NCBI GenBank assembly: GCA_964427125.1 | Contig: CAYRSM010000003.1 | Coordinates: 1 to 40,324 of the forward strand | Reading direction: 5' to 3' | Source of the DNA: an uncultured archaeon | Lineage (GTDB): Archaea; Aenigmatarchaeota; Aenigmatarchaeia; CG10238-14; SCSR01 | DNA length: 40,324 nt | Shown: positions 1-40,324 of the stretch, piece after piece | Layout of the letters: every line of letters begins with the position of its first letter | Position numbering within the stretch: the stretch's first letter is position 1 | Made by a program: the position numbers and the translations under genes | The notes under the pieces: generated by a model | Database searches by the model: none | The model's input: only the letters and a program-made list of their open reading frames with translations | Told to the model about the DNA's origin: nothing

Positions 1-232
1 CGTCATAGGGGGGGGGTCGGGTGTGTCGTGGGGTGGGGTGGTGGGAACAGAGAGTGTGGTTGTGGGGCGGTGGGGGGGTGGGTGTGGGGGGGTGTTGTGG
101 GTGTTGCGGAATTTAAGGGCCCCGTTGTGGGGGGGGGGGGGGGGGGGGGGGGCGGCGCCAGCCCTCGGGCAGGGGGGGGGGGGGGGGGGGTGGGGGGGGG
201 GGGGGGCGGGGGCGGCAATGGCGGAAACGGGC
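1..232. repeat. Extreme G-rich (+ strand) low-complexity tract at the window edge, with homopolymer runs G24 (129-152), G19 (172-190) and G15 (192-206)
   Basis: Read directly from the sequence. ORFs 3..218(-), 23..241(+) and 28..258(+) translate to poly-Pro or poly-Gly and are by-products of the composition. Confidence 0.9.
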
Positions 233-393
233 TTGTTATAGTTACAACTTACTTCTAAACTGCACTCTGTCCAGCCTCTGCTCCATCATCAAAATGGGAC
301 AGGATGGAGTTAAAAGAACAAACGCCCTTCGGATTTCATTTTCCAGAAGCTAACATATTTTCATGTTGTGCTATCAAAGAAAGTCGGCACCAG

Positions 394-408
394 CCCCCCC
401 CCCCCCCC
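394..408. repeat. C15 homopolymer tract, intergenic, about 90 nt upstream of the LAGLIDADG gene at 500
   Basis: Counted directly: 'cag' followed by 15 C, then 'atgcgccc'. Confidence 0.9.
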
Positions 409-410
409 AT

Positions 411-456
411 GCGCCCAAAACCAACTTTCCCGTTACGCATGAACTCACCGGAAATG
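411..456 (+). repeat. Conserved 5' leader, copy A, ending in the 15-mer AACTCACCGGAAATG (442-456), 43 nt before the LAGLIDADG start codon
   Basis: Aligns by hand with 27227-27269: GCGCC-AA-CCAA-TTTC, about 12 nt, then an identical 15-mer. The spacing to the downstream ATG is nearly the same, 43 versus 42 nt. Confidence 0.6.
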
Positions 457-499
457 GGCACCCCAAAAGGGTATAGGGTACTCTCGACAATTCATAATA

Positions 500-1483
500 A
501 TGAAATTGATAGGACTTGCAGATTTGCCCAATGACACGGGTGTCAGTTTGTCGGAAAGGTTTAGGAAAGAATTATTTGCCAATGTTCTTTCTAAAATAAG
601 CGCTATCAGATTATCAGAAAAATTGAATGTCCATCCGGACACAGTCATGAACTTGCACAAAGGCAAGACTTTGATGAGATTGAAATATTTGAAAGATTTA
701 ATCGAACTGTCCGGCGTGTGTATTGATGTAGCGGAAAAAAGCGTTACAGGCATAAGAAGCAAAAAGAAAGACAAAGTTAGGATAAGATTTCCCATAGTAG
801 CTTCGCCGGAACTGGCGTCTGTCGTGGCCCATTGCATGGGAGACGGCAGCTTAACCAAGCGACAGTTCAGCTATTTTAACCAAAGGCGGGAGCTTGTGGA
901 AGCGGTTGTGCATGATGTTAAAAAATCTCTTTCGACTAACATCGACCCAGCAGTTTTCGTAAAATGTGGCGGCTGGGAGATAGAATACCCGACTAGCATC
1001 GGGAAGCTTCTTTTCCTGCTTGGCGCCCCGTTAAGCAAAAAAGTTTACAATCCCTTCAGAGTTCCAAAATGGATTATGTGCGGTTCAGATAATATCAAAG
1101 CTGCTTTCTTGAGAGCGCTGTTTGATGACGAAGGCTGGGTGAAGATTAAAATAAATCATAAAACAAAAACTGTGCGAAGAATGATTGGTATAAACATGAG
1201 TAAAAATCCGAGATTCCTGAAACAACACAAGCTGTTTTTCGAAGACATTAGATGTATGTTGGCAAGTGCGGGCATAGAGTCGTCCAAAGTCGTGAAGATG
1301 GGCAGGACAAAAAACGGTACCAATTTGGGTATCGTCATTTCGAATTTCAACAATCTGGCGATGTTTTCAACCAAAGTAGGTTTTGTAAGCGAATGCAAAC
1401 GTGAAAAATTGCTTGACTGCCTGACCAATTCCAAAAGATTCAATCTTGGTAAATTCAAACAACAACGTTTATTATTTAAGTAG
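500..1483 (+). CDS. Free-standing LAGLIDADG (double-motif) homing-endonuclease-like protein with an N-terminal HTH-like extension
   Basis: 327-aa ORF. It has two LAGLIDADG-type motifs, 'VVAHCMGDGSL' and 'FLRALFDDEGWV'. It is a paralogue of ORF 27312..28085, sharing 'FPI..LA..A...GDG.L', 'VP.W...G.D.I...L..LF..EG.V' and '.F.S..KREKL'. The gene is AT-richer than its neighbours. Confidence 0.8.
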   Translation: MKLIGLADLPNDTGVSLSERFRKELFANVLSKISAIRLSEKLNVHPDTVMNLHKGKTLMRLKYLKDLIELSGVCIDVAEKSVTGIRSKKKDKVRIRFPIVASPELASVVAHCMGDGSLTKRQFSYFNQRRELVEAVVHDVKKSLSTNIDPAVFVKCGGWEIEYPTSIGKLLFLLGAPLSKKVYNPFRVPKWIMCGSDNIKAAFLRALFDDEGWVKIKINHKTKTVRRMIGINMSKNPRFLKQHKLFFEDIRCMLASAGIESSKVVKMGRTKNGTNLGIVISNFNNLAMFSTKVGFVSECKREKLLDCLTNSKRFNLGKFKQQRLLFK

Positions 1484-1606
1484 GCACAATTATTATTAGC
1501 AGAGGTGGGTTTTGGAGTGAAAAATGTGAAACAAGCACTGGTGATTTGCGATGCCTGAAATAATCCCTGAATATGCTTGAAGAGTTCGTCGCTCTTCTTG
1601 GTTCAA

Positions 1607-2290
1607 ATGGGATATGATCGCACAATCGCCGTTTTCAGCCCAGATGGCAGACTTTTCCAGGTGGAATATGCCAAAGAGACGGTAAAGCGCGGCGCGACAG
1701 CTCTGGGCATAGTCTTCAAGGACGGCGTCCTGCTTGCGACAGTTAAAACGGTCACGAAGCTGATGGTCTCAGACGCGCTGGAGAAGCTCTTCCAGATAGA
1801 CGACCACATAGGCGCGGTTGCCGCCGGGTTCCTCTCGGACGCGAGGACTCTTGTGGGCCAGGCGAGGGTGAGGGCCCAGGTGCACAGGATAACCTACGAG
1901 GAGCCGATAGACACGTGGAACATAGCGAGGGTCTTCGGGGACAGGATGCAGTACTCCACTCTTATAGCCGGGCTGAGGCCGTTCGGAGTCTCCCTTTTGG
2001 TGGGCGGGGTGGACAAGTCGGGCACCCATCTGATAGAGTCTGACCCGTCCGGTATGCTGTTCGAGTGGAAGGCCTACGCCATAGGTAGGGGGGCGGTCCT
2101 TGCCAACAAGATACTCGAGCAAAAGTGGAGCGATGACATGACAGAGTCCGACGCCGTCAAGATGACCTACGACATCATAGGCAAGACCGAGAAGGACAAG
2201 AAGGAGAACATGGTGGACATATCGATAATCAAGAAGGGCGCCAGGTTCAGGAAGCTCTCCGAGGAAGATATAAAGAAGCTGCTAAAGTAG
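1607..2290 (+). CDS. psmA: Proteasome subunit alpha
   Basis: The N-terminus 'MGYDRTIAVFSPDGRLFQVEYAKE' is the canonical alpha-subunit signature. The tracked ORF begins at a TTG at 1577, but the ATG at 1607 gives the conserved N-terminus. Confidence 0.93.
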   Translation: MGYDRTIAVFSPDGRLFQVEYAKETVKRGATALGIVFKDGVLLATVKTVTKLMVSDALEKLFQIDDHIGAVAAGFLSDARTLVGQARVRAQVHRITYEEPIDTWNIARVFGDRMQYSTLIAGLRPFGVSLLVGGVDKSGTHLIESDPSGMLFEWKAYAIGRGAVLANKILEQKWSDDMTESDAVKMTYDIIGKTEKDKKENMVDISIIKKGARFRKLSEEDIKKLLK

Positions 2291-2293
2291 GTC

Positions 2294-2878
2294 CTAGTAC
2301 TTTATGTTGGATGTTAGTGTTCTTTCGGATTCCCTGAGTTTCTTTTCTATGAGTTCTTCTATTTCCATTTCATCTGCCCCGAGAATGCTGTCCTCAAAGT
2401 ATTTTATTTTGCCATCGTAGTTGATAATCTTCTCCTTGCCAGTGGCCTTGCGGAGCTCTACGGCGGCCCCAGCGCTCAATTCTCCAGCACGCTTCTCCAG
2501 CACAATCTCATATTTCTTCAATGATTCCCTTATCTCAACAATCGCCGAATCAAGCTCCTTGCCGTTGACGCTAACTTCCAAGTCCTGGGCTTTCAGCAAG
2601 CCAGCATAAGCAAGTGCCGTGTCTATGGCATTTTTGTCAAGATGGTATATCTGTTTCATCTTTTCAACGCTGTTGCTTGCCCTCATCCACGAAGATTTGT
2701 AAGCCAGTGATTTTCCGGCATCCGACTCAATCTTCACGAGAAGCTCGTACATTGCCATGTTCAGACCGCTAATCCAGTTGTCGTATGCACCGATTGTCAC
2801 ATCGACCTTTGTCTTGCCCGTTTGCTTGAGCGTGCTTGCATACTTTTCAACATCCGATTCCATCGACATACGGCGCAC
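2294..2878 (-). CDS. Hypothetical protein, predicted mostly helical and acidic
   Basis: 194-aa ORF filling the gap between psmA and the next gene. I recognise no motif. Confidence 0.55.
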   Translation of the reverse strand: MRRMSMESDVEKYASTLKQTGKTKVDVTIGAYDNWISGLNMAMYELLVKIESDAGKSLAYKSSWMRASNSVEKMKQIYHLDKNAIDTALAYAGLLKAQDLEVSVNGKELDSAIVEIRESLKKYEIVLEKRAGELSAGAAVELRKATGKEKIINYDGKIKYFEDSILGADEMEIEELIEKKLRESERTLTSNIKY

Positions 2879-2959
2879 CTAATAGACAATAGGAACGAAA
2901 ACCTTATAAAGCTTAATTTTGTCACTACCTTTGGATAATCAATATTTAATACTTTAGCA

Positions 2960-3781
2960 GTGCAAAATAATAGCATGGATGATTTGATGAGAGAGGCGCT
3001 TGAGACAGAACTGTACGGCAAAATCAGCATCGGAAAAGCAGAGTCGGGGTCTTATGACCGACCTGAGGAAGCGAAGCGACTTTCGTCGAAACCCTTCGGC
3101 GTGGACCGTTTTTATCTGGTGTCTAATGAGGATTACTGCGATGCATCATTATCCGCGGTGGGTTCTTTGGTCGGAATCATATATTATATCGGAGTCTGCG
3201 GTGGAGGCACCCAAAATCTTTGTCTGTTGGGAAAGCTGCTCGAGAAAAACAACATAGAACGAATAAGACTGGTGGACAAGGAAAGGCGCCAGTTGGACAA
3301 TCTGGGCAAAATCGGGGACATATACAACAAATCCGATGGCGATGAAAAATACAGCGCCGCACTTATCCGGCATGCCGGCGGACCATTGAACATGATATAC
3401 GCAAGCGTGAACGAGAGAAAGCCAAAGATACGCAGGGATATAACGATTGACACCTGGATGGGGTTGGCAGAGGATTATTTGAAAAACAATGTGAATGAAA
3501 GGGGCAGATATTTCGTGTATCTTTCGAATGCCCTGTTCGGCTGGATAAAGGAGGGCGAGTCGTGCGAAATGTTGGACAGAATCTTGTCTGACGAGAAGTT
3601 CGAGGACGGCTCGGCAGTTTTCTTCTACTCTGTCAGGAGGCACGGCGGGGTGATGCTTGAGAAGAGGAACGGGAGCCTGTCGTCTCCGGACGGCGCGGCG
3701 GTGTACATGCCTGAAGAAAGGAAGGTAGTTTACAAGGACGATGATATCCTGAGCAAACTGTCGAAGACGCTGCACATTTAG
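2960..3781 (+). CDS. Hypothetical protein
   Basis: 273-aa ORF. Its coding strand was chosen over the antisense shadow ORF 3149..3775, whose translation is low-complexity and Arg/Pro/His-rich. No confident family assignment. Confidence 0.55.
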   Translation: MQNNSMDDLMREALETELYGKISIGKAESGSYDRPEEAKRLSSKPFGVDRFYLVSNEDYCDASLSAVGSLVGIIYYIGVCGGGTQNLCLLGKLLEKNNIERIRLVDKERRQLDNLGKIGDIYNKSDGDEKYSAALIRHAGGPLNMIYASVNERKPKIRRDITIDTWMGLAEDYLKNNVNERGRYFVYLSNALFGWIKEGESCEMLDRILSDEKFEDGSAVFFYSVRRHGGVMLEKRNGSLSSPDGAAVYMPEERKVVYKDDDILSKLSKTLHI

Positions 3782-3790
3782 AAAGTAAAC

Positions 3791-4528
3791 TCATTTCCTG
3801 CCTATCCTCCACACCATGTTGAAGTGGTCTGCAAAGTTCCTCGCTATCTCAGCGCTCCTTATCAGTATGGCCACGGGGCTGTCGGACCACAGGATGATGC
3901 CCACGTTGTCGCCGTATATCGAAATGCTTGTGGGCGAGACGTACTCATTTGGCAGCACCCTAACCTCAACAAGCCTGTACTTGCTCAGAAAGCTGGCGTC
4001 CCTTCTTGTCGTGACAATTTTCATACTCATCCCTTTCTTTACACGCTCCGATGTGAACCTCGGCAGGAAACCTTTCAGCAATTCCTCAGTCCTGTCTATG
4101 TCCGTGGCAATCACGTAGATGGTCTTGCCTACTCTCAGCTCGTCCAAGAACAAAGTCTTTATACCCTCCTTTCCCTCCAGAATTTCCGCGGTCGTGCCGG
4201 CTGGTCTCTGCGACATCGATTCCAGTTCCGGGATTATCTTGGTGAGTTCACGTCTTGTCTCCCTGAGTTCGTCCTCCTTCTCGCCGAGGATGTCAAGGAA
4301 TTTCGAAGGAGGGACTGCTTTGTAGAAAGTCATCCCTGATTTTTCTATCAGTGATACGATGCCCTTCTCAGCAAGCCTGCGGACCACGTCGTACACTATC
4401 CTCCTGTGCATGTTCGCTGCCTTGCCCAGGCTGCTCGCTGTTGACTCTCCGACCACTATAAGTTTTCTGTACACGCGCGCCTCATTCTCAGTAAATCCCA
4501 GTTTTTTCAGAGCCTCGTCGATTTCCAT
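3791..4528 (-). CDS. TrmB-family transcriptional regulator
   Basis: The N-terminus 'LKKLGFTENEARVYRKLIVVGESTASSLGKAANMHRRIVYDVVRRLAEKGIV' is typical of the TrmB winged-helix domain. The length fits an HTH plus an effector-binding domain. Confidence 0.8.
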   Translation of the reverse strand: MEIDEALKKLGFTENEARVYRKLIVVGESTASSLGKAANMHRRIVYDVVRRLAEKGIVSLIEKSGMTFYKAVPPSKFLDILGEKEDELRETRRELTKIIPELESMSQRPAGTTAEILEGKEGIKTLFLDELRVGKTIYVIATDIDRTEELLKGFLPRFTSERVKKGMSMKIVTTRRDASFLSKYRLVEVRVLPNEYVSPTSISIYGDNVGIILWSDSPVAILIRSAEIARNFADHFNMVWRIGRK

Positions 4529-4632
4529 AATAACAATTTGACGCGCCCGCTTAAAGCAGTCACGGTGTGGTCACCCTTGTCACCAATCCGTTTTATTACC
4601 TCACAGTGCTAAAGGATTGTTGGTGTCGTGAC

Positions 4633-5235
4633 ATGAACGGGGCGATAATGTTCGTGACCGGAAACAAAGGCAAGCTGGTCGAGGCGAAGTCTGTCATTCC
4701 AAGCATCGTGCAGCTTGATGTCGATCTGCCTGAGATACAGGAGACGGATCCCAGAAAGGTGATAGAGGCGAAGCTCAGAGAGGCGTTCAAGTACGGGAGC
4801 GGGCGCTTCATGGTCGAGGACACATCGCTGTATCTAGACTGCCAGAAAGGTTTCCCGGGACCTCTGATAAAGTGGTATCTGAAGGCTCTGTGCAACAAGG
4901 GACTGTACGAGCTCGTCAGGATGTACGGCAACTATGGCGCCGAGGCGAGGACGGTGATAGGCTATGCCGAAAGCCCGGACAAGATACATTACTTCGAGGG
5001 TTCGGCGAGGGGAAAGGTTGTAGCTCCCGCAGGCGGCGCGGGGTTCGGTTGGGACCCAATTTTCCAGCCTGACGGACATTCGAAAAGTTTTGCCGAGCTG
5101 GACCCGGTCGAGAAGAACAGGATAGGCATGAGGCGGATTGCCGTCGAGAAGCTGAAGGCTTACATAGAATCCGGAGAAAGGGACAGTGTCGTCAGTCCGT
5201 TGAAAAAAGCGGGAGGCGAGCTGTATGAAGTATAG
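4633..5235 (+). CDS. Non-canonical purine NTP pyrophosphatase (Ham1/RdgB/ITPase family)
   Basis: 'IMFVTGNKGKLVEAK', 'EDTSL', 'PGPLIKW' and 'GFGWDPIFQPDG..SFAEL...EKN' are Ham1-family motifs. I prefer the ATG at 4633 to the GTG at 4567. Confidence 0.88.
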   Translation: MNGAIMFVTGNKGKLVEAKSVIPSIVQLDVDLPEIQETDPRKVIEAKLREAFKYGSGRFMVEDTSLYLDCQKGFPGPLIKWYLKALCNKGLYELVRMYGNYGAEARTVIGYAESPDKIHYFEGSARGKVVAPAGGAGFGWDPIFQPDGHSKSFAELDPVEKNRIGMRRIAVEKLKAYIESGERDSVVSPLKKAGGELYEV

Positions 5236-6142
5236 GGCCTTGGTACGCGTGCTCACGGGGTGCAACATAAAGTGCAGGCATTGCTATGTCAGCGCGAATG
5301 ATTTCAAGAACGAGCAGTTCAGCTACGACCAACTGAAGACAGTCATAGACAGGCTGGCGGACTTCGGAGTAGACTCGATAATTTTCACCGGCGGTCAGCC
5401 GACACTTGCTGGAAAGGACCTCATCGACAGCATAAGCTACGCCTCCTATAAGAGGGCCGAGACGGGCTACCCGAAAAGGATAGAGGTAACGACAAATTCC
5501 AGCATAGGCAGGGACAGAAAGACAGCAGACTACTGGATATCAAGCATGAAGCGTGCCGGCTTGGACAGGATACGCCTCTCGGCCGACGAGTACCACAGGG
5601 AGTTCCTGCCGAAGGAGTTCGAGGACCTGGTGATGGAAGTGGCAAAGGAAAATGATATGCAGGTTAAGATAATGGAAGTGGTGAGCCCGAATAACCGCAT
5701 CGACAGCAACATCGAGACCGAGGACAGGAAGACGTTCGCGCTCAGGCCGGGCGGCAGGGCTTTCAGCGAGGATCTTAGACAGGGATGGGACAACACGCCG
5801 AGCTGCAGGATTCACCAGTCATATAGCAGGAAAAAGGAAGAGACATCGATATTCATACACCCGACTGGCGATGTATACACATGTAATGTCGGCGCCGCAA
5901 AGGAGCTTTCCCTAGGCAACATGCTTGTGGACGACCTTGACGAGATACTATACGGGAAGAAAAGCGGGGTGCTTGGCGCGCTTGCCGAGGGCGACGTTGC
6001 GGGACTGGGAAAATCTTTGAAATATAGCGGTGAGGAGACAAAGCTTATTATAGGCGCCTATGGGAGATGCGGGGCTTGCTGCAAGATGCGCGAGGCCATG
6101 AAATCCCTGCCTGATAAGGCCGAAGTGGGACATTGGGGATAA
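5225..6142 (+). CDS. Radical SAM protein with a SPASM/twitch-like C-terminal region
   Basis: CxxxCxxC motif 'CNIKCRHC' at 5261-5284, 'IIFTGGQPTL', C-terminal 'IHPTGDVYTCN....LGNM..D.L.EIL' and a terminal 'CGACC'. The start overlaps the Ham1 gene by 11 nt. Confidence 0.8.
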   Translation: MKYRALVRVLTGCNIKCRHCYVSANDFKNEQFSYDQLKTVIDRLADFGVDSIIFTGGQPTLAGKDLIDSISYASYKRAETGYPKRIEVTTNSSIGRDRKTADYWISSMKRAGLDRIRLSADEYHREFLPKEFEDLVMEVAKENDMQVKIMEVVSPNNRIDSNIETEDRKTFALRPGGRAFSEDLRQGWDNTPSCRIHQSYSRKKEETSIFIHPTGDVYTCNVGAAKELSLGNMLVDDLDEILYGKKSGVLGALAEGDVAGLGKSLKYSGEETKLIIGAYGRCGACCKMREAMKSLPDKAEVGHWG

Positions 6143-6158
6143 CTAAGAGGCTGGGAGT

Positions 6159-7208
6159 ATGGATGACAATGTTTCGTACGATGAGAAGCTCTACGATGCC
6201 GTGAGAAAAAAAATCGGCGACTTTGAAGTGATAGAGACTCACATGTCCCGCGTATACCTTGGGAGGCATGAGGTAATCAAGACATTCAAATCCATAGACC
6301 TGGGTTTCGTAGACATGACGCCCCTCGAGAAGAGAAGAGAGTCCTGCATCAATACGGCGCTTATAGACACTGTCTACTCACCGGACCTTAACACAAGAGT
6401 AGCGACCGTAATTTCGTTGGATGGTCTGGACACAGTCAGAGAGGGCGTCGTGGAAGAGTCCGGACTCGGCCGTTCGGAAATTATAAAGGACTACGCCGTT
6501 GTGATGCGGCGTTTCGATTCGCAAAGTGGACTGTCAGTGCTTTACGAAAGCGGACATGTGACAGACCTTCATGCCAAACAGATAGGGCATCTCTTAGCCG
6601 ATGCTCACAGGAAGGCGGAGACAAGCGGCGGAATCTCTCGCATAGGCTACGTCGCAATCACGTCAAACTTCGATGAGTGTTTCCGCATAACGCAGGGATA
6701 CGTTGGAAAATCCATTTTCATGGCCGACTATGATATAATACATTCGTGCTATCAAAAGTTCGTCAGTCAAAACGCAGAATACCTGCGTGGAAGGATGGAT
6801 AATGGCTTCATCAGGAGGTGCCACGGCGACGCGCATTCCGGGAACATGTTCGTGGAGGACGGCAGGGTGAAGATATTCGACGGCATAGGCTTCAAGGACG
6901 AGTTCAGCTTCATGGACGTCGTGGCAGACTTTGCATTCGCGTACATGGATGCGGTGGTTCATGGGTACGAGAGTTTTGCGGAGGTCATGAAGAAGGCTTA
7001 CGTTGGGAAGACCGGAGACTCTGAGGGTGTGGAGAGACTCCTTGACTTTTACGTTGCCTATCGCGCCTTCGTGAGGGGAGAGGTGACAACCATGAAGGCC
7101 CTTGGCATGCCTGATGCGGAGAAGGAAAAGTTGTTTTCGGAAGCAGGAAAGTATTTCGAGCTGTCTAAAAAGTACATATTGAAGTCTGTCGGGATGGAGG
7201 GGAGCTGA
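6159..7208 (+). CDS. Aminoglycoside-phosphotransferase-like (APH / protein-kinase-like fold) kinase
   Basis: Catalytic-loop motif 'CHGDAHSGNMF' followed by 'KIFDGIGF' as the DFG-equivalent Asp. 349 aa. Confidence 0.7.
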   Translation: MDDNVSYDEKLYDAVRKKIGDFEVIETHMSRVYLGRHEVIKTFKSIDLGFVDMTPLEKRRESCINTALIDTVYSPDLNTRVATVISLDGLDTVREGVVEESGLGRSEIIKDYAVVMRRFDSQSGLSVLYESGHVTDLHAKQIGHLLADAHRKAETSGGISRIGYVAITSNFDECFRITQGYVGKSIFMADYDIIHSCYQKFVSQNAEYLRGRMDNGFIRRCHGDAHSGNMFVEDGRVKIFDGIGFKDEFSFMDVVADFAFAYMDAVVHGYESFAEVMKKAYVGKTGDSEGVERLLDFYVAYRAFVRGEVTTMKALGMPDAEKEKLFSEAGKYFELSKKYILKSVGMEGS

Positions 7209-7210
7209 GC

Positions 7211-7966
7211 ATGGCAAGGATGTACATTGTGGCCGGGTACGTCGCCTCAGGAAAGACGACAGTAGCAAACAGGCTGGCGGAGGTGACAGGGGCAAGCATA
7301 ATCAGGACCGACGAGATAAGGAAGGAATTTTTCCCGCTCGAGTTCGATTACAGTGGAAGAGTGCCGTCGCCTTCAGACATAATGAGATGGCTGGAGTCCA
7401 ACGACATGGCAAGGACAGACCTCCAACAGGTTCTGAACCCGCTGAAGATGTTGGGGGGAGCCGCCTACCGGCAGGTTGTCGATGAGTACTCGCACATGGT
7501 GGATGTGCAGAAAGAGATGGTGTACAACACAGCTTTCGACCGTCTCAATGGCTGCCTGTCAGCGGGACGGGATGCCATTTTTGACGCAACATTTTCCAGG
7601 AAGGAACTGAGGGAAAGGGTGTACCGCATCGCGCGCAGGAACATGGTGAAAGGAATTTATATCATGCAGGTAGTCTGCGGCGAGGGCGCTGTGAAGAGGC
7701 GCCTTGCCGCAAGGAGAAGGCGGCCGCCCGGCAGGGTCGTGTCAAACGCGAAACAGCTTGACGTCTACAGGGCTATAAAAAGGGAATTTGACGAAAGCCG
7801 CATCGAGGATGACAGTGCTGGGGAGATTGCGCTTAGGAGGCTTGTGTACCACACCGACACGCACGCGATGGAGATGCACGGCGAACCGGACGAGGTAACG
7901 GAGCTAATAAGGGACAGGGTCCTGTGCCATCTGAAAAGCAGGTTCGGTCCGAAGCCGCGTTCATGA
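7211..7966 (+). CDS. P-loop NTPase/kinase-like protein (AAA_33/zeta-toxin-like class)
   Basis: Walker A 'AGYVASGKTT' at the N-terminus. It starts 3 nt after the APH-like gene. APH plus P-loop occurs as a single fused protein in bacteria ('bifunctional aminoglycoside phosphotransferase/ATP-binding protein'). Its stop shares the palindrome TCATGA (7961-7966) with the convergent gene. Confidence 0.7.
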   Translation: MARMYIVAGYVASGKTTVANRLAEVTGASIIRTDEIRKEFFPLEFDYSGRVPSPSDIMRWLESNDMARTDLQQVLNPLKMLGGAAYRQVVDEYSHMVDVQKEMVYNTAFDRLNGCLSAGRDAIFDATFSRKELRERVYRIARRNMVKGIYIMQVVCGEGAVKRRLAARRRRPPGRVVSNAKQLDVYRAIKREFDESRIEDDSAGEIALRRLVYHTDTHAMEMHGEPDEVTELIRDRVLCHLKSRFGPKPRS

Positions 7967-8506
7967 ATTTTCCTTTGCGTATGCGGCGCCTTCAGATATA
8001 GCCTTCTCGTCGATTGGTATCATCTCCTTCTTGCCGTGCAGCATATCTGGAAGCGTCGACTCTACCAAGGTCTTTGCGGATATGATTCTTGTCCTCTCGG
8101 CGAAAGCGCCCAGCACGATCATGTTTGCCAGCAGTGACTTTCCCATCTTGTCGGCAAGCTCTGTAGCAGGAATTGCCAAAATCTTTATGTCAGGCCTGGC
8201 GGGCTTCTTCGGGGTGAGCGAGCTGTTGTATATCAGAAGGCCGCCGCGCTTCACCGCGGGTTCGAACATGCTCATCGAGGGGAGGTTCATCGTTATCATA
8301 ACGTCCGGCCTGTCGACAAGAGGCGATTCCCCCTGCCTTTCGGATATGGTTATGTAGCAGTTCGATGTGCCGCCCCTGCTCTCCGGGCCGTAGGAAGGTA
8401 CGAAGGTGACGTGCTTTCCCTCGAGCATCGCCGTGTAAGCTATCATCGTTCCGAGCAGCTGCACTCCCTGCCCGCCGAACCCCGCGACCTTTATACCGAT
8501 CTTCAT
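7961..8506 (-). CDS. 2-oxoacid:ferredoxin oxidoreductase, gamma subunit
   Basis: 'MKIGIKVAGFGGQGVQLLG...SYGPESRGGTSNCYITIS' is typical of the gamma subunit. The ATG at 8506 overlaps the beta-subunit stop in an ATGA, so the tracked longer ORF up to 8569 was rejected. Confidence 0.88.
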   Translation of the reverse strand: MKIGIKVAGFGGQGVQLLGTMIAYTAMLEGKHVTFVPSYGPESRGGTSNCYITISERQGESPLVDRPDVMITMNLPSMSMFEPAVKRGGLLIYNSSLTPKKPARPDIKILAIPATELADKMGKSLLANMIVLGAFAERTRIISAKTLVESTLPDMLHGKKEMIPIDEKAISEGAAYAKENS

Positions 8507-9246
8507 TTTGCCGTCACGTCCTTGTATACCCTCAGCGGGTAAAACTTCATCATCTCGCTGGCCACCCATTTCTGCGCCTCAATCGGCTGCATGTGCCAGT
8601 TCAGCGGGCACGGCGACAGAACCTCCACTAGCGAGAATCCCAGGCCGTCCCTCTGGAACGTCAGGGCCTTCTTGACAGCTTGCTCGGTCTTGATGATGTT
8701 GGGAACGCTGTCCAGCGCCACCCTCTCTATGTACGAAGTGCCGTCGAGAATCGAAAGCATCTCTGACATCTTTATCGGCATCCCGGTCAGCTTCGGGTCC
8801 CTGCCCTCGGGCGTTGTCGTGGTCTTCTGCCCCGGCAGTGTGGTCGGTGCCAGCTGCCCGCCAGTCATGCCGTATATCGCGTTGTTGATGAAAAACACTG
8901 TTATGTTCTCCCCCCTGTTCGCCGCGTGCACTATCTCCCCGGTGCCAATGGCCGCTAGGTCGCCGTCACCCTGGTAGGTGAACACTGTCCAGTCGGGCTT
9001 TGCCCTCTTCACAGCGGTCGCAATCGCGGGAGCCCTGCCGTGCGGCGCCTGCACGTGGTCGCACCTGAAGTATCTGTGCAGGAAAACAGAGCAGCCGACA
9101 GAGTTTATCGCTATCGTCTTGTCCGCAATCCCCAAGTCCTCAAGGGACTGCGCGACAATCCTGTGCAGCATGCCGTGACCGCAGCCAGGACAGTAATGCG
9201 TCTTCTTGTCAAGCAGAATCCTTGGCCTCCCCAGTATCTTTCCCAT
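8503..9246 (-). CDS. 2-oxoacid:ferredoxin oxidoreductase, beta (TPP-binding) subunit
   Basis: 'HYCPGCGHG', 'GDGDLAAIG' and 'NNAIYGMTGGQ' motifs. Confidence 0.9.
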   Translation of the reverse strand: MGKILGRPRILLDKKTHYCPGCGHGMLHRIVAQSLEDLGIADKTIAINSVGCSVFLHRYFRCDHVQAPHGRAPAIATAVKRAKPDWTVFTYQGDGDLAAIGTGEIVHAANRGENITVFFINNAIYGMTGGQLAPTTLPGQKTTTTPEGRDPKLTGMPIKMSEMLSILDGTSYIERVALDSVPNIIKTEQAVKKALTFQRDGLGFSLVEVLSPCPLNWHMQPIEAQKWVASEMMKFYPLRVYKDVTAK

Positions 9247-9250
9247 TTTT

Positions 9251-10285
9251 TCACACCATCCCTTTCAGCTTTTCCAGCACCTCTTCCTCGGTGGGCACGT
9301 TCCCGCCGCACCTTCCATAAAAATCGACCTTCGCCTTGTCGCCGACCGATAGCCTGACATCCTCCACCATCTGCCCCATGTTCAGCTCCACCACGAAAAA
9401 TTTCTTCGCATTCCCGGCGAGCTCGCGCATCTTTCCGGACGGGAATGGCCACAGCGTTATCGGCCTGAACAGACCCACCTTCAACCCGCCTTTCCTTGCG
9501 TCATCGACCACACCCTTGAGTATCCTTGATACGATGCCATATCCTACTACTACAATGTCCGCGTCCTCCGTCATGTACTCCTCGAACCTTGTCTCGTTTT
9601 TGGCGATGGCGTCGTACTTATCCTTCAGCTTCCTGTTGTGAGCCTCCAGCAAGTCGGGCTCTATGAAGACTGAAGAGACCGTGTTGTTCTTTCCGATGCC
9701 GACCGCCCACGACTTGTCGTACTTTTTCGGTTTGTGCTCCGGGAAGACGGTGTCCTCGTACATCTGGCCGAGGAAGGCGTCCCCAAGGATCATTACGGGG
9801 TTCCTGTACTCGTCCGCCAGGTCGAACGCCTCCATGGTGAACTCGGCCATCTCCTGCACAGAATTCGGCGCTAACACTATCAGCCTGTATCCCCCGTGAC
9901 CGCCGCTCCTGGTCGCCTGGAAATAGTCAGACTGCTCCGGTGCGATGTTGCCAAGCCCCGGCCCGCCCCTGTTTATGTCAACAATCACCATCGGCACCTC
10001 GCTTCCAGCCGCGAAAGATATCCCCTCCTGCTTGAGGCTTATGCCCGGGCCCGAGGAGGCAGTCATGACCCGTTTGCCGGTGGCTGCAAATCCGAGGCAC
10101 ATGTTTATCGCTCCCAGCTCGCTCTCCGCCTGCAAAAACACAAACCCCTTCGGCGCTATCTTGGCGAAAGCCTCCGGTATCTCCGTTGAGGGGGTTATCG
10201 GGTAGCCGAAGAATGCCTCGCACCCCGCGTTCAGAGCGGCTCGCGCCACCGCCTCATTGCCCTTTATGTATATCTTTTTGTTCAT
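9251..10285 (-). CDS. 2-oxoacid:ferredoxin oxidoreductase, alpha subunit
   Basis: 'KGNEAVARAALNAGCEAFFGYPITPSTEI' and 'GGHGGYRLIVLAP'. Its position lies between the delta and beta subunits. Confidence 0.9.
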   Translation of the reverse strand: MNKKIYIKGNEAVARAALNAGCEAFFGYPITPSTEIPEAFAKIAPKGFVFLQAESELGAINMCLGFAATGKRVMTASSGPGISLKQEGISFAAGSEVPMVIVDINRGGPGLGNIAPEQSDYFQATRSGGHGGYRLIVLAPNSVQEMAEFTMEAFDLADEYRNPVMILGDAFLGQMYEDTVFPEHKPKKYDKSWAVGIGKNNTVSSVFIEPDLLEAHNRKLKDKYDAIAKNETRFEEYMTEDADIVVVGYGIVSRILKGVVDDARKGGLKVGLFRPITLWPFPSGKMRELAGNAKKFFVVELNMGQMVEDVRLSVGDKAKVDFYGRCGGNVPTEEEVLEKLKGMV

Positions 10286-10502
10286 CTCGCCACACCTCTA
10301 TCGCGACGTCTGGACACGACCTGTAGCAGAAGGCGCATGCTATGCATTTGCCCTCCTTGTCGTCAAAAGTTGCAGGATGGAAACCCTCGCTGTTTATGTC
10401 GTCGGATATCCTGATGAGCCCGAGCTTGCACGCCTGGGCGCACAGGCCGCACCCCTTGCATATCTCCCTGTTTATGACTATCTTCCCCGGAATTCCACAC
10501 AC
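10254..10502 (-). CDS. 2-oxoacid:ferredoxin oxidoreductase, delta subunit (2x[4Fe-4S] ferredoxin)
   Basis: Two cluster motifs, 'CKGCGLCAQAC' and 'CIACAFCYRSCP'. It overlaps the alpha start by 32 nt. The substrate (pyruvate, 2-oxoglutarate or 2-oxoisovalerate) cannot be told from the sequence alone. Confidence 0.88.
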   Translation of the reverse strand: MCGIPGKIVINREICKGCGLCAQACKLGLIRISDDINSEGFHPATFDDKEGKCIACAFCYRSCPDVAIEVWRDEQKDIHKGQ

Positions 10503-10604
10503 CGACCTTTAACTATAATTATGTATGGTGATTATCAATTATTGTTGCAGAGTTTCTTGGTTGCAAATCGTTTTGGGAATGTTCCTAAAACTTTCAGGTT
10601 TTAT

Positions 10605-12869
10605 ATGGCCAAACAGCAAGTTACAATCATGGGAAGGGTTTGTTTTGTCGCCGTCCTTTTCGCGGCCGTTCTGCTGGCAAGTGTTGCCTCTCGGCCCGTT
10701 CAGGCGCAATCCACAGTGAACTTCACCTACAACGTGACCTACAACTACACCGCGCACAACTCTTCGAGTTCTGTGCTGGTTTCGGCTGCGGCGAACGGCA
10801 TGGCTCTGGACACGGGCAATCCGGTGATAATCGTCTCGCCCGGAGCGCGGCTCACCGGAAGCATGACCGTGCAGGAAAGCGATTCCTGCTCGTTCTGCAT
10901 ACTGCCCGTGACTTCGGTCAACAGCTGGGACAGGGCGTTCTATTCGGCAGTCGGCTATCTGGCAGGCGACAACAATCTTCATCCGTTCACATTCTCGTTT
11001 TCCTTCACAGCCCCGATCTCTCCCGGCACATATTACATAGCTACTTTCCACAGGGCGTGCTACGCGCCGCAGGACAACGTGTACGGCTGCTACGGTCTGG
11101 GAGACCCCAGGAGGGGAGTTCCGGGCGGCGGTGACGACATATGGGACATATCCAACTTCGCGGACTGGCTCCCCGGCGGTAGCTTCTCGAGCGGCAGGGC
11201 TATCAAGGTCGTCGTGTCCGCCCCGGCGCTGCCAGACCTGTCCATAACAAACGTCTTGGGACCTGTTCAAGTGGTTTTTAATCCTGACATAAACAACGAT
11301 ACTAGAATTGACCTGGTCAAGGGGAAAAACACTACGATATTTTTGACTGCTATATTGGACGACCCAAGCAATCTGGTTCCAAGCAACCAGCCCATAGCCT
11401 TTAATCTGAGCATCGGGAATGCAGTATTTACCGAGACATTTCCTGCCGGCAATTTCAAAGGACCCGTAGTGGCGCCAATCCAGTTCTTTTTCGAGCCGAA
11501 TGAAACGGGGGACTTTACAATTAAAGTTGTCGCCGATGCCTTTAACAGCATAGCCGAGTCCAACAAGAACAACAACGTGAAGGAAGTTAATATCAGTGTA
11601 AAGGACACTGGCAATTTCCTAGCAGTGTATAAGAAAGTGGATTACACGATCGATTTTGTGCATTTGGGCCCCGTTGACAAGTATGACGAAACTGTCGGGA
11701 ACAGCAGTTTATTTTTGAACGCTACTTTTCCACTCAACCCACAAAAATTCAACACTGATAATTCAGATTCTACATTCTCTGCAGGTTTCCCGATTCCGTT
11801 ACTAAATCCGTTTCTACTTGGTAAATTTTTCAATCCAACAATTGATATGGCAGATCTTTGTACACAAGGGAGACTACAGACATCGAATCGAGCCAATGTT
11901 ACAATTGGCATAGTGTCAGATAATTATTTTAGTTTCTATGATAATGAAAACACATCAGGACTTTCAAGTCCGATTACTTGTGGTGTTTTGGCCAGACAAA
12001 CCTATTGGACAGCAGTTGCCCATGAAATTGGGCATTTGTACGGCCTTCCTGTAAACCCAGCCATTAATAGTCCTAATGGAATGGAAGAATATAATTTAAC
12101 CGATTCTGTGGTGTCTTATCCTGGTAATCCTGCAACAGGTTTTTGGGTAGACAGGAATATTTTAATCAACAACAGGGTTTGTTTCATGGGGGCTAGTAAA
12201 AATGAGACATTAGATTTTCATTGGATTGATAACGAAGATTATATGCAATTGTTCAGAAACTTTGTTTCTAATAAGAATGACCCAGAAGTACTTTTTATGA
12301 CAGGGTTTATATTTAAAAATGGGACTATAATTTTAGGTAATTGGTATAGCTTTCCAAATGGCACTATAGATACATTGCCTGTAGGAAACTATTCTATTCA
12401 AACCCTTAATAATTTAGGGAATGTCATCACCCAAACTTCGCTAGACGTTCCATTTGTCTTGAACTTTGATCCGACTGGAGCAGTAGCAATGAATGGCACG
12501 GCTTTCGCCTTTTCAATACCTTTCCCGCAAAATACCACGTCTGTAAAGATAACACTCTATAACACTACTTTAATCGTCGTCGAACCTAATTCTAAAACAT
12601 TAAGAGATGCGATTAACTCAATCCCTGATTTTGGATTTATTAACAATCCTAATCAGAGAAGAAACGCGTTAATAAACAAGATTGACGCTGTAGACAATAT
12701 GTTACAGGTCAATAACACATTTGGTGCTGTGCAAAAATTGAAATTCGACATCAAAGATAAGATAGAGAAGTGGATTGTAGAGTATGTGCCAAAAACCCCT
12801 TCACAACTTTCTAAATCTTATATTTTGGATTCAGTGGAAAATACAATAAAAAGGCTAAGTCTTTTATGA
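10605..12869 (+). CDS. Large secreted HExxH zinc-metalloprotease-like surface protein: signal peptide, N-terminal domain, CARDB-like domain, protease core, beta-rich region, then a C-terminal ~88-aa 'R' module
   Basis: Signal peptide 'MAKQQVTIMGRVCFVAVLFAAVLLASVASRPVQAQ'; 'AVAHEIGHLYGLP' with HEIGH at 12021-12035; CARDB-like ending 'DAFNSIAESNKNNNVKEVNISV'; many N-x-S/T sequons. The tracked ORF start at 10257 lies antisense inside the oxidoreductase genes and was rejected. Confidence 0.8.
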   Translation: MAKQQVTIMGRVCFVAVLFAAVLLASVASRPVQAQSTVNFTYNVTYNYTAHNSSSSVLVSAAANGMALDTGNPVIIVSPGARLTGSMTVQESDSCSFCILPVTSVNSWDRAFYSAVGYLAGDNNLHPFTFSFSFTAPISPGTYYIATFHRACYAPQDNVYGCYGLGDPRRGVPGGGDDIWDISNFADWLPGGSFSSGRAIKVVVSAPALPDLSITNVLGPVQVVFNPDINNDTRIDLVKGKNTTIFLTAILDDPSNLVPSNQPIAFNLSIGNAVFTETFPAGNFKGPVVAPIQFFFEPNETGDFTIKVVADAFNSIAESNKNNNVKEVNISVKDTGNFLAVYKKVDYTIDFVHLGPVDKYDETVGNSSLFLNATFPLNPQKFNTDNSDSTFSAGFPIPLLNPFLLGKFFNPTIDMADLCTQGRLQTSNRANVTIGIVSDNYFSFYDNENTSGLSSPITCGVLARQTYWTAVAHEIGHLYGLPVNPAINSPNGMEEYNLTDSVVSYPGNPATGFWVDRNILINNRVCFMGASKNETLDFHWIDNEDYMQLFRNFVSNKNDPEVLFMTGFIFKNGTIILGNWYSFPNGTIDTLPVGNYSIQTLNNLGNVITQTSLDVPFVLNFDPTGAVAMNGTAFAFSIPFPQNTTSVKITLYNTTLIVVEPNSKTLRDAINSIPDFGFINNPNQRRNALINKIDAVDNMLQVNNTFGAVQKLKFDIKDKIEKWIVEYVPKTPSQLSKSYILDSVENTIKRLSLL

Positions 12870-13201
12870 AGACGGATTTAATAAAATTATTTCGTCCCAC
12901 CAGAAAAAAGGCAATTATATCTTTTATAATCTTCCTTGTTTTTCCCACGCCTATACCTGTTAACTACGAATATTCCAACATACGCTATATGCCAATACCC
13001 AATATATTTTTAACTTTGCCGCTGATAATTACAAATTCTATACTTACTATTATATTTGGTGCAGGACCATCTTCGGAAGATTTAAATAAAATGATTGTAT
13101 ACCCGCCATTTATTATATCGATTGTCCTATCGTATCCTTTAGCCTGTTTATTTGTAGGAATTTGGGATAAGGTGAAGACAAGGAAGGGTGATAAAAGATG
13201 A
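12866..13201 (+). CDS. Small integral membrane protein (about 3 TM, basic C-tail), cassette partner M1
   Basis: 111-aa ORF with hydrophobic stretches 'AIISFIIFLVF', 'IFLTLPLIITNSILTIIFGA' and 'FIISIVLSYPLACLFVGIW'. There are ATGA start/stop overlaps at both ends (12866-12869 and 13198-13201). Confidence 0.6.
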   Translation: MKTDLIKLFRPTRKKAIISFIIFLVFPTPIPVNYEYSNIRYMPIPNIFLTLPLIITNSILTIIFGAGPSSEDLNKMIVYPPFIISIVLSYPLACLFVGIWDKVKTRKGDKR

Positions 13202-13467
13202 TTGAATACATTGCCAGATCTATTCCGAGCTTTGGGTTTGTAAACGACCCGGAACAGAGAAGAGGCGCCTTATCAAATAAACTGGATGCTATGGAGCATA
13301 TGCTGCAAGTAAATAATACATTCGGGGCGGCGCAAAAGCTGAAATTCGACATAAGAGACAAGATAGAAAAATGGGTTGTTGACTACCTACCACAAAATTC
13401 ATTGCAACTCTCTAAAGGTTTCATATTGAACTTACTCGATAGAACAATTTCAAGGCTGAGCGTATGA
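13198..13467 (+). CDS. Free-standing copy (R2) of the metalloprotease C-terminal module
   Basis: 89 aa. My hand alignment gives 54 of 88 identical positions to the last 88 residues of ORF 10605..12869 ('SIP.FGF.N.P.QRR.AL.NK.DA...MLQVNNTFGA.QKLKFDI.DKIEKW.V.Y.P....QLSK..IL......TI.RLS'). Confidence 0.75.
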   Translation: MIEYIARSIPSFGFVNDPEQRRGALSNKLDAMEHMLQVNNTFGAAQKLKFDIRDKIEKWVVDYLPQNSLQLSKGFILNLLDRTISRLSV

Positions 13468-13877
13468 AACACAAGCTATTAATAACTATTCTGGCAGTCG
13501 TATCCGTAGCGCTTATACCCTTGATTATATTGTTGTTTTCAAGTTCCTTGGTTGTAGACAGAAACATTGCGTATAGTGCCATATGCGATGTCACATTTAT
13601 TGACAAAAATTCCACGTCGTATAAGATTGAAATAGTGAAGTGCGCAGGAAAAGAATCCGGTCTGAGCAAAGCTAGATATTTCGGCGACCAATTGCCACCA
13701 AAATCAGTTATAACAATAATTGATTATTACAATTCTTTAGGCAACACTACCGTGGGGGAAACATACAGATTGATTGGAATAACAACCCCGGGTTCTGGCA
13801 AGTTCTCTCCTCTGCCTGCAAGTATAATCCCTCGACAGGGAGATTTATTGGAAGCCTTCAAGAACATCGCTGGTTAA
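13464..13877 (+). CDS. Small secreted or membrane-anchored protein (N-terminal TM/signal anchor), cassette partner M2
   Basis: 137-aa ORF with N-terminal 'LLITILAVVSVALIPLIILLF'. Its start overlaps the R2 stop (ATGA at 13464-13467). Confidence 0.6.
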   Translation: MKHKLLITILAVVSVALIPLIILLFSSSLVVDRNIAYSAICDVTFIDKNSTSYKIEIVKCAGKESGLSKARYFGDQLPPKSVITIIDYYNSLGNTTVGETYRLIGITTPGSGKFSPLPASIIPRQGDLLEAFKNIAG

Positions 13878-13880
13878 AAT

Positions 13881-14147
13881 ATGAAAGATGCGATTAACTC
13901 TATACCAGATTTTGGATTTATCAACAATCCTGATCAAAGGAGAAACGCTTTGCTAAACAAAGCGGATGCTATTGAAAATATGCTTAAGGTGAACGATACG
14001 TTTGGTGCTGCCCAAAAGCTACAATTTGATTTAAAAGACAAGATGGAGAAATGGCTTACTAATTATACTGTAGGAACTCCACTGGAGTTTACCAAACCAA
14101 AGATGCTTTCGTTGATAGAAAACATACTTTCTAGGCTGGCGAGATAA
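13881..14147 (+). CDS. Free-standing copy (R3) of the metalloprotease C-terminal module
   Basis: 88 aa. It begins 'MKDAINSIPDFGFINNPDQRRNAL', against 'LRDAINSIPDFGFINNPNQRRNAL' in the protease. 54 of 88 positions are identical by hand alignment, and the first ~65 nt are strongly conserved at the DNA level. Confidence 0.75.
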   Translation: MKDAINSIPDFGFINNPDQRRNALLNKADAIENMLKVNDTFGAAQKLQFDLKDKMEKWLTNYTVGTPLEFTKPKMLSLIENILSRLAR

Positions 14148-14151
14148 AAAT

Positions 14152-14466
14152 ATGGAAACCCCTGTCATGAACAAAAATCTTATCACATCCTTGGTTAAGA
14201 AGTTGTCTATAGCAACTGCCATTTATTTGGTTACAATATCGCTTACCTATTTCAATGTTATACCAGCCTTTCGCATATGCGGCAAGGGCGGAAGCTGTTA
14301 CGAATATTTCGGCCTGCCCTATGGTACGATAATAGTCAAAAGCAACGGTGTTGAGGAAATGACAATAAATTTGTTATCGATACCTTCGGATATTTTCCTT
14401 TGGTACATCTTGGTATCGGTATTGATGTGGTTGTTCGAATCTCAAAAGAAAGTGAAAAAGAAATGA
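14152..14466 (+). CDS. Small membrane protein (2 TM, basic C-tail), cassette partner M3
   Basis: 104-aa ORF with 'LSIATAIYLVTISLTYF' and 'IFLWYILVSVLMWLF', ending in 'KKVKKK'. It starts 4 nt after R3. Confidence 0.6.
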   Translation: METPVMNKNLITSLVKKLSIATAIYLVTISLTYFNVIPAFRICGKGGSCYEYFGLPYGTIIVKSNGVEEMTINLLSIPSDIFLWYILVSVLMWLFESQKKVKKK

Positions 14467-14617
14467 TAAAATCTGTACCAGACTTCGGATCCATTAATAA
14501 TACCGAACGGAGAAGAACTACCTTACTGAACAAATTAGATGCCATAGAAAGATAGGAAAATGGGTAGTGGACTATACTCCTGGAAATTTTCTGCATCTTT
14601 CAAAAGGCTACGTATAG
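14463..14617 (+). pseudogene. Decayed fourth copy (R4) of the R module
   Basis: The ATG at 14463 overlaps the M3 stop. It reads 'MIKSVPDFGSINNTERRRTTLLNKLDAIER' and then TAG at 14553. The module resumes in another frame at 14558 as 'KWVVDYTPGNFLHLSKGYV' followed by a stop. About 22 central residues are missing relative to R1-R3. Confidence 0.7.
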
Positions 14618-14622
14618 AATAT

Positions 14623-14634
14623 ATATTTAAAAGC
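14623..14634 (+). promoter_or_regulatory. Candidate archaeal TATA box for the rpl18e-rpl13-rps9 operon
   Basis: 'TATATTTAAAAG' lies about 38 nt upstream of the ATG at 14667 in an AT-rich spacer. Position and composition are the only evidence. Confidence 0.35.
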
Positions 14635-14666
14635 CTAAAATCACTATCTATAAGACGTGAGAATCC

Positions 14667-15029
14667 ATGGCAAGGACGGGACCCACAAACGAGCAGTTGA
14701 ACACCCTTATAGAGGCGCTCAGGACAAAGTCCAGGGAGGAGAAGGCGCCGATATGGAGGGACGTGGCTGAGAAGCTGGAGAACCCCACGAGGCAGAGGGT
14801 CGAGGTCAACCTTTCGGACATCGACAGGAACGCGGGCGCAAAGGAGACCATAGTGGTGCCCGGAGTGGTCCTGTCGAACGGCGAGCTGACAAAGCCGGTC
14901 ACGATAGCCGCATGGAGGTTTTCGGAGGGCGCCATAGAGAAGATAAATGGCGCGGGGAGCAAGTCTTCTACCATAGAGGAGCTGGTAAAGTCGAACCCGA
15001 AGGGCAGCAAGGTCAGGATAATGGTGTAA
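14667..15029 (+). CDS. rpl18e: 50S ribosomal protein L18e
   Basis: 'MARTGPTNEQLNTLIEALR....APIWRDVAEKL..PTRQRVEVNLSDI', and its place in the conserved L18e-L13-S9 order. Confidence 0.9.
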   Translation: MARTGPTNEQLNTLIEALRTKSREEKAPIWRDVAEKLENPTRQRVEVNLSDIDRNAGAKETIVVPGVVLSNGELTKPVTIAAWRFSEGAIEKINGAGSKSSTIEELVKSNPKGSKVRIMV

Positions 15030-15032
15030 GTT

Positions 15033-15455
15033 ATGAAAGTCTACGATGCGGACAACCAGGTGCTGGGAAGGCTGTGCTCGGTCATCGCAAAGGATCTGCT
15101 AAAAGGGGAAAAGGTCATTGTCGTGAACACGGAAAAGGCTGTGATATCCGGCAATCCTAAGCTCGTGAAGGAGCACTACATGAACAAGATAACCAGGGGG
15201 GACGTCTATCACGGACCGTTCTTCCCAAAGTACCCCGATGCGATATTCAGGAGGACCGTCAGGGGCATGCTTCCCTGGGACAGGACCACCGGAAGGGACG
15301 CATTCAGGAGCCTCAGGGTGCACATAGGCATCCCGGAGGAGCTGAAGGGAAAGAAGATGGAAAAGGTGAAAAAGTTCGACGCGGAGAAGCTCGACACGAA
15401 GTTCACGAGCCTGGGTAATCTGTCGGTTTCGATAGGGGCTGAGAAGAGATGGTAG
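15033..15455 (+). CDS. rpl13: 50S ribosomal protein L13
   Basis: 'YDADNQVLGRLCSVIAKDLLKGEKVIVVNTEKAVISG' and 'RTVRGMLP', with conserved synteny. Confidence 0.92.
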   Translation: MKVYDADNQVLGRLCSVIAKDLLKGEKVIVVNTEKAVISGNPKLVKEHYMNKITRGDVYHGPFFPKYPDAIFRRTVRGMLPWDRTTGRDAFRSLRVHIGIPEELKGKKMEKVKKFDAEKLDTKFTSLGNLSVSIGAEKRW

Positions 15456-15892
15456 CAAAGAAGAAAGCAAGCAAGCCCAAGATGAAGGGAATGACCACCG
15501 GGAAGAGAAGGCTTGCCGTGGCAAGGGCCAGGGTCAAGGATGGAAAGGGCTCGGTGACGATAAACGCTATGCCTCTCGACATCTGGGGGAACGAGTACCT
15601 GAGGATGTGGATAACGGAGCCCATTGCGCTGGCGGGCGAGCTGCTGGGCAAGGTCGACATCGATGTCTCGGTCGAGAGCGGCGGGATAGTCGGGCAGGCC
15701 GAGGCGGTCAGGATGGCCATAGCGAAGGGGCTGGTGGACTATTTCAACGACAAGAACCTCAGGGAGCTCTACAAGAAGTACGACAGGAACCTGCTTGTGT
15801 ACGACCCGAGGAGGAACGAGACGCACCACGGGAGCGGGCGCGGAGCCTCAAAACGCGGAAGCCGACGCCATAAGCAGCGCTCAAAGCGATAA
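15449..15892 (+). CDS. rps9: 30S ribosomal protein S9
   Basis: 'GKRRLAVARARVKDGKGSVTING', 'GGIVGQAEAVRMAIAKGL' and the C-terminal 'RSKR'. It overlaps L13 by 7 nt. Confidence 0.92.
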   Translation: MVAKKKASKPKMKGMTTGKRRLAVARARVKDGKGSVTINAMPLDIWGNEYLRMWITEPIALAGELLGKVDIDVSVESGGIVGQAEAVRMAIAKGLVDYFNDKNLRELYKKYDRNLLVYDPRRNETHHGSGRGASKRGSRRHKQRSKR

Positions 15893-15950
15893 ATTAATGT
15901 ATATAATTTAGTATAGAAATACTTTAATATAGTTAAGATAAATTCGTATA

Positions 15951-16898
15951 ATGTATTTTGATAAGCATTGTTTGGAGGACGTGATTCACGGTACTTTGCT
16001 GGGCGATGCTTGTATCAGAGTTGATAGAAAAAAGTATTATTACTATAGCCTGAATGCCAAAGACAAGAATTTTCTATTTTGGTTTAAGGGGATAATGGAA
16101 AGATTTGACATACCTACGTACATAACGGTAAGCAATAAACAGTCCAAAGTCTTTGCACTGGGATTTTATATAAATGCCCGCAAAAGCGATTATTTGCTTG
16201 GACTGAGAAATACATGGTATACAAAAATCGACGATAAAACAGTTAAAACGTTCCCAAATGATTTGAAACTAACCCCTGCAACATTGCTATTCTGGTATTT
16301 GGGTGATGGCTGTCTGGTTAGAAGAAAGAACGACGATAACAGGATTCCGACCATAGTCTTGGCAACAAACTGCTTTTCGAAGGAAGACATCGACTTTCTG
16401 ATACAAAAGCTGAAGGAAATTAATCTGAACTTTTACCCGATAAAATACAAAAGCGGATTCACCGGCAAGGAATGTGGTTACTGCCTTTATTCGAAGACCG
16501 AGGACGGCACGCCGTACAGATTCTTCAAGGCGATAGGATTAGAATGCCCGAAGGAAATAGCGGACTGCAGCACCGGCAGCAAGGGGATTTACCGCGAGGA
16601 GAAGTTCTTCAGGAACAAGTGGCCAACGGAGGAAGACTGGGTCAAGATACTTTCAAATGTAAATGAGGTCGGGCCTATTCTCAGGGAAACTCGGCTGAAA
16701 CTTGGCCTGTCACAGAACCAGTTCGGCGGAAAAGTCGGCATGCGGCGGGAGAACATCCGGGACGTGGAGATGATGAAGAGGCATTTTCTCGCAAAGAATT
16801 TCAGGAAAGCCGTGGAAGCGCTGGGTCTGGACGCGCCAATCATCCTGGAACGGCTTGCGGCAAACGGTCCGCCCCAGACAGCTTTATCAAATTTATAA
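15951..16898 (+). CDS. Free-standing LAGLIDADG endonuclease-like protein with a C-terminal XRE-type HTH
   Basis: Motifs 'IHGTLLGDACI' and 'LLFWYLGDGCL'. The C-terminal 'LRETRLKLGLSQNQFGGKVGMRRENIRDVE' looks like an HTH_3 domain. The gene is flanked by very AT-rich spacers and lies between rps9 and rpoN. Confidence 0.78.
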   Translation: MYFDKHCLEDVIHGTLLGDACIRVDRKKYYYYSLNAKDKNFLFWFKGIMERFDIPTYITVSNKQSKVFALGFYINARKSDYLLGLRNTWYTKIDDKTVKTFPNDLKLTPATLLFWYLGDGCLVRRKNDDNRIPTIVLATNCFSKEDIDFLIQKLKEINLNFYPIKYKSGFTGKECGYCLYSKTEDGTPYRFFKAIGLECPKEIADCSTGSKGIYREEKFFRNKWPTEEDWVKILSNVNEVGPILRETRLKLGLSQNQFGGKVGMRRENIRDVEMMKRHFLAKNFRKAVEALGLDAPIILERLAANGPPQTALSNL

Positions 16899-16942
16899 AG
16901 TTATAGCAACTATAGAGAATGTATCAAGAGGGTGGCTGAAAA

Positions 16943-17137
16943 ATGATTATACCTCCTAGATGCCAGTCGTGCGGAAAAGTAGTGGGGCACATGTACGCGG
17001 AGTACCGCCAAAGGACCGAGGCCGGCGAGAGCGCGGAGAAGGTCCTGAACGACCTGGGCATGAAGAGGTACTGCTGCAGGCAGCTGTTCATAGGGCACGT
17101 GGACCTGCTGAAGGAAGTGGCTAAGTTCAAGCCTTAA
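16943..17137 (+). CDS. rpoN: DNA-directed RNA polymerase subunit N (Rpo10)
   Basis: 'MIIPPRCQSCGKVVGHMY..Y........LGMKRYCCRQLFIGHVDL' is the canonical RpoN/RPB10 zinc-bundle sequence. Confidence 0.93.
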   Translation: MIIPPRCQSCGKVVGHMYAEYRQRTEAGESAEKVLNDLGMKRYCCRQLFIGHVDLLKEVAKFKP

Positions 17138-17190
17138 GATTAACTAGGTGACAAACGATTACTTTCGAGACATTAAATGTAGAAAAGGAC

Positions 17191-17805
17191 TTGGAAAATG
17201 CACAATTGTCATTTGAAAGATCAATAAAGAAAAGTCCCAACGAAACAATAAAAGATGTAACAATTGGTAACCGAGGCGGAAGTGGGACATACGATATATT
17301 GTATCTGAAAAATCACGACATTTGGGTTTGTTTTGGCGGAACAACATGCGAATACAAATGTTGGAATAAGCTTGTTGGAGAATGTGAGAAAAAGGGAAAA
17401 TGTCAACGAGAAAGATATTGGAATGCCTTTGGTACAGGAAAACCTGATGAAAAATCTACAGTGAGTATAGTGTCAGAAATCAATATGCCTACAAATAGGA
17501 AGGACTTTAGAATAGGTGGCGTGTTGGCTAAAGATAAGGACACAGGCAGAATAGCACTTTTCCATACTGGTAAAATAGGCGGCGGCAGAAAAGGCATAGG
17601 ATCCAAGTTCTTTTATGAAAAGTATCATGGTGAATTATATTACAGAAATGACAACGGTGATATAGTTGCAAAAGGAAATAGCATAGGGTTTAAGAAAAAA
17701 GTCGTTATGATAGGATACTTGGAGGACGACGATTTTTCCAAAAAGGTAAGTACATTTGTAAAAGAAGTGCATGGAATAAAGAAATTGAAATATCCTGATG
17801 GCTAG
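17191..17805 (+). CDS. Hypothetical protein in an AT-rich segment
   Basis: 204-aa ORF with a TTG start. The first in-frame ATG is far downstream. I recognise no motif. Confidence 0.5.
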   Translation: MENAQLSFERSIKKSPNETIKDVTIGNRGGSGTYDILYLKNHDIWVCFGGTTCEYKCWNKLVGECEKKGKCQRERYWNAFGTGKPDEKSTVSIVSEINMPTNRKDFRIGGVLAKDKDTGRIALFHTGKIGGGRKGIGSKFFYEKYHGELYYRNDNGDIVAKGNSIGFKKKVVMIGYLEDDDFSKKVSTFVKEVHGIKKLKYPDG

Positions 17806-17825
17806 TTTCAAACTTGGCCTAGAAT

Positions 17826-18119
17826 TTAACTTTTTATGTGCTTCAAAATATCCTTTCCTTCTTTTGTCAGTTCATAGATCCTGCCCACCCTTTCGTTCGG
17901 CGTTTTCAGTTCCACTATGCCCTTACCCACGAATTCCTTCAGTGTGCGGGAGACATGAGATACGCTCACCCCGACTTCCGATGCGATTTCAGTCGGCGTT
18001 TTGGAAACACTTAGAGAAGCTACTATGGCCTTCCTCTTTTTGGAACGCAGGACGAACGAGAGGAGCTTGTAATCCATGTTTAACAGTTTGAGGACACACG
18101 TTTTGTAACCGTCTAACAA
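17826..18119 (-). CDS. Small winged-helix (ArsR/MarR-like) transcriptional regulator
   Basis: 'KRKAIVASLSVSKTPTEIASEVGVSVSHVSRTLKEFVGKGIVELKTP...GRIYELTKEGKDIL'. An alternative start at 18077 ('MDYKLLSF') is possible. Confidence 0.7.
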   Translation of the reverse strand: MLDGYKTCVLKLLNMDYKLLSFVLRSKKRKAIVASLSVSKTPTEIASEVGVSVSHVSRTLKEFVGKGIVELKTPNERVGRIYELTKEGKDILKHIKS

Positions 18120-18169
18120 AGTATTTACAATTATTTAACAATTTAAGCTGTCGCACCCCAAATTAGATT

Positions 18170-18844
18170 ATGGAAAGACCTAGATTGGTTGTATTGGCTA
18201 TATTGGGTTTGGTGCTTTTCGCTATACTTTTCATACCGATTTACGCCACTCACTATAGTCAGGCTCCTGTTAAAAAAGCTGGCGCAAACGATATAAGTCT
18301 CGGTCCAATTGACTGGGGTAGTGGATATTCTCCAGGTTTTCCTACATCCATGAACTACCCTCCTGGTGTCAATGATATAAGGACTATCTACGTGAAAGCA
18401 ATTTGCACCGTAACAGAAAAGTTATCGATAAAAACGTTTATCGACGGTCAAGATTTGTTGAATGCATCCAATCGCTACAATTTAATGGATTGCCCAACAT
18501 CCGTTTGGTGGGATGATGGTGCTTTACCTTTGGATTCTTCATTGACCCATGTATTTAAACTATGTTGGGGAATAACTACGGATGAAGTTGATAGTGGTTC
18601 AAATTGCGCCACTGTTACGATACCTTCTTTCACTTGTAAAAAATACAACGAACCGTGCACTATACGTTCATTTACCCCAGCACCACAATATTTTACAAAC
18701 GATTGTTGCGGAAACTCGCAGGGCTATCAGGCAGTATGCGCCACTCCGATACAATCTCCCAATGGACAAACAGCGTTCAATCCTGTTATGTCAGCTGCCG
18801 GTAGCGGAATTTGTAAGAGGATTGTTAATCTGGAGACACAATAA
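18170..18844 (+). CDS. Secreted or membrane-anchored Cys-rich protein
   Basis: 224-aa ORF with the N-terminal hydrophobic anchor 'LVVLAILGLVLFAILFIPIYA' and multiple Cys in the C-terminal half. It is transcribed divergently from the wHTH regulator. Confidence 0.6.
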   Translation: MERPRLVVLAILGLVLFAILFIPIYATHYSQAPVKKAGANDISLGPIDWGSGYSPGFPTSMNYPPGVNDIRTIYVKAICTVTEKLSIKTFIDGQDLLNASNRYNLMDCPTSVWWDDGALPLDSSLTHVFKLCWGITTDEVDSGSNCATVTIPSFTCKKYNEPCTIRSFTPAPQYFTNDCCGNSQGYQAVCATPIQSPNGQTAFNPVMSAAGSGICKRIVNLETQ

Positions 18845-18865
18845 TTAGATGGTCATGAATTAACA

Positions 18866-20992
18866 ATGATTCAAATGGTAGTTAGAAAAATCATGGCCTG
18901 TATGTTTTTCTTTCTTCTACTGCTTCCATTTACTTATGCAGAAGAGTCTGCCAAATATCTGCGAGGTTCCATGTTAACAGCAGTAGTCAGAGTGTCCGAC
19001 ACGATAAACAAGTACGGCACGTACCTCCTTATTAACGATTTGAAGCAGTCTGTCCAGAACAAGATAGCAGGAACAGAAAATTATTTTCTGGTCAATTCGC
19101 CGCCAGACGCCCGATTGAGCTTCACCCACCAGTTTTTCGATACAAGCTTGAACTACGTGCCTGACTATAGTTCTGGCTCGCAGTGGGTGGAAGATTCGTT
19201 GAAGTCGCTTGGGTATTCCGACACAAATAATGACAATACAGCATTGGACGAGTTCGAGGACAGCCTGCGCGCGACGCACAATGTCGATAATCTAGTGGTG
19301 GTCTTTGTGCCGGCGGTCGGGCCGCAAAGAGGCGGCCTACTCGGATACGCTTACCCATCGGGCGATGACAGGGAGTTTGCCGTTGTCTTCGCCTACGAAA
19401 TACAAGGCATTGCAGCTATGGGTTCTGAAATCTATACCCATGAAATCCTTCATCTTTTCGGCACAAGAGACGAGTATCCCAAGGCGATATACGGCGGCTC
19501 TGGTTGCACCGGCGGGGAGACATCCTACTGGGCAAGGCAGCCGATGCAATCATATTATCCGAACTACAACTGCCAGGCGTACCTGTGCTCGCAGAAGAGC
19601 ATAATGCAGGCTGGAGATACACTTTCGACAATTCAGGACTGGTTCAACATAAGCACGCCGATTGATTTCTGGGCAAGGGGAATGGTGGGTTGGTCCGATT
19701 TTGACATGAACGGGGTGCCGGATGCCTATGACAATGCCAGCATACAATTCGTAAACCACGCTCCGGTAAAGATGTCGGGGATATTCAGCAGCGACAATGT
19801 GGCAAGCGGCTTGGAGAACAGGATAATATCATTCAGAAACCCGAAAGTGGTCTCGTATTCCGTATGGAGCGACTTGGGTCAAGGAGGCATTGTTACTATA
19901 AACTTTTTATCCCCGAACGGGAATGCCATATCATCTTCCCCTGTTCAAATCACCGCTGGCGGTTGCAATGACACTCAGGTGAAGGTGTCGCTCCCTATGG
20001 CAAACACCCAAAACGTAAAGTCGCCTGGATTGTGGAAGGTCAGGGCAGATTACAACGGGCAGGCAATCTACTACGACCCGTTCAGGATAACGGCGCCTGT
20101 CCTTTCGTTGTCGCCGCTGGCAAAGGATTTGGGCGTGATTCACAAAGGCGATGTTGTGGGATTCGATGCTACGATAGGCAATTCCGGGGACGACTATATG
20201 AATGTTCTTTCCGCCAGCCTGCAAAACATGCCATCTGGCTCGACGGCATCGGCATTGCCTCGGAATGTCCTGCAACCAAGCGAGTCAACGACATCGACAA
20301 TATCCGTGGGCACTTCCCAGGCCGGCTCATTCACGGGAAGCTTCACTGTGACTTCGGACGATCCAGTAAACCCCGTGGCATCAATGACAATAACGGGAAT
20401 CGTAAAGGAGTTGATAAAACTGTCGGTTGTCTCCACAAAGGACTACATAGAGGCTGGGGACACGGTCAGGTTTGTCGTCTATGGGAACGGGCAGTTTGTG
20501 AATAATGTTGGCGTGAACGTAGATTCCAAAAGTCTGAACACAGGATCGACCAACGAGTTCACCTACACCTTTGACAAGCCCGGCACTTACACGATAACTG
20601 TCTCGAAGGGGAACACATCCACCGCCGACTATGTGAGCGGCAGCCTGGCAGTGGAAGTCCACAAGAAGAAAATCGAAAAGGAACTCGTGATTTCGACAGA
20701 CAAGGAAATCTACAAGACGGGGGAGAAAATCAAGATAACCGTGCTGTCTGAGGACAAGCCGGTCCAGTCAAATGTCGAGATAAACGGTCAGTCCAAGACT
20801 ACGGACGCCAGCGGAAGGACGTCATTCACCATTGGCAACGCTGGCACGTACGAAATCAGGGCAAGCAAAAATGCGATTGAGACTGACATGCAGATAATAA
20901 GTTTCAGGGACGCTGCGAAGTCGATAGACGTGGTTCAGGCTTCTTGGCTGGATTCGATAATGATATTTTTGACGAGTCTGTTTGGAAATTGA
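18866..20992 (+). CDS. Large secreted HExxH metallopeptidase-like protein with C-terminal Ig-like/beta-sandwich repeats and a hydrophobic C-terminus
   Basis: Signal peptide 'MACMFFFLLLLPFTYA'; 'YTHEILHLFGTRDEY' with HEILH at 19439-19453; an ASH/PapD-like stretch 'GSFTGSFTVTSDDPVNP'; two similar ~90-aa repeats ('GDTVRFVVYGNG...PGTYTITVSK' and 'GEKIKITVLSED...AGTYEIRASK'). Confidence 0.72.
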   Translation: MIQMVVRKIMACMFFFLLLLPFTYAEESAKYLRGSMLTAVVRVSDTINKYGTYLLINDLKQSVQNKIAGTENYFLVNSPPDARLSFTHQFFDTSLNYVPDYSSGSQWVEDSLKSLGYSDTNNDNTALDEFEDSLRATHNVDNLVVVFVPAVGPQRGGLLGYAYPSGDDREFAVVFAYEIQGIAAMGSEIYTHEILHLFGTRDEYPKAIYGGSGCTGGETSYWARQPMQSYYPNYNCQAYLCSQKSIMQAGDTLSTIQDWFNISTPIDFWARGMVGWSDFDMNGVPDAYDNASIQFVNHAPVKMSGIFSSDNVASGLENRIISFRNPKVVSYSVWSDLGQGGIVTINFLSPNGNAISSSPVQITAGGCNDTQVKVSLPMANTQNVKSPGLWKVRADYNGQAIYYDPFRITAPVLSLSPLAKDLGVIHKGDVVGFDATIGNSGDDYMNVLSASLQNMPSGSTASALPRNVLQPSESTTSTISVGTSQAGSFTGSFTVTSDDPVNPVASMTITGIVKELIKLSVVSTKDYIEAGDTVRFVVYGNGQFVNNVGVNVDSKSLNTGSTNEFTYTFDKPGTYTITVSKGNTSTADYVSGSLAVEVHKKKIEKELVISTDKEIYKTGEKIKITVLSEDKPVQSNVEINGQSKTTDASGRTSFTIGNAGTYEIRASKNAIETDMQIISFRDAAKSIDVVQASWLDSIMIFLTSLFGN

Positions 20993-20997
20993 GCCTT

Positions 20998-23718
20998 CTA
21001 TTCCAGGTAAATCCCCGGCTTCCCGAATTTCGCCTTCGCAGCCTTGTTCTGAGGGTCGTACTTCCCCTTGTCCGAATTTTTGAAAATAGACAATTCTTTA
21101 AATCCGTACCTGTTCCTTATGAACTCCTTGCCCTCGTTCAGGTAGTTTAATTCATCGTCCGTAACAACATAGAGGAACGCCTTCTCCTTCTTCCCGGCCA
21201 GCTGCAGCACCTTGTTCATGTCCTCCACAGTCTTGGTGAACATGCTCTCTATCTGCAATATCCTGTCGTCTGTCTTGCCCTTCGTCTCAGGCCACTTTGA
21301 AAGCGCAATCGAAGATTTGTTTCCCATCATGCTCCACAGCTCATCGCACATGTGCGGTATCAGCGGGGACAGCGCGGCAAGCCAGTCGCCCAAAACAATG
21401 TTCAACACTTCCTCAGCCGAATCGCTCCTCGTCCTGTGGTACTCAAAGTCGTTCAGTATCTCAAAGAATATCCTCTGGGCGTACTTCTTGAACTCGTACT
21501 TCTCCATCGCTTCGGTGGCAGCTTTGAGGTTGCTGTAGAACTTCGCCACGAACCATTTGTCGAACGGGGTCATCTCCTTCTTAGGCTTGGACTTTATCGC
21601 TCCCTGGCACAACTGGTAGAAGAAATCGAGCCTCCTCTTCACAATCTCGACATCTTTTTCTTTCCAGTCCAATGTGGATGTCGCCTCCGCTGCGTAGGCA
21701 AGGTAAAGCCTGACAGTGTCGGCGCCGAACTTCCTTATCGCAGAGACAAGCGGTATCACGTTGCCAAGACTCTTGGACATCTTCCTGCCCTCGGCTATCA
21801 GAGGTTCATTTATTGACATGCTCTTTGGCCAAAGGTCTTCGGGGAATATCGCCGCGTGATGAAAGAGGAAAAATGTCAGGTGGTTGGGTATGTGCATAGG
21901 CGCGGTCCTCCTCTCGTCCATCGGGTACCAGTAGGCGAACTCGCCCCTTATTTTGTTCAGCACGCCGATGTTGATCTTGGTTTTCTTGCTTATCTCGGCT
22001 GCATCGCCCTCGCCCAGGAACACATAGTCGAAAAATTCGCTTGTGAGCTGTTCCGGTAAAATCTTGTTCTCCTTGATGAGGTGCACTATCGTGTAGAAAG
22101 CCATGTAGATGGTGCTGTCGGAGAGGCTCTCGATTACCCGCTTGTCATCGAAGGGGAACCTCGTGCCCAGCCCCCTGTTCCTGACGCACGCCCACTCGTG
22201 CAGCCAGTTTATGGTGTCCTCGAACTGCTTCCTGTACTTGTCAGGCAGAATCTTCGTCTCGGACAGCAGGTGTCTGGTCTTCGCCTTCCAGTCCTCGTTC
22301 TTGTAGTCGAGGAACCACTGGTCGGACAGAAGCTTCACAATCACCGTGGTGCCGTCCCTGCATTTAACCTCCTTGACCGGCATCCCGTCTGGATCCGTGG
22401 TCATGTTCTCGTACATCCTGTCGGCGAGCTTATCCTTCTTTAGAGCTTCGAACACTTTCAGCTTCGCCTCCGACACCCTCATCCCCGCGAACTGGTTACA
22501 TTTTTTGTTGAGCGCACCGCTGTAGAACTCTATGCCGTACACATCCTTGCTTGCCCTTTCCAGTTTTTCCGTGTCCGCCTGGGATGTTATCTCCATCTTT
22601 TTTATTATTTCCACAGTTGGCAGTTCCTCGTGACCTTCCACAGTAATAAGCTCAATCGGAATTATGTTTTTCACCTTTGCCGCATCAAGCTTGAACTTCT
22701 TTATTGTCGCATCGTCTTTCTTCAGATCCTCGAGGGCTATGTAGTCGTAAGGCGCGTGTGCAGGGACTGAGTTGACAACACCAGTCGCAAGCTCGTCGTC
22801 CACGAATGGTGCCGGCAAAATGATGACCTCCCTTTCGGCGAAGGGTACGAAGACGGTCTTTCCTATCAGTTCCTTTCCCTTAAACTTCTTCACAACCTCG
22901 ACTTTCCTGTCCTGGTTCTCCAGCTTTGCGGCGCACTTCTCCGAGACGTACCACGTCTCCCCGTCGACCTTCGCCTTCACGTAGTCCTTGTCGGGGTTCA
23001 CCCACAGGTTTGTTATCCCGAAGATGGTCTCCGTCCTTAATGTCGCTGCAATCAGATAGCCGTCCTCGAACTTTTCCTTGATGAGGTTGAACTCCCCGAT
23101 TGACATCTGTAGCTCGTCGCCGCCCTTCACATCGTCCGTCGTGACAGGGTTCTTATCATTTGGACAGTAAAAAACAGGGTGCTTTCCCTTCACAATGTAG
23201 CCCAGCTGGTTCAGCTTGTGGTACTGCCACCTCACGAACTGGTTGTATATCGGGTCGCCGGTGGTGAACTGCCTCCTCCAGTCTATGGAGCATCCTATCT
23301 CCTTCATGTCGTTGACGATGACGCTGGAATAATAGTTTGCCACGTTCTCCGGATGAACGAACCCTTTGAGTATCTTCTCCGCGTCCTTCGGGTTGTGCAA
23401 TTTGATGTACTCGAGGTGGTCGCTGATTATCCCCTTCTCCCCGTTCTCTATCCTCTTCGAGATTGCTAGAATGGGAGTCCCAGTTATGTGCCAGGCTATC
23501 GGCCACAGGACATTGAGACCCTTCATCCTCAGGTATCTGGCTGTGACATCGCCCAAGGTGTAAGTCCTGCCGTGACCCACGTGCAGGGTGCCGGACGTGT
23601 AGGGGTAAGGTATTGTGAAGAAGAACTTCTTCCTGTCGGGCTCCGGGTTCGCCTCGAAAAGCTTCTCCCCGTACCACTTGTCCTGCCACTTCTTCTCAAT
23701 CTTTGCAAAATCCGCCAT
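20998..23718 (-). CDS. leuS: Leucine--tRNA ligase (archaeal type)
   Basis: HIGH motif 'HVGHGRTY', KMSKS motif 'KMSKSLGN', 906 aa, and conserved CP1/editing-region sequence. Confidence 0.93.
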   Translation of the reverse strand: MADFAKIEKKWQDKWYGEKLFEANPEPDRKKFFFTIPYPYTSGTLHVGHGRTYTLGDVTARYLRMKGLNVLWPIAWHITGTPILAISKRIENGEKGIISDHLEYIKLHNPKDAEKILKGFVHPENVANYYSSVIVNDMKEIGCSIDWRRQFTTGDPIYNQFVRWQYHKLNQLGYIVKGKHPVFYCPNDKNPVTTDDVKGGDELQMSIGEFNLIKEKFEDGYLIAATLRTETIFGITNLWVNPDKDYVKAKVDGETWYVSEKCAAKLENQDRKVEVVKKFKGKELIGKTVFVPFAEREVIILPAPFVDDELATGVVNSVPAHAPYDYIALEDLKKDDATIKKFKLDAAKVKNIIPIELITVEGHEELPTVEIIKKMEITSQADTEKLERASKDVYGIEFYSGALNKKCNQFAGMRVSEAKLKVFEALKKDKLADRMYENMTTDPDGMPVKEVKCRDGTTVIVKLLSDQWFLDYKNEDWKAKTRHLLSETKILPDKYRKQFEDTINWLHEWACVRNRGLGTRFPFDDKRVIESLSDSTIYMAFYTIVHLIKENKILPEQLTSEFFDYVFLGEGDAAEISKKTKINIGVLNKIRGEFAYWYPMDERRTAPMHIPNHLTFFLFHHAAIFPEDLWPKSMSINEPLIAEGRKMSKSLGNVIPLVSAIRKFGADTVRLYLAYAAEATSTLDWKEKDVEIVKRRLDFFYQLCQGAIKSKPKKEMTPFDKWFVAKFYSNLKAATEAMEKYEFKKYAQRIFFEILNDFEYHRTRSDSAEEVLNIVLGDWLAALSPLIPHMCDELWSMMGNKSSIALSKWPETKGKTDDRILQIESMFTKTVEDMNKVLQLAGKKEKAFLYVVTDDELNYLNEGKEFIRNRYGFKELSIFKNSDKGKYDPQNKAAKAKFGKPGIYLE

Positions 23719-23763
23719 ACTGAACAGCTAAAATACAGATAGGGTTAGTAAAAAATTAAACGT

Positions 23764-26100
23764 TTATTGCACAGCAGGACTTACGAGCGGAATGGGGTAC
23801 GGTTCGGCTTCGGACGGCAGGTCTATCTTGTTCAGCTCCGAAAGGTCGCCCAGGCTGTTCATCTTTATCTCCTTCTGCGAGACCGTGTAAAGCACGCCGT
23901 CGATGTATAGAGACCTGGTCACGGAGTAAGGCCCGTAGTAATAGTAGCTGGTGCTGTTCGCGCCGCCAGGCGCGTGCGTTATCCTCCCCCTGAACGCGAA
24001 CCCGTTGTCCAGCGAGACGTTGAACACGTATGCGCCCTGCCACTCGTAGCCGCCGTAGAAAAACGGCTCCAGCGACTTTTGGTAGAGCATTATCGGTATC
24101 ACGAGCAGTCCCTTGTCCCTGTTGAAGAGGAACGCCTTGTGGTCCCTCAGAGCCTCCGAGTCGGTGCCCCTGTCCCCTATGGCGACCTTTGCAATCTCCT
24201 TCGGGTTTGACACATCACTGACATCGAACAGAGACAGCTTCACCCCGCCCACAGCCGTGTAGTACACTGCATTAGGCGAATGGACTTTGTCCGCGTCCAC
24301 ACTCTCGTTGACCTCCTTCCCCACGCCTATTATGTGTGTTTCGTCGTACGGGTGCAGGTAGTCGGAAAAGCCGGGTATCTTAAGCTGTCCCAGTATCTTC
24401 GGGCTTGCCGGGTCGGAAAGGTCTATCACAAAAAGCGGGTCTATGCTCTTGAATGTCACAAGGTAAGCCCTGTTGCCCATGAACCTCGCGGCGTATATGC
24501 TCTCGTCCGGGGCAATGTTCTCCAGCTTCCCTACTGTGTTCAGGCTCATGTCAAGGACGTAGACGTTGTTGGACATAGTGGGCTGATTAGCTGCCGGAGG
24601 CTCAACAGGCTTTGCCACAGTCGGCTCCACAGCCTGTCCGGACATAGGCGATGCGTTCTGACTTACAGCCCCAGCGCTTGCTGTCCGCGCTACTGTTGTT
24701 TCTGCCATCCCCACATTGCCCGGTATCGCCACTTCAATGAATGAGCTCCTTGTGGTCGTGGCTATCCTGAAATATCCGTTGCTCTCGTCCATGGAAAACT
24801 GGTTCAGCACGCTTCCCGGCACTTCTCCATGTGCCTTGTAGTCTATCGCCCCGTTGGATATCGATATCCTGTGTATCACCGTCTTCTGCATCTCCTTCTC
24901 TATCTCCGCCTGCACCTGCTCCATCTTTCCCTGAAGCGAAGTCTGGAGGCTGTTCTGCTGCTCCTCCGTCAGATTGCTAAAGTAGTCCTGGAGTATCTGT
25001 GTGATGTTGCCGAACTTCGCATACTGCGGCATCTGCGCGTTCCTCACGCCGTCTATCTCGGAAACGATGTCTGCGGGAAGGCTCGGCATCAGCGCCCTGT
25101 CGAGCAGCGTGTCCATGTAGTCGTAATAGCTTAAAGTCTTCTGGTAAGTCACGTAGATGTTCCCCTGAGAGACGTAGATGTTCTGGCTGTATCCCATCAG
25201 GATTTCCTTGCTCGTGTAGTCCTGCAGGTCATCTTTCGTGTTCACGGACATGATTGTTGTGAGTGTGTAGGAGCTGTCGGGCGCGTCAAAATAGTAGACG
25301 TCTGAGGCCTGCACAGCCTTTTCATTGCCGTTGGAGGTCACAGTGGGAAGCGTCACGTTGTCGCCCCCGTTCACATAGGAGTTGAAGATGACATACACAT
25401 AGTCGCCCACCATCCTGGAGTTCGTGTAGCTCCCGTCAATTGTAACGTTCCTTTTTAATACCGGGCTGGCCCTGTCCGAGATGTCATAAACATAGACGAA
25501 CGCCTTCGGGGGCTGGTAGACGGGCGCCGGGCATCCGGTCTCCTGCGAGCACCTTATCATGGGTCTTTCCGCAACGCCTGATTGCAGCGGGACCGGGCCT
25601 CCGTAATAAAATGAATTCTGATTGCCCATCACGACGAGCCTGTCGCCGTTCACGAACAGCCCTGCGGGGGTTCCGTTGAAGTCAAGCGTGGAGACTATCT
25701 TCGCGCCGTCCGCGGGGAACACGTCCGAAATCACCACCTTGCTGCCCACTATGTCGTAGATGTACTTGCCGTCGTTCTTCACAAAATCCGATTCGTCCAC
25801 TCCGGCCACCTGTATGTTCGTGGTGGAATAGTCCTGCGAGCCTGTCGCCGTTCCTGCGGCCTGCGGCGAGGCGGAAGGCGCGTTCTCCGTCATAGCTGCG
25901 CTCATGGTCCTCATCGCCCCTGAGGTGTAGCCCGAGTATATCGACTGCGAGCTTGCTTTCAGGAATCCCTGGAGCTCCGTGTAGGATGAAAACTTCTTTA
26001 TCTCGTCCGTTGAAGCGTGCGGAAAGGGCTGCCTGACCGCCACGTATGTCACTGCGATGGCGACAAGCAGTATGACTGAAATCGTCGAGAGCCTGTTCAT
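23764..26100 (-). CDS. Secreted beta-propeller-domain protein (Pfam Beta_propel-like)
   Basis: N-terminal anchor 'LSTISVILLVAIAVTYV'. The stretch 'IYAARFMGNRAYLVTFKSIDPLFVIDLSDPASPKILGQLKIPGFSDYLHPYDETHIIGVG' matches my recollection of the secreted beta-propeller family. Confidence 0.72.
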   Translation of the reverse strand: MNRLSTISVILLVAIAVTYVAVRQPFPHASTDEIKKFSSYTELQGFLKASSQSIYSGYTSGAMRTMSAAMTENAPSASPQAAGTATGSQDYSTTNIQVAGVDESDFVKNDGKYIYDIVGSKVVISDVFPADGAKIVSTLDFNGTPAGLFVNGDRLVVMGNQNSFYYGGPVPLQSGVAERPMIRCSQETGCPAPVYQPPKAFVYVYDISDRASPVLKRNVTIDGSYTNSRMVGDYVYVIFNSYVNGGDNVTLPTVTSNGNEKAVQASDVYYFDAPDSSYTLTTIMSVNTKDDLQDYTSKEILMGYSQNIYVSQGNIYVTYQKTLSYYDYMDTLLDRALMPSLPADIVSEIDGVRNAQMPQYAKFGNITQILQDYFSNLTEEQQNSLQTSLQGKMEQVQAEIEKEMQKTVIHRISISNGAIDYKAHGEVPGSVLNQFSMDESNGYFRIATTTRSSFIEVAIPGNVGMAETTVARTASAGAVSQNASPMSGQAVEPTVAKPVEPPAANQPTMSNNVYVLDMSLNTVGKLENIAPDESIYAARFMGNRAYLVTFKSIDPLFVIDLSDPASPKILGQLKIPGFSDYLHPYDETHIIGVGKEVNESVDADKVHSPNAVYYTAVGGVKLSLFDVSDVSNPKEIAKVAIGDRGTDSEALRDHKAFLFNRDKGLLVIPIMLYQKSLEPFFYGGYEWQGAYVFNVSLDNGFAFRGRITHAPGGANSTSYYYYGPYSVTRSLYIDGVLYTVSQKEIKMNSLGDLSELNKIDLPSEAEPYPIPLVSPAVQ

Positions 26101-26654
26101 TTGGATGCGCCCGCCTTCCTTTTCTCCACAAGATATATTACAAATGTGATTAGCGATAAGGACAGCAAAGCTATGGATGCAAGGGAAAGGAAGTCAAAGG
26201 CCACCGGTAAGGGTGCTGCCGGGGGAATCTGGCCGGAAATTGTCTTCGCCGCTTCCGAGGGTAAGCTTGCCGCCGTCTGTTGCATAGACTGAAAGCCAGG
26301 GCGCGGCGTCATGATTGACATCAGACCGGTGAAAGCGCCCGCCGCCAGGGTGAGTGCCGATGTTGACAGGATTACCACAAGCCTCTTGGTCTTGCTGGAT
26401 ACTATCCCTATGCCCCTCTCGGTCAGCGTGTAGAAGACGAACTTCTTGCCGGGCTGCTCCACCTTCTTGACAAGCCCCGCATTCTCCAGAGCCCTCAGGT
26501 GTTCGACAATCGTGGCGTCCGTCTTGTTCAGCTTCTTTCCTATGAACGATGGCATCCTTCCGCCGTCGGCCAGGACCTTGAGTATGTCCATCCTAGTGTC
26601 GGCCGAAAGCGCCTTCAGGACGTCCCTGTCAACTATGGTAACGGGCTCTTCCAT
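26097..26654 (-). CDS. ArsR-family HTH regulator fused to C-terminal transmembrane segments
   Basis: 'LKALSADTRMDILKVLADGGRMPSFIGKKLNKTDATIVEHLRALENAGLVKK' followed by two hydrophobic helices. There is an ATGA overlap with the downstream beta-propeller gene. Confidence 0.78.
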   Translation of the reverse strand: MEEPVTIVDRDVLKALSADTRMDILKVLADGGRMPSFIGKKLNKTDATIVEHLRALENAGLVKKVEQPGKKFVFYTLTERGIGIVSSKTKRLVVILSTSALTLAAGAFTGLMSIMTPRPGFQSMQQTAASLPSEAAKTISGQIPPAAPLPVAFDFLSLASIALLSLSLITFVIYLVEKRKAGASK

Positions 26655-26681
26655 AACAATCGTTTTTTTATTTGGCTGAAA

Positions 26682-27161
26682 TTAGGGGGAAGGAATTATT
26701 TCTTCCACGCCGCCAATACCGCAAACCATCGAAAATTCCCCGCTGTAGCTCTTGAAATATATCCTCGCTGCTTTGCCTTTGTGGAAAATGGGCTGGTCTT
26801 CCGCTTCTTGGCATATTTCTCCGACACATCCGCCGGGAGTCATTATCTGGAGATTTGCCGGCACGATTTTGAACGGCACTCCCTTCGTATAATTTTTGAT
26901 TGACAAATTGGTGTAAGTAAAAATGGCGTTGTTATTTCCCCGTTTGCTTTCGACATTCTCTACAATCCCATCGATTATGTAATCCGCGGTGCTGTTTATG
27001 TAGCTCCTGTTTGCACACTCCTTTGCCAGCAAGCCAGTCCCGCCAGACTGCTTTACGGTTATCTGAAAGTTTCCGGGCATTGTTTTTTGTGCGGCACCGA
27101 AGACGATTGCAGCCAGAACGGTTGTCGCGACCGCCAGCCCGACTATTGTCGTATGTTTCAA
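26682..27161 (-). CDS. Small secreted protein
   Basis: 159-aa ORF with the signal sequence 'MKHTTIVGLAVATTVLAAIVFGAAQ'. No family recognised. Confidence 0.55.
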   Translation of the reverse strand: MKHTTIVGLAVATTVLAAIVFGAAQKTMPGNFQITVKQSGGTGLLAKECANRSYINSTADYIIDGIVENVESKRGNNNAIFTYTNLSIKNYTKGVPFKIVPANLQIMTPGGCVGEICQEAEDQPIFHKGKAARIYFKSYSGEFSMVCGIGGVEEIIPSP

Positions 27162-27226
27162 AGTCTCACGCCCCCGTATTCAAGTTGAAGATTAGTCGGG
27201 TTAAAGATGTCGGTTATGTTAGGCGG

Positions 27227-27269
27227 GCGCCGAACCAAAATTTCACACATTCCAAACTCACCGGAAATG
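27227..27269 (+). repeat. Conserved 5' leader, copy B, ending in AACTCACCGGAAATG (27255-27269), 42 nt before the LAGLIDADG start codon
   Basis: See copy A at 411-456. Confidence 0.6.
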
Positions 27270-27311
27270 AACCCCCGATAGGCTTAAGAATGGCCCCTGT
27301 ATACTAGTAGT

Positions 27312-28085
27312 ATGGTCGTTTTGCTTACAAGGAAATTTTTCATTTCTACATACGAAAATAAGAAACTCGGTGTTCACTATTCTAAGAAACACGCCTATCT
27401 TTTCCCAATCCGCCCATCAACAACATTGGCTGGGATTATAGCGGACATAACGGGAGACGGTCACCTTGGTCATGGACTCATACAGTTTACAGCAAAGGAC
27501 AAGAAGGAAGTGCTCAGATTCAGGCGGGAATTCTGCAAGATTTTTCGTCACAAATGTAGCATCAGAAAATCGAGTACATTTCAAAATACTTGGGAATGTT
27601 TGGTGGGTTCAAATACGTTGCACAGGATATTCAAGCTGTTGGGTACGCCGTACGGAAATAAAACCAATACGAAGTTCACTGTGCCAGAATGGGTAAAGAA
27701 CGGTGAAGACGACATTAGGAGAAGATACCTGCAACGGCTGTTCGAATGCGAAGGGTCTGTGAGACTGCAAAGGGGCAACAGGATAGTCATCAAAATAGCA
27801 TTTTACAAAAATGAAAGGCTTCGAAATAACTTGGAGGAGTTCCTTTTGGAGATAAAATCCATGCTTCTTTCATTTGGCATCAAGACGACAAACTTGACCC
27901 GTGACGGTCTTCATCTGCGCAAGGATGGTAGCAGGAGCATAGGTCTCGCATTTGAAATACATGGCACGGCAAAGAACACGTATTCTATGGATAACTTCTA
28001 CAAGAAGGTCAACTTCGAGAGTTCTATAAAAAGAGAAAAACTCAAAATGTATTTAAGCGGATTGAAGAAGGCCCCATTAAGCTGA
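27312..28085 (+). CDS. Free-standing LAGLIDADG (double-motif) endonuclease-like protein, paralogue of ORF 500..1483
   Basis: 'LAGIIADITGDGHLG' and 'YLQRLFECEGSV'. Shares 'VPEWVKNGEDDI' and 'FESSIKREKL' with ORF 500..1483. AT-rich. The stop codon lies 1 nt before the tRNA-Arg 5' end. Confidence 0.8.
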   Translation: MVVLLTRKFFISTYENKKLGVHYSKKHAYLFPIRPSTTLAGIIADITGDGHLGHGLIQFTAKDKKEVLRFRREFCKIFRHKCSIRKSSTFQNTWECLVGSNTLHRIFKLLGTPYGNKTNTKFTVPEWVKNGEDDIRRRYLQRLFECEGSVRLQRGNRIVIKIAFYKNERLRNNLEEFLLEIKSMLLSFGIKTTNLTRDGLHLRKDGSRSIGLAFEIHGTAKNTYSMDNFYKKVNFESSIKREKLKMYLSGLKKAPLS

Positions 28086-28096
28086 CGCCCCATTAA
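28071..28096 (+). repeat. 10-nt direct repeat GCCCCATTAA (28071-28080 and 28087-28096), separated by 6 nt. The second copy is the 5' acceptor strand plus positions 8-9 of tRNA-Arg; the first lies inside the end of the LAGLIDADG CDS.
   Basis: Read directly: 'aagGCCCCATTAAgctgacGCCCCATTAAaag'. Confidence 0.85.
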
Positions 28097-28174
28097 AAGT
28101 TTGGGAAAGCTCAGTTTGGATAGAGCAGCACCCTTCTAAGGTGACGGTCGTGGGTTCAAATCCCTCATGGGGCA
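28087..28174 (+). tRNA. tRNA-Arg (anticodon UCU, 28135-28137) carrying a 13-nt insertion between the acceptor/8-9 region and the D-stem (about 28096-28108)
   Basis: Hand fold. Acceptor GCCCCAT/ATGGGGC pairs perfectly over 7 bp. D-arm is GCTC-AGTTTGGATA-GAGC. Anticodon arm is GCACC-CTTCTAA-GGTGA with a G27/A43 mismatch. Variable loop is CGGTC. T-arm is GTGGG-TTCAAAT-CCCTC with one U-U mismatch. Discriminator is A. The total is 88 nt, against 75 nt without the insertion. Confidence 0.75.
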
Positions 28175-28258
28175 TCCAAACGAGTCACTAATTTTTATGT
28201 TACTAACTAACATAAATTTTATATAGTTACTTACACAAACACGAGCAAGCTTATTTAT

Positions 28259-29215
28259 TTGCAATACAAAATTAAACTGGTGAAATTATGGCACGGCTTT
28301 TTCGACTTACAAAACCAAGAATTAATCAAAGCAGAAGAGAAACCCTTTTCTGACGAAGTAACTGAGATGGAGACTTTCATAAAGAAGAATGCTCGCGTTT
28401 TAGGCGACATTTTCATTTTTGGTGAACAAACAGCATCGTCTGAGCGTGACAAAAGAGTTGATCTTCTTGCGGTAAATAGGGATGGTGAAATTCTAATAAT
28501 CGAGCTTAAGAAGGACCAAGCATCAACTGATATAATCACACAAGTTTTGAAGTACAAAGCATATTGGAAGACTCATCCAGATTCAGCACGAAGTATTTGG
28601 GAACAGGCAAAGGGCAGACCTGAGGATATAGAACCTGATTGGAGCAATTACAACCCAAAAATTGTCATTGTTGCACCATCTTTTGATAGCGAGTTAATTC
28701 AAACCTCGACTCAGAACAATCTTGATATTCGTTTTGTAGAAATTACGAGATATGTGCATGGCGACTCGATGTTTGTTGTTGTTGATGAACTAGAGCCGTC
28801 AATAACAAGAGAAGCAGTGATTTCCACAAGACTCGAATATGATTGGGATTGGTATAATAAAGAGGTCGTTCGTAGCGAAGACCAGGTCAAGATTGGCAAG
28901 TACCTTCAAGAGGAAATTTTAAAGTTGTGTCAGGGGAAAGGATGGAATATCTCACCTAAATTCAATAAATTTTATTTGGCTTTCAAGTATGGTGGCAATA
29001 ATCCGTTTTGGATAGAATTTTATCATAAAGGAAAAGTGGCTGTGTGCGTCAATCTTAGGGATCAGAAAATACGTCCGCCATCAAGTTCTAACGTTCAATG
29101 GCAATGGAACAAAACTTGGGAACATTGGTATGTAGATGTTGACACCGCATCATTTGATGTGAATGACATCGAGGCTTCATTAGAATTGGCGTACAATAAT
29201 ACCATGAGGGCATAA
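28259..29215 (+). CDS. PD-(D/E)xK nuclease-like protein (NucS/DUF91/RecB-like core) with an uncharacterised ~200-aa C-terminal region
   Basis: 'RVDLLAVNRDGEILIIELKKDQASTDIITQVLKY' gives the D...E-x-K plus QxxxY arrangement. The start is a TTG at 28259, with an in-frame GTG at 28280 as an alternative. AT-rich. Confidence 0.6.
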   Translation: MQYKIKLVKLWHGFFDLQNQELIKAEEKPFSDEVTEMETFIKKNARVLGDIFIFGEQTASSERDKRVDLLAVNRDGEILIIELKKDQASTDIITQVLKYKAYWKTHPDSARSIWEQAKGRPEDIEPDWSNYNPKIVIVAPSFDSELIQTSTQNNLDIRFVEITRYVHGDSMFVVVDELEPSITREAVISTRLEYDWDWYNKEVVRSEDQVKIGKYLQEEILKLCQGKGWNISPKFNKFYLAFKYGGNNPFWIEFYHKGKVAVCVNLRDQKIRPPSSSNVQWQWNKTWEHWYVDVDTASFDVNDIEASLELAYNNTMRA

Positions 29216-29232
29216 TCACGTGTTGTTGAATT

Positions 29233-30198
29233 TTATCCGAAAGTAAACGCATATACAGAAGTGCCCCCGTTCTGTAACTCCAGTCTCAGCATGTGTTCGC
29301 CAGCCTTCCCCTTCAGGTCGATCACATGGTACATCCTCGGCTCGTCAATCTCGATTACACTGTCCTTTACATCTTTCCCCCGCGACGATTCGTCCAAAGG
29401 CTTGTCGTCGATAGAAACTTTCACCTCATCACATTTCCCCTTCGGGTGCATTACAAGAAATACCTTCCCCGCGTAGAAATCCATCTCCATCACAGAACCC
29501 TTGAATGAGCTCGCGTGCTCCATCTGCAGGCCCCACTTTCCGCCGTATGCGAAGTGGTGCTGGGGAAGTTCCCCGGGAAGCGTGAAAGTCTGCACCCCAA
29601 CCTTCGGCTTCTCCTTTGAGGCAAACCTGTCCATGCGCGCCATGCCGAGATAAGTCTCGGGCGTGATTGACATCTTCGGCGTCGTGTCTTCCAGTACACT
29701 CGCGGGCTCCTCTATCTTCTGTCCGGCCTCCTTCAGCAAAACCCTTATCGCCTCCTCCATCTCATCGTACCCGCCCTCGCCGAAGTGTGTCGTCCTTATG
29801 TTCCCCTTTGCGTCAATCAAATATTTTGCGGGCCAGTAGCGGTTGCCGTAAGCGTTCCACGTCCTGTAGCTGCTGTCCAGAGCCACGGGGTATTTTATAT
29901 CAAAATCTTTCACGGCCTTCCCCACATTTTCAAACTTTTTTTCAAAATCGAACTCCGGAGTGTGCACTCCTATGATTACCAGACCCTTGCCCTTGTACTT
30001 TTCATCCCACTCCCTGATGTGCGGCAGGGTCCTTATGCAGTTGACGCATGTGTAGGTCCAGAAGTCTACTAGAACCACCTTTCCCCTCAGCCCCTTCAGC
30101 GAAATGGGCTTTGTGTTGAACCAGTGCGTTATCCCTTCGAGCTCGGGAGCCATCTCAAGGCCCGTGAATTTCATGAACAGGGGGCACATATGATTCAA
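29233..30198 (-). CDS. Thioredoxin-fold thiol:disulfide oxidoreductase (TlpA/DipZ C-terminal-like) with a C-terminal beta-sandwich domain
   Basis: 'GKVVLVDFWTYTCVNCIRTLPHI..W..KY...GLVIIGVHTPEFDFEK' containing the CxxC, and 'YWPAKYLIDAKGNIR..HFGEGGY'. Confidence 0.78.
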   Translation of the reverse strand: MNHMCPLFMKFTGLEMAPELEGITHWFNTKPISLKGLRGKVVLVDFWTYTCVNCIRTLPHIREWDEKYKGKGLVIIGVHTPEFDFEKKFENVGKAVKDFDIKYPVALDSSYRTWNAYGNRYWPAKYLIDAKGNIRTTHFGEGGYDEMEEAIRVLLKEAGQKIEEPASVLEDTTPKMSITPETYLGMARMDRFASKEKPKVGVQTFTLPGELPQHHFAYGGKWGLQMEHASSFKGSVMEMDFYAGKVFLVMHPKGKCDEVKVSIDDKPLDESSRGKDVKDSVIEIDEPRMYHVIDLKGKAGEHMLRLELQNGGTSVYAFTFG

Positions 30199-30283
30199 GA
30201 TTGCCCTTTTTGAACTAAATGTTTTTATGGCCTAATGTGACAAGCCCAGTTGCCAGCGTATCCATGTCACTGGTAGCGATATG

Positions 30284-30295
30284 CCCCCCCCCCCC
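30284..30295. repeat. C12 homopolymer in the divergent intergenic region between 29233..30198(-) and 30369..31724(+)
   Basis: Counted directly: 'gatatg' followed by 12 C, then 'ggccat'. Confidence 0.9.
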
Positions 30296-30368
30296 GGCCA
30301 TTTGCCGGAAAACGCCTAAAAGTCGGCTTAATATGCTTTACTGCCAAAGTAAATTTTGGCGGGTCTTT

Positions 30369-31724
30369 ATGAAACCAAAGATGACAACCAAACCTCCCGG
30401 GCCCAAGGCCAAGGAGATAATAAAGAGGGATTTCGACGTGATTTCAGCCTCCTACAGCAGGCAGTACCCGTTGGTCATATCCAAGACGTTCGGAGTAAAT
30501 TTCGAGGATGTCGATGGCAATGTCTATCTGGACTTCAATTCCGGGATAGGAGTCATGAATTTCGGTTATTCGAATCCGAAGATTGTAGAGGCCGTGACAG
30601 AACAGGTGAAGCTTGCCACGCACACCGCTTTTTTGGAGTTTTATTCCGAGACGCAGGTAAAATTTGTAGAGGAGTTGCTGAAATTCATACCGCATCTGAG
30701 CAGAGGCAGCGTGTTTCTGACAAATTCTGGAGCGGAGAGCGTTGAGGCTGCGATGAAGCTTGCCCGCTACCACACAAAAAGGAAATATTTCATATCTTTT
30801 CTTAATTCTTTTCACGGCAGGACATATGGCGCCTTGTCGTTGTCTGCGTCGCAGGCCGTCCATAAAAGGGGGTTCGGCCCATTCATGGATGTCATACACG
30901 TGCCGTATCCAAATCCCTACAGGCCATACTTCAAAGGGGAAACCCCAGAGGAGATTGGAAATGATTGTATCAGATACATAGAAGACGTGGTATTCAGGCA
31001 TGAGATATCGCCTGACGAGGTCGCGGGCATATTTTTCGAGCCGATACAAGGAGAAGGTGGGATAGTTGTGCCTCCCCCCAATTTTTTCAAGCAGCTGGAG
31101 GACATCTGCGACAAGCACAACATACTTTTCATAGCAGACGAAATCCAGAGCGGCATATTCAGGACCGGCAAGTTTTTGGCATCCGAGCACTTCGGAATCA
31201 AGCCGGACATAGTCTGTTTGTCCAAGGCTATTGGGGGAGGACTGCCTCTTGGCGCCGTAGCATTTTTTGACGAGTTGAACGACTGGGCCCACGGAAGCCA
31301 CGCATCAACTTTTGGCGGCAACGTCCTGTCGTGCGCTGCGGGATTGGCCGTTCTCAAACTCTGCAAGGACGAAAAGTTGGGCAAGGAGGTCGAAAGCAAG
31401 GGCGAGTATATAAAAAAGTACCTGTCTGATCTTCAGAATAACTGCGGCATAATAGGCGATGTCCGCGGAAAGGGACTGATGCTTGGGGTCGAGTTGGTAA
31501 AGGACAAAAAATCAAAGGAACGTGTTACAAAGAAGAGGAACATGGCTGTCAAGACTGCCTTTGAGAACGGCTTGTCGCTTTTGGCTACGGGTCAGTCCAC
31601 CATAAGGGTAATGCCCCCGTTGATTATCGAAAAGGAAGACATCGATGTCGGTCTGGAAATCCTTTCAAATTCCATAAAATCTGTCGCACAGGCACCCGCC
31701 CAACAGACCGTCGTTAAAGCTTAA
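30369..31724 (+). CDS. Class-III pyridoxal-phosphate aminotransferase (4-aminobutyrate/acetylornithine aminotransferase-like)
   Basis: 'NSGAESVEAAMKLAR', 'FIADEIQSGIFRTGK' and 'LSKAIGGGLPLGA' with the PLP lysine. I chose the ATG at 30369 ('MKPKMTTKPPGPKAKEII'), because the tracked start at 30219 runs through the poly-C tract. Confidence 0.88.
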   Translation: MKPKMTTKPPGPKAKEIIKRDFDVISASYSRQYPLVISKTFGVNFEDVDGNVYLDFNSGIGVMNFGYSNPKIVEAVTEQVKLATHTAFLEFYSETQVKFVEELLKFIPHLSRGSVFLTNSGAESVEAAMKLARYHTKRKYFISFLNSFHGRTYGALSLSASQAVHKRGFGPFMDVIHVPYPNPYRPYFKGETPEEIGNDCIRYIEDVVFRHEISPDEVAGIFFEPIQGEGGIVVPPPNFFKQLEDICDKHNILFIADEIQSGIFRTGKFLASEHFGIKPDIVCLSKAIGGGLPLGAVAFFDELNDWAHGSHASTFGGNVLSCAAGLAVLKLCKDEKLGKEVESKGEYIKKYLSDLQNNCGIIGDVRGKGLMLGVELVKDKKSKERVTKKRNMAVKTAFENGLSLLATGQSTIRVMPPLIIEKEDIDVGLEILSNSIKSVAQAPAQQTVVKA

Positions 31725-31742
31725 TCGCGCCAAATAATTTTT

Positions 31743-32873
31743 ATGGTTTCTGCGAAGGCTGCGGGAGAAATCCATTATCTATACATCTACGACGTGGGCA
31801 ACGAGATAGAGCTGTCCAAGGTGGAGAAGGTCATGAACAAGCTCACCCGGATGGTGGGGCTCACATTCACCAGGCTCATGCCGAAGTACATAGCCATAAA
31901 GCCCGCCCCCCTGCTGGTGAACCTGGGCGTTAGGAAGCTGGACTTTTTCGGCAAGGAGAGGGAGGTGGACGTCATAGTAAAGCTGTACGAGGTGGGCGCC
32001 ATATCCGTGACGCTGGTGGTGCCCTTCGAGGAGGAATTAGAACAGCTGATAAAGTACAACACGCCGAAGGTGAAGTACAGGGACACGGACACCGACCTGA
32101 AGAAGTTCTGCGACGAGCTAGTGGGTAGGGTGCTGGACAGCATAAGGGAGAGCGTAAAGGCGGCTGCCAAGGTGTCGGCAGTCCCGGAGGAGTACGTCTC
32201 ATTCTGCATAAGGACTCTTGAGACGAAGCAGACCGTGGACAAGTTCGTCTCGGAGAACAAGAAGGTGCTGACAGGCATACTGAGGGAGGAGGAGAAGATA
32301 AAGGTAATCTCGGACGACGAGATTGAGAGCGCTCTAAAGTACAGGATATCCTATTATGAGGACGACGTGGTGCTCCTGGACTGGTCGGCCAGCGTGATAG
32401 TCGACCCCGACGGCGAGTTCTCGGACCCGCTCTTCACCATAGAGCTCGCGAACCTCCAGCTGCTGGAGCTCAGGTCCTACGACAGCATAGTGGGCGCGGT
32501 CATCGATTCCGCATACGACGAGCTAAAGAGGTTCAGGCTCGGATGGAGGACGCTCCTGTTCGGCAGGCCGTTCAAGGTGTCCATGGACGTGGCCACGAAG
32601 AGGCTTGAGATATCCGACGTCATCGAGACCACAAAGAACTCCGTGAAGTTCTTCGGAGACTGGTATGTGGGCAAGATATACGCCAGCATAAGCGAGAGGC
32701 TGCACCTGAAAGACTGGGACAACATTCTAGCCGAGAAGATGGACACTCTTGAGGACATCTACACCATGACCTCCGACCAGATAGAGAACAGCAGGTCGCT
32801 GTGGCTGGAAATCATAGTAGTCCTGCTCATACTGATTGAGATAATCATCGCGCTGCCTACGTACATAAAGTAG
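31743..32873 (+). CDS. Conserved hypothetical protein with a single C-terminal TM helix, possibly RMD1/DUF155 (YagE)-like
   Basis: 376-aa ORF. The C-terminal part 'LANLQLLELRSYD...FFGDWYVGKIY......L.LKDW...L..K...LE..Y.......SLWLEIIVVLLILIEIII' resembles what I recall of DUF155. Not verified. Confidence 0.45.
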   Translation: MVSAKAAGEIHYLYIYDVGNEIELSKVEKVMNKLTRMVGLTFTRLMPKYIAIKPAPLLVNLGVRKLDFFGKEREVDVIVKLYEVGAISVTLVVPFEEELEQLIKYNTPKVKYRDTDTDLKKFCDELVGRVLDSIRESVKAAAKVSAVPEEYVSFCIRTLETKQTVDKFVSENKKVLTGILREEEKIKVISDDEIESALKYRISYYEDDVVLLDWSASVIVDPDGEFSDPLFTIELANLQLLELRSYDSIVGAVIDSAYDELKRFRLGWRTLLFGRPFKVSMDVATKRLEISDVIETTKNSVKFFGDWYVGKIYASISERLHLKDWDNILAEKMDTLEDIYTMTSDQIENSRSLWLEIIVVLLILIEIIIALPTYIK

Positions 32874-32878
32874 CGTAA

Positions 32879-33283
32879 CTAGCCGAGTTGCCTTTCCGCG
32901 CTTTCCCTCAAAATTCCGTACCTGCGCGCGACCTGCTTTATCGACAGCAGCGATTTCCTGCTTCTTTTTTCCCCGAATTTGTAGACCAATCTGGGCAATT
33001 CCTTTCTAATCTCCTGTTCAAATTGTGTGTATGTAAAGTCGCATTCTGTCCCGTCGGGAAGCCTGTTCCAGTAGTGATAACCCTTTTTCCCGAGGTTCGA
33101 CAACTTGGCCCGCATCAGGTCGCCGCCCACGTAGTCCTGCACGACCAAAGCGGTCACGGTGCACTGCCCGTATGCCGGGTTGCTGCTTTCCCATAGATCG
33201 GGATAATAGCTGGTCTCTTTCGACCAGGAATTTTCAAGCGCGGACTTCAGCTTGTTTGGCTCGATGTCGGTCATGTGTGGCAC
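32879..33283 (-). CDS. Small conserved hypothetical protein, possibly YunG-like
   Basis: 134-aa ORF containing 'NPAYGQCTVTALVVQDYVGGDL' and 'HYWNRLPDGTECDFTYTQF'. The family assignment is from memory only. Confidence 0.45.
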   Translation of the reverse strand: MPHMTDIEPNKLKSALENSWSKETSYYPDLWESSNPAYGQCTVTALVVQDYVGGDLMRAKLSNLGKKGYHYWNRLPDGTECDFTYTQFEQEIRKELPRLVYKFGEKRSRKSLLSIKQVARRYGILRESAERQLG

Positions 33284-33345
33284 AACCTGTCAATTCTACA
33301 ATAAACAGGAAAAAAATAAATAGCCAGCGTTTCGATTAGCCTTAA

Positions 33346-34218
33346 ATGCTTCAACCCGAACATCTCAATATGGCCGACTTTGTCTTCGACATGGACGACA
33401 CCCTGATAAGGAACGCCTACCTGTACAGGTTTGCCGAGCTGGACTTTCTCCACTTTCTGAAGAACGGCCTGTTCTCGGGCGAACCTTCGTTCTCCGAAGG
33501 CGTGGAGATTGTGAGCAAGCGCATGACGTATGACCACCGCAATCTGGGACATGTCTATCACTCATCCCGTTACACGGAGGACTTGGGCAGGTCCGACGTC
33601 AAGGCTGTCCTGTACAAGCTGTCCAGGCTGAGCGTCGATAACACGGAGGTTTTTAGGGAAAGGTGCGGCAATGCGTATTCCGTTGAGAGGTTTCCCGTCT
33701 CCATGGTGCAGACCTACGAGCACTTTTGCGGAATAATGGGGTACTCGCCCACCGATGCTGATAGGTCGGAAGTGTACAACATCGGCAAGATGGCGTTTGC
33801 GATAGAGCCCAATATGGTCAGTGGTGCGGAAGGCGTCCTAAACCATCTGGTACGCTCAAATGATTCGTTGTACCTGTTCACAAAGGGCGACACGGAGCTG
33901 CAGAAGAGAAAGATAGAGGTTAACCGGCTGGACAGGTGGTTTACGCCAGAGAGGACGTTCGTTGTCGCCGACAAGAGCGCCGAAAATCTTGGGGCAATCG
34001 TCGAGGGGCTGGACAAGAAATCTACCTACGTCATCGGCAACTCCTACAGTTCGGACATAAAGCCCGCGCTGGAGCTGGGGCTGAACGCGATTTACATTCC
34101 GGCGGAGACATGGCCCTTCGAGGAGTCGAAGGATGACCTGAGCGGCGTCATACTGATGGAAAATATAAAGGCGTTTGTGCCGCTGTACGAAAACATAGTC
34201 GGACGCAAAGCATGCTGA
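33346..34218 (+). CDS. HAD-superfamily hydrolase
   Basis: Motif I 'FVFDMDDTLI', 'LFTKGD', and motif IV-like 'VIGNSYSSDI'. An alternative start at 33370 ('MADFVFDMDD') is possible. Confidence 0.72.
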   Translation: MLQPEHLNMADFVFDMDDTLIRNAYLYRFAELDFLHFLKNGLFSGEPSFSEGVEIVSKRMTYDHRNLGHVYHSSRYTEDLGRSDVKAVLYKLSRLSVDNTEVFRERCGNAYSVERFPVSMVQTYEHFCGIMGYSPTDADRSEVYNIGKMAFAIEPNMVSGAEGVLNHLVRSNDSLYLFTKGDTELQKRKIEVNRLDRWFTPERTFVVADKSAENLGAIVEGLDKKSTYVIGNSYSSDIKPALELGLNAIYIPAETWPFEESKDDLSGVILMENIKAFVPLYENIVGRKAC

Positions 34219-34224
34219 TAGGAT

Positions 34225-34614
34225 TTACTTCTTGGACTCTACCATCACCGCGTTGACCACTCCGTCCTGTGCGGGCCTCGAGGTGACCCTGGCGTTCCCA
34301 GCCTCCGTCTTTATGACCGCGCCCTTTGTTATTATCTTGCTCCTCACCATCTGCGGGTTTGCAGGATTCTGAAGAACGTCCAAAATCTTCACCTTCTTAA
34401 CGGTCTTGGCATGCCTGTCCAGCACGTTGGCGAACTCCACGGTCAGAGCCCTGAGCTTCTCGCCTCCGCCCTTCGTCTGAACCTTCACCACCTTGGCCTT
34501 GCTCAGCTTTGTGTGAGTTGGCAGGCTTCCCAGTTCGCGCCTCTTCTTCTTCCTGCTTATGTGTATCTTCCCGCCCGTCGCCTTCAATCCTCTCTCCCCG
34601 TGCCAAAACGCCAT
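34225..34614 (-). CDS. rps8e: 30S ribosomal protein S8e
   Basis: 'WHGERGLKATGGKIH.SRKKKRRELG', 'GGGEKLRAL', 'NPANPQMVRSKIITKGAVI.T..G.ARVTSRPAQDGVVNAV'. Confidence 0.9.
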   Translation of the reverse strand: MAFWHGERGLKATGGKIHISRKKKRRELGSLPTHTKLSKAKVVKVQTKGGGEKLRALTVEFANVLDRHAKTVKKVKILDVLQNPANPQMVRSKIITKGAVIKTEAGNARVTSRPAQDGVVNAVMVESKK

Positions 34615-34838
34615 GTTATCACTTTACCTATTTGATAATCTAAGTTATAAATACCTTAAATATTTTGAGATGCTTCCACGGAATAGTGAGAGGCCGTATG
34701 GTGAAAAGACGCTGCCAGTCCATATTATCGCACAAAAAAATCATCGAAAGCGCTCCGAGAACTGGAAACCTTTAAATATCCACTCCCCCAATTAAGAATA
34801 ATCGGTGAAATAAACTGACAGAAAGACCAATCGATGTA

Positions 34839-35036
34839 TTGGACAAGGCAAAAGGCAAGAAGATACTAATCAAGCTGAAGAACGGGGAGGAGATAACCGG
34901 AACCCTAAAGGCACTGGACCTGCACCTGAACGTATGGGTGGAGGAAGCCGAGGTGCAGAAGAACGATATGAGGGTGAAGCTGGGAACTCTGCTGGTCAGG
35001 GGCGACACGATAGTATACGCTAGTCCTGTGCTGTGA
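34839..35036 (+). CDS. Sm-like archaeal protein (SmAP/LSm)
   Basis: Sm1/Sm2 motifs 'ILIKLKNGEEITGTLKALDLHLNVWVEEAEV' and 'LGTLLVRGDTIVYASP'. The start is uncertain. The tracked start is a TTG, and the frame is open from 34809 and encodes the conserved 'ERPIDVL' upstream. Confidence 0.85.
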   Translation: MDKAKGKKILIKLKNGEEITGTLKALDLHLNVWVEEAEVQKNDMRVKLGTLLVRGDTIVYASPVL

Positions 35037-35080
35037 GAACAAATAAGGGCGAATCTTCACAATCATAGTGTTGGTGCAAG

Positions 35081-35830
35081 ATGTCCGGACTAGAGGTTTT
35101 AGTCTTGGGCGTGGGCAACTCCTACTCAGAGCTGCACTACACGACGAGCTTTGTCGTCTCGGCCGGCAGCAAGCACGTACTCGTGGAATGCCCCGCAGTA
35201 CCGATGAAAGTCCTGATGGAAGCTGGCATAAGGTCTGGCAAGAAAATATCCATAAGCGATATAGACGACATAATCGTGACTCATCTGCACGGCGACCACT
35301 CGGACGGCCTGGAGACTTTCGGGTTCTGGAAGTATTTCGAGGGGAAGAAAAAGCCGAACATATGCTCCTCAAGGGAGGTCTTCTCGGAGTTGTGGGAGCG
35401 GAAGCTGAAGTGCGCGATGGGGGTCTTGAAGCTGCCGGGCAAGGTCGGCTTGAGCAAGATGAGGTTCGATGACTATTTTACAAAGACTGTCCTGGAGGAG
35501 GGCAGAGTTAGCAATGCCGGCGGCATGTCGGTCGAGACAAAGCGCACGAAGCACATCATCCCGTCGTTTGCCCTGAGGATAAGTTACGGTGGAAAGTCAA
35601 TCGGCTACAGCTCGGACACGCCGTTCGACCCAGGCGTGATTGATTTCCTGAAAGGATGCGATGTCATCTTCCATGAGAGCGGCTACGGCATACACGCCGG
35701 TTATGGAGATCTGGCGAAACTGCCCGAAAAAATCAGGAGCAAAATGTTTCTGATACACTACCCCGACGAATATGCGGGCAAGAAATTGGGCATAAAGCTG
35801 CTTGAAGAGGGGAAAGTCATCTCATTGTGA
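35081..35830 (+). CDS. MBL-fold metallo-hydrolase
   Basis: 'IIVTHLHGDHSDG' (HxHxDH), and later 'FHESGY' and 'LIHY' His ligand contexts. Confidence 0.78.
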   Translation: MSGLEVLVLGVGNSYSELHYTTSFVVSAGSKHVLVECPAVPMKVLMEAGIRSGKKISISDIDDIIVTHLHGDHSDGLETFGFWKYFEGKKKPNICSSREVFSELWERKLKCAMGVLKLPGKVGLSKMRFDDYFTKTVLEEGRVSNAGGMSVETKRTKHIIPSFALRISYGGKSIGYSSDTPFDPGVIDFLKGCDVIFHESGYGIHAGYGDLAKLPEKIRSKMFLIHYPDEYAGKKLGIKLLEEGKVISL

Positions 35831-35836
35831 TTTTCC

Positions 35837-36703
35837 CTAGAGGTATGACACCGCTACTATCCCCGCTATGATGAGCAGTATCGCCGCCCACTGCAACATC
35901 GTGAGCTTTTCCTTGTAGGCGAACCTGCCGTAGAGGCTCGCCACAAACGGGTTCGAGAAGGTGAGCGCGGCCACCAGGCTGACGTCCGACGTCGCTATCC
36001 CCATGTTGTAGAACAGCGTCCCCGCCGCGCCGAAAAGGGCCACCAGGAAGATGTACTTTACGATGCCGTGGTCGGGAAGAGCGAAGGTCTTTTTGGTGAG
36101 CCTGAGCTCGATGCCGTTGTAGACGGTTATCCCGAACTCTATTATGAACGATGTGAGTATGGGGCCCAGCACGCTCACCGGTATCTTGAAAAGGAAGAAG
36201 ACCATACCCCACAGCACGCACGTGACCAGAGCGAACGGGATGCCGCTTGACATTTTGAACAGCTGGGATTTTCTGATGTCCCTTGGATTCACGGATATCA
36301 GGACTATCCCTGCGAGTATCATCGCTATGGCAATCAGGCGCCCGGCGGTCAGCGCCTCGCCGAAGAAAATGACGGACAGCAGTATGGTGAAAATCACCGA
36401 CGAGTTCGCTATAGGCGCCACTATCCCCACCTTCCCCTTTTCCAGCGCCTTGTAGAAAGTTATCAGCGGCAGATATCCGATGAAGGAAACGGCAAAAGCT
36501 ACGGGTATGTACGCGAATGAAAAGTTTGTCGTCGGAAGGTAAAACAGGAGCACTGGGAGAAGTATTGCACTGATGAACACGCCCCTGAAAAATATGGTGC
36601 GCTTGGGACCTATCTTTTTGGCCGGTATCTGCGAGAACGCATTGCTCAGGCCGTACCCCAGCATCGCCAGCAGCCCGAAGACTATCCCCAGCGAGGCGTC
36701 CAT
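35837..36703 (-). CDS. EamA/DMT-superfamily transporter (10 TM)
   Basis: 288 aa, uniformly hydrophobic, with two similar halves, as expected for a duplicated EamA domain. Confidence 0.75.
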   Translation of the reverse strand: MDASLGIVFGLLAMLGYGLSNAFSQIPAKKIGPKRTIFFRGVFISAILLPVLLFYLPTTNFSFAYIPVAFAVSFIGYLPLITFYKALEKGKVGIVAPIANSSVIFTILLSVIFFGEALTAGRLIAIAMILAGIVLISVNPRDIRKSQLFKMSSGIPFALVTCVLWGMVFFLFKIPVSVLGPILTSFIIEFGITVYNGIELRLTKKTFALPDHGIVKYIFLVALFGAAGTLFYNMGIATSDVSLVAALTFSNPFVASLYGRFAYKEKLTMLQWAAILLIIAGIVAVSYL

Positions 36704-36754
36704 AGTAATCTAATCCAGCCTGCGTTTAAATAACTTGCCACCTTACTTTTAATC

Positions 36755-37552
36755 ATGACGCTGATTTTGGATTTCGACGGCGTGATGTCGTCAATAATGT
36801 ATTCGGGCCATGTCTACAAGGAGGCGTTGATCTACAACCTGAGCCTGAAGACAGGCATGTCGGTCGACTGGATCGTGAAGGAGTTCAAACGCGCCAGGAG
36901 CAAGGTCCTCCAAAAGCCTTGGGAGTACGGCTGGCTGGAGGGCGGCTACAGGGTCACTCTGGGGGACGAGGACCCGTACGTGCTGAACAGCTCTGCTGCG
37001 GAGGAGCTGTACAGGAGCAACCCCGATTACAGGTTCTGCGGCTTCGATGAGTACAACCGGTTCCTGGACGACGTGTTCCACGACTCCGCCACAAAGGTGG
37101 GCTCGAGGATAGACAGCGGGACTGCGGATGCTGTCAAAAAAATATCCGAAAAGACCAGTGTGACCATCGTCTCAAACGGCAGCAGGGAGAGGATATGCAG
37201 CGCTTTGGACGAAGCGGGCTTGAGTCTGGACGTGCACGAGCGCACTAACAAGATGATAGTCAGGCCGGAGTTCGACAGGGTGGATCGTCATCTGCAAGTA
37301 GATTCTCTGAGAAAGATAGAGCTCAGAAGACCGCACTACTACGAAGCCCTGCAAAAGCTGAAAGGCGAAGGGAGCTTTTCGGACATGACGGTCGTCGGCG
37401 ACGTGCTGAGCCTGGACCTTGCCCTCCCGTATCATCTTGGGATGAACATCGTGCTCAAGGAAAACCCTTACACCCCAGCGTGGAGCAAGAGATTCGTATC
37501 TAGGAGGGGCCATGTGATTGGCAGTCTGAGCCAGTTGCTGGATTTCATCTGA
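36755..37552 (+). CDS. HAD-like hydrolase, tandem paralogue 1
   Basis: 'LILDFDGVMS' (DxDGV), 'IVSNGSRERI' and 'VVGDVLSLDLALP'. It can be aligned along its whole length with the next gene. Confidence 0.65.
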   Translation: MTLILDFDGVMSSIMYSGHVYKEALIYNLSLKTGMSVDWIVKEFKRARSKVLQKPWEYGWLEGGYRVTLGDEDPYVLNSSAAEELYRSNPDYRFCGFDEYNRFLDDVFHDSATKVGSRIDSGTADAVKKISEKTSVTIVSNGSRERICSALDEAGLSLDVHERTNKMIVRPEFDRVDRHLQVDSLRKIELRRPHYYEALQKLKGEGSFSDMTVVGDVLSLDLALPYHLGMNIVLKENPYTPAWSKRFVSRRGHVIGSLSQLLDFI

Positions 37553-37597
37553 AAAGTGACGATATGCATTTAAATCGCTCACTTCTATAGTTACTGA

Positions 37598-38404
37598 ATG
37601 GAAAAGCCAAAATTGATATTGGACTATGACGGCGTGATGTCTCAAATCGTCCAGTCCGGGGAAGCGTACAGGGAGACGCTTGTGCACAGGCTCAGCATGA
37701 AAGCGGGGCTGATGATAGACTCTGTCGTCAGGGAGTTCAACCGCACCATGGAAAAAATCATGAGAAAGCCCTGGAAGTACGGCTGCCTGGTCAACGGGCA
37801 GTGCACCGCGTTCGGCGACGAGGACCCGTACATGATGTGCGTCTCAGCTGCAGAGGCGCTGTACAACAAGAACCCCGATTACAGGTTCTGCGACAACGAG
37901 GCATACCAGCGGTTCCTGGAGGGTCTGGCCCACGAATCCGCCGCCAGCGCATGCCCGGGTGTAGACGGCGGGGTAAAGGAAGCAATTGAAGAGCTGTCAG
38001 GGAGGGCCGACATAAGTGTCGTCTCGGGCGGCAGGCGGGAAAGGATATGCTCGGCGCTTGAAGCGGCGGGGATAGAGCTCAACGTGTGCGGGCGCACGGA
38101 CAAGATGAAGGTGGACACGGGCTTTGACAGGGTGAAGAGATACCTGTGGGTGGACTATGCGAAGAAGATAGAGCTCCGGAGGCCGGACTACTACGAAATA
38201 CTGCAGAGCCTGAGGGGGGATGGCAGTTTCTCCGACATGACCGTCGTGGGCGACGTGCTCAGCCTCGACTTGGCGCTCCCCTGCGCCTTGGGCATGAAAG
38301 TCGTGCTGAAGGAAAACCCTTACACTCCGGGATGGAGCAAGGAGTTCGTTTCACAGAATGGGCACGTCATAGGCAATCTGAGCCAGATGACAGAGCTTAT
38401 ATAG
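37598..38404 (+). CDS. HAD-like hydrolase, tandem paralogue 2
   Basis: 'LILDYDGVMS', 'VVSGGRRERI' and 'VVGDVLSLDLALP'. Shared blocks with paralogue 1 include 'GDEDPY', 'NPDYRFC', 'KIELRRP.YYE', 'GSFSDMTVVGDVLSLDLALP' and 'VLKENPYTP.WSK.FVS..GHVIG.LSQ'. Confidence 0.65.
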   Translation: MEKPKLILDYDGVMSQIVQSGEAYRETLVHRLSMKAGLMIDSVVREFNRTMEKIMRKPWKYGCLVNGQCTAFGDEDPYMMCVSAAEALYNKNPDYRFCDNEAYQRFLEGLAHESAASACPGVDGGVKEAIEELSGRADISVVSGGRRERICSALEAAGIELNVCGRTDKMKVDTGFDRVKRYLWVDYAKKIELRRPDYYEILQSLRGDGSFSDMTVVGDVLSLDLALPCALGMKVVLKENPYTPGWSKEFVSQNGHVIGNLSQMTELI

Positions 38405-38451
38405 TTAAACGTTTTAAACTAATAAAAACAGAATAGATTTAGCTGATAGGT

Positions 38452-38637
38452 ATGTCGAAAGGAACGCCCTCGATGGGAAAGAAGAACAAGGTGTCTCACA
38501 TCCGCTGCAGGAGATGCGGAAGGACAAGCTACAGGATAGACAAGAAGTGGTGCGCGGCCTGCGGCTATGGAAGGTACGCAAAGCTGAGGATTTACAGCTG
38601 GCAGACGCACGACATACAGAGGAACAGAGTCCGGTGA
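38452..38637 (+). CDS. rpl37e: 50S ribosomal protein L37e
   Basis: '[27 protein letters not shown]...KK.CAACGYG' is the canonical zinc-ribbon L37e. Confidence 0.92.
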
Positions 38638-39155
38638 TTCTATTAAAGAGCTACGTTGTGCCGGAAAGTCTTAGGGGCAAGTTCAAGGAGACCCACGGGA
38701 AGATTGTCAGGTCCTATTCTGAAATCGACTATGACTACAAGAAACTCATAACCATAGGCGACTTTGTCTCCTACAAGGCGATAACCAGCGGTGTGAACCC
38801 CGACATGCTGGTATATGACGGCAAAACAAAGAGGTCGGAAAAGGATTCTGTTAGGAAGAAGGCCCTGGATGAGTATAAGATGGATTCCACAGTCATCATA
38901 AGGAACGACCCTGGCACCATATCAGAGGAGGCGATGGAATTTTTCAAGAACTACAAGTTCGACATGAGGGTCAAGGTTTTTGTGAAGGGCGAGGAGGACA
39001 TGCTAAGCGTGCTTGCCGTGCTTTACGCGCCGATAGGAAGCATGGTGGTCTACGGCATACCAGACATTGGCATGACCTGCGTGAAGGTGGACGATGACAT
39101 AAAGGAAAAGGCTAGGCTTTTGTTAAACAATTTGGTTTTGGAAGAGGGCCTGTAG
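38634..39155 (+). CDS. DUF359-family protein (archaeal GTP-dependent dephospho-CoA kinase family)
   Basis: '[16 protein letters not shown]', '[30 protein letters not shown]' and '[26 protein letters not shown]' fit my recollection of COG1909/DUF359. The GTG start overlaps the L37e stop (GTGA). The tracked start at 38514 is an in-frame extension across L37e and was rejected. Confidence 0.65.
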
Positions 39156-39262
39156 CTCAGCATGGTTAGAGCAGCTCGCTTTTAGCGTTTGCGAAAAAGC
39201 TTGGATTCCAAGATGACAGGAAGAGACGAGACGGTCCTGGGTTCAAATCCCAGCTGGCCCAA
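39147..39262 (+). tRNA. tRNA-Lys (anticodon UUU, 39182-39184) with a 41-nt intron at the canonical 37/38 position (39186-39226)
   Basis: Hand fold. Acceptor is GGGCCTG/CTGGCCC with one U-U mismatch. D-arm is GCTC-AGCATGGTTA-GAGC. Anticodon stem is GCTCG...CGAGA, with loop CTTTTA, then the intron, then A. Variable loop is CGGTC. T-arm is CTGGG-TTCAAAT-CCCAG. Discriminator is A. The 5' end overlaps the last 9 nt of the preceding CDS. Confidence 0.8.
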
Positions 39263-39313
39263 TTTTACCGCCTCTATGCCGACTGATCCAGTCCGGGACA
39301 CAGCCCAAATTTC

Positions 39314-39907
39314 TCAGCCTGCTACAGCCGGGTAATCGTCCTTGCCTTTCTTCTTCCTCGCCTTTCCCCTGAAAAACTTCTCGTACACTCCGTACGCTCC
39401 AAGGATGACTCCGCCGATGCTTCCAGCTATCTGGATTGGCTGCTGGTACTTGTCTATGTAGTCAAGCAGGGTGGCGGTCGAAGGCTCCACGTAGACCTCG
39501 ACATTGTTTGACGCGGTCAGATACTGCTGGGTGAGATTGTTGGAATCGTTGTAGATGCCGAATGCCGGGCCCAGGTTCAGGTAGCCCTTGCTGCTTGCCA
39601 TAGCCGTGTAGACGAAACCGTCCCCGTCAAAGGAAACCAGGTCGCCGAACCACGATGTGTTGCCGTCGATGACAGTCACGCCTTTGGGCGCCCTGTCCCT
39701 CACGTACAAGTTTATTGCGGTGGCCCGGCCAGAGTTGTGGAAGAGCACCTCCACGGTGAACGTCTCGTTAACCCTGACCACGCTCTCCTCTATCTTTTTC
39801 TCGATGACTATGGTGGGTCTTGCCTGCGCCGCCATCAGCACATTGCTAATAATGACAAAAACCATGACAAATGCGATAATCAGGCAGACCTTGCCGAGCT
39901 TTCTCAT
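39314..39907 (-). CDS. Surface or membrane-anchored protein with an N-terminal signal anchor, a CARDB/DUF11-like beta domain, and a C-terminal TM helix plus basic tail
   Basis: 'LGKVCLIIAFVMVFVIISNVLMA', 'VRVNETFTVEVLFHNSGRATAINLYVRDRAP' and the C-terminal 'IAGSIGGVILGAYGVY..FFRGKARKKKGK'. Confidence 0.6.
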   Translation of the reverse strand: MRKLGKVCLIIAFVMVFVIISNVLMAAQARPTIVIEKKIEESVVRVNETFTVEVLFHNSGRATAINLYVRDRAPKGVTVIDGNTSWFGDLVSFDGDGFVYTAMASSKGYLNLGPAFGIYNDSNNLTQQYLTASNNVEVYVEPSTATLLDYIDKYQQPIQIAGSIGGVILGAYGVYEKFFRGKARKKKGKDDYPAVAG

Positions 39908-40116
39908 GAATTGTATTGCGCTTCCGGTTCCGATTAAATAACAGTTTTTCGTCCTTTAGCCCGCGCGGAAGTAACAGGTGAAACCAAGTGCCGCAAATCG
40001 CAGGATGATTTTGGGGCGGGGGCGGTCTATTTTCCAAGGTTTTTTGGCATGGCATATCGAAATATATTTCACATCATATAAATCAATTTAAAAGGTGGGG
40101 TACATATGTACCTTCA

Positions 40117-40324
40117 TGGACACGACCGAGGGCCTCCTGCTCATATACGACATCCCGACCGGCGAGGCCTACTTCAAGAAGCGGATAAACAAGATGCTGA
40201 ACGCGATGGGGGCGGAGATGGTGCAGAGGTCGGCGTGGAAGTCGGACGACCTGAACGGCCTGACGAGGATAGCGACGCTGATCAAGAACGTGGGCGGCAG
40301 GGCGAGGATAATGGAGGAGAGGCT
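40117..40324 (+). CDS. Partial (3'-truncated by the window end) small protein with a Cas2-like / PaaX-C-like sequence pattern
   Basis: 'MDTTEGLLLIYDIPTGEAYFKKRINKMLNAMGAEMVQRSAWKSDD...'. The pattern 'h-h-YDI......R..h.K.L...G....Q.S.W' resembles the Cas2 ferredoxin-like fold family. It is absent from the ORF track because it has no stop codon. An overlapping frame from 40106 gives low-complexity Arg/Gly/Asp sequence and was rejected. Confidence 0.35.

Follow-up and report, generated by a model that had tools for sequence, protein, structure and literature searches.

The array described here lies in a window, by which we mean the whole stretch of DNA analysed, of 40,324 nt (positions 1 to 40,324, forward strand, of contig CAYRSM010000003.1 in assembly GCA_964427125.1) from an uncultured Aenigmatarchaeota archaeon. 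The genes, all on the plus strand, are ordered as a protease gene with an R1 tail, M1, R2, M2, R3, M3 and a broken R4 (Table 1), and the promoter region of the L18e operon follows R4. Distances of 598, 683 and 582 nt separate the starts of successive R copies, whose boundaries are alike in every copy. As read off the sequence, adjacent genes share ATGA overlaps at 12866 (where the M1 start overlaps the protease stop), 13198, 13464 and 14463, or are separated by only 3 nt (before R3) or 4 nt (before M3); the M2 stop codon (TAA) shares the reading frame of R3 and lies two codons before the R3 ATG. Given the ATGA junctions and the absence of any T5 run from 13012 to 14700, the layout is operon-like. 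The ORFs and coordinates thus confirm the array of chained R and M genes, joined by ATGA overlaps or 3-4-nt gaps, that was described in the initial annotation. R3 is also present on two independent Logan contigs, both 100% identical to the window.

Table 1. Features of the protease gene and of the downstream R/M array, in window coordinates.
Feature	Position	Strand	Evidence or remark
Secreted metalloprotease, 754 aa	10605-12869	+	ORF, start, Pfam, AF2, Foldseek
Signal peptide and variable N-domain of protease	10605-11231	+	
CARDB domain of protease	about 11232-11606	+	Pfam and Foldseek
Catalytic domain of protease	about 11616-12266	+	HEIGH at 12021-12035
Beta-sandwich of protease	about 12288-12581	+	
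R1, C-terminal three-helix module fused to protease, last 88-89 residues	12600-12866	+	Family HMM, alignment
M1, 111-aa multi-pass membrane protein	12866-13201	+	Hydropathy, partner-family profile
R2, separate 89-aa R gene whose ATG overlaps the M1 stop	13198-13467	+	Alignment, family HMM
M2, 137 aa, N-terminal signal anchor and soluble domain with two Cys	13464-13877	+	Hydropathy
R3, separate 88-aa R gene with its own ATG	13881-14147	+	Alignment, family HMM, AF2
M3, 104-aa two-TM membrane protein, ...LWYILVSVL... and basic tail	14152-14466	+	Hydropathy, partner-family profile
R4, decayed R copy	14463-14619	+	Alignment, family HMM
Compositionally foreign block	11670-14650	.	GC3 0.2-0.49, against 0.63-0.82 in flanking genes and protease N-domain

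The protease most likely starts at the ATG at 10605 (MAKQQ..., with a signal peptide). Its CARDB domain (PF07705) exceeds the Pfam cut-off of 22.7 bits with a score of 25.4, resembles the CARDB structures of PF1109 (2kl6 and 3idu) in Foldseek (E about 6e-6) and gives a PDB profile match of 2e-7. The catalytic motif reads HExxHxxGL...EEY, with H264, E265 and H268 near-invariant; in Pfam the catalytic domain gives only weak Reprolysin matches (Reprolysin_4), and the Pfam scan of the protease found no match to M66. An AF2 model of the protease core (545 residues) reached a pLDDT of 92 and a pTM of 0.91 over the whole core, which suggests that R is packed firmly against the remainder of it. The top Foldseek match for this core is StcE (MEROPS M66, PDB 3ujz; E 1.6e-7, probability 1.0), a HExxH zincin whose catalytic domain is flanked by Ig-like or beta-sandwich domains, as seems to be the case here, although the TM-score is only 0.31 and the sequence identity about 9%. 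To our knowledge, StcE has neither an R-type three-helix tail nor an M-type partner gene.

R forms the conserved C-terminus of a large family of predicted secreted HExxH proteases that is so far uncharacterised. An exhaustive HMMER search returned R homologues in 390 representative clusters (E<=1e-3; clusters at 50% identity); 131 of 153 domains lie no more than 15 residues from the C-terminus, and HExxH is present in 80 of the 84 long R-bearing matches. Family members share CARDB, the StcE-like catalytic domain, the beta-sandwich and R, and their N-terminal domains vary (ThuA, Kelch, PD40, NosD). The AF2 model of R, built on R3, is a three-helix bundle (pLDDT 96.8), of which helix 3 is the most variable stretch. 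The initial annotation did not recognise R as a described family. R has no significant match in the PDB by fold or sequence, no toxin or defence family match in Pfam, NCBIfam or PADLOC, and a weak likeness to FIMAH (PF22888) and to coiled coils. FIMAH, a helical accessory domain of secreted and surface proteins, is like R a short helical bundle found in extracellular multidomain enzymes, and gives sub-threshold matches in 11 of 71 members of the R family (best E 3.8e-4); in R1 (scanned inside the full-length protease), R2 and R3 of the window no FIMAH match appears at E<=1, the Pfam threshold not being reached, and the R profile does not pick up typical FIMAH-like sequences that lie beside the L028 protease. 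A relationship between the two, if any, would be distant and is unproven.

The alignment and the family HMM confirm that the last ~88 residues of the protease recur as R2, R3 and the decayed R4. E-values of 1.5e-36 (R1), 4.6e-33 (R2) and 4.8e-37 (R3) indicate that the resemblance is not due to chance, and the identities in a MAFFT alignment (61% for R1/R2 and for R1/R3, 51-53% for R2/R3) agree with the 54 of 88 identical positions counted earlier for the first two pairs. R4 consists of a 30-codon ORF (14463-14555) ending in a stop and of a second piece, at about 14549-14619, in another frame; some 60 nt are missing between the two. At the DNA level, homology among the copies sets in within a few nt of the module start, in line with the initial annotation, which had R2 and R3 begin at the module boundary, and it ends at the stop codon. 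The free-standing copies in the window each start with ATG, and an upstream beta-sandwich "handle" was found on none of them; a signal peptide is present on neither R2 nor R3, whereas R1 is secreted as part of the protease. Nucleotide identity among the copies is 62-67%, with longest exact matches of 9-15 nt, pN of 0.21-0.29 and pS of 0.75-0.80 (saturated). Between R1 and R3, the DNA is 80-90% identical over the first 20 codons and about 40% over the last 30. The first ~65 nt are indeed highly similar, as had been observed, but a pN of 0.07 against a pS of 0.55 (longest exact match 15 nt) implies that the likeness reflects mainly amino-acid constraint rather than a recent tract of recombination. 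Both R2 and R3 are intact genes with a sequence signature of purifying selection, and each retains 11 of the family's 12 near-invariant positions, the twelfth being the start Met. In a neighbour-joining tree of 147 modules R1, R2 and R3 cluster together (bootstrap 71/100), and no module from outside the window lies nearer to either R2 or R3 than R1 does.

The partner proteins were thought to be mutually unrelated, which holds for M2 but fails for M1 and M3. A profile built from five downstream membrane proteins, all from other loci, matches M1 almost over its full length (E 8.6e-5), M3 (E 1.1e-3) and the L031 neighbour (E 2.3e-7); M1 and M3 are its sole non-training matches among 2083 six-frame ORFs. 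The hallmarks of the partner family are an N-terminal F-x-P-T-x-x-K, a last helix of the (W)YLLSCL type, a basic tail and a position directly 3' of an R-bearing ORF; M1 has LFRPTRKK ... YPLACLF followed by a basic tail, and M3 has ...LWYILVSVL... and a basic tail. M1 and M3 are, on profile evidence, distant members of one fast-evolving, undescribed family of small membrane proteins, whose conserved motifs lie on the cytoplasmic side. M2, the bulk of which is predicted to be extracellular, is matched neither by this profile nor by family libraries, and is not paralogous to M1 or M3. At no fewer than seven other loci, a member of the M1/M3 family lies downstream of an R-bearing protease. The adjacency of R and M in other genomes, which had been proposed as a check, is conserved, in that 11 loci have a co-directional small TM or signal-peptide protein after R. 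Two other lineages (L003/L008 and L024) also carry additional R copies downstream of the protease; those of L003 are plainly decaying fragments, and only the L024 orphan still has some beta-sandwich sequence, about 60 nt, in front of it.

Two observations point to turnover at the 3' end of the locus, namely a GC3 break inside the protease gene of the window and hypervariability between two related korarchaeal strains. Within the protease gene GC3 falls from 0.66-0.82 through a transition zone (11232-11669, 0.52-0.58) to 0.2-0.4 right after CARDB and stays low through the array, at 0.31-0.36 in R1/M1 and, after a slight rise, at 0.38-0.49 from R2 to M3. In these two genomes, L003 and L021, conserved flanks (86-93% and 90% identity) enclose a hypervariable segment that runs from the catalytic domain into the downstream cargo. 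The catalytic domains give no blastn match to each other, identity between the resident R copies is 68%, and the two genomes carry different cargo.

The initial annotation likened the organisation of the locus to that of polymorphic toxin loci. In these (CDI cdiA-CT/cdiI, Rhs), the gene for a large secreted protein precedes a small partner gene and further 3'-module/partner pairs; the C-terminal module acts as a toxin, for example a nuclease, deaminase, peptidase or pore-former, with the immunity gene immediately downstream. Recombination replaces the 3' part of the large gene along with the partner gene, and orphan cassettes carry a remnant of the conserved sequence upstream of the module as a handle, without independent translation starts (Zhang et al., 2012, PMC3482391). 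The array, the conserved neighbour, its recurrence and the 3'-end turnover all fit this comparison: here too a small membrane or secreted protein adjoins R, and there are signs that the 3' part of the protease gene and the downstream cargo turn over faster than the flanks. However, other hallmarks of toxin loci are reversed or absent. The C-terminal R is conserved family-wide, whereas the N-terminal domains and the partner genes vary; any replaced segment would be a divergent allele of the same protease and not an unrelated toxin; and R, as judged from fold and family searches, does not appear to be a toxin domain. Thus, a classical toxin-immunity system, in which R would be an exchangeable toxic tip, M its immunity protein and R2 and R3 promoterless orphan cassettes, has the superficially same layout in its favour but is very unlikely, because R is the most conserved and not the variable part of its family, because the bundle has no catalytic or pore-forming features, and because the orphans have their own start codons and lack the conserved pre-toxin handle. 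Moreover, with 62-67% nucleotide identity and exact matches of at most 15 nt, efficient homologous exchange among the R copies is unlikely. The same short matches weigh against R2-R4 being kept as silent, pilS-like donors for gene conversion that diversifies the R1 tail; the contrast between the similar 5' and divergent 3' parts of R1 and R3 would suit such donors, but the 5' likeness is mostly protein constraint and silent cassettes need neither start codons nor coupled partner genes, so that we give this explanation hardly any credence.

It is possible, though on balance doubtful, that the array arose by serial displacement, imported divergent alleles of the catalytic domain, R and the partner gene having pushed older R-partner units downstream and left the orphan R copies inert. 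Imports would be joined by recombination to a 5' part of the protease gene that stays constant, the orphans would be at differing stages of decay, and the partner genes may persist because they provide immunity to earlier protease alleles or compatibility with them. The GC3 break after CARDB, the slightly higher GC3 of R2-M3 relative to R1/M1, the divergence of the catalytic domain, R and cargo between conserved korarchaeal flanks, the decay of R4 and of the L003 fragments and the unrelatedness of M2 all speak for this. So does the L003 orphan R (with a 1-nt deletion), which is 78% identical to the resident R of L021 and 72% to its own, although this is an unrooted comparison of three sequences and the difference is modest. 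On the other hand, all three orphans in the window begin no more than a few codons from the module boundary, with their own ATG and no handle, and displacement therefore needs the extra assumption of R-mediated right-hand crossovers inheriting one ancestral junction. The clustering of R1-R3, with no closer outside relative of R2 or R3, also argues against it, and the two Logan contigs, identical to the window, hold no variant alleles. A more speculative and rather improbable extension is that the R coding sequence is dual, encoding a binding domain and serving as the homology arm of an integrase-free exchange, among archaeal strains, of the StcE-like catalytic domain, the R tail and the cognate small membrane protein. 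If so, archaea would possess in this locus an equivalent of polymorphic effector/immunity loci, with a surface-glycoprotein-cleaving protease as effector, and each stacked M gene would be a record of immunity to, or compatibility with, an earlier allele.

The reading that we prefer, at about even odds, is that the array consists of stacked R-plus-partner tail units generated by duplication or replacement at the 3' end of the protease gene, and not of toxin cassettes. The region would form the distal part of one operon headed by a Sec-secreted HExxH metalloprotease, in which M1 would be the usual downstream partner of R-bearing proteases, followed by the intact tail units R2-M2 and R3-M3 and the decayed R4. 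These units may have been copied from the R-plus-partner tail of the protease by tandem duplication and/or 3'-end replacement, at what seems to be a spot of quick turnover in related archaea. The tree grouping favours a local origin of R1-R3, with moderate support (71%). R itself is most likely a protein-binding (docking) domain, with the adjacent membrane partner as its putative cognate and helix 3 possibly setting the specificity of pairing. Such a docking or adaptor role, the fallback of the initial annotation, fits the data better than a toxin does, except that R2 and R3 have no signal peptide: as these are leaderless, R1 is exported and the bulk of M2 is predicted to be extracellular, a scheme in which each R docks its own M is topologically awkward. 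The cytoplasmic location of the conserved M-family motifs and the lack of paralogy between M2 and M1 or M3 also count against the preferred reading. Moreover, the broken R4 and the decaying L003 copies suggest that a free-standing R may be a by-product and not a functional gene, and the selection signature of R2 and R3 could predate their detachment, stemming from a protease-attached state in a donor lineage. A functional analogy may be drawn with dockerin-cohesin systems, which dock secreted enzymes to anchoring proteins and in which a conserved, non-catalytic C-terminal module on these enzymes likewise accompanies variable domains, here with a candidate membrane-anchored partner alongside; unlike R, which has no sequence or fold relationship to them, dockerins are Ca-binding EF-hand-like repeats, and we know of no leaderless free-standing docking modules in cellulosome systems. 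The units would be translated off the protease transcript through stop/start coupling, by which R2 and R3 would be expressed; a GGTGAT sits 6 nt upstream of R2.

The array at the 3' end of the protease gene fits a stack of tail units, each made up of a copy of R, the three-helix C-terminal module of the secreted HExxH metalloprotease, and a partner. Four ATGA overlaps and gaps of 3 and 4 nt link the seven units. R1 is 61% identical to both R2 and R3, while R2 and R3 share 51-53% identity, and the DNA similarity among the copies runs from each module boundary to the stop codon. Identities, coordinates and junctions thus bear out the initial annotation, which had described repeated modules R1-R3, a decayed R4 and chaining by ATGA overlaps or short gaps. 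In the 11-15 kb stretch of the window no repeats were found besides the R copies, and a single transcript would be in keeping with the lack of any T5 run from 13012 to 14700. The DNA of the window comes from an archaeon, and the array is flanked by a 2-oxoacid:ferredoxin oxidoreductase operon (minus strand) on one side and the L18e-L13-S9-RpoN ribosomal cluster on the other. No tRNA gene marks an integration site in the window, and no relatives were found in viral contigs. Contigs 100% identical to positions 12363-14774 are present in two public runs, SRR5161795 and SRR5161805, which are copper-mine tailings metagenomes and the source of assembled Methanoperedenaceae genomes (PMC7327174).

Coordinates of the array, of related features at other loci (L handles, contigs carrying R-bearing proteases) and of further ORFs in the window
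Feature	Locus	Coordinates	Description
Protease gene	window	10605-12869	start most plausibly ATG 10605, with signal peptide
HEIGH	window	12021	protease
R1	window	12600-12866	last 89 residues of the protease
M1	window	12866-13201	3' of R1
R2	window	13198-13467	repeat of the R1 module
M2	window	13464-13877	3' of R2
R3	window	13881-14147	repeat of the R1 module
M3	window	14152-14466	3' of R3
R4	window	14463-14619	broken copy: internal deletion of ~60 nt and frame change
M2/R3 junction	window	13875-13883	one reading frame, TAA plus one codon between
In-frame TAA	L024	844-846	between secreted 99-aa protein and next R
Split protease	L021	8094-10447	separate ORFs; also in L022, L023
X family	L003	2097-2987, 3408-4868, 5207-5986	convergent
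X family	L030	4430-5131	convergent
FIMAH-like paralogues	L028	3443-3955, 4443-4856	downstream of R-bearing protease and M gene
LAGLIDADG-type ORFs	window	500-1483, 15951-16898, 27312-28085	free-standing
Low-GC pockets	window	17191-18844, 28259-29215	GC 0.38-0.41

R represents an undescribed, widely distributed family, the C-terminal domain of secreted proteases that combine CARDB with a StcE-like catalytic domain. An exhaustive HMMER profile search recovered 390 representative clusters at E<=1e-3, 189 of these at E<=1e-10; word-indexed protein searches with R profiles returned almost nothing beyond the window's own proteins. In 131 of 153 domain hits R is no more than 15 residues away from the C-terminus, and HExxH is present in 80 of the 84 long R proteins. 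The core of these proteases is constant (CARDB, catalytic domain, beta-sandwich, R), the N-terminal domains ahead of it vary (ThuA-like, Kelch, PD40, NosD beta-helix), and in bacterial members R is followed by an additional T9SS sorting domain. A model of the 545-residue core (pLDDT 92, pTM 0.91) found its best structural match in StcE (M66; E 1.6e-7), and CARDB structures were also matched. R itself is predicted by AlphaFold2, from a 71-sequence alignment, to form a three-helix bundle (helices 17-36, 40-58 and 72-87; pLDDT 96.8). That R was not at first recognised as a described family agrees with the searches: neither Pfam nor NCBIfam has a model covering R or the catalytic domain, and Foldseek and PDB sequence searches returned generic helical bundles only. 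FIMAH (PF22888), a domain for which we found no paper in the literature, gave sub-threshold matches in 11 of 71 R members (best E 3.8e-4); R may be distantly related to FIMAH, but on these scores is not a member of it. Downstream of the R-bearing protease and M gene of L028 lie two paralogues with FIMAH-like helical sequence (…LNAAINALNAFSNHLKAQKGKGVSEEDV…), which the R profile does not recognise. R was also considered as a promiscuous tail of many secreted heads and this was rejected: nearly every short R protein at other sites is a truncated piece of a protease in which the beta-sandwich still precedes R, which ties R to the protease family.

Two further proteases of the family deserve description. 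The window's own sample holds a second one (L026), 49% identical to the first; its N-domain is a PQQ beta-propeller, its R contains an insertion and is followed by a 37-residue tail, and the next gene belongs to the M family. In L021, a 1.05-Mb Methanodesulfokora-like genome, and in two assemblies made independently, the protease is broken up into separate ORFs. The final one encodes 148 aa (half of the beta-sandwich and R) from its own ATG, 13 nt past the preceding stop and in another frame; a pseudogene, a split gene and a recoding site are all conceivable.

M likewise is an undescribed, widely distributed and fast-evolving family of small membrane proteins encoded beside R. Searches of Pfam, NCBIfam, PADLOC and PHROGs gave no match for R2, R3, M1, M2 or M3, and Pfam gave none for the partner proteins of other loci. 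By BLASTP the three M proteins show no similarity apart from weak matches over the C-terminal helices. Elsewhere, the gene directly 3' of R is repeatedly that of a small co-directional membrane protein, and a profile trained solely on five of them (L010, L014, L026, L027, L028), run against 2083 six-frame ORFs, matched M1 nearly over its full length (E 8.6e-5) and M3 (E 1.1e-3) as its sole non-training hits; it also matches the neighbour of R in L031 (E 2.3e-7). The family is marked by F-[LK]-[KR]-P-T-x-x-K ahead of the first helix, by a last helix of the (W)YLLSCL type and by a basic tail. The partners had been taken as mutually unrelated, which holds for M2, with its signal anchor, soluble domain and two Cys, but not for M1 and M3. 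The proposed adjacency of R and partner recurs in other genomes: a co-directional small TM or signal-peptide protein follows a C-terminal R in 11 of the loci examined (the window, L004, L010, L014, L021, L024, L025, L026, L027, L028, L031). R-M is a conserved archaeal gene pair, found in Korarchaeota, DPANN-type and Methanoperedens-associated samples among others. In L003 and L030 R is directly followed by a neighbour of a second conserved type, a convergent member of the X family. Neither type follows R in L007, L011, L013, L015 and L018, which are more distant, mostly bacterial-type loci. The X proteins are N-terminally anchored and have the motifs GIAERRAREFF... and AVGRDGEAFLLPDEFN; L003 has three X paralogues, the middle one internally duplicated.

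Additional R copies occur in two other lineages; related loci were recovered with a 12-sequence subset of the R alignment. L003 (the same as L008), a contig of Candidatus Methanodesulfokora washburnensis, carries three R fragments alternating with the X paralogues. In L024 (GC 0.29) the protease-R gene is followed by that of a secreted Cys-rich protein of 99 aa, then by another R and by a TM protein; the DNA repeat, with 80% identity, takes in ~20 codons from the end of the beta-sandwich, R and ~35 nt beyond its 3' end, and the genes between the R copies are unrelated to one another. In L025 a free-standing R precedes a two-TM protein. The in-frame TAA of L024 aligns with GAA, a sense codon, in the protease copy. 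This junction and that of M2 and R3 may reflect read-through, a recently split fusion or coincidence (a chance of ~1 in 9). Fusion of M to R by frameshifting at the ATGA overlaps was rejected: none of the sequence makes a convincing slippery site, and the R2 ATG is preceded, two codons upstream, by a stop in the same frame.

How the stack arose is best discussed with the state of R2 and R3. Tandem duplication of the R-M unit, to which we give about an even chance, would account for the equal periods, the identical boundaries, the paralogy of M1 and M3 and the grouping of R1, R2 and R3 as one clade in a neighbour-joining tree of 147 modules (bootstrap 71/100, and 79/100 for R1+R2, in a 34-sequence subset); it would imply that selection has maintained R2 and R3 as free-standing proteins. 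Among the three copies pS is 0.75-0.80, that is, saturated, and pN 0.21-0.29; the N-terminal motif is the most constrained part (pN 0.07 for R1/R3), helix 3 the most divergent (pN up to 0.49), and R2 and R3 keep 11 of 11 near-invariant family positions, the start residue aside. On the partitioned values, recent gene conversion between R1 and R3 was rejected. Ongoing homologous exchange among the copies is unlikely, as their longest exact matches span 9-15 nt.

Serial displacement of the protease tail by imported alleles, in which R2 and R3 would be recent remnants, is in our view the less likely of the two origins; it would explain the decayed R copies, the unrelated M2, a GC3 break inside the protease gene and the pattern of L003 and L021. 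GC3 is 0.63-0.82 in the genes neighbouring the array and in the protease N-domain, 0.52-0.58 across CARDB and 0.2-0.49 from ~11670 to the array end. The related genomes L021 and L003 are 86-93% and 90% identical in their flanks. Their protease catalytic domains give no blastn match, their resident R copies are 68% identical and their cargo is not the same, L021 having a pair of small paralogous membrane proteins and L003 the X/R array. An orphan R of L003, with a 1-nt deletion, is 78% identical to the resident R of L021 and 72% to its own resident R, a modest difference in an unrooted comparison. The R-protease locus shows unusually fast turnover, which has left stacks of tail-plus-partner units in three lineages.

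The array had been read as a candidate polymorphic toxin-like system. Set against the defining features of such loci (PMC3482391), the strict form of this reading does not hold: here the C-terminal module is the conserved part and is not a toxin-like domain, and the orphan R genes carry start codons but lack a handle. The most economical idea for R-M function would be that the protease is docked or anchored to a membrane partner; this idea sits less well with R2 and R3 being leaderless, no signal peptide having been seen in either by direct reading of the sequence, and with the cytoplasmic side on which the conserved M motifs lie. Should R-M prove a docking or immunity couple, it would help to show how secreted proteases are anchored or policed in archaea, and would give a cassette-like polymorphic surface locus of a kind rare among archaea; otherwise, the array stands as a well-documented instance of segmental duplication at a gene's 3' end.

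Other compositional features were noted in the window. The break within the protease gene, at 11232-11700, runs from GC3 0.66-0.82 through the CARDB values to 0.2-0.4 from the catalytic domain onward, and the N-domain has homologues, 52-58% identical, in other proteins, including a PEGA-domain protein of Candidatus Methanoperedens. The two low-GC pockets hold ORFs of 204, 224 and 318 aa, none matched by Pfam. The second and third of the LAGLIDADG-type ORFs lie in lower-GC stretches, and one, of 315 aa and carrying an HTH_3 domain, lies within the ribosomal-protein cluster, flanked by rps9 and rpoN.

Follow-up and report, generated by a model that had tools for sequence, protein, structure and literature searches.

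Non-canonical bulge-helix-bulge (BHB) introns of archaeal tRNA genes are listed, in the surveys consulted, for the Thermoproteales, the Nanoarchaeota and other DPANN lineages, at positions ranging from 3/4 to 59/60 (PMC4090602, PMC5829648), and are described there as presenting either strict hBHBh' motifs or relaxed HBh' or hBH motifs (Marck & Grosjean, 2003; Sugahara et al., 2008, via PMC4090602, PMC5829648). Loop-bearing EndAs accompany raised tRNA disruption in several DPANN lineages (PMC5829648). tRNA genes may also be split, as summarized for Nanoarchaeum equitans and Caldivirga maquilingensis (Randau et al., 2005; Fujishima et al., 2009, via PMC4090602, PMC4033280), or circularly permuted, as in Cyanidioschyzon merolae and Thermofilum pendens (PMC3978253, PMC3218864).

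In the window, the 40,324-nt stretch of DNA from an Aenigmatarchaeota-type DPANN archaeon that was analysed here, comparison with related loci points to a functional tRNA-Arg(UCU) gene with an intron at position 8/9, in whose leader a copy of the 5' acceptor strand, termed element U, would act as a stand-in acceptor strand; we assign this model as a whole a probability of about 0.6. The intron resembles the known non-canonical BHB introns in that it would be a short protein-spliced intron away from the anticodon, with a 4-bp exon/intron helix, a 3' splice site within a 3-nt bulge and relaxed geometry on the 5' side; it is likewise overlooked by standard tRNA finders, and the DPANN have already been reported to contain many disrupted tRNA genes. 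It differs from the introns in the reviews in its location, since 8/9 is absent from the positions listed there, as well as in an exon 1 of just 8 nt and in a 5' leader that appears to supply the outer helix and a partner for the orphaned 3' strand. No description of a cis-acting leader element of the U type was found in the literature searched, although absence there is no proof of novelty.

As in the split tRNA genes, so far as the sources cited above describe them, leader sequence that is not part of the tRNA would pair, join the tRNA pieces, build a relaxed BHB motif and then be discarded. Unlike in those genes, everything here lies in cis on one transcript, the clamp would pair with segments of the mature tRNA (the 3' acceptor strand and the D arm), and it copies the 5' strand of the tRNA itself, whereas the non-tRNA extensions of split genes are described as pairing together. 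With permuted genes the locus shares a BHB motif made by leader or trailer pairing and an acceptor stem that would be complete only after endonuclease and ligase have acted, but its gene order is normal and no circular intermediate is required. The exons are collinear, contiguous and on one strand, and the gene is thus neither split nor permuted. In the collaborative homing of T-even phages, free-standing homing endonuclease genes lie beside intron-bearing target genes. Here too a free-standing endonuclease gene adjoins a gene whose small intron could interrupt the target; however, the enzyme is of the LAGLIDADG type and its setting an archaeal chromosome, a 13-nt BHB intron stands in place of one of group I, and in relatives the gene and the intron are found independently.

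The tRNA-Arg(UCU) gene occupies positions 28087-28174 of the forward strand, 88 nt including 13 extra bases. As the sequence-only reading had stated, its acceptor stem is perfectly paired over 7 bp (GCCCCAT, 28087-28093, with ATGGGGC, 28167-28173) and its arms are otherwise standard: a D arm at 28109-28126 (GCTC, 28109-28112, with GAGC, 28123-28126), an anticodon arm at 28128-28144 (GCACC/CTTCTAA/GGTGA, with the anticodon TCT at 28135-28137), a variable loop at 28145-28149 and a T arm at 28150-28166 (GTGGG/TTCAAAT/CCCTC), followed by the discriminator base A28174, with CCA not encoded. Exon 1 comprises tRNA nucleotides 1-8 (GCCCCATT, 28087-28094, forward strand) and exon 2, as supported by Rfam RF00005 and ARAGORN, nucleotides 9-73 (28108-28174, forward strand, 67 nt). 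The Rfam tRNA model RF00005 matched locally at 28108-28166 (model positions 9-63) with 36.7 bits, the gathering score being 29. ARAGORN called tRNA-Arg(tct) when exon 1 was joined to exon 2 (28087-28094 plus 28108-28174), whereas on the unspliced gene, under default, intron and lowered-threshold settings, it returned no correct tRNA, the output being either empty or a spurious tRNA-Ser call that included a false intron. Removal of the intron restores the canonical cloverleaf, with an energy of -27.8 kcal/mol.

The G27/A43 mismatch and the U-U pair in the T stem (U50/U64), both pointed out in the sequence-only reading, are indeed present. G27-A43 is also seen in the tRNA-Lys of the window, and U50-U64 is common to five loci at which the neighbouring proteins are just 58-63% identical. 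Relatives show two-sided changes at pairs 29:41 and 30:40 of the anticodon stem, and the anticodon of the orthologues is UCU, or CCU in L001, L023 and, by eye, apparently L016. AGR codons make up 77% of the arginine codons in six genes of the window, and a tRNA-Arg(UCU) is needed because of this dominance. The gene is very probably a real tRNA gene with a spliced intron at 8/9. Searches of sequencing runs with the window, L027 and L025 returned no RNA runs, and the window was matched in mine-drainage metagenome DNA runs only. A Logan contig of run X2, which is independent though probably from the same sample, covers 27900-28172 with zero differences; the insert and the 10-nt repeat described below are therefore not artefacts of this assembly.

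The intron at 8/9 (AAAAGTTTGGGAA, 28095-28107, forward strand) has 13 nt and consists of an A, a 6-nt loop, TGGG (28102-28105) and the AA of the 3' bulge. Pairing of this TGGG with CCCA of the acceptor strand had been noticed in the sequence-only reading and turns out to be the central 4-bp helix (H) of the BHB motif, formed with 28089-28092 (tRNA nucleotides 3-6). Nucleotides 1-2 of exon 1 enter the outer helix h (G28087-C28110 and C28088-G28109, paired in 15/15 sequences), and nucleotides 7-8 start the 5' bulge or loop. The 3' bulge (A28106-A28108) is a 3-nt AAA, present in all loci as AAA or, in L010, as ATA. Since the 5' splice site (T28093 T28094/A28095) sits inside a loop with one closing A-T pair at most, the motif sought near 28094-28110 is best classed as relaxed hBH and not as strict hBHBh'. 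The layout is that of the tRNA-Lys of the window, with its canonical 41-nt intron at 39186-39226, and the register is the same in both genes: four nucleotides of the upstream exon pair with intron positions -6 to -3, and two intron nucleotides follow. A run of A's makes the intron borders ambiguous; the extra 13 nt reported at about 28096-28108 are real, but those borders did not hold, as the BHB geometry places the intron at 28095-28107.

Orthologous loci with an intron at 8/9 were collected downstream of LAGLIDADG homologues and by a pattern scan of metagenome contigs; 19 are distinct, one in a Ca. Aenigmatarchaeota MAG and the others on metagenome contigs, with introns of 11-41 nt. Helix H is kept in all 19, as CCCA/TGGG, CCCG/CGGG, CCTC/GAGG, CCCC/GGGG or CCTT/GRGG. 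Across 15 distinct sequences every cell of helices H and h is paired (100%), and H covaries, two of its four pairs changing on both sides; the observed score was reached by 0/500 shuffles and slid controls were 19-56% paired, although, the loci being related, the number of independent covariation events is smaller than that of the cells counted and probably about six. The earlier proposal of a short intron at a non-canonical tRNA position agrees with both the layout and the covariation, and the 13 nt are best read as a BHB intron of the ordinary archaeal type. No further 5'-disrupted tRNAs were found in 127 kb of related loci.

Upstream of the tRNA lies a free-standing double-motif LAGLIDADG gene (27312-28085, forward strand, 257 aa), identified as an ORF with a match to Pfam LAGLIDADG_3 (E = 2.6e-8); the best NCBIfam match is to an RtcB-intein endonuclease domain, and a search of the PDB sequences with the profile of the family gave zero matches. 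Its last codons and stop (GCC CCA TTA AGC TGA) overlap the tRNA leader. Homologues with 44-63% identity are found directly upstream of the orthologous tRNA in ten other distinct loci with the 8/9 intron, and wherever the contig of a homologue reaches downstream, tRNA-Arg is next, with a disruption at 8/9 in all except L003/L004, where the homologue adjoins a tRNA without this intron. A paralogous gene of the window (500-1483) is followed by a proteasome-alpha-like gene and not by a tRNA. Within the ORF, a 12-nt copy of the T arm (GTGGGTTCAAAT) is seen at 27603-27614 and an inverted 12-mer at 27456-27467; both are treated as chance, because an Rfam E-value search of 27200-28400 revealed no second tRNA remnant.

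The first 10 nt of the tRNA, GCCCCATTAA, occur twice, at 28087-28096 and, 16 nt upstream and within the last codons of the LAGLIDADG ORF, at 28071-28080, as the sequence-only reading had described. Element U is the 7-nt part of the upstream copy, GCCCCAT at 28071-28077 (forward strand), that corresponds to the 5' acceptor strand. By itself the 10-mer repeat is not beyond chance (at least three near-matches in 41/100 shuffles of the window), and it counts as real because of its conservation and covariation in relatives. U is present in 12 of the 19 orthologous loci, at a fixed distance of 16, 15 or 10 nt upstream, and these loci, with seven acceptor haplotypes among them, all show 7/7 pairing of U with the 3' acceptor strand; in 11 distinct sequences this pairing is 100%, with four of the seven pairs changed on both sides, the 11-12 U-type loci having been selected for having U. 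In L014, L018, L019 and L023, U departs from the true 5' strand at one or two positions and still pairs 7/7 with the 3' strand, and in L018, L019 and L023 it mismatches the intron strand and cannot form the central helix; L023 has T2 both in U and in the 5' strand, opposite A71. Every difference between U and the 5' strand is a C/T transition opposite G, at which drift alone would preserve pairing about half the time.

The ordinary tRNAs of the same loci (n = 11) show no U-like element and never more than 5/7 upstream complementarity, and the LAGLIDADG-linked tRNA of L003, without the 8/9 intron, has no U. Protein coding is not the reason for U, because the ORF of L005 reads through it in another frame, and U is not essential, because seven of the 19 loci retain the intron without a good U. 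An insertion or recombination scar, one origin suggested for the repeat by the sequence-only reading, does not fit a copy that stays at a fixed distance in 12/19 loci and tracks seven acceptor haplotypes; instead of repeats that flank an inserted element and are absent at empty sites, the copies 16 nt apart flank nothing. When the same locus was compared with and without the LAGLIDADG gene, as that reading had advised, L018 and L025 were found to keep U and to lack the gene, and a LAGLIDADG insertion scar was rejected because U occurs without it. On the pattern of conservation and covariation, U is probably an RNA element under selection that pairs with the 3' acceptor strand.

Between U and the tRNA, the leader spacer TAAGCTGA (28078-28085, forward strand) is complementary to D-arm nucleotides 12-18 (TCAGTTTG, 28111-28118), and in the MFE fold this pairing extends the outer helix h with C28086 bulged. 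In the window the leader and the D arm form nine contiguous pairs in a fixed register, no better than with shuffled leaders (RNAduplex z = -0.2). An AAGCTGA-type core is found in the leaders of relatives, whether the ORF is present or absent, and with the backing of this conservation the window's own pairing may extend helix h. Loci without U mostly have another leader clamp; in L021, L026 and L028, 10-19 leader positions are paired with the D arm (RNAduplex z of -5 to -7). For the window precursor, ViennaRNA predicts pairing of U with the 3' strand at P = 0.73, and helix H at P of about 0 without the leader versus 0.95 with it. Unconstrained RNAalifold on six precursors gave U paired with the 3' strand, the leader paired with the D arm, h, and H with its AAA bulge. 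By the nearest-neighbour model, the true 5' strand loses out to U even after splicing.

With upstream regions aligned on U, TATA-like boxes appear about 30-22 nt upstream of U, including in L025, which has no ORF. In the window they comprise CTCAAAAT (28041-28048, forward strand, -30 to -23 from U; TTAAAA in relatives) and a second box, TATTTAAG (28050-28057, forward strand), the strongest of the window; both lie inside the end of the ORF and are possible tRNA promoters (28041-28057). A start from TATTTAAG would fall near 28079-28081, downstream of U, so that U would then be carried only by read-through LAGLIDADG transcripts. A T5 run downstream of the tRNA (28192-28196, forward strand) is the first terminator-like signal past the LAGLIDADG stop codon, and the LAGLIDADG mRNA should accordingly read through the tRNA.

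We propose that in the precursor the 5' acceptor strand is not paired with the 3' acceptor strand; instead, nucleotides 3-6 (CCCA) would form the central 4-bp helix H with the intron TGGG, nucleotides 1-2 would form the outer helix h with G10-C11, and the leader spacer may lengthen h through D-arm nucleotides 12-18. The 3' splice site would then lie in the 3-nt AAA bulge and the 5' site in a small loop or bulge past U8, and the archaeal splicing endonuclease would cut this relaxed hBH motif after U8 and before A9, RtcB-type ligation giving a standard 75-nt tRNA. Meanwhile U (28071-28077) would substitute for the acceptor stem by pairing with the 3' acceptor strand, left without its usual partner. 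It could thereby keep the real and very stable acceptor stem from out-competing the weak BHB helix, maintain a tRNA-like top half through processing, and hold the leader and the 8-nt exon 1 onto the tRNA body in the interval from cleavage to ligation. Once splicing is complete, U would give way to the true 5' strand and the leader would be taken off by RNase P, a hand-over that the model assumes. Transcription of U, its role as tether or chaperone and the order of processing are what we infer from a gene, intron and BHB layout that are conserved with covariation and from a U that is conserved and covaries with the 3' strand; the specific tether or chaperone role is put forward tentatively, at somewhat less than even odds.

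It could be argued that the intron is real but that the upstream copy is a DNA-level by-product without a role in the RNA, trimmed with the leader and kept similar by repeated gene conversion, slippage or shared descent. The identity of 10-11 nt in the window, L005 and L027, exceeding the 7 nt required for pairing, speaks for such an origin, as do the seven of 19 loci that manage without the copy and the restriction of the differences to transitions. We nevertheless consider it unlikely, because every difference between U and the 5' strand (L014, L018, L019 and L023) preserves pairing with the 3' strand, and where the two differ it is U that suits the 3' strand better and the true strand that suits the intron better. 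U also stays at its fixed distance with neighbouring proteins only 44-63% identical and even without the ORF, 0/11 control tRNAs have a copy, and we know of no efficient conversion between 7-nt tracts 10-16 nt apart. A homing unit made of the LAGLIDADG protein and the 5' region of the tRNA, compatible with a spliced intron, is less probable still. The enzyme would cut tRNA-Arg alleles without intron or copy, the 13-nt intron or the duplicated 5' end shielding the host copy, much as in collaborative homing. In 11 distinct loci with the intron, as well as in L003/L004, the gene is the immediate upstream neighbour of the tRNA, it is missing from similar neighbourhoods (L018 and L025, and L021, L026, L028 and L015 with synteny on the LeuRS side), a presence/absence pattern typical of mobile endonuclease genes, and the acidic residues of both catalytic motifs are invariant in the family (D45/D49 and E147; LAGxxADxTGDG and LFxCEGS). 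However, L003/L004 have the gene beside a tRNA with neither the 8/9 intron nor U, and L018, L025, L021 and others have the intron (two of them also U) but no gene; as each occurs without the other, intron/U and gene are independent. The divergence of the protein parallels that of the tRNA locus, which suggests long vertical co-residence over recent homing.

The upstream copy might also serve as an alternative 5' exon, as the sequence-only reading had allowed: the intron TGGG would pair with the upstream CCCA, and a 29-nt intron including the downstream copy would be removed to give the same mature tRNA. The copy of the window (GCCCCATT/A, 28071-28079) is identical through U8, helix H and a 4-bp inner helix could form with the same 3' site (by eye, A28080-T28101, G28081-T28100, C28082-G28099 and T28083-A28098), and nucleotides 3-6 of U are paired with the intron strand in 93% of cells. 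Yet the base after U is A, G or C in place of U8 in six loci (L014, L018, L019, L023, L025 and L031), nucleotides 3-6 of U mismatch the intron strand in L018, L019 and L023, the inner helix is not kept in L001, L002 and L005, and the ensemble model gives the helix P = 0.00 in 12/12 loci; this use of the copy is highly improbable. Slightly less probable even than that is a pseudo-tRNA, also suspected in that reading, or a tRNA retaining the 13 nt as an expansion between acceptor and D stems. The U50-U64 and G27-A43 mismatches, the failure of ARAGORN to call the gene as it stands and the merely local Rfam match would suit either; against them, 19 distinct loci conserve the gene, its anticodon and T stems showing compensatory changes, both mismatches are traits of the lineage, and between conserved exons the insert ranges in length from 11 to 41 nt, always in the BHB register. 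An insert retained at 8/9 would moreover break contacts of the tRNA core (U8-A14 and A9).

With a spliced 8/9 intron and a leader-borne U as the preferred reading, the intron itself is mainly a gain in annotation, as non-canonical tRNA introns are already known: an essential-looking tRNA-Arg(UCU) was missed by ARAGORN and only partly recovered by the Rfam tRNA model. Incomplete tRNA sets are a recognized problem in this lineage (PMC5829648). The new point is the leader. An intron beside the acceptor stem creates a folding conflict between a strong, GC-rich 7-bp stem and a weak 4-bp BHB helix, and a handling problem, since an 8-nt exon could be lost once cleaved; both problems appear to be solved by a copy of the acceptor strand in the leader or, in sister lineages, by a 10-19-nt anti-D-arm strand. 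The DPANN may, and we say so with reserve, possess a class of cis-acting leader elements in pre-tRNAs that has not been described before. Such an `acceptor-strand mimic', at times combined with an anti-D-arm strand or exchanged for one, would pair with segments of the mature tRNA. Its job, if this is true, would be to support BHB folding of 5'-proximal introns and to keep a first exon only a few nucleotides long attached while cleavage and ligation take place; splicing would then have to precede 5' maturation for such tRNAs, and a leader element would be expected wherever exon 1 is tiny. If confirmed, these findings would provide a testable rule for archaeal introns at extreme 5' positions, a mechanistic link between cis-spliced genes and split tRNAs, and, in the upstream copy of the acceptor strand, a search signature for hidden disrupted tRNA genes.

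The tRNA-Arg(UCU) gene has a perfectly paired acceptor stem (GCCCCAT at 28087–28093 with ATGGGGC at 28167–28173) and standard D, T and anticodon (TCT) arms, with 13 extra bases between nucleotide 8 and the D stem. All of the elements described in the sequence-only reading, namely the acceptor, D, anticodon and T arms, the 13-nt insert and the repeated 5' end, were found in the sequence. ARAGORN makes no call on the unspliced gene, and the match to the Rfam tRNA model is limited to 28108–28166 (model positions 9–63, 36.7 bits); when 28094 is joined to 28108, ARAGORN calls tRNA-Arg(tct). The repeat and the insert are retained, with zero differences over 27900–28172, in a Logan contig from sequencing run X2, which is an independent assembly, probably of the same sample. 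The two independent Logan contigs, from runs X1 and X2, break at 28074 and 28172, positions that fall in the upstream repeat copy and in the 3' acceptor strand respectively; these repeated or complementary 7-mers may vary between strains or give rise to a branch in the assembly graph.

The in-genome reference for the layout of the bulge–helix–bulge (BHB) motif was the window's second tRNA, tRNA-Lys(UUU) (39146–39261), whose 41-nt intron occupies the canonical position. (ARAGORN makes no call on it by default and labels it ‘tRNA-Stop(tta)’ with -i.) In tRNA-Lys, the intron bases at −6 to −3 are paired with exon nucleotides 32–35, the 5' bulge takes two bases from the exon and one from the intron, and the 3' bulge consists of the final two intron bases and nucleotide 38. 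This layout fits the tRNA-Arg gene exactly: the central helix H is formed by nucleotides 3–6 (C28089–A28092) and T28102–G28105, the 5' splice site lies between T28093 T28094 and A28095, the 3' bulge comprises A28106, A28107 and A28108, and the outer helix h pairs G28087 and C28088 with C28110 and G28109. The intron is therefore 28095–28107 (AAAAGTTTGGGAA), and the motif is of the relaxed hBH form, since the inner helix is one A–T pair at most. The mature tRNA after the predicted excision would read ...GCCCCAU-U8-A9-GCUC....

The LAGLIDADG protein encoded upstream has six homologues in the protein collection (49–63% identity), and a tRNA-Arg directly follows every one whose contig extends downstream; for three of these loci (L001, L002 and L005) Rfam likewise matches model positions 9–63 only. 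The same arrangement was found in a Candidatus Aenigmatarchaeota MAG (L010) in a scan of species-representative genomes, and further loci were added by a DNA-pattern scan of metagenome contigs. After removal of duplicates, the 8/9 intron is present in 19 distinct loci, with a length of 11–41 nt, and all 19 retain helix H in one of the forms CCCA/TGGG, CCCG/CGGG, CCTC/GAGG, CCCC/GGGG or CCTT/GRGG. Among 15 distinct sequences, every cell of H and h is paired (100%), and two of the four H pairs are altered on both sides; the observed covariation score was reached by none of 500 shuffles, and slid controls showed 19–56% pairing. The shared register and the covarying helix support the earlier proposal of a non-canonical archaeal intron.

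The possibility of a pseudo-tRNA, raised because of mismatches in the stems, is not borne out. The anticodon and T stems of the orthologues contain compensatory changes, the U50–U64 mismatch is common to five loci, and the G27–A43 mismatch recurs in the orthologues and in tRNA-Lys, which makes it a lineage trait. Of the arginine codons in six window genes, 77% are AGA or AGG. On this comparative evidence, tRNA-Arg(UCU) is a functional gene and not a pseudogene. The two genes that flank this tRNA, the reader of AGA, use that codon often (LAGLIDADG gene, 6; downstream NucS-like gene, 5), and in the four core genes counted it is scarce (0–2 per gene, with AGG dominating). One or two additional introns occur in the tRNA-Arg of L007/L008/L009/L013, L031, L018, L025, L027, L023 and L010 (bodies of 99–119 nt), so the gene varies between lineages from one to three introns; GGATGA and TTTGA strings in several canonical-position introns of relatives might be C/D-box-like.

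The sequence GCCCCATTAA at 28071–28080, within the last codons of the 257-aa LAGLIDADG ORF (27312–28085), is repeated at 28087–28096. By itself, this 10-mer repeat shows no excess over chance in the window, and its significance comes from comparisons across relatives. In the first three relatives the 7-nt copy of the 5' acceptor strand (U; 28071–28077 in the window) lies 16 nt upstream and is altered together with the acceptor stem (GCCCCAT, GCCCCGG and GCCCCGT). In 12 of the 19 loci, a 7-mer located 16, 15 or 10 nt upstream pairs 7/7 with the 3' acceptor strand; these loci represent seven acceptor haplotypes, one of them GTCCTCG, with A71, in L023. The helix of U with the 3' strand is 100% paired, with four of seven pairs altered on both sides (11 distinct sequences); since these loci are related to one another and were chosen for possessing U, the cell counts exceed the number of independent events, estimated at about six. 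U and the true 5' strand are not identical in L014, L018, L019 and L023: one or two positions are different, and at each of them U still pairs with the 3' strand. In the last three of these, U (C5) pairs better with the 3' strand than the true strand does, and T5 of the true strand is the Watson–Crick partner of the intron's A, as would be expected if the precursor folds with U on the 3' strand and the 5' strand on the intron. Eleven ordinary tRNAs from these loci all had an upstream complementarity of at most 5/7, and U is absent from L003/L004, where the LAGLIDADG-linked tRNA lacks the 8/9 intron.

These patterns bear on the two explanations first offered for the repeat. An alternative 5' exon would have to supply U8, and in six loci the base following U is not U8; U therefore mimics nucleotides 1–7 only and is not a spare exon. 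An insertion or recombination scar is disfavoured because U tracks the acceptor haplotypes and, when loci with and without the LAGLIDADG gene are compared, persists in L018 and L025, which lack it. Together with L005, whose ORF runs through U in another frame, these two loci also show that protein coding is not the explanation of U. The most probable reading is that the upstream copy functions as an element of the leader.

U would be part of the primary transcript, which might start near U or arise by read-through of the LAGLIDADG mRNA, for which there is no terminator ahead of the tRNA. U would occupy the 3' acceptor strand, with helix h lengthened by the leader, and the true 5' strand would thereby be free for BHB formation. 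The endonuclease would cut after U8 and before A9, leader and exon 1 (28087–28094) would be held by U, or by an anti-D strand, until ligation to exon 2 (28108–28174), and afterwards the true strand would reclaim the acceptor stem and RNase P would remove the leader. In a thermodynamic model, the precursor without its leader forms a normal acceptor stem with a probability of H of about 0, whereas with the leader the probabilities are 0.95 for H and 0.73 for U on the 3' strand. Unconstrained RNAalifold on six single-intron precursors gave U on the 3' strand, leader–D-arm pairing, h, and H with the AAA bulge. Most loci, the ORF-less L025 among them, have TATA-like boxes ∼30–22 nt ahead of U. The mechanism has weak points: the best such box of the window predicts a start just downstream of U, 7/19 loci dispense with U, and the two-dimensional model keeps favouring U over the true 5' strand after splicing.

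The double-motif LAGLIDADG enzyme is conserved, apparently intact and related to intein endonuclease domains. Its gene precedes the orthologous tRNA in many of the loci but not in all. The gene and the tRNA locus may be linked by homing, but this idea is unsupported, since in relatives the gene and the 8/9 intron occur independently. A beta-propeller-domain protein and an ArsR-type membrane regulator (23764–26654) upstream of the tRNA also adjoin it in L018 and L025, so that the LAGLIDADG gene, with a 159-aa ORF (26682–27161), looks like an insertion or deletion polymorphism in a conserved locus. A second LAGLIDADG-type ORF (500–1483, 327 aa; 28% identity to the 27312–28085 protein over 257 aa, E = 1e-18, tblastn) is followed by a proteasome-alpha-like gene and no tRNA. 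The 318-aa protein directly downstream of the tRNA (28259–29215) matches the NucS C-terminal (PD-(D/E)xK-type) nuclease domain weakly and below threshold, and its gene was not at this position in the relatives inspected. Within the LAGLIDADG ORF, an exact 12-nt T-arm copy (GTGGGTTCAAAT) at 27603–27614 and an 11/12 inverted copy of AAGGTGACGGTC at 27456–27467 were considered as a tRNA remnant; no tRNA-like structure was detected there, and they are probably due to chance.

Non-canonical BHB introns, including those at position 3/4, are established in archaea, as is heavy tRNA disruption in DPANN lineages (PMC4090602, PMC4033280, PMC5829648). The tRNA-Arg intron is of this known kind, at a position, 8/9, that is absent from the lists in these reviews. 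The literature searched contained no account of a leader that carries a copy of the acceptor strand in cis. The closest analogue in function is found in split and permuted tRNAs, whose leader and trailer are complementary; there, unlike in this leader clamp, two non-tRNA extensions pair mutually. In the window, the spacer TAAGCTGA (28078–28085) can also pair with D-arm nucleotides 12–18, by which h gains nine pairs with C28086 bulged; this pairing alone is no better than that of shuffled leaders. In L021, L026 and L028, which lack U, the leader is a near-perfect reverse complement of a stretch that takes in the D arm and continues past it (10–19 paired positions, RNAduplex z of −5 to −7). The complementarity of the L021 (= L029), L026 and L028 leaders reaches the start of the anticodon stem, and L015, L016 and L030 have the 8/9 intron with no acceptor-strand copy and shorter anti-D stretches. 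The orthologous loci so appear to hold two leader solutions to one task, U or an anti-D strand.
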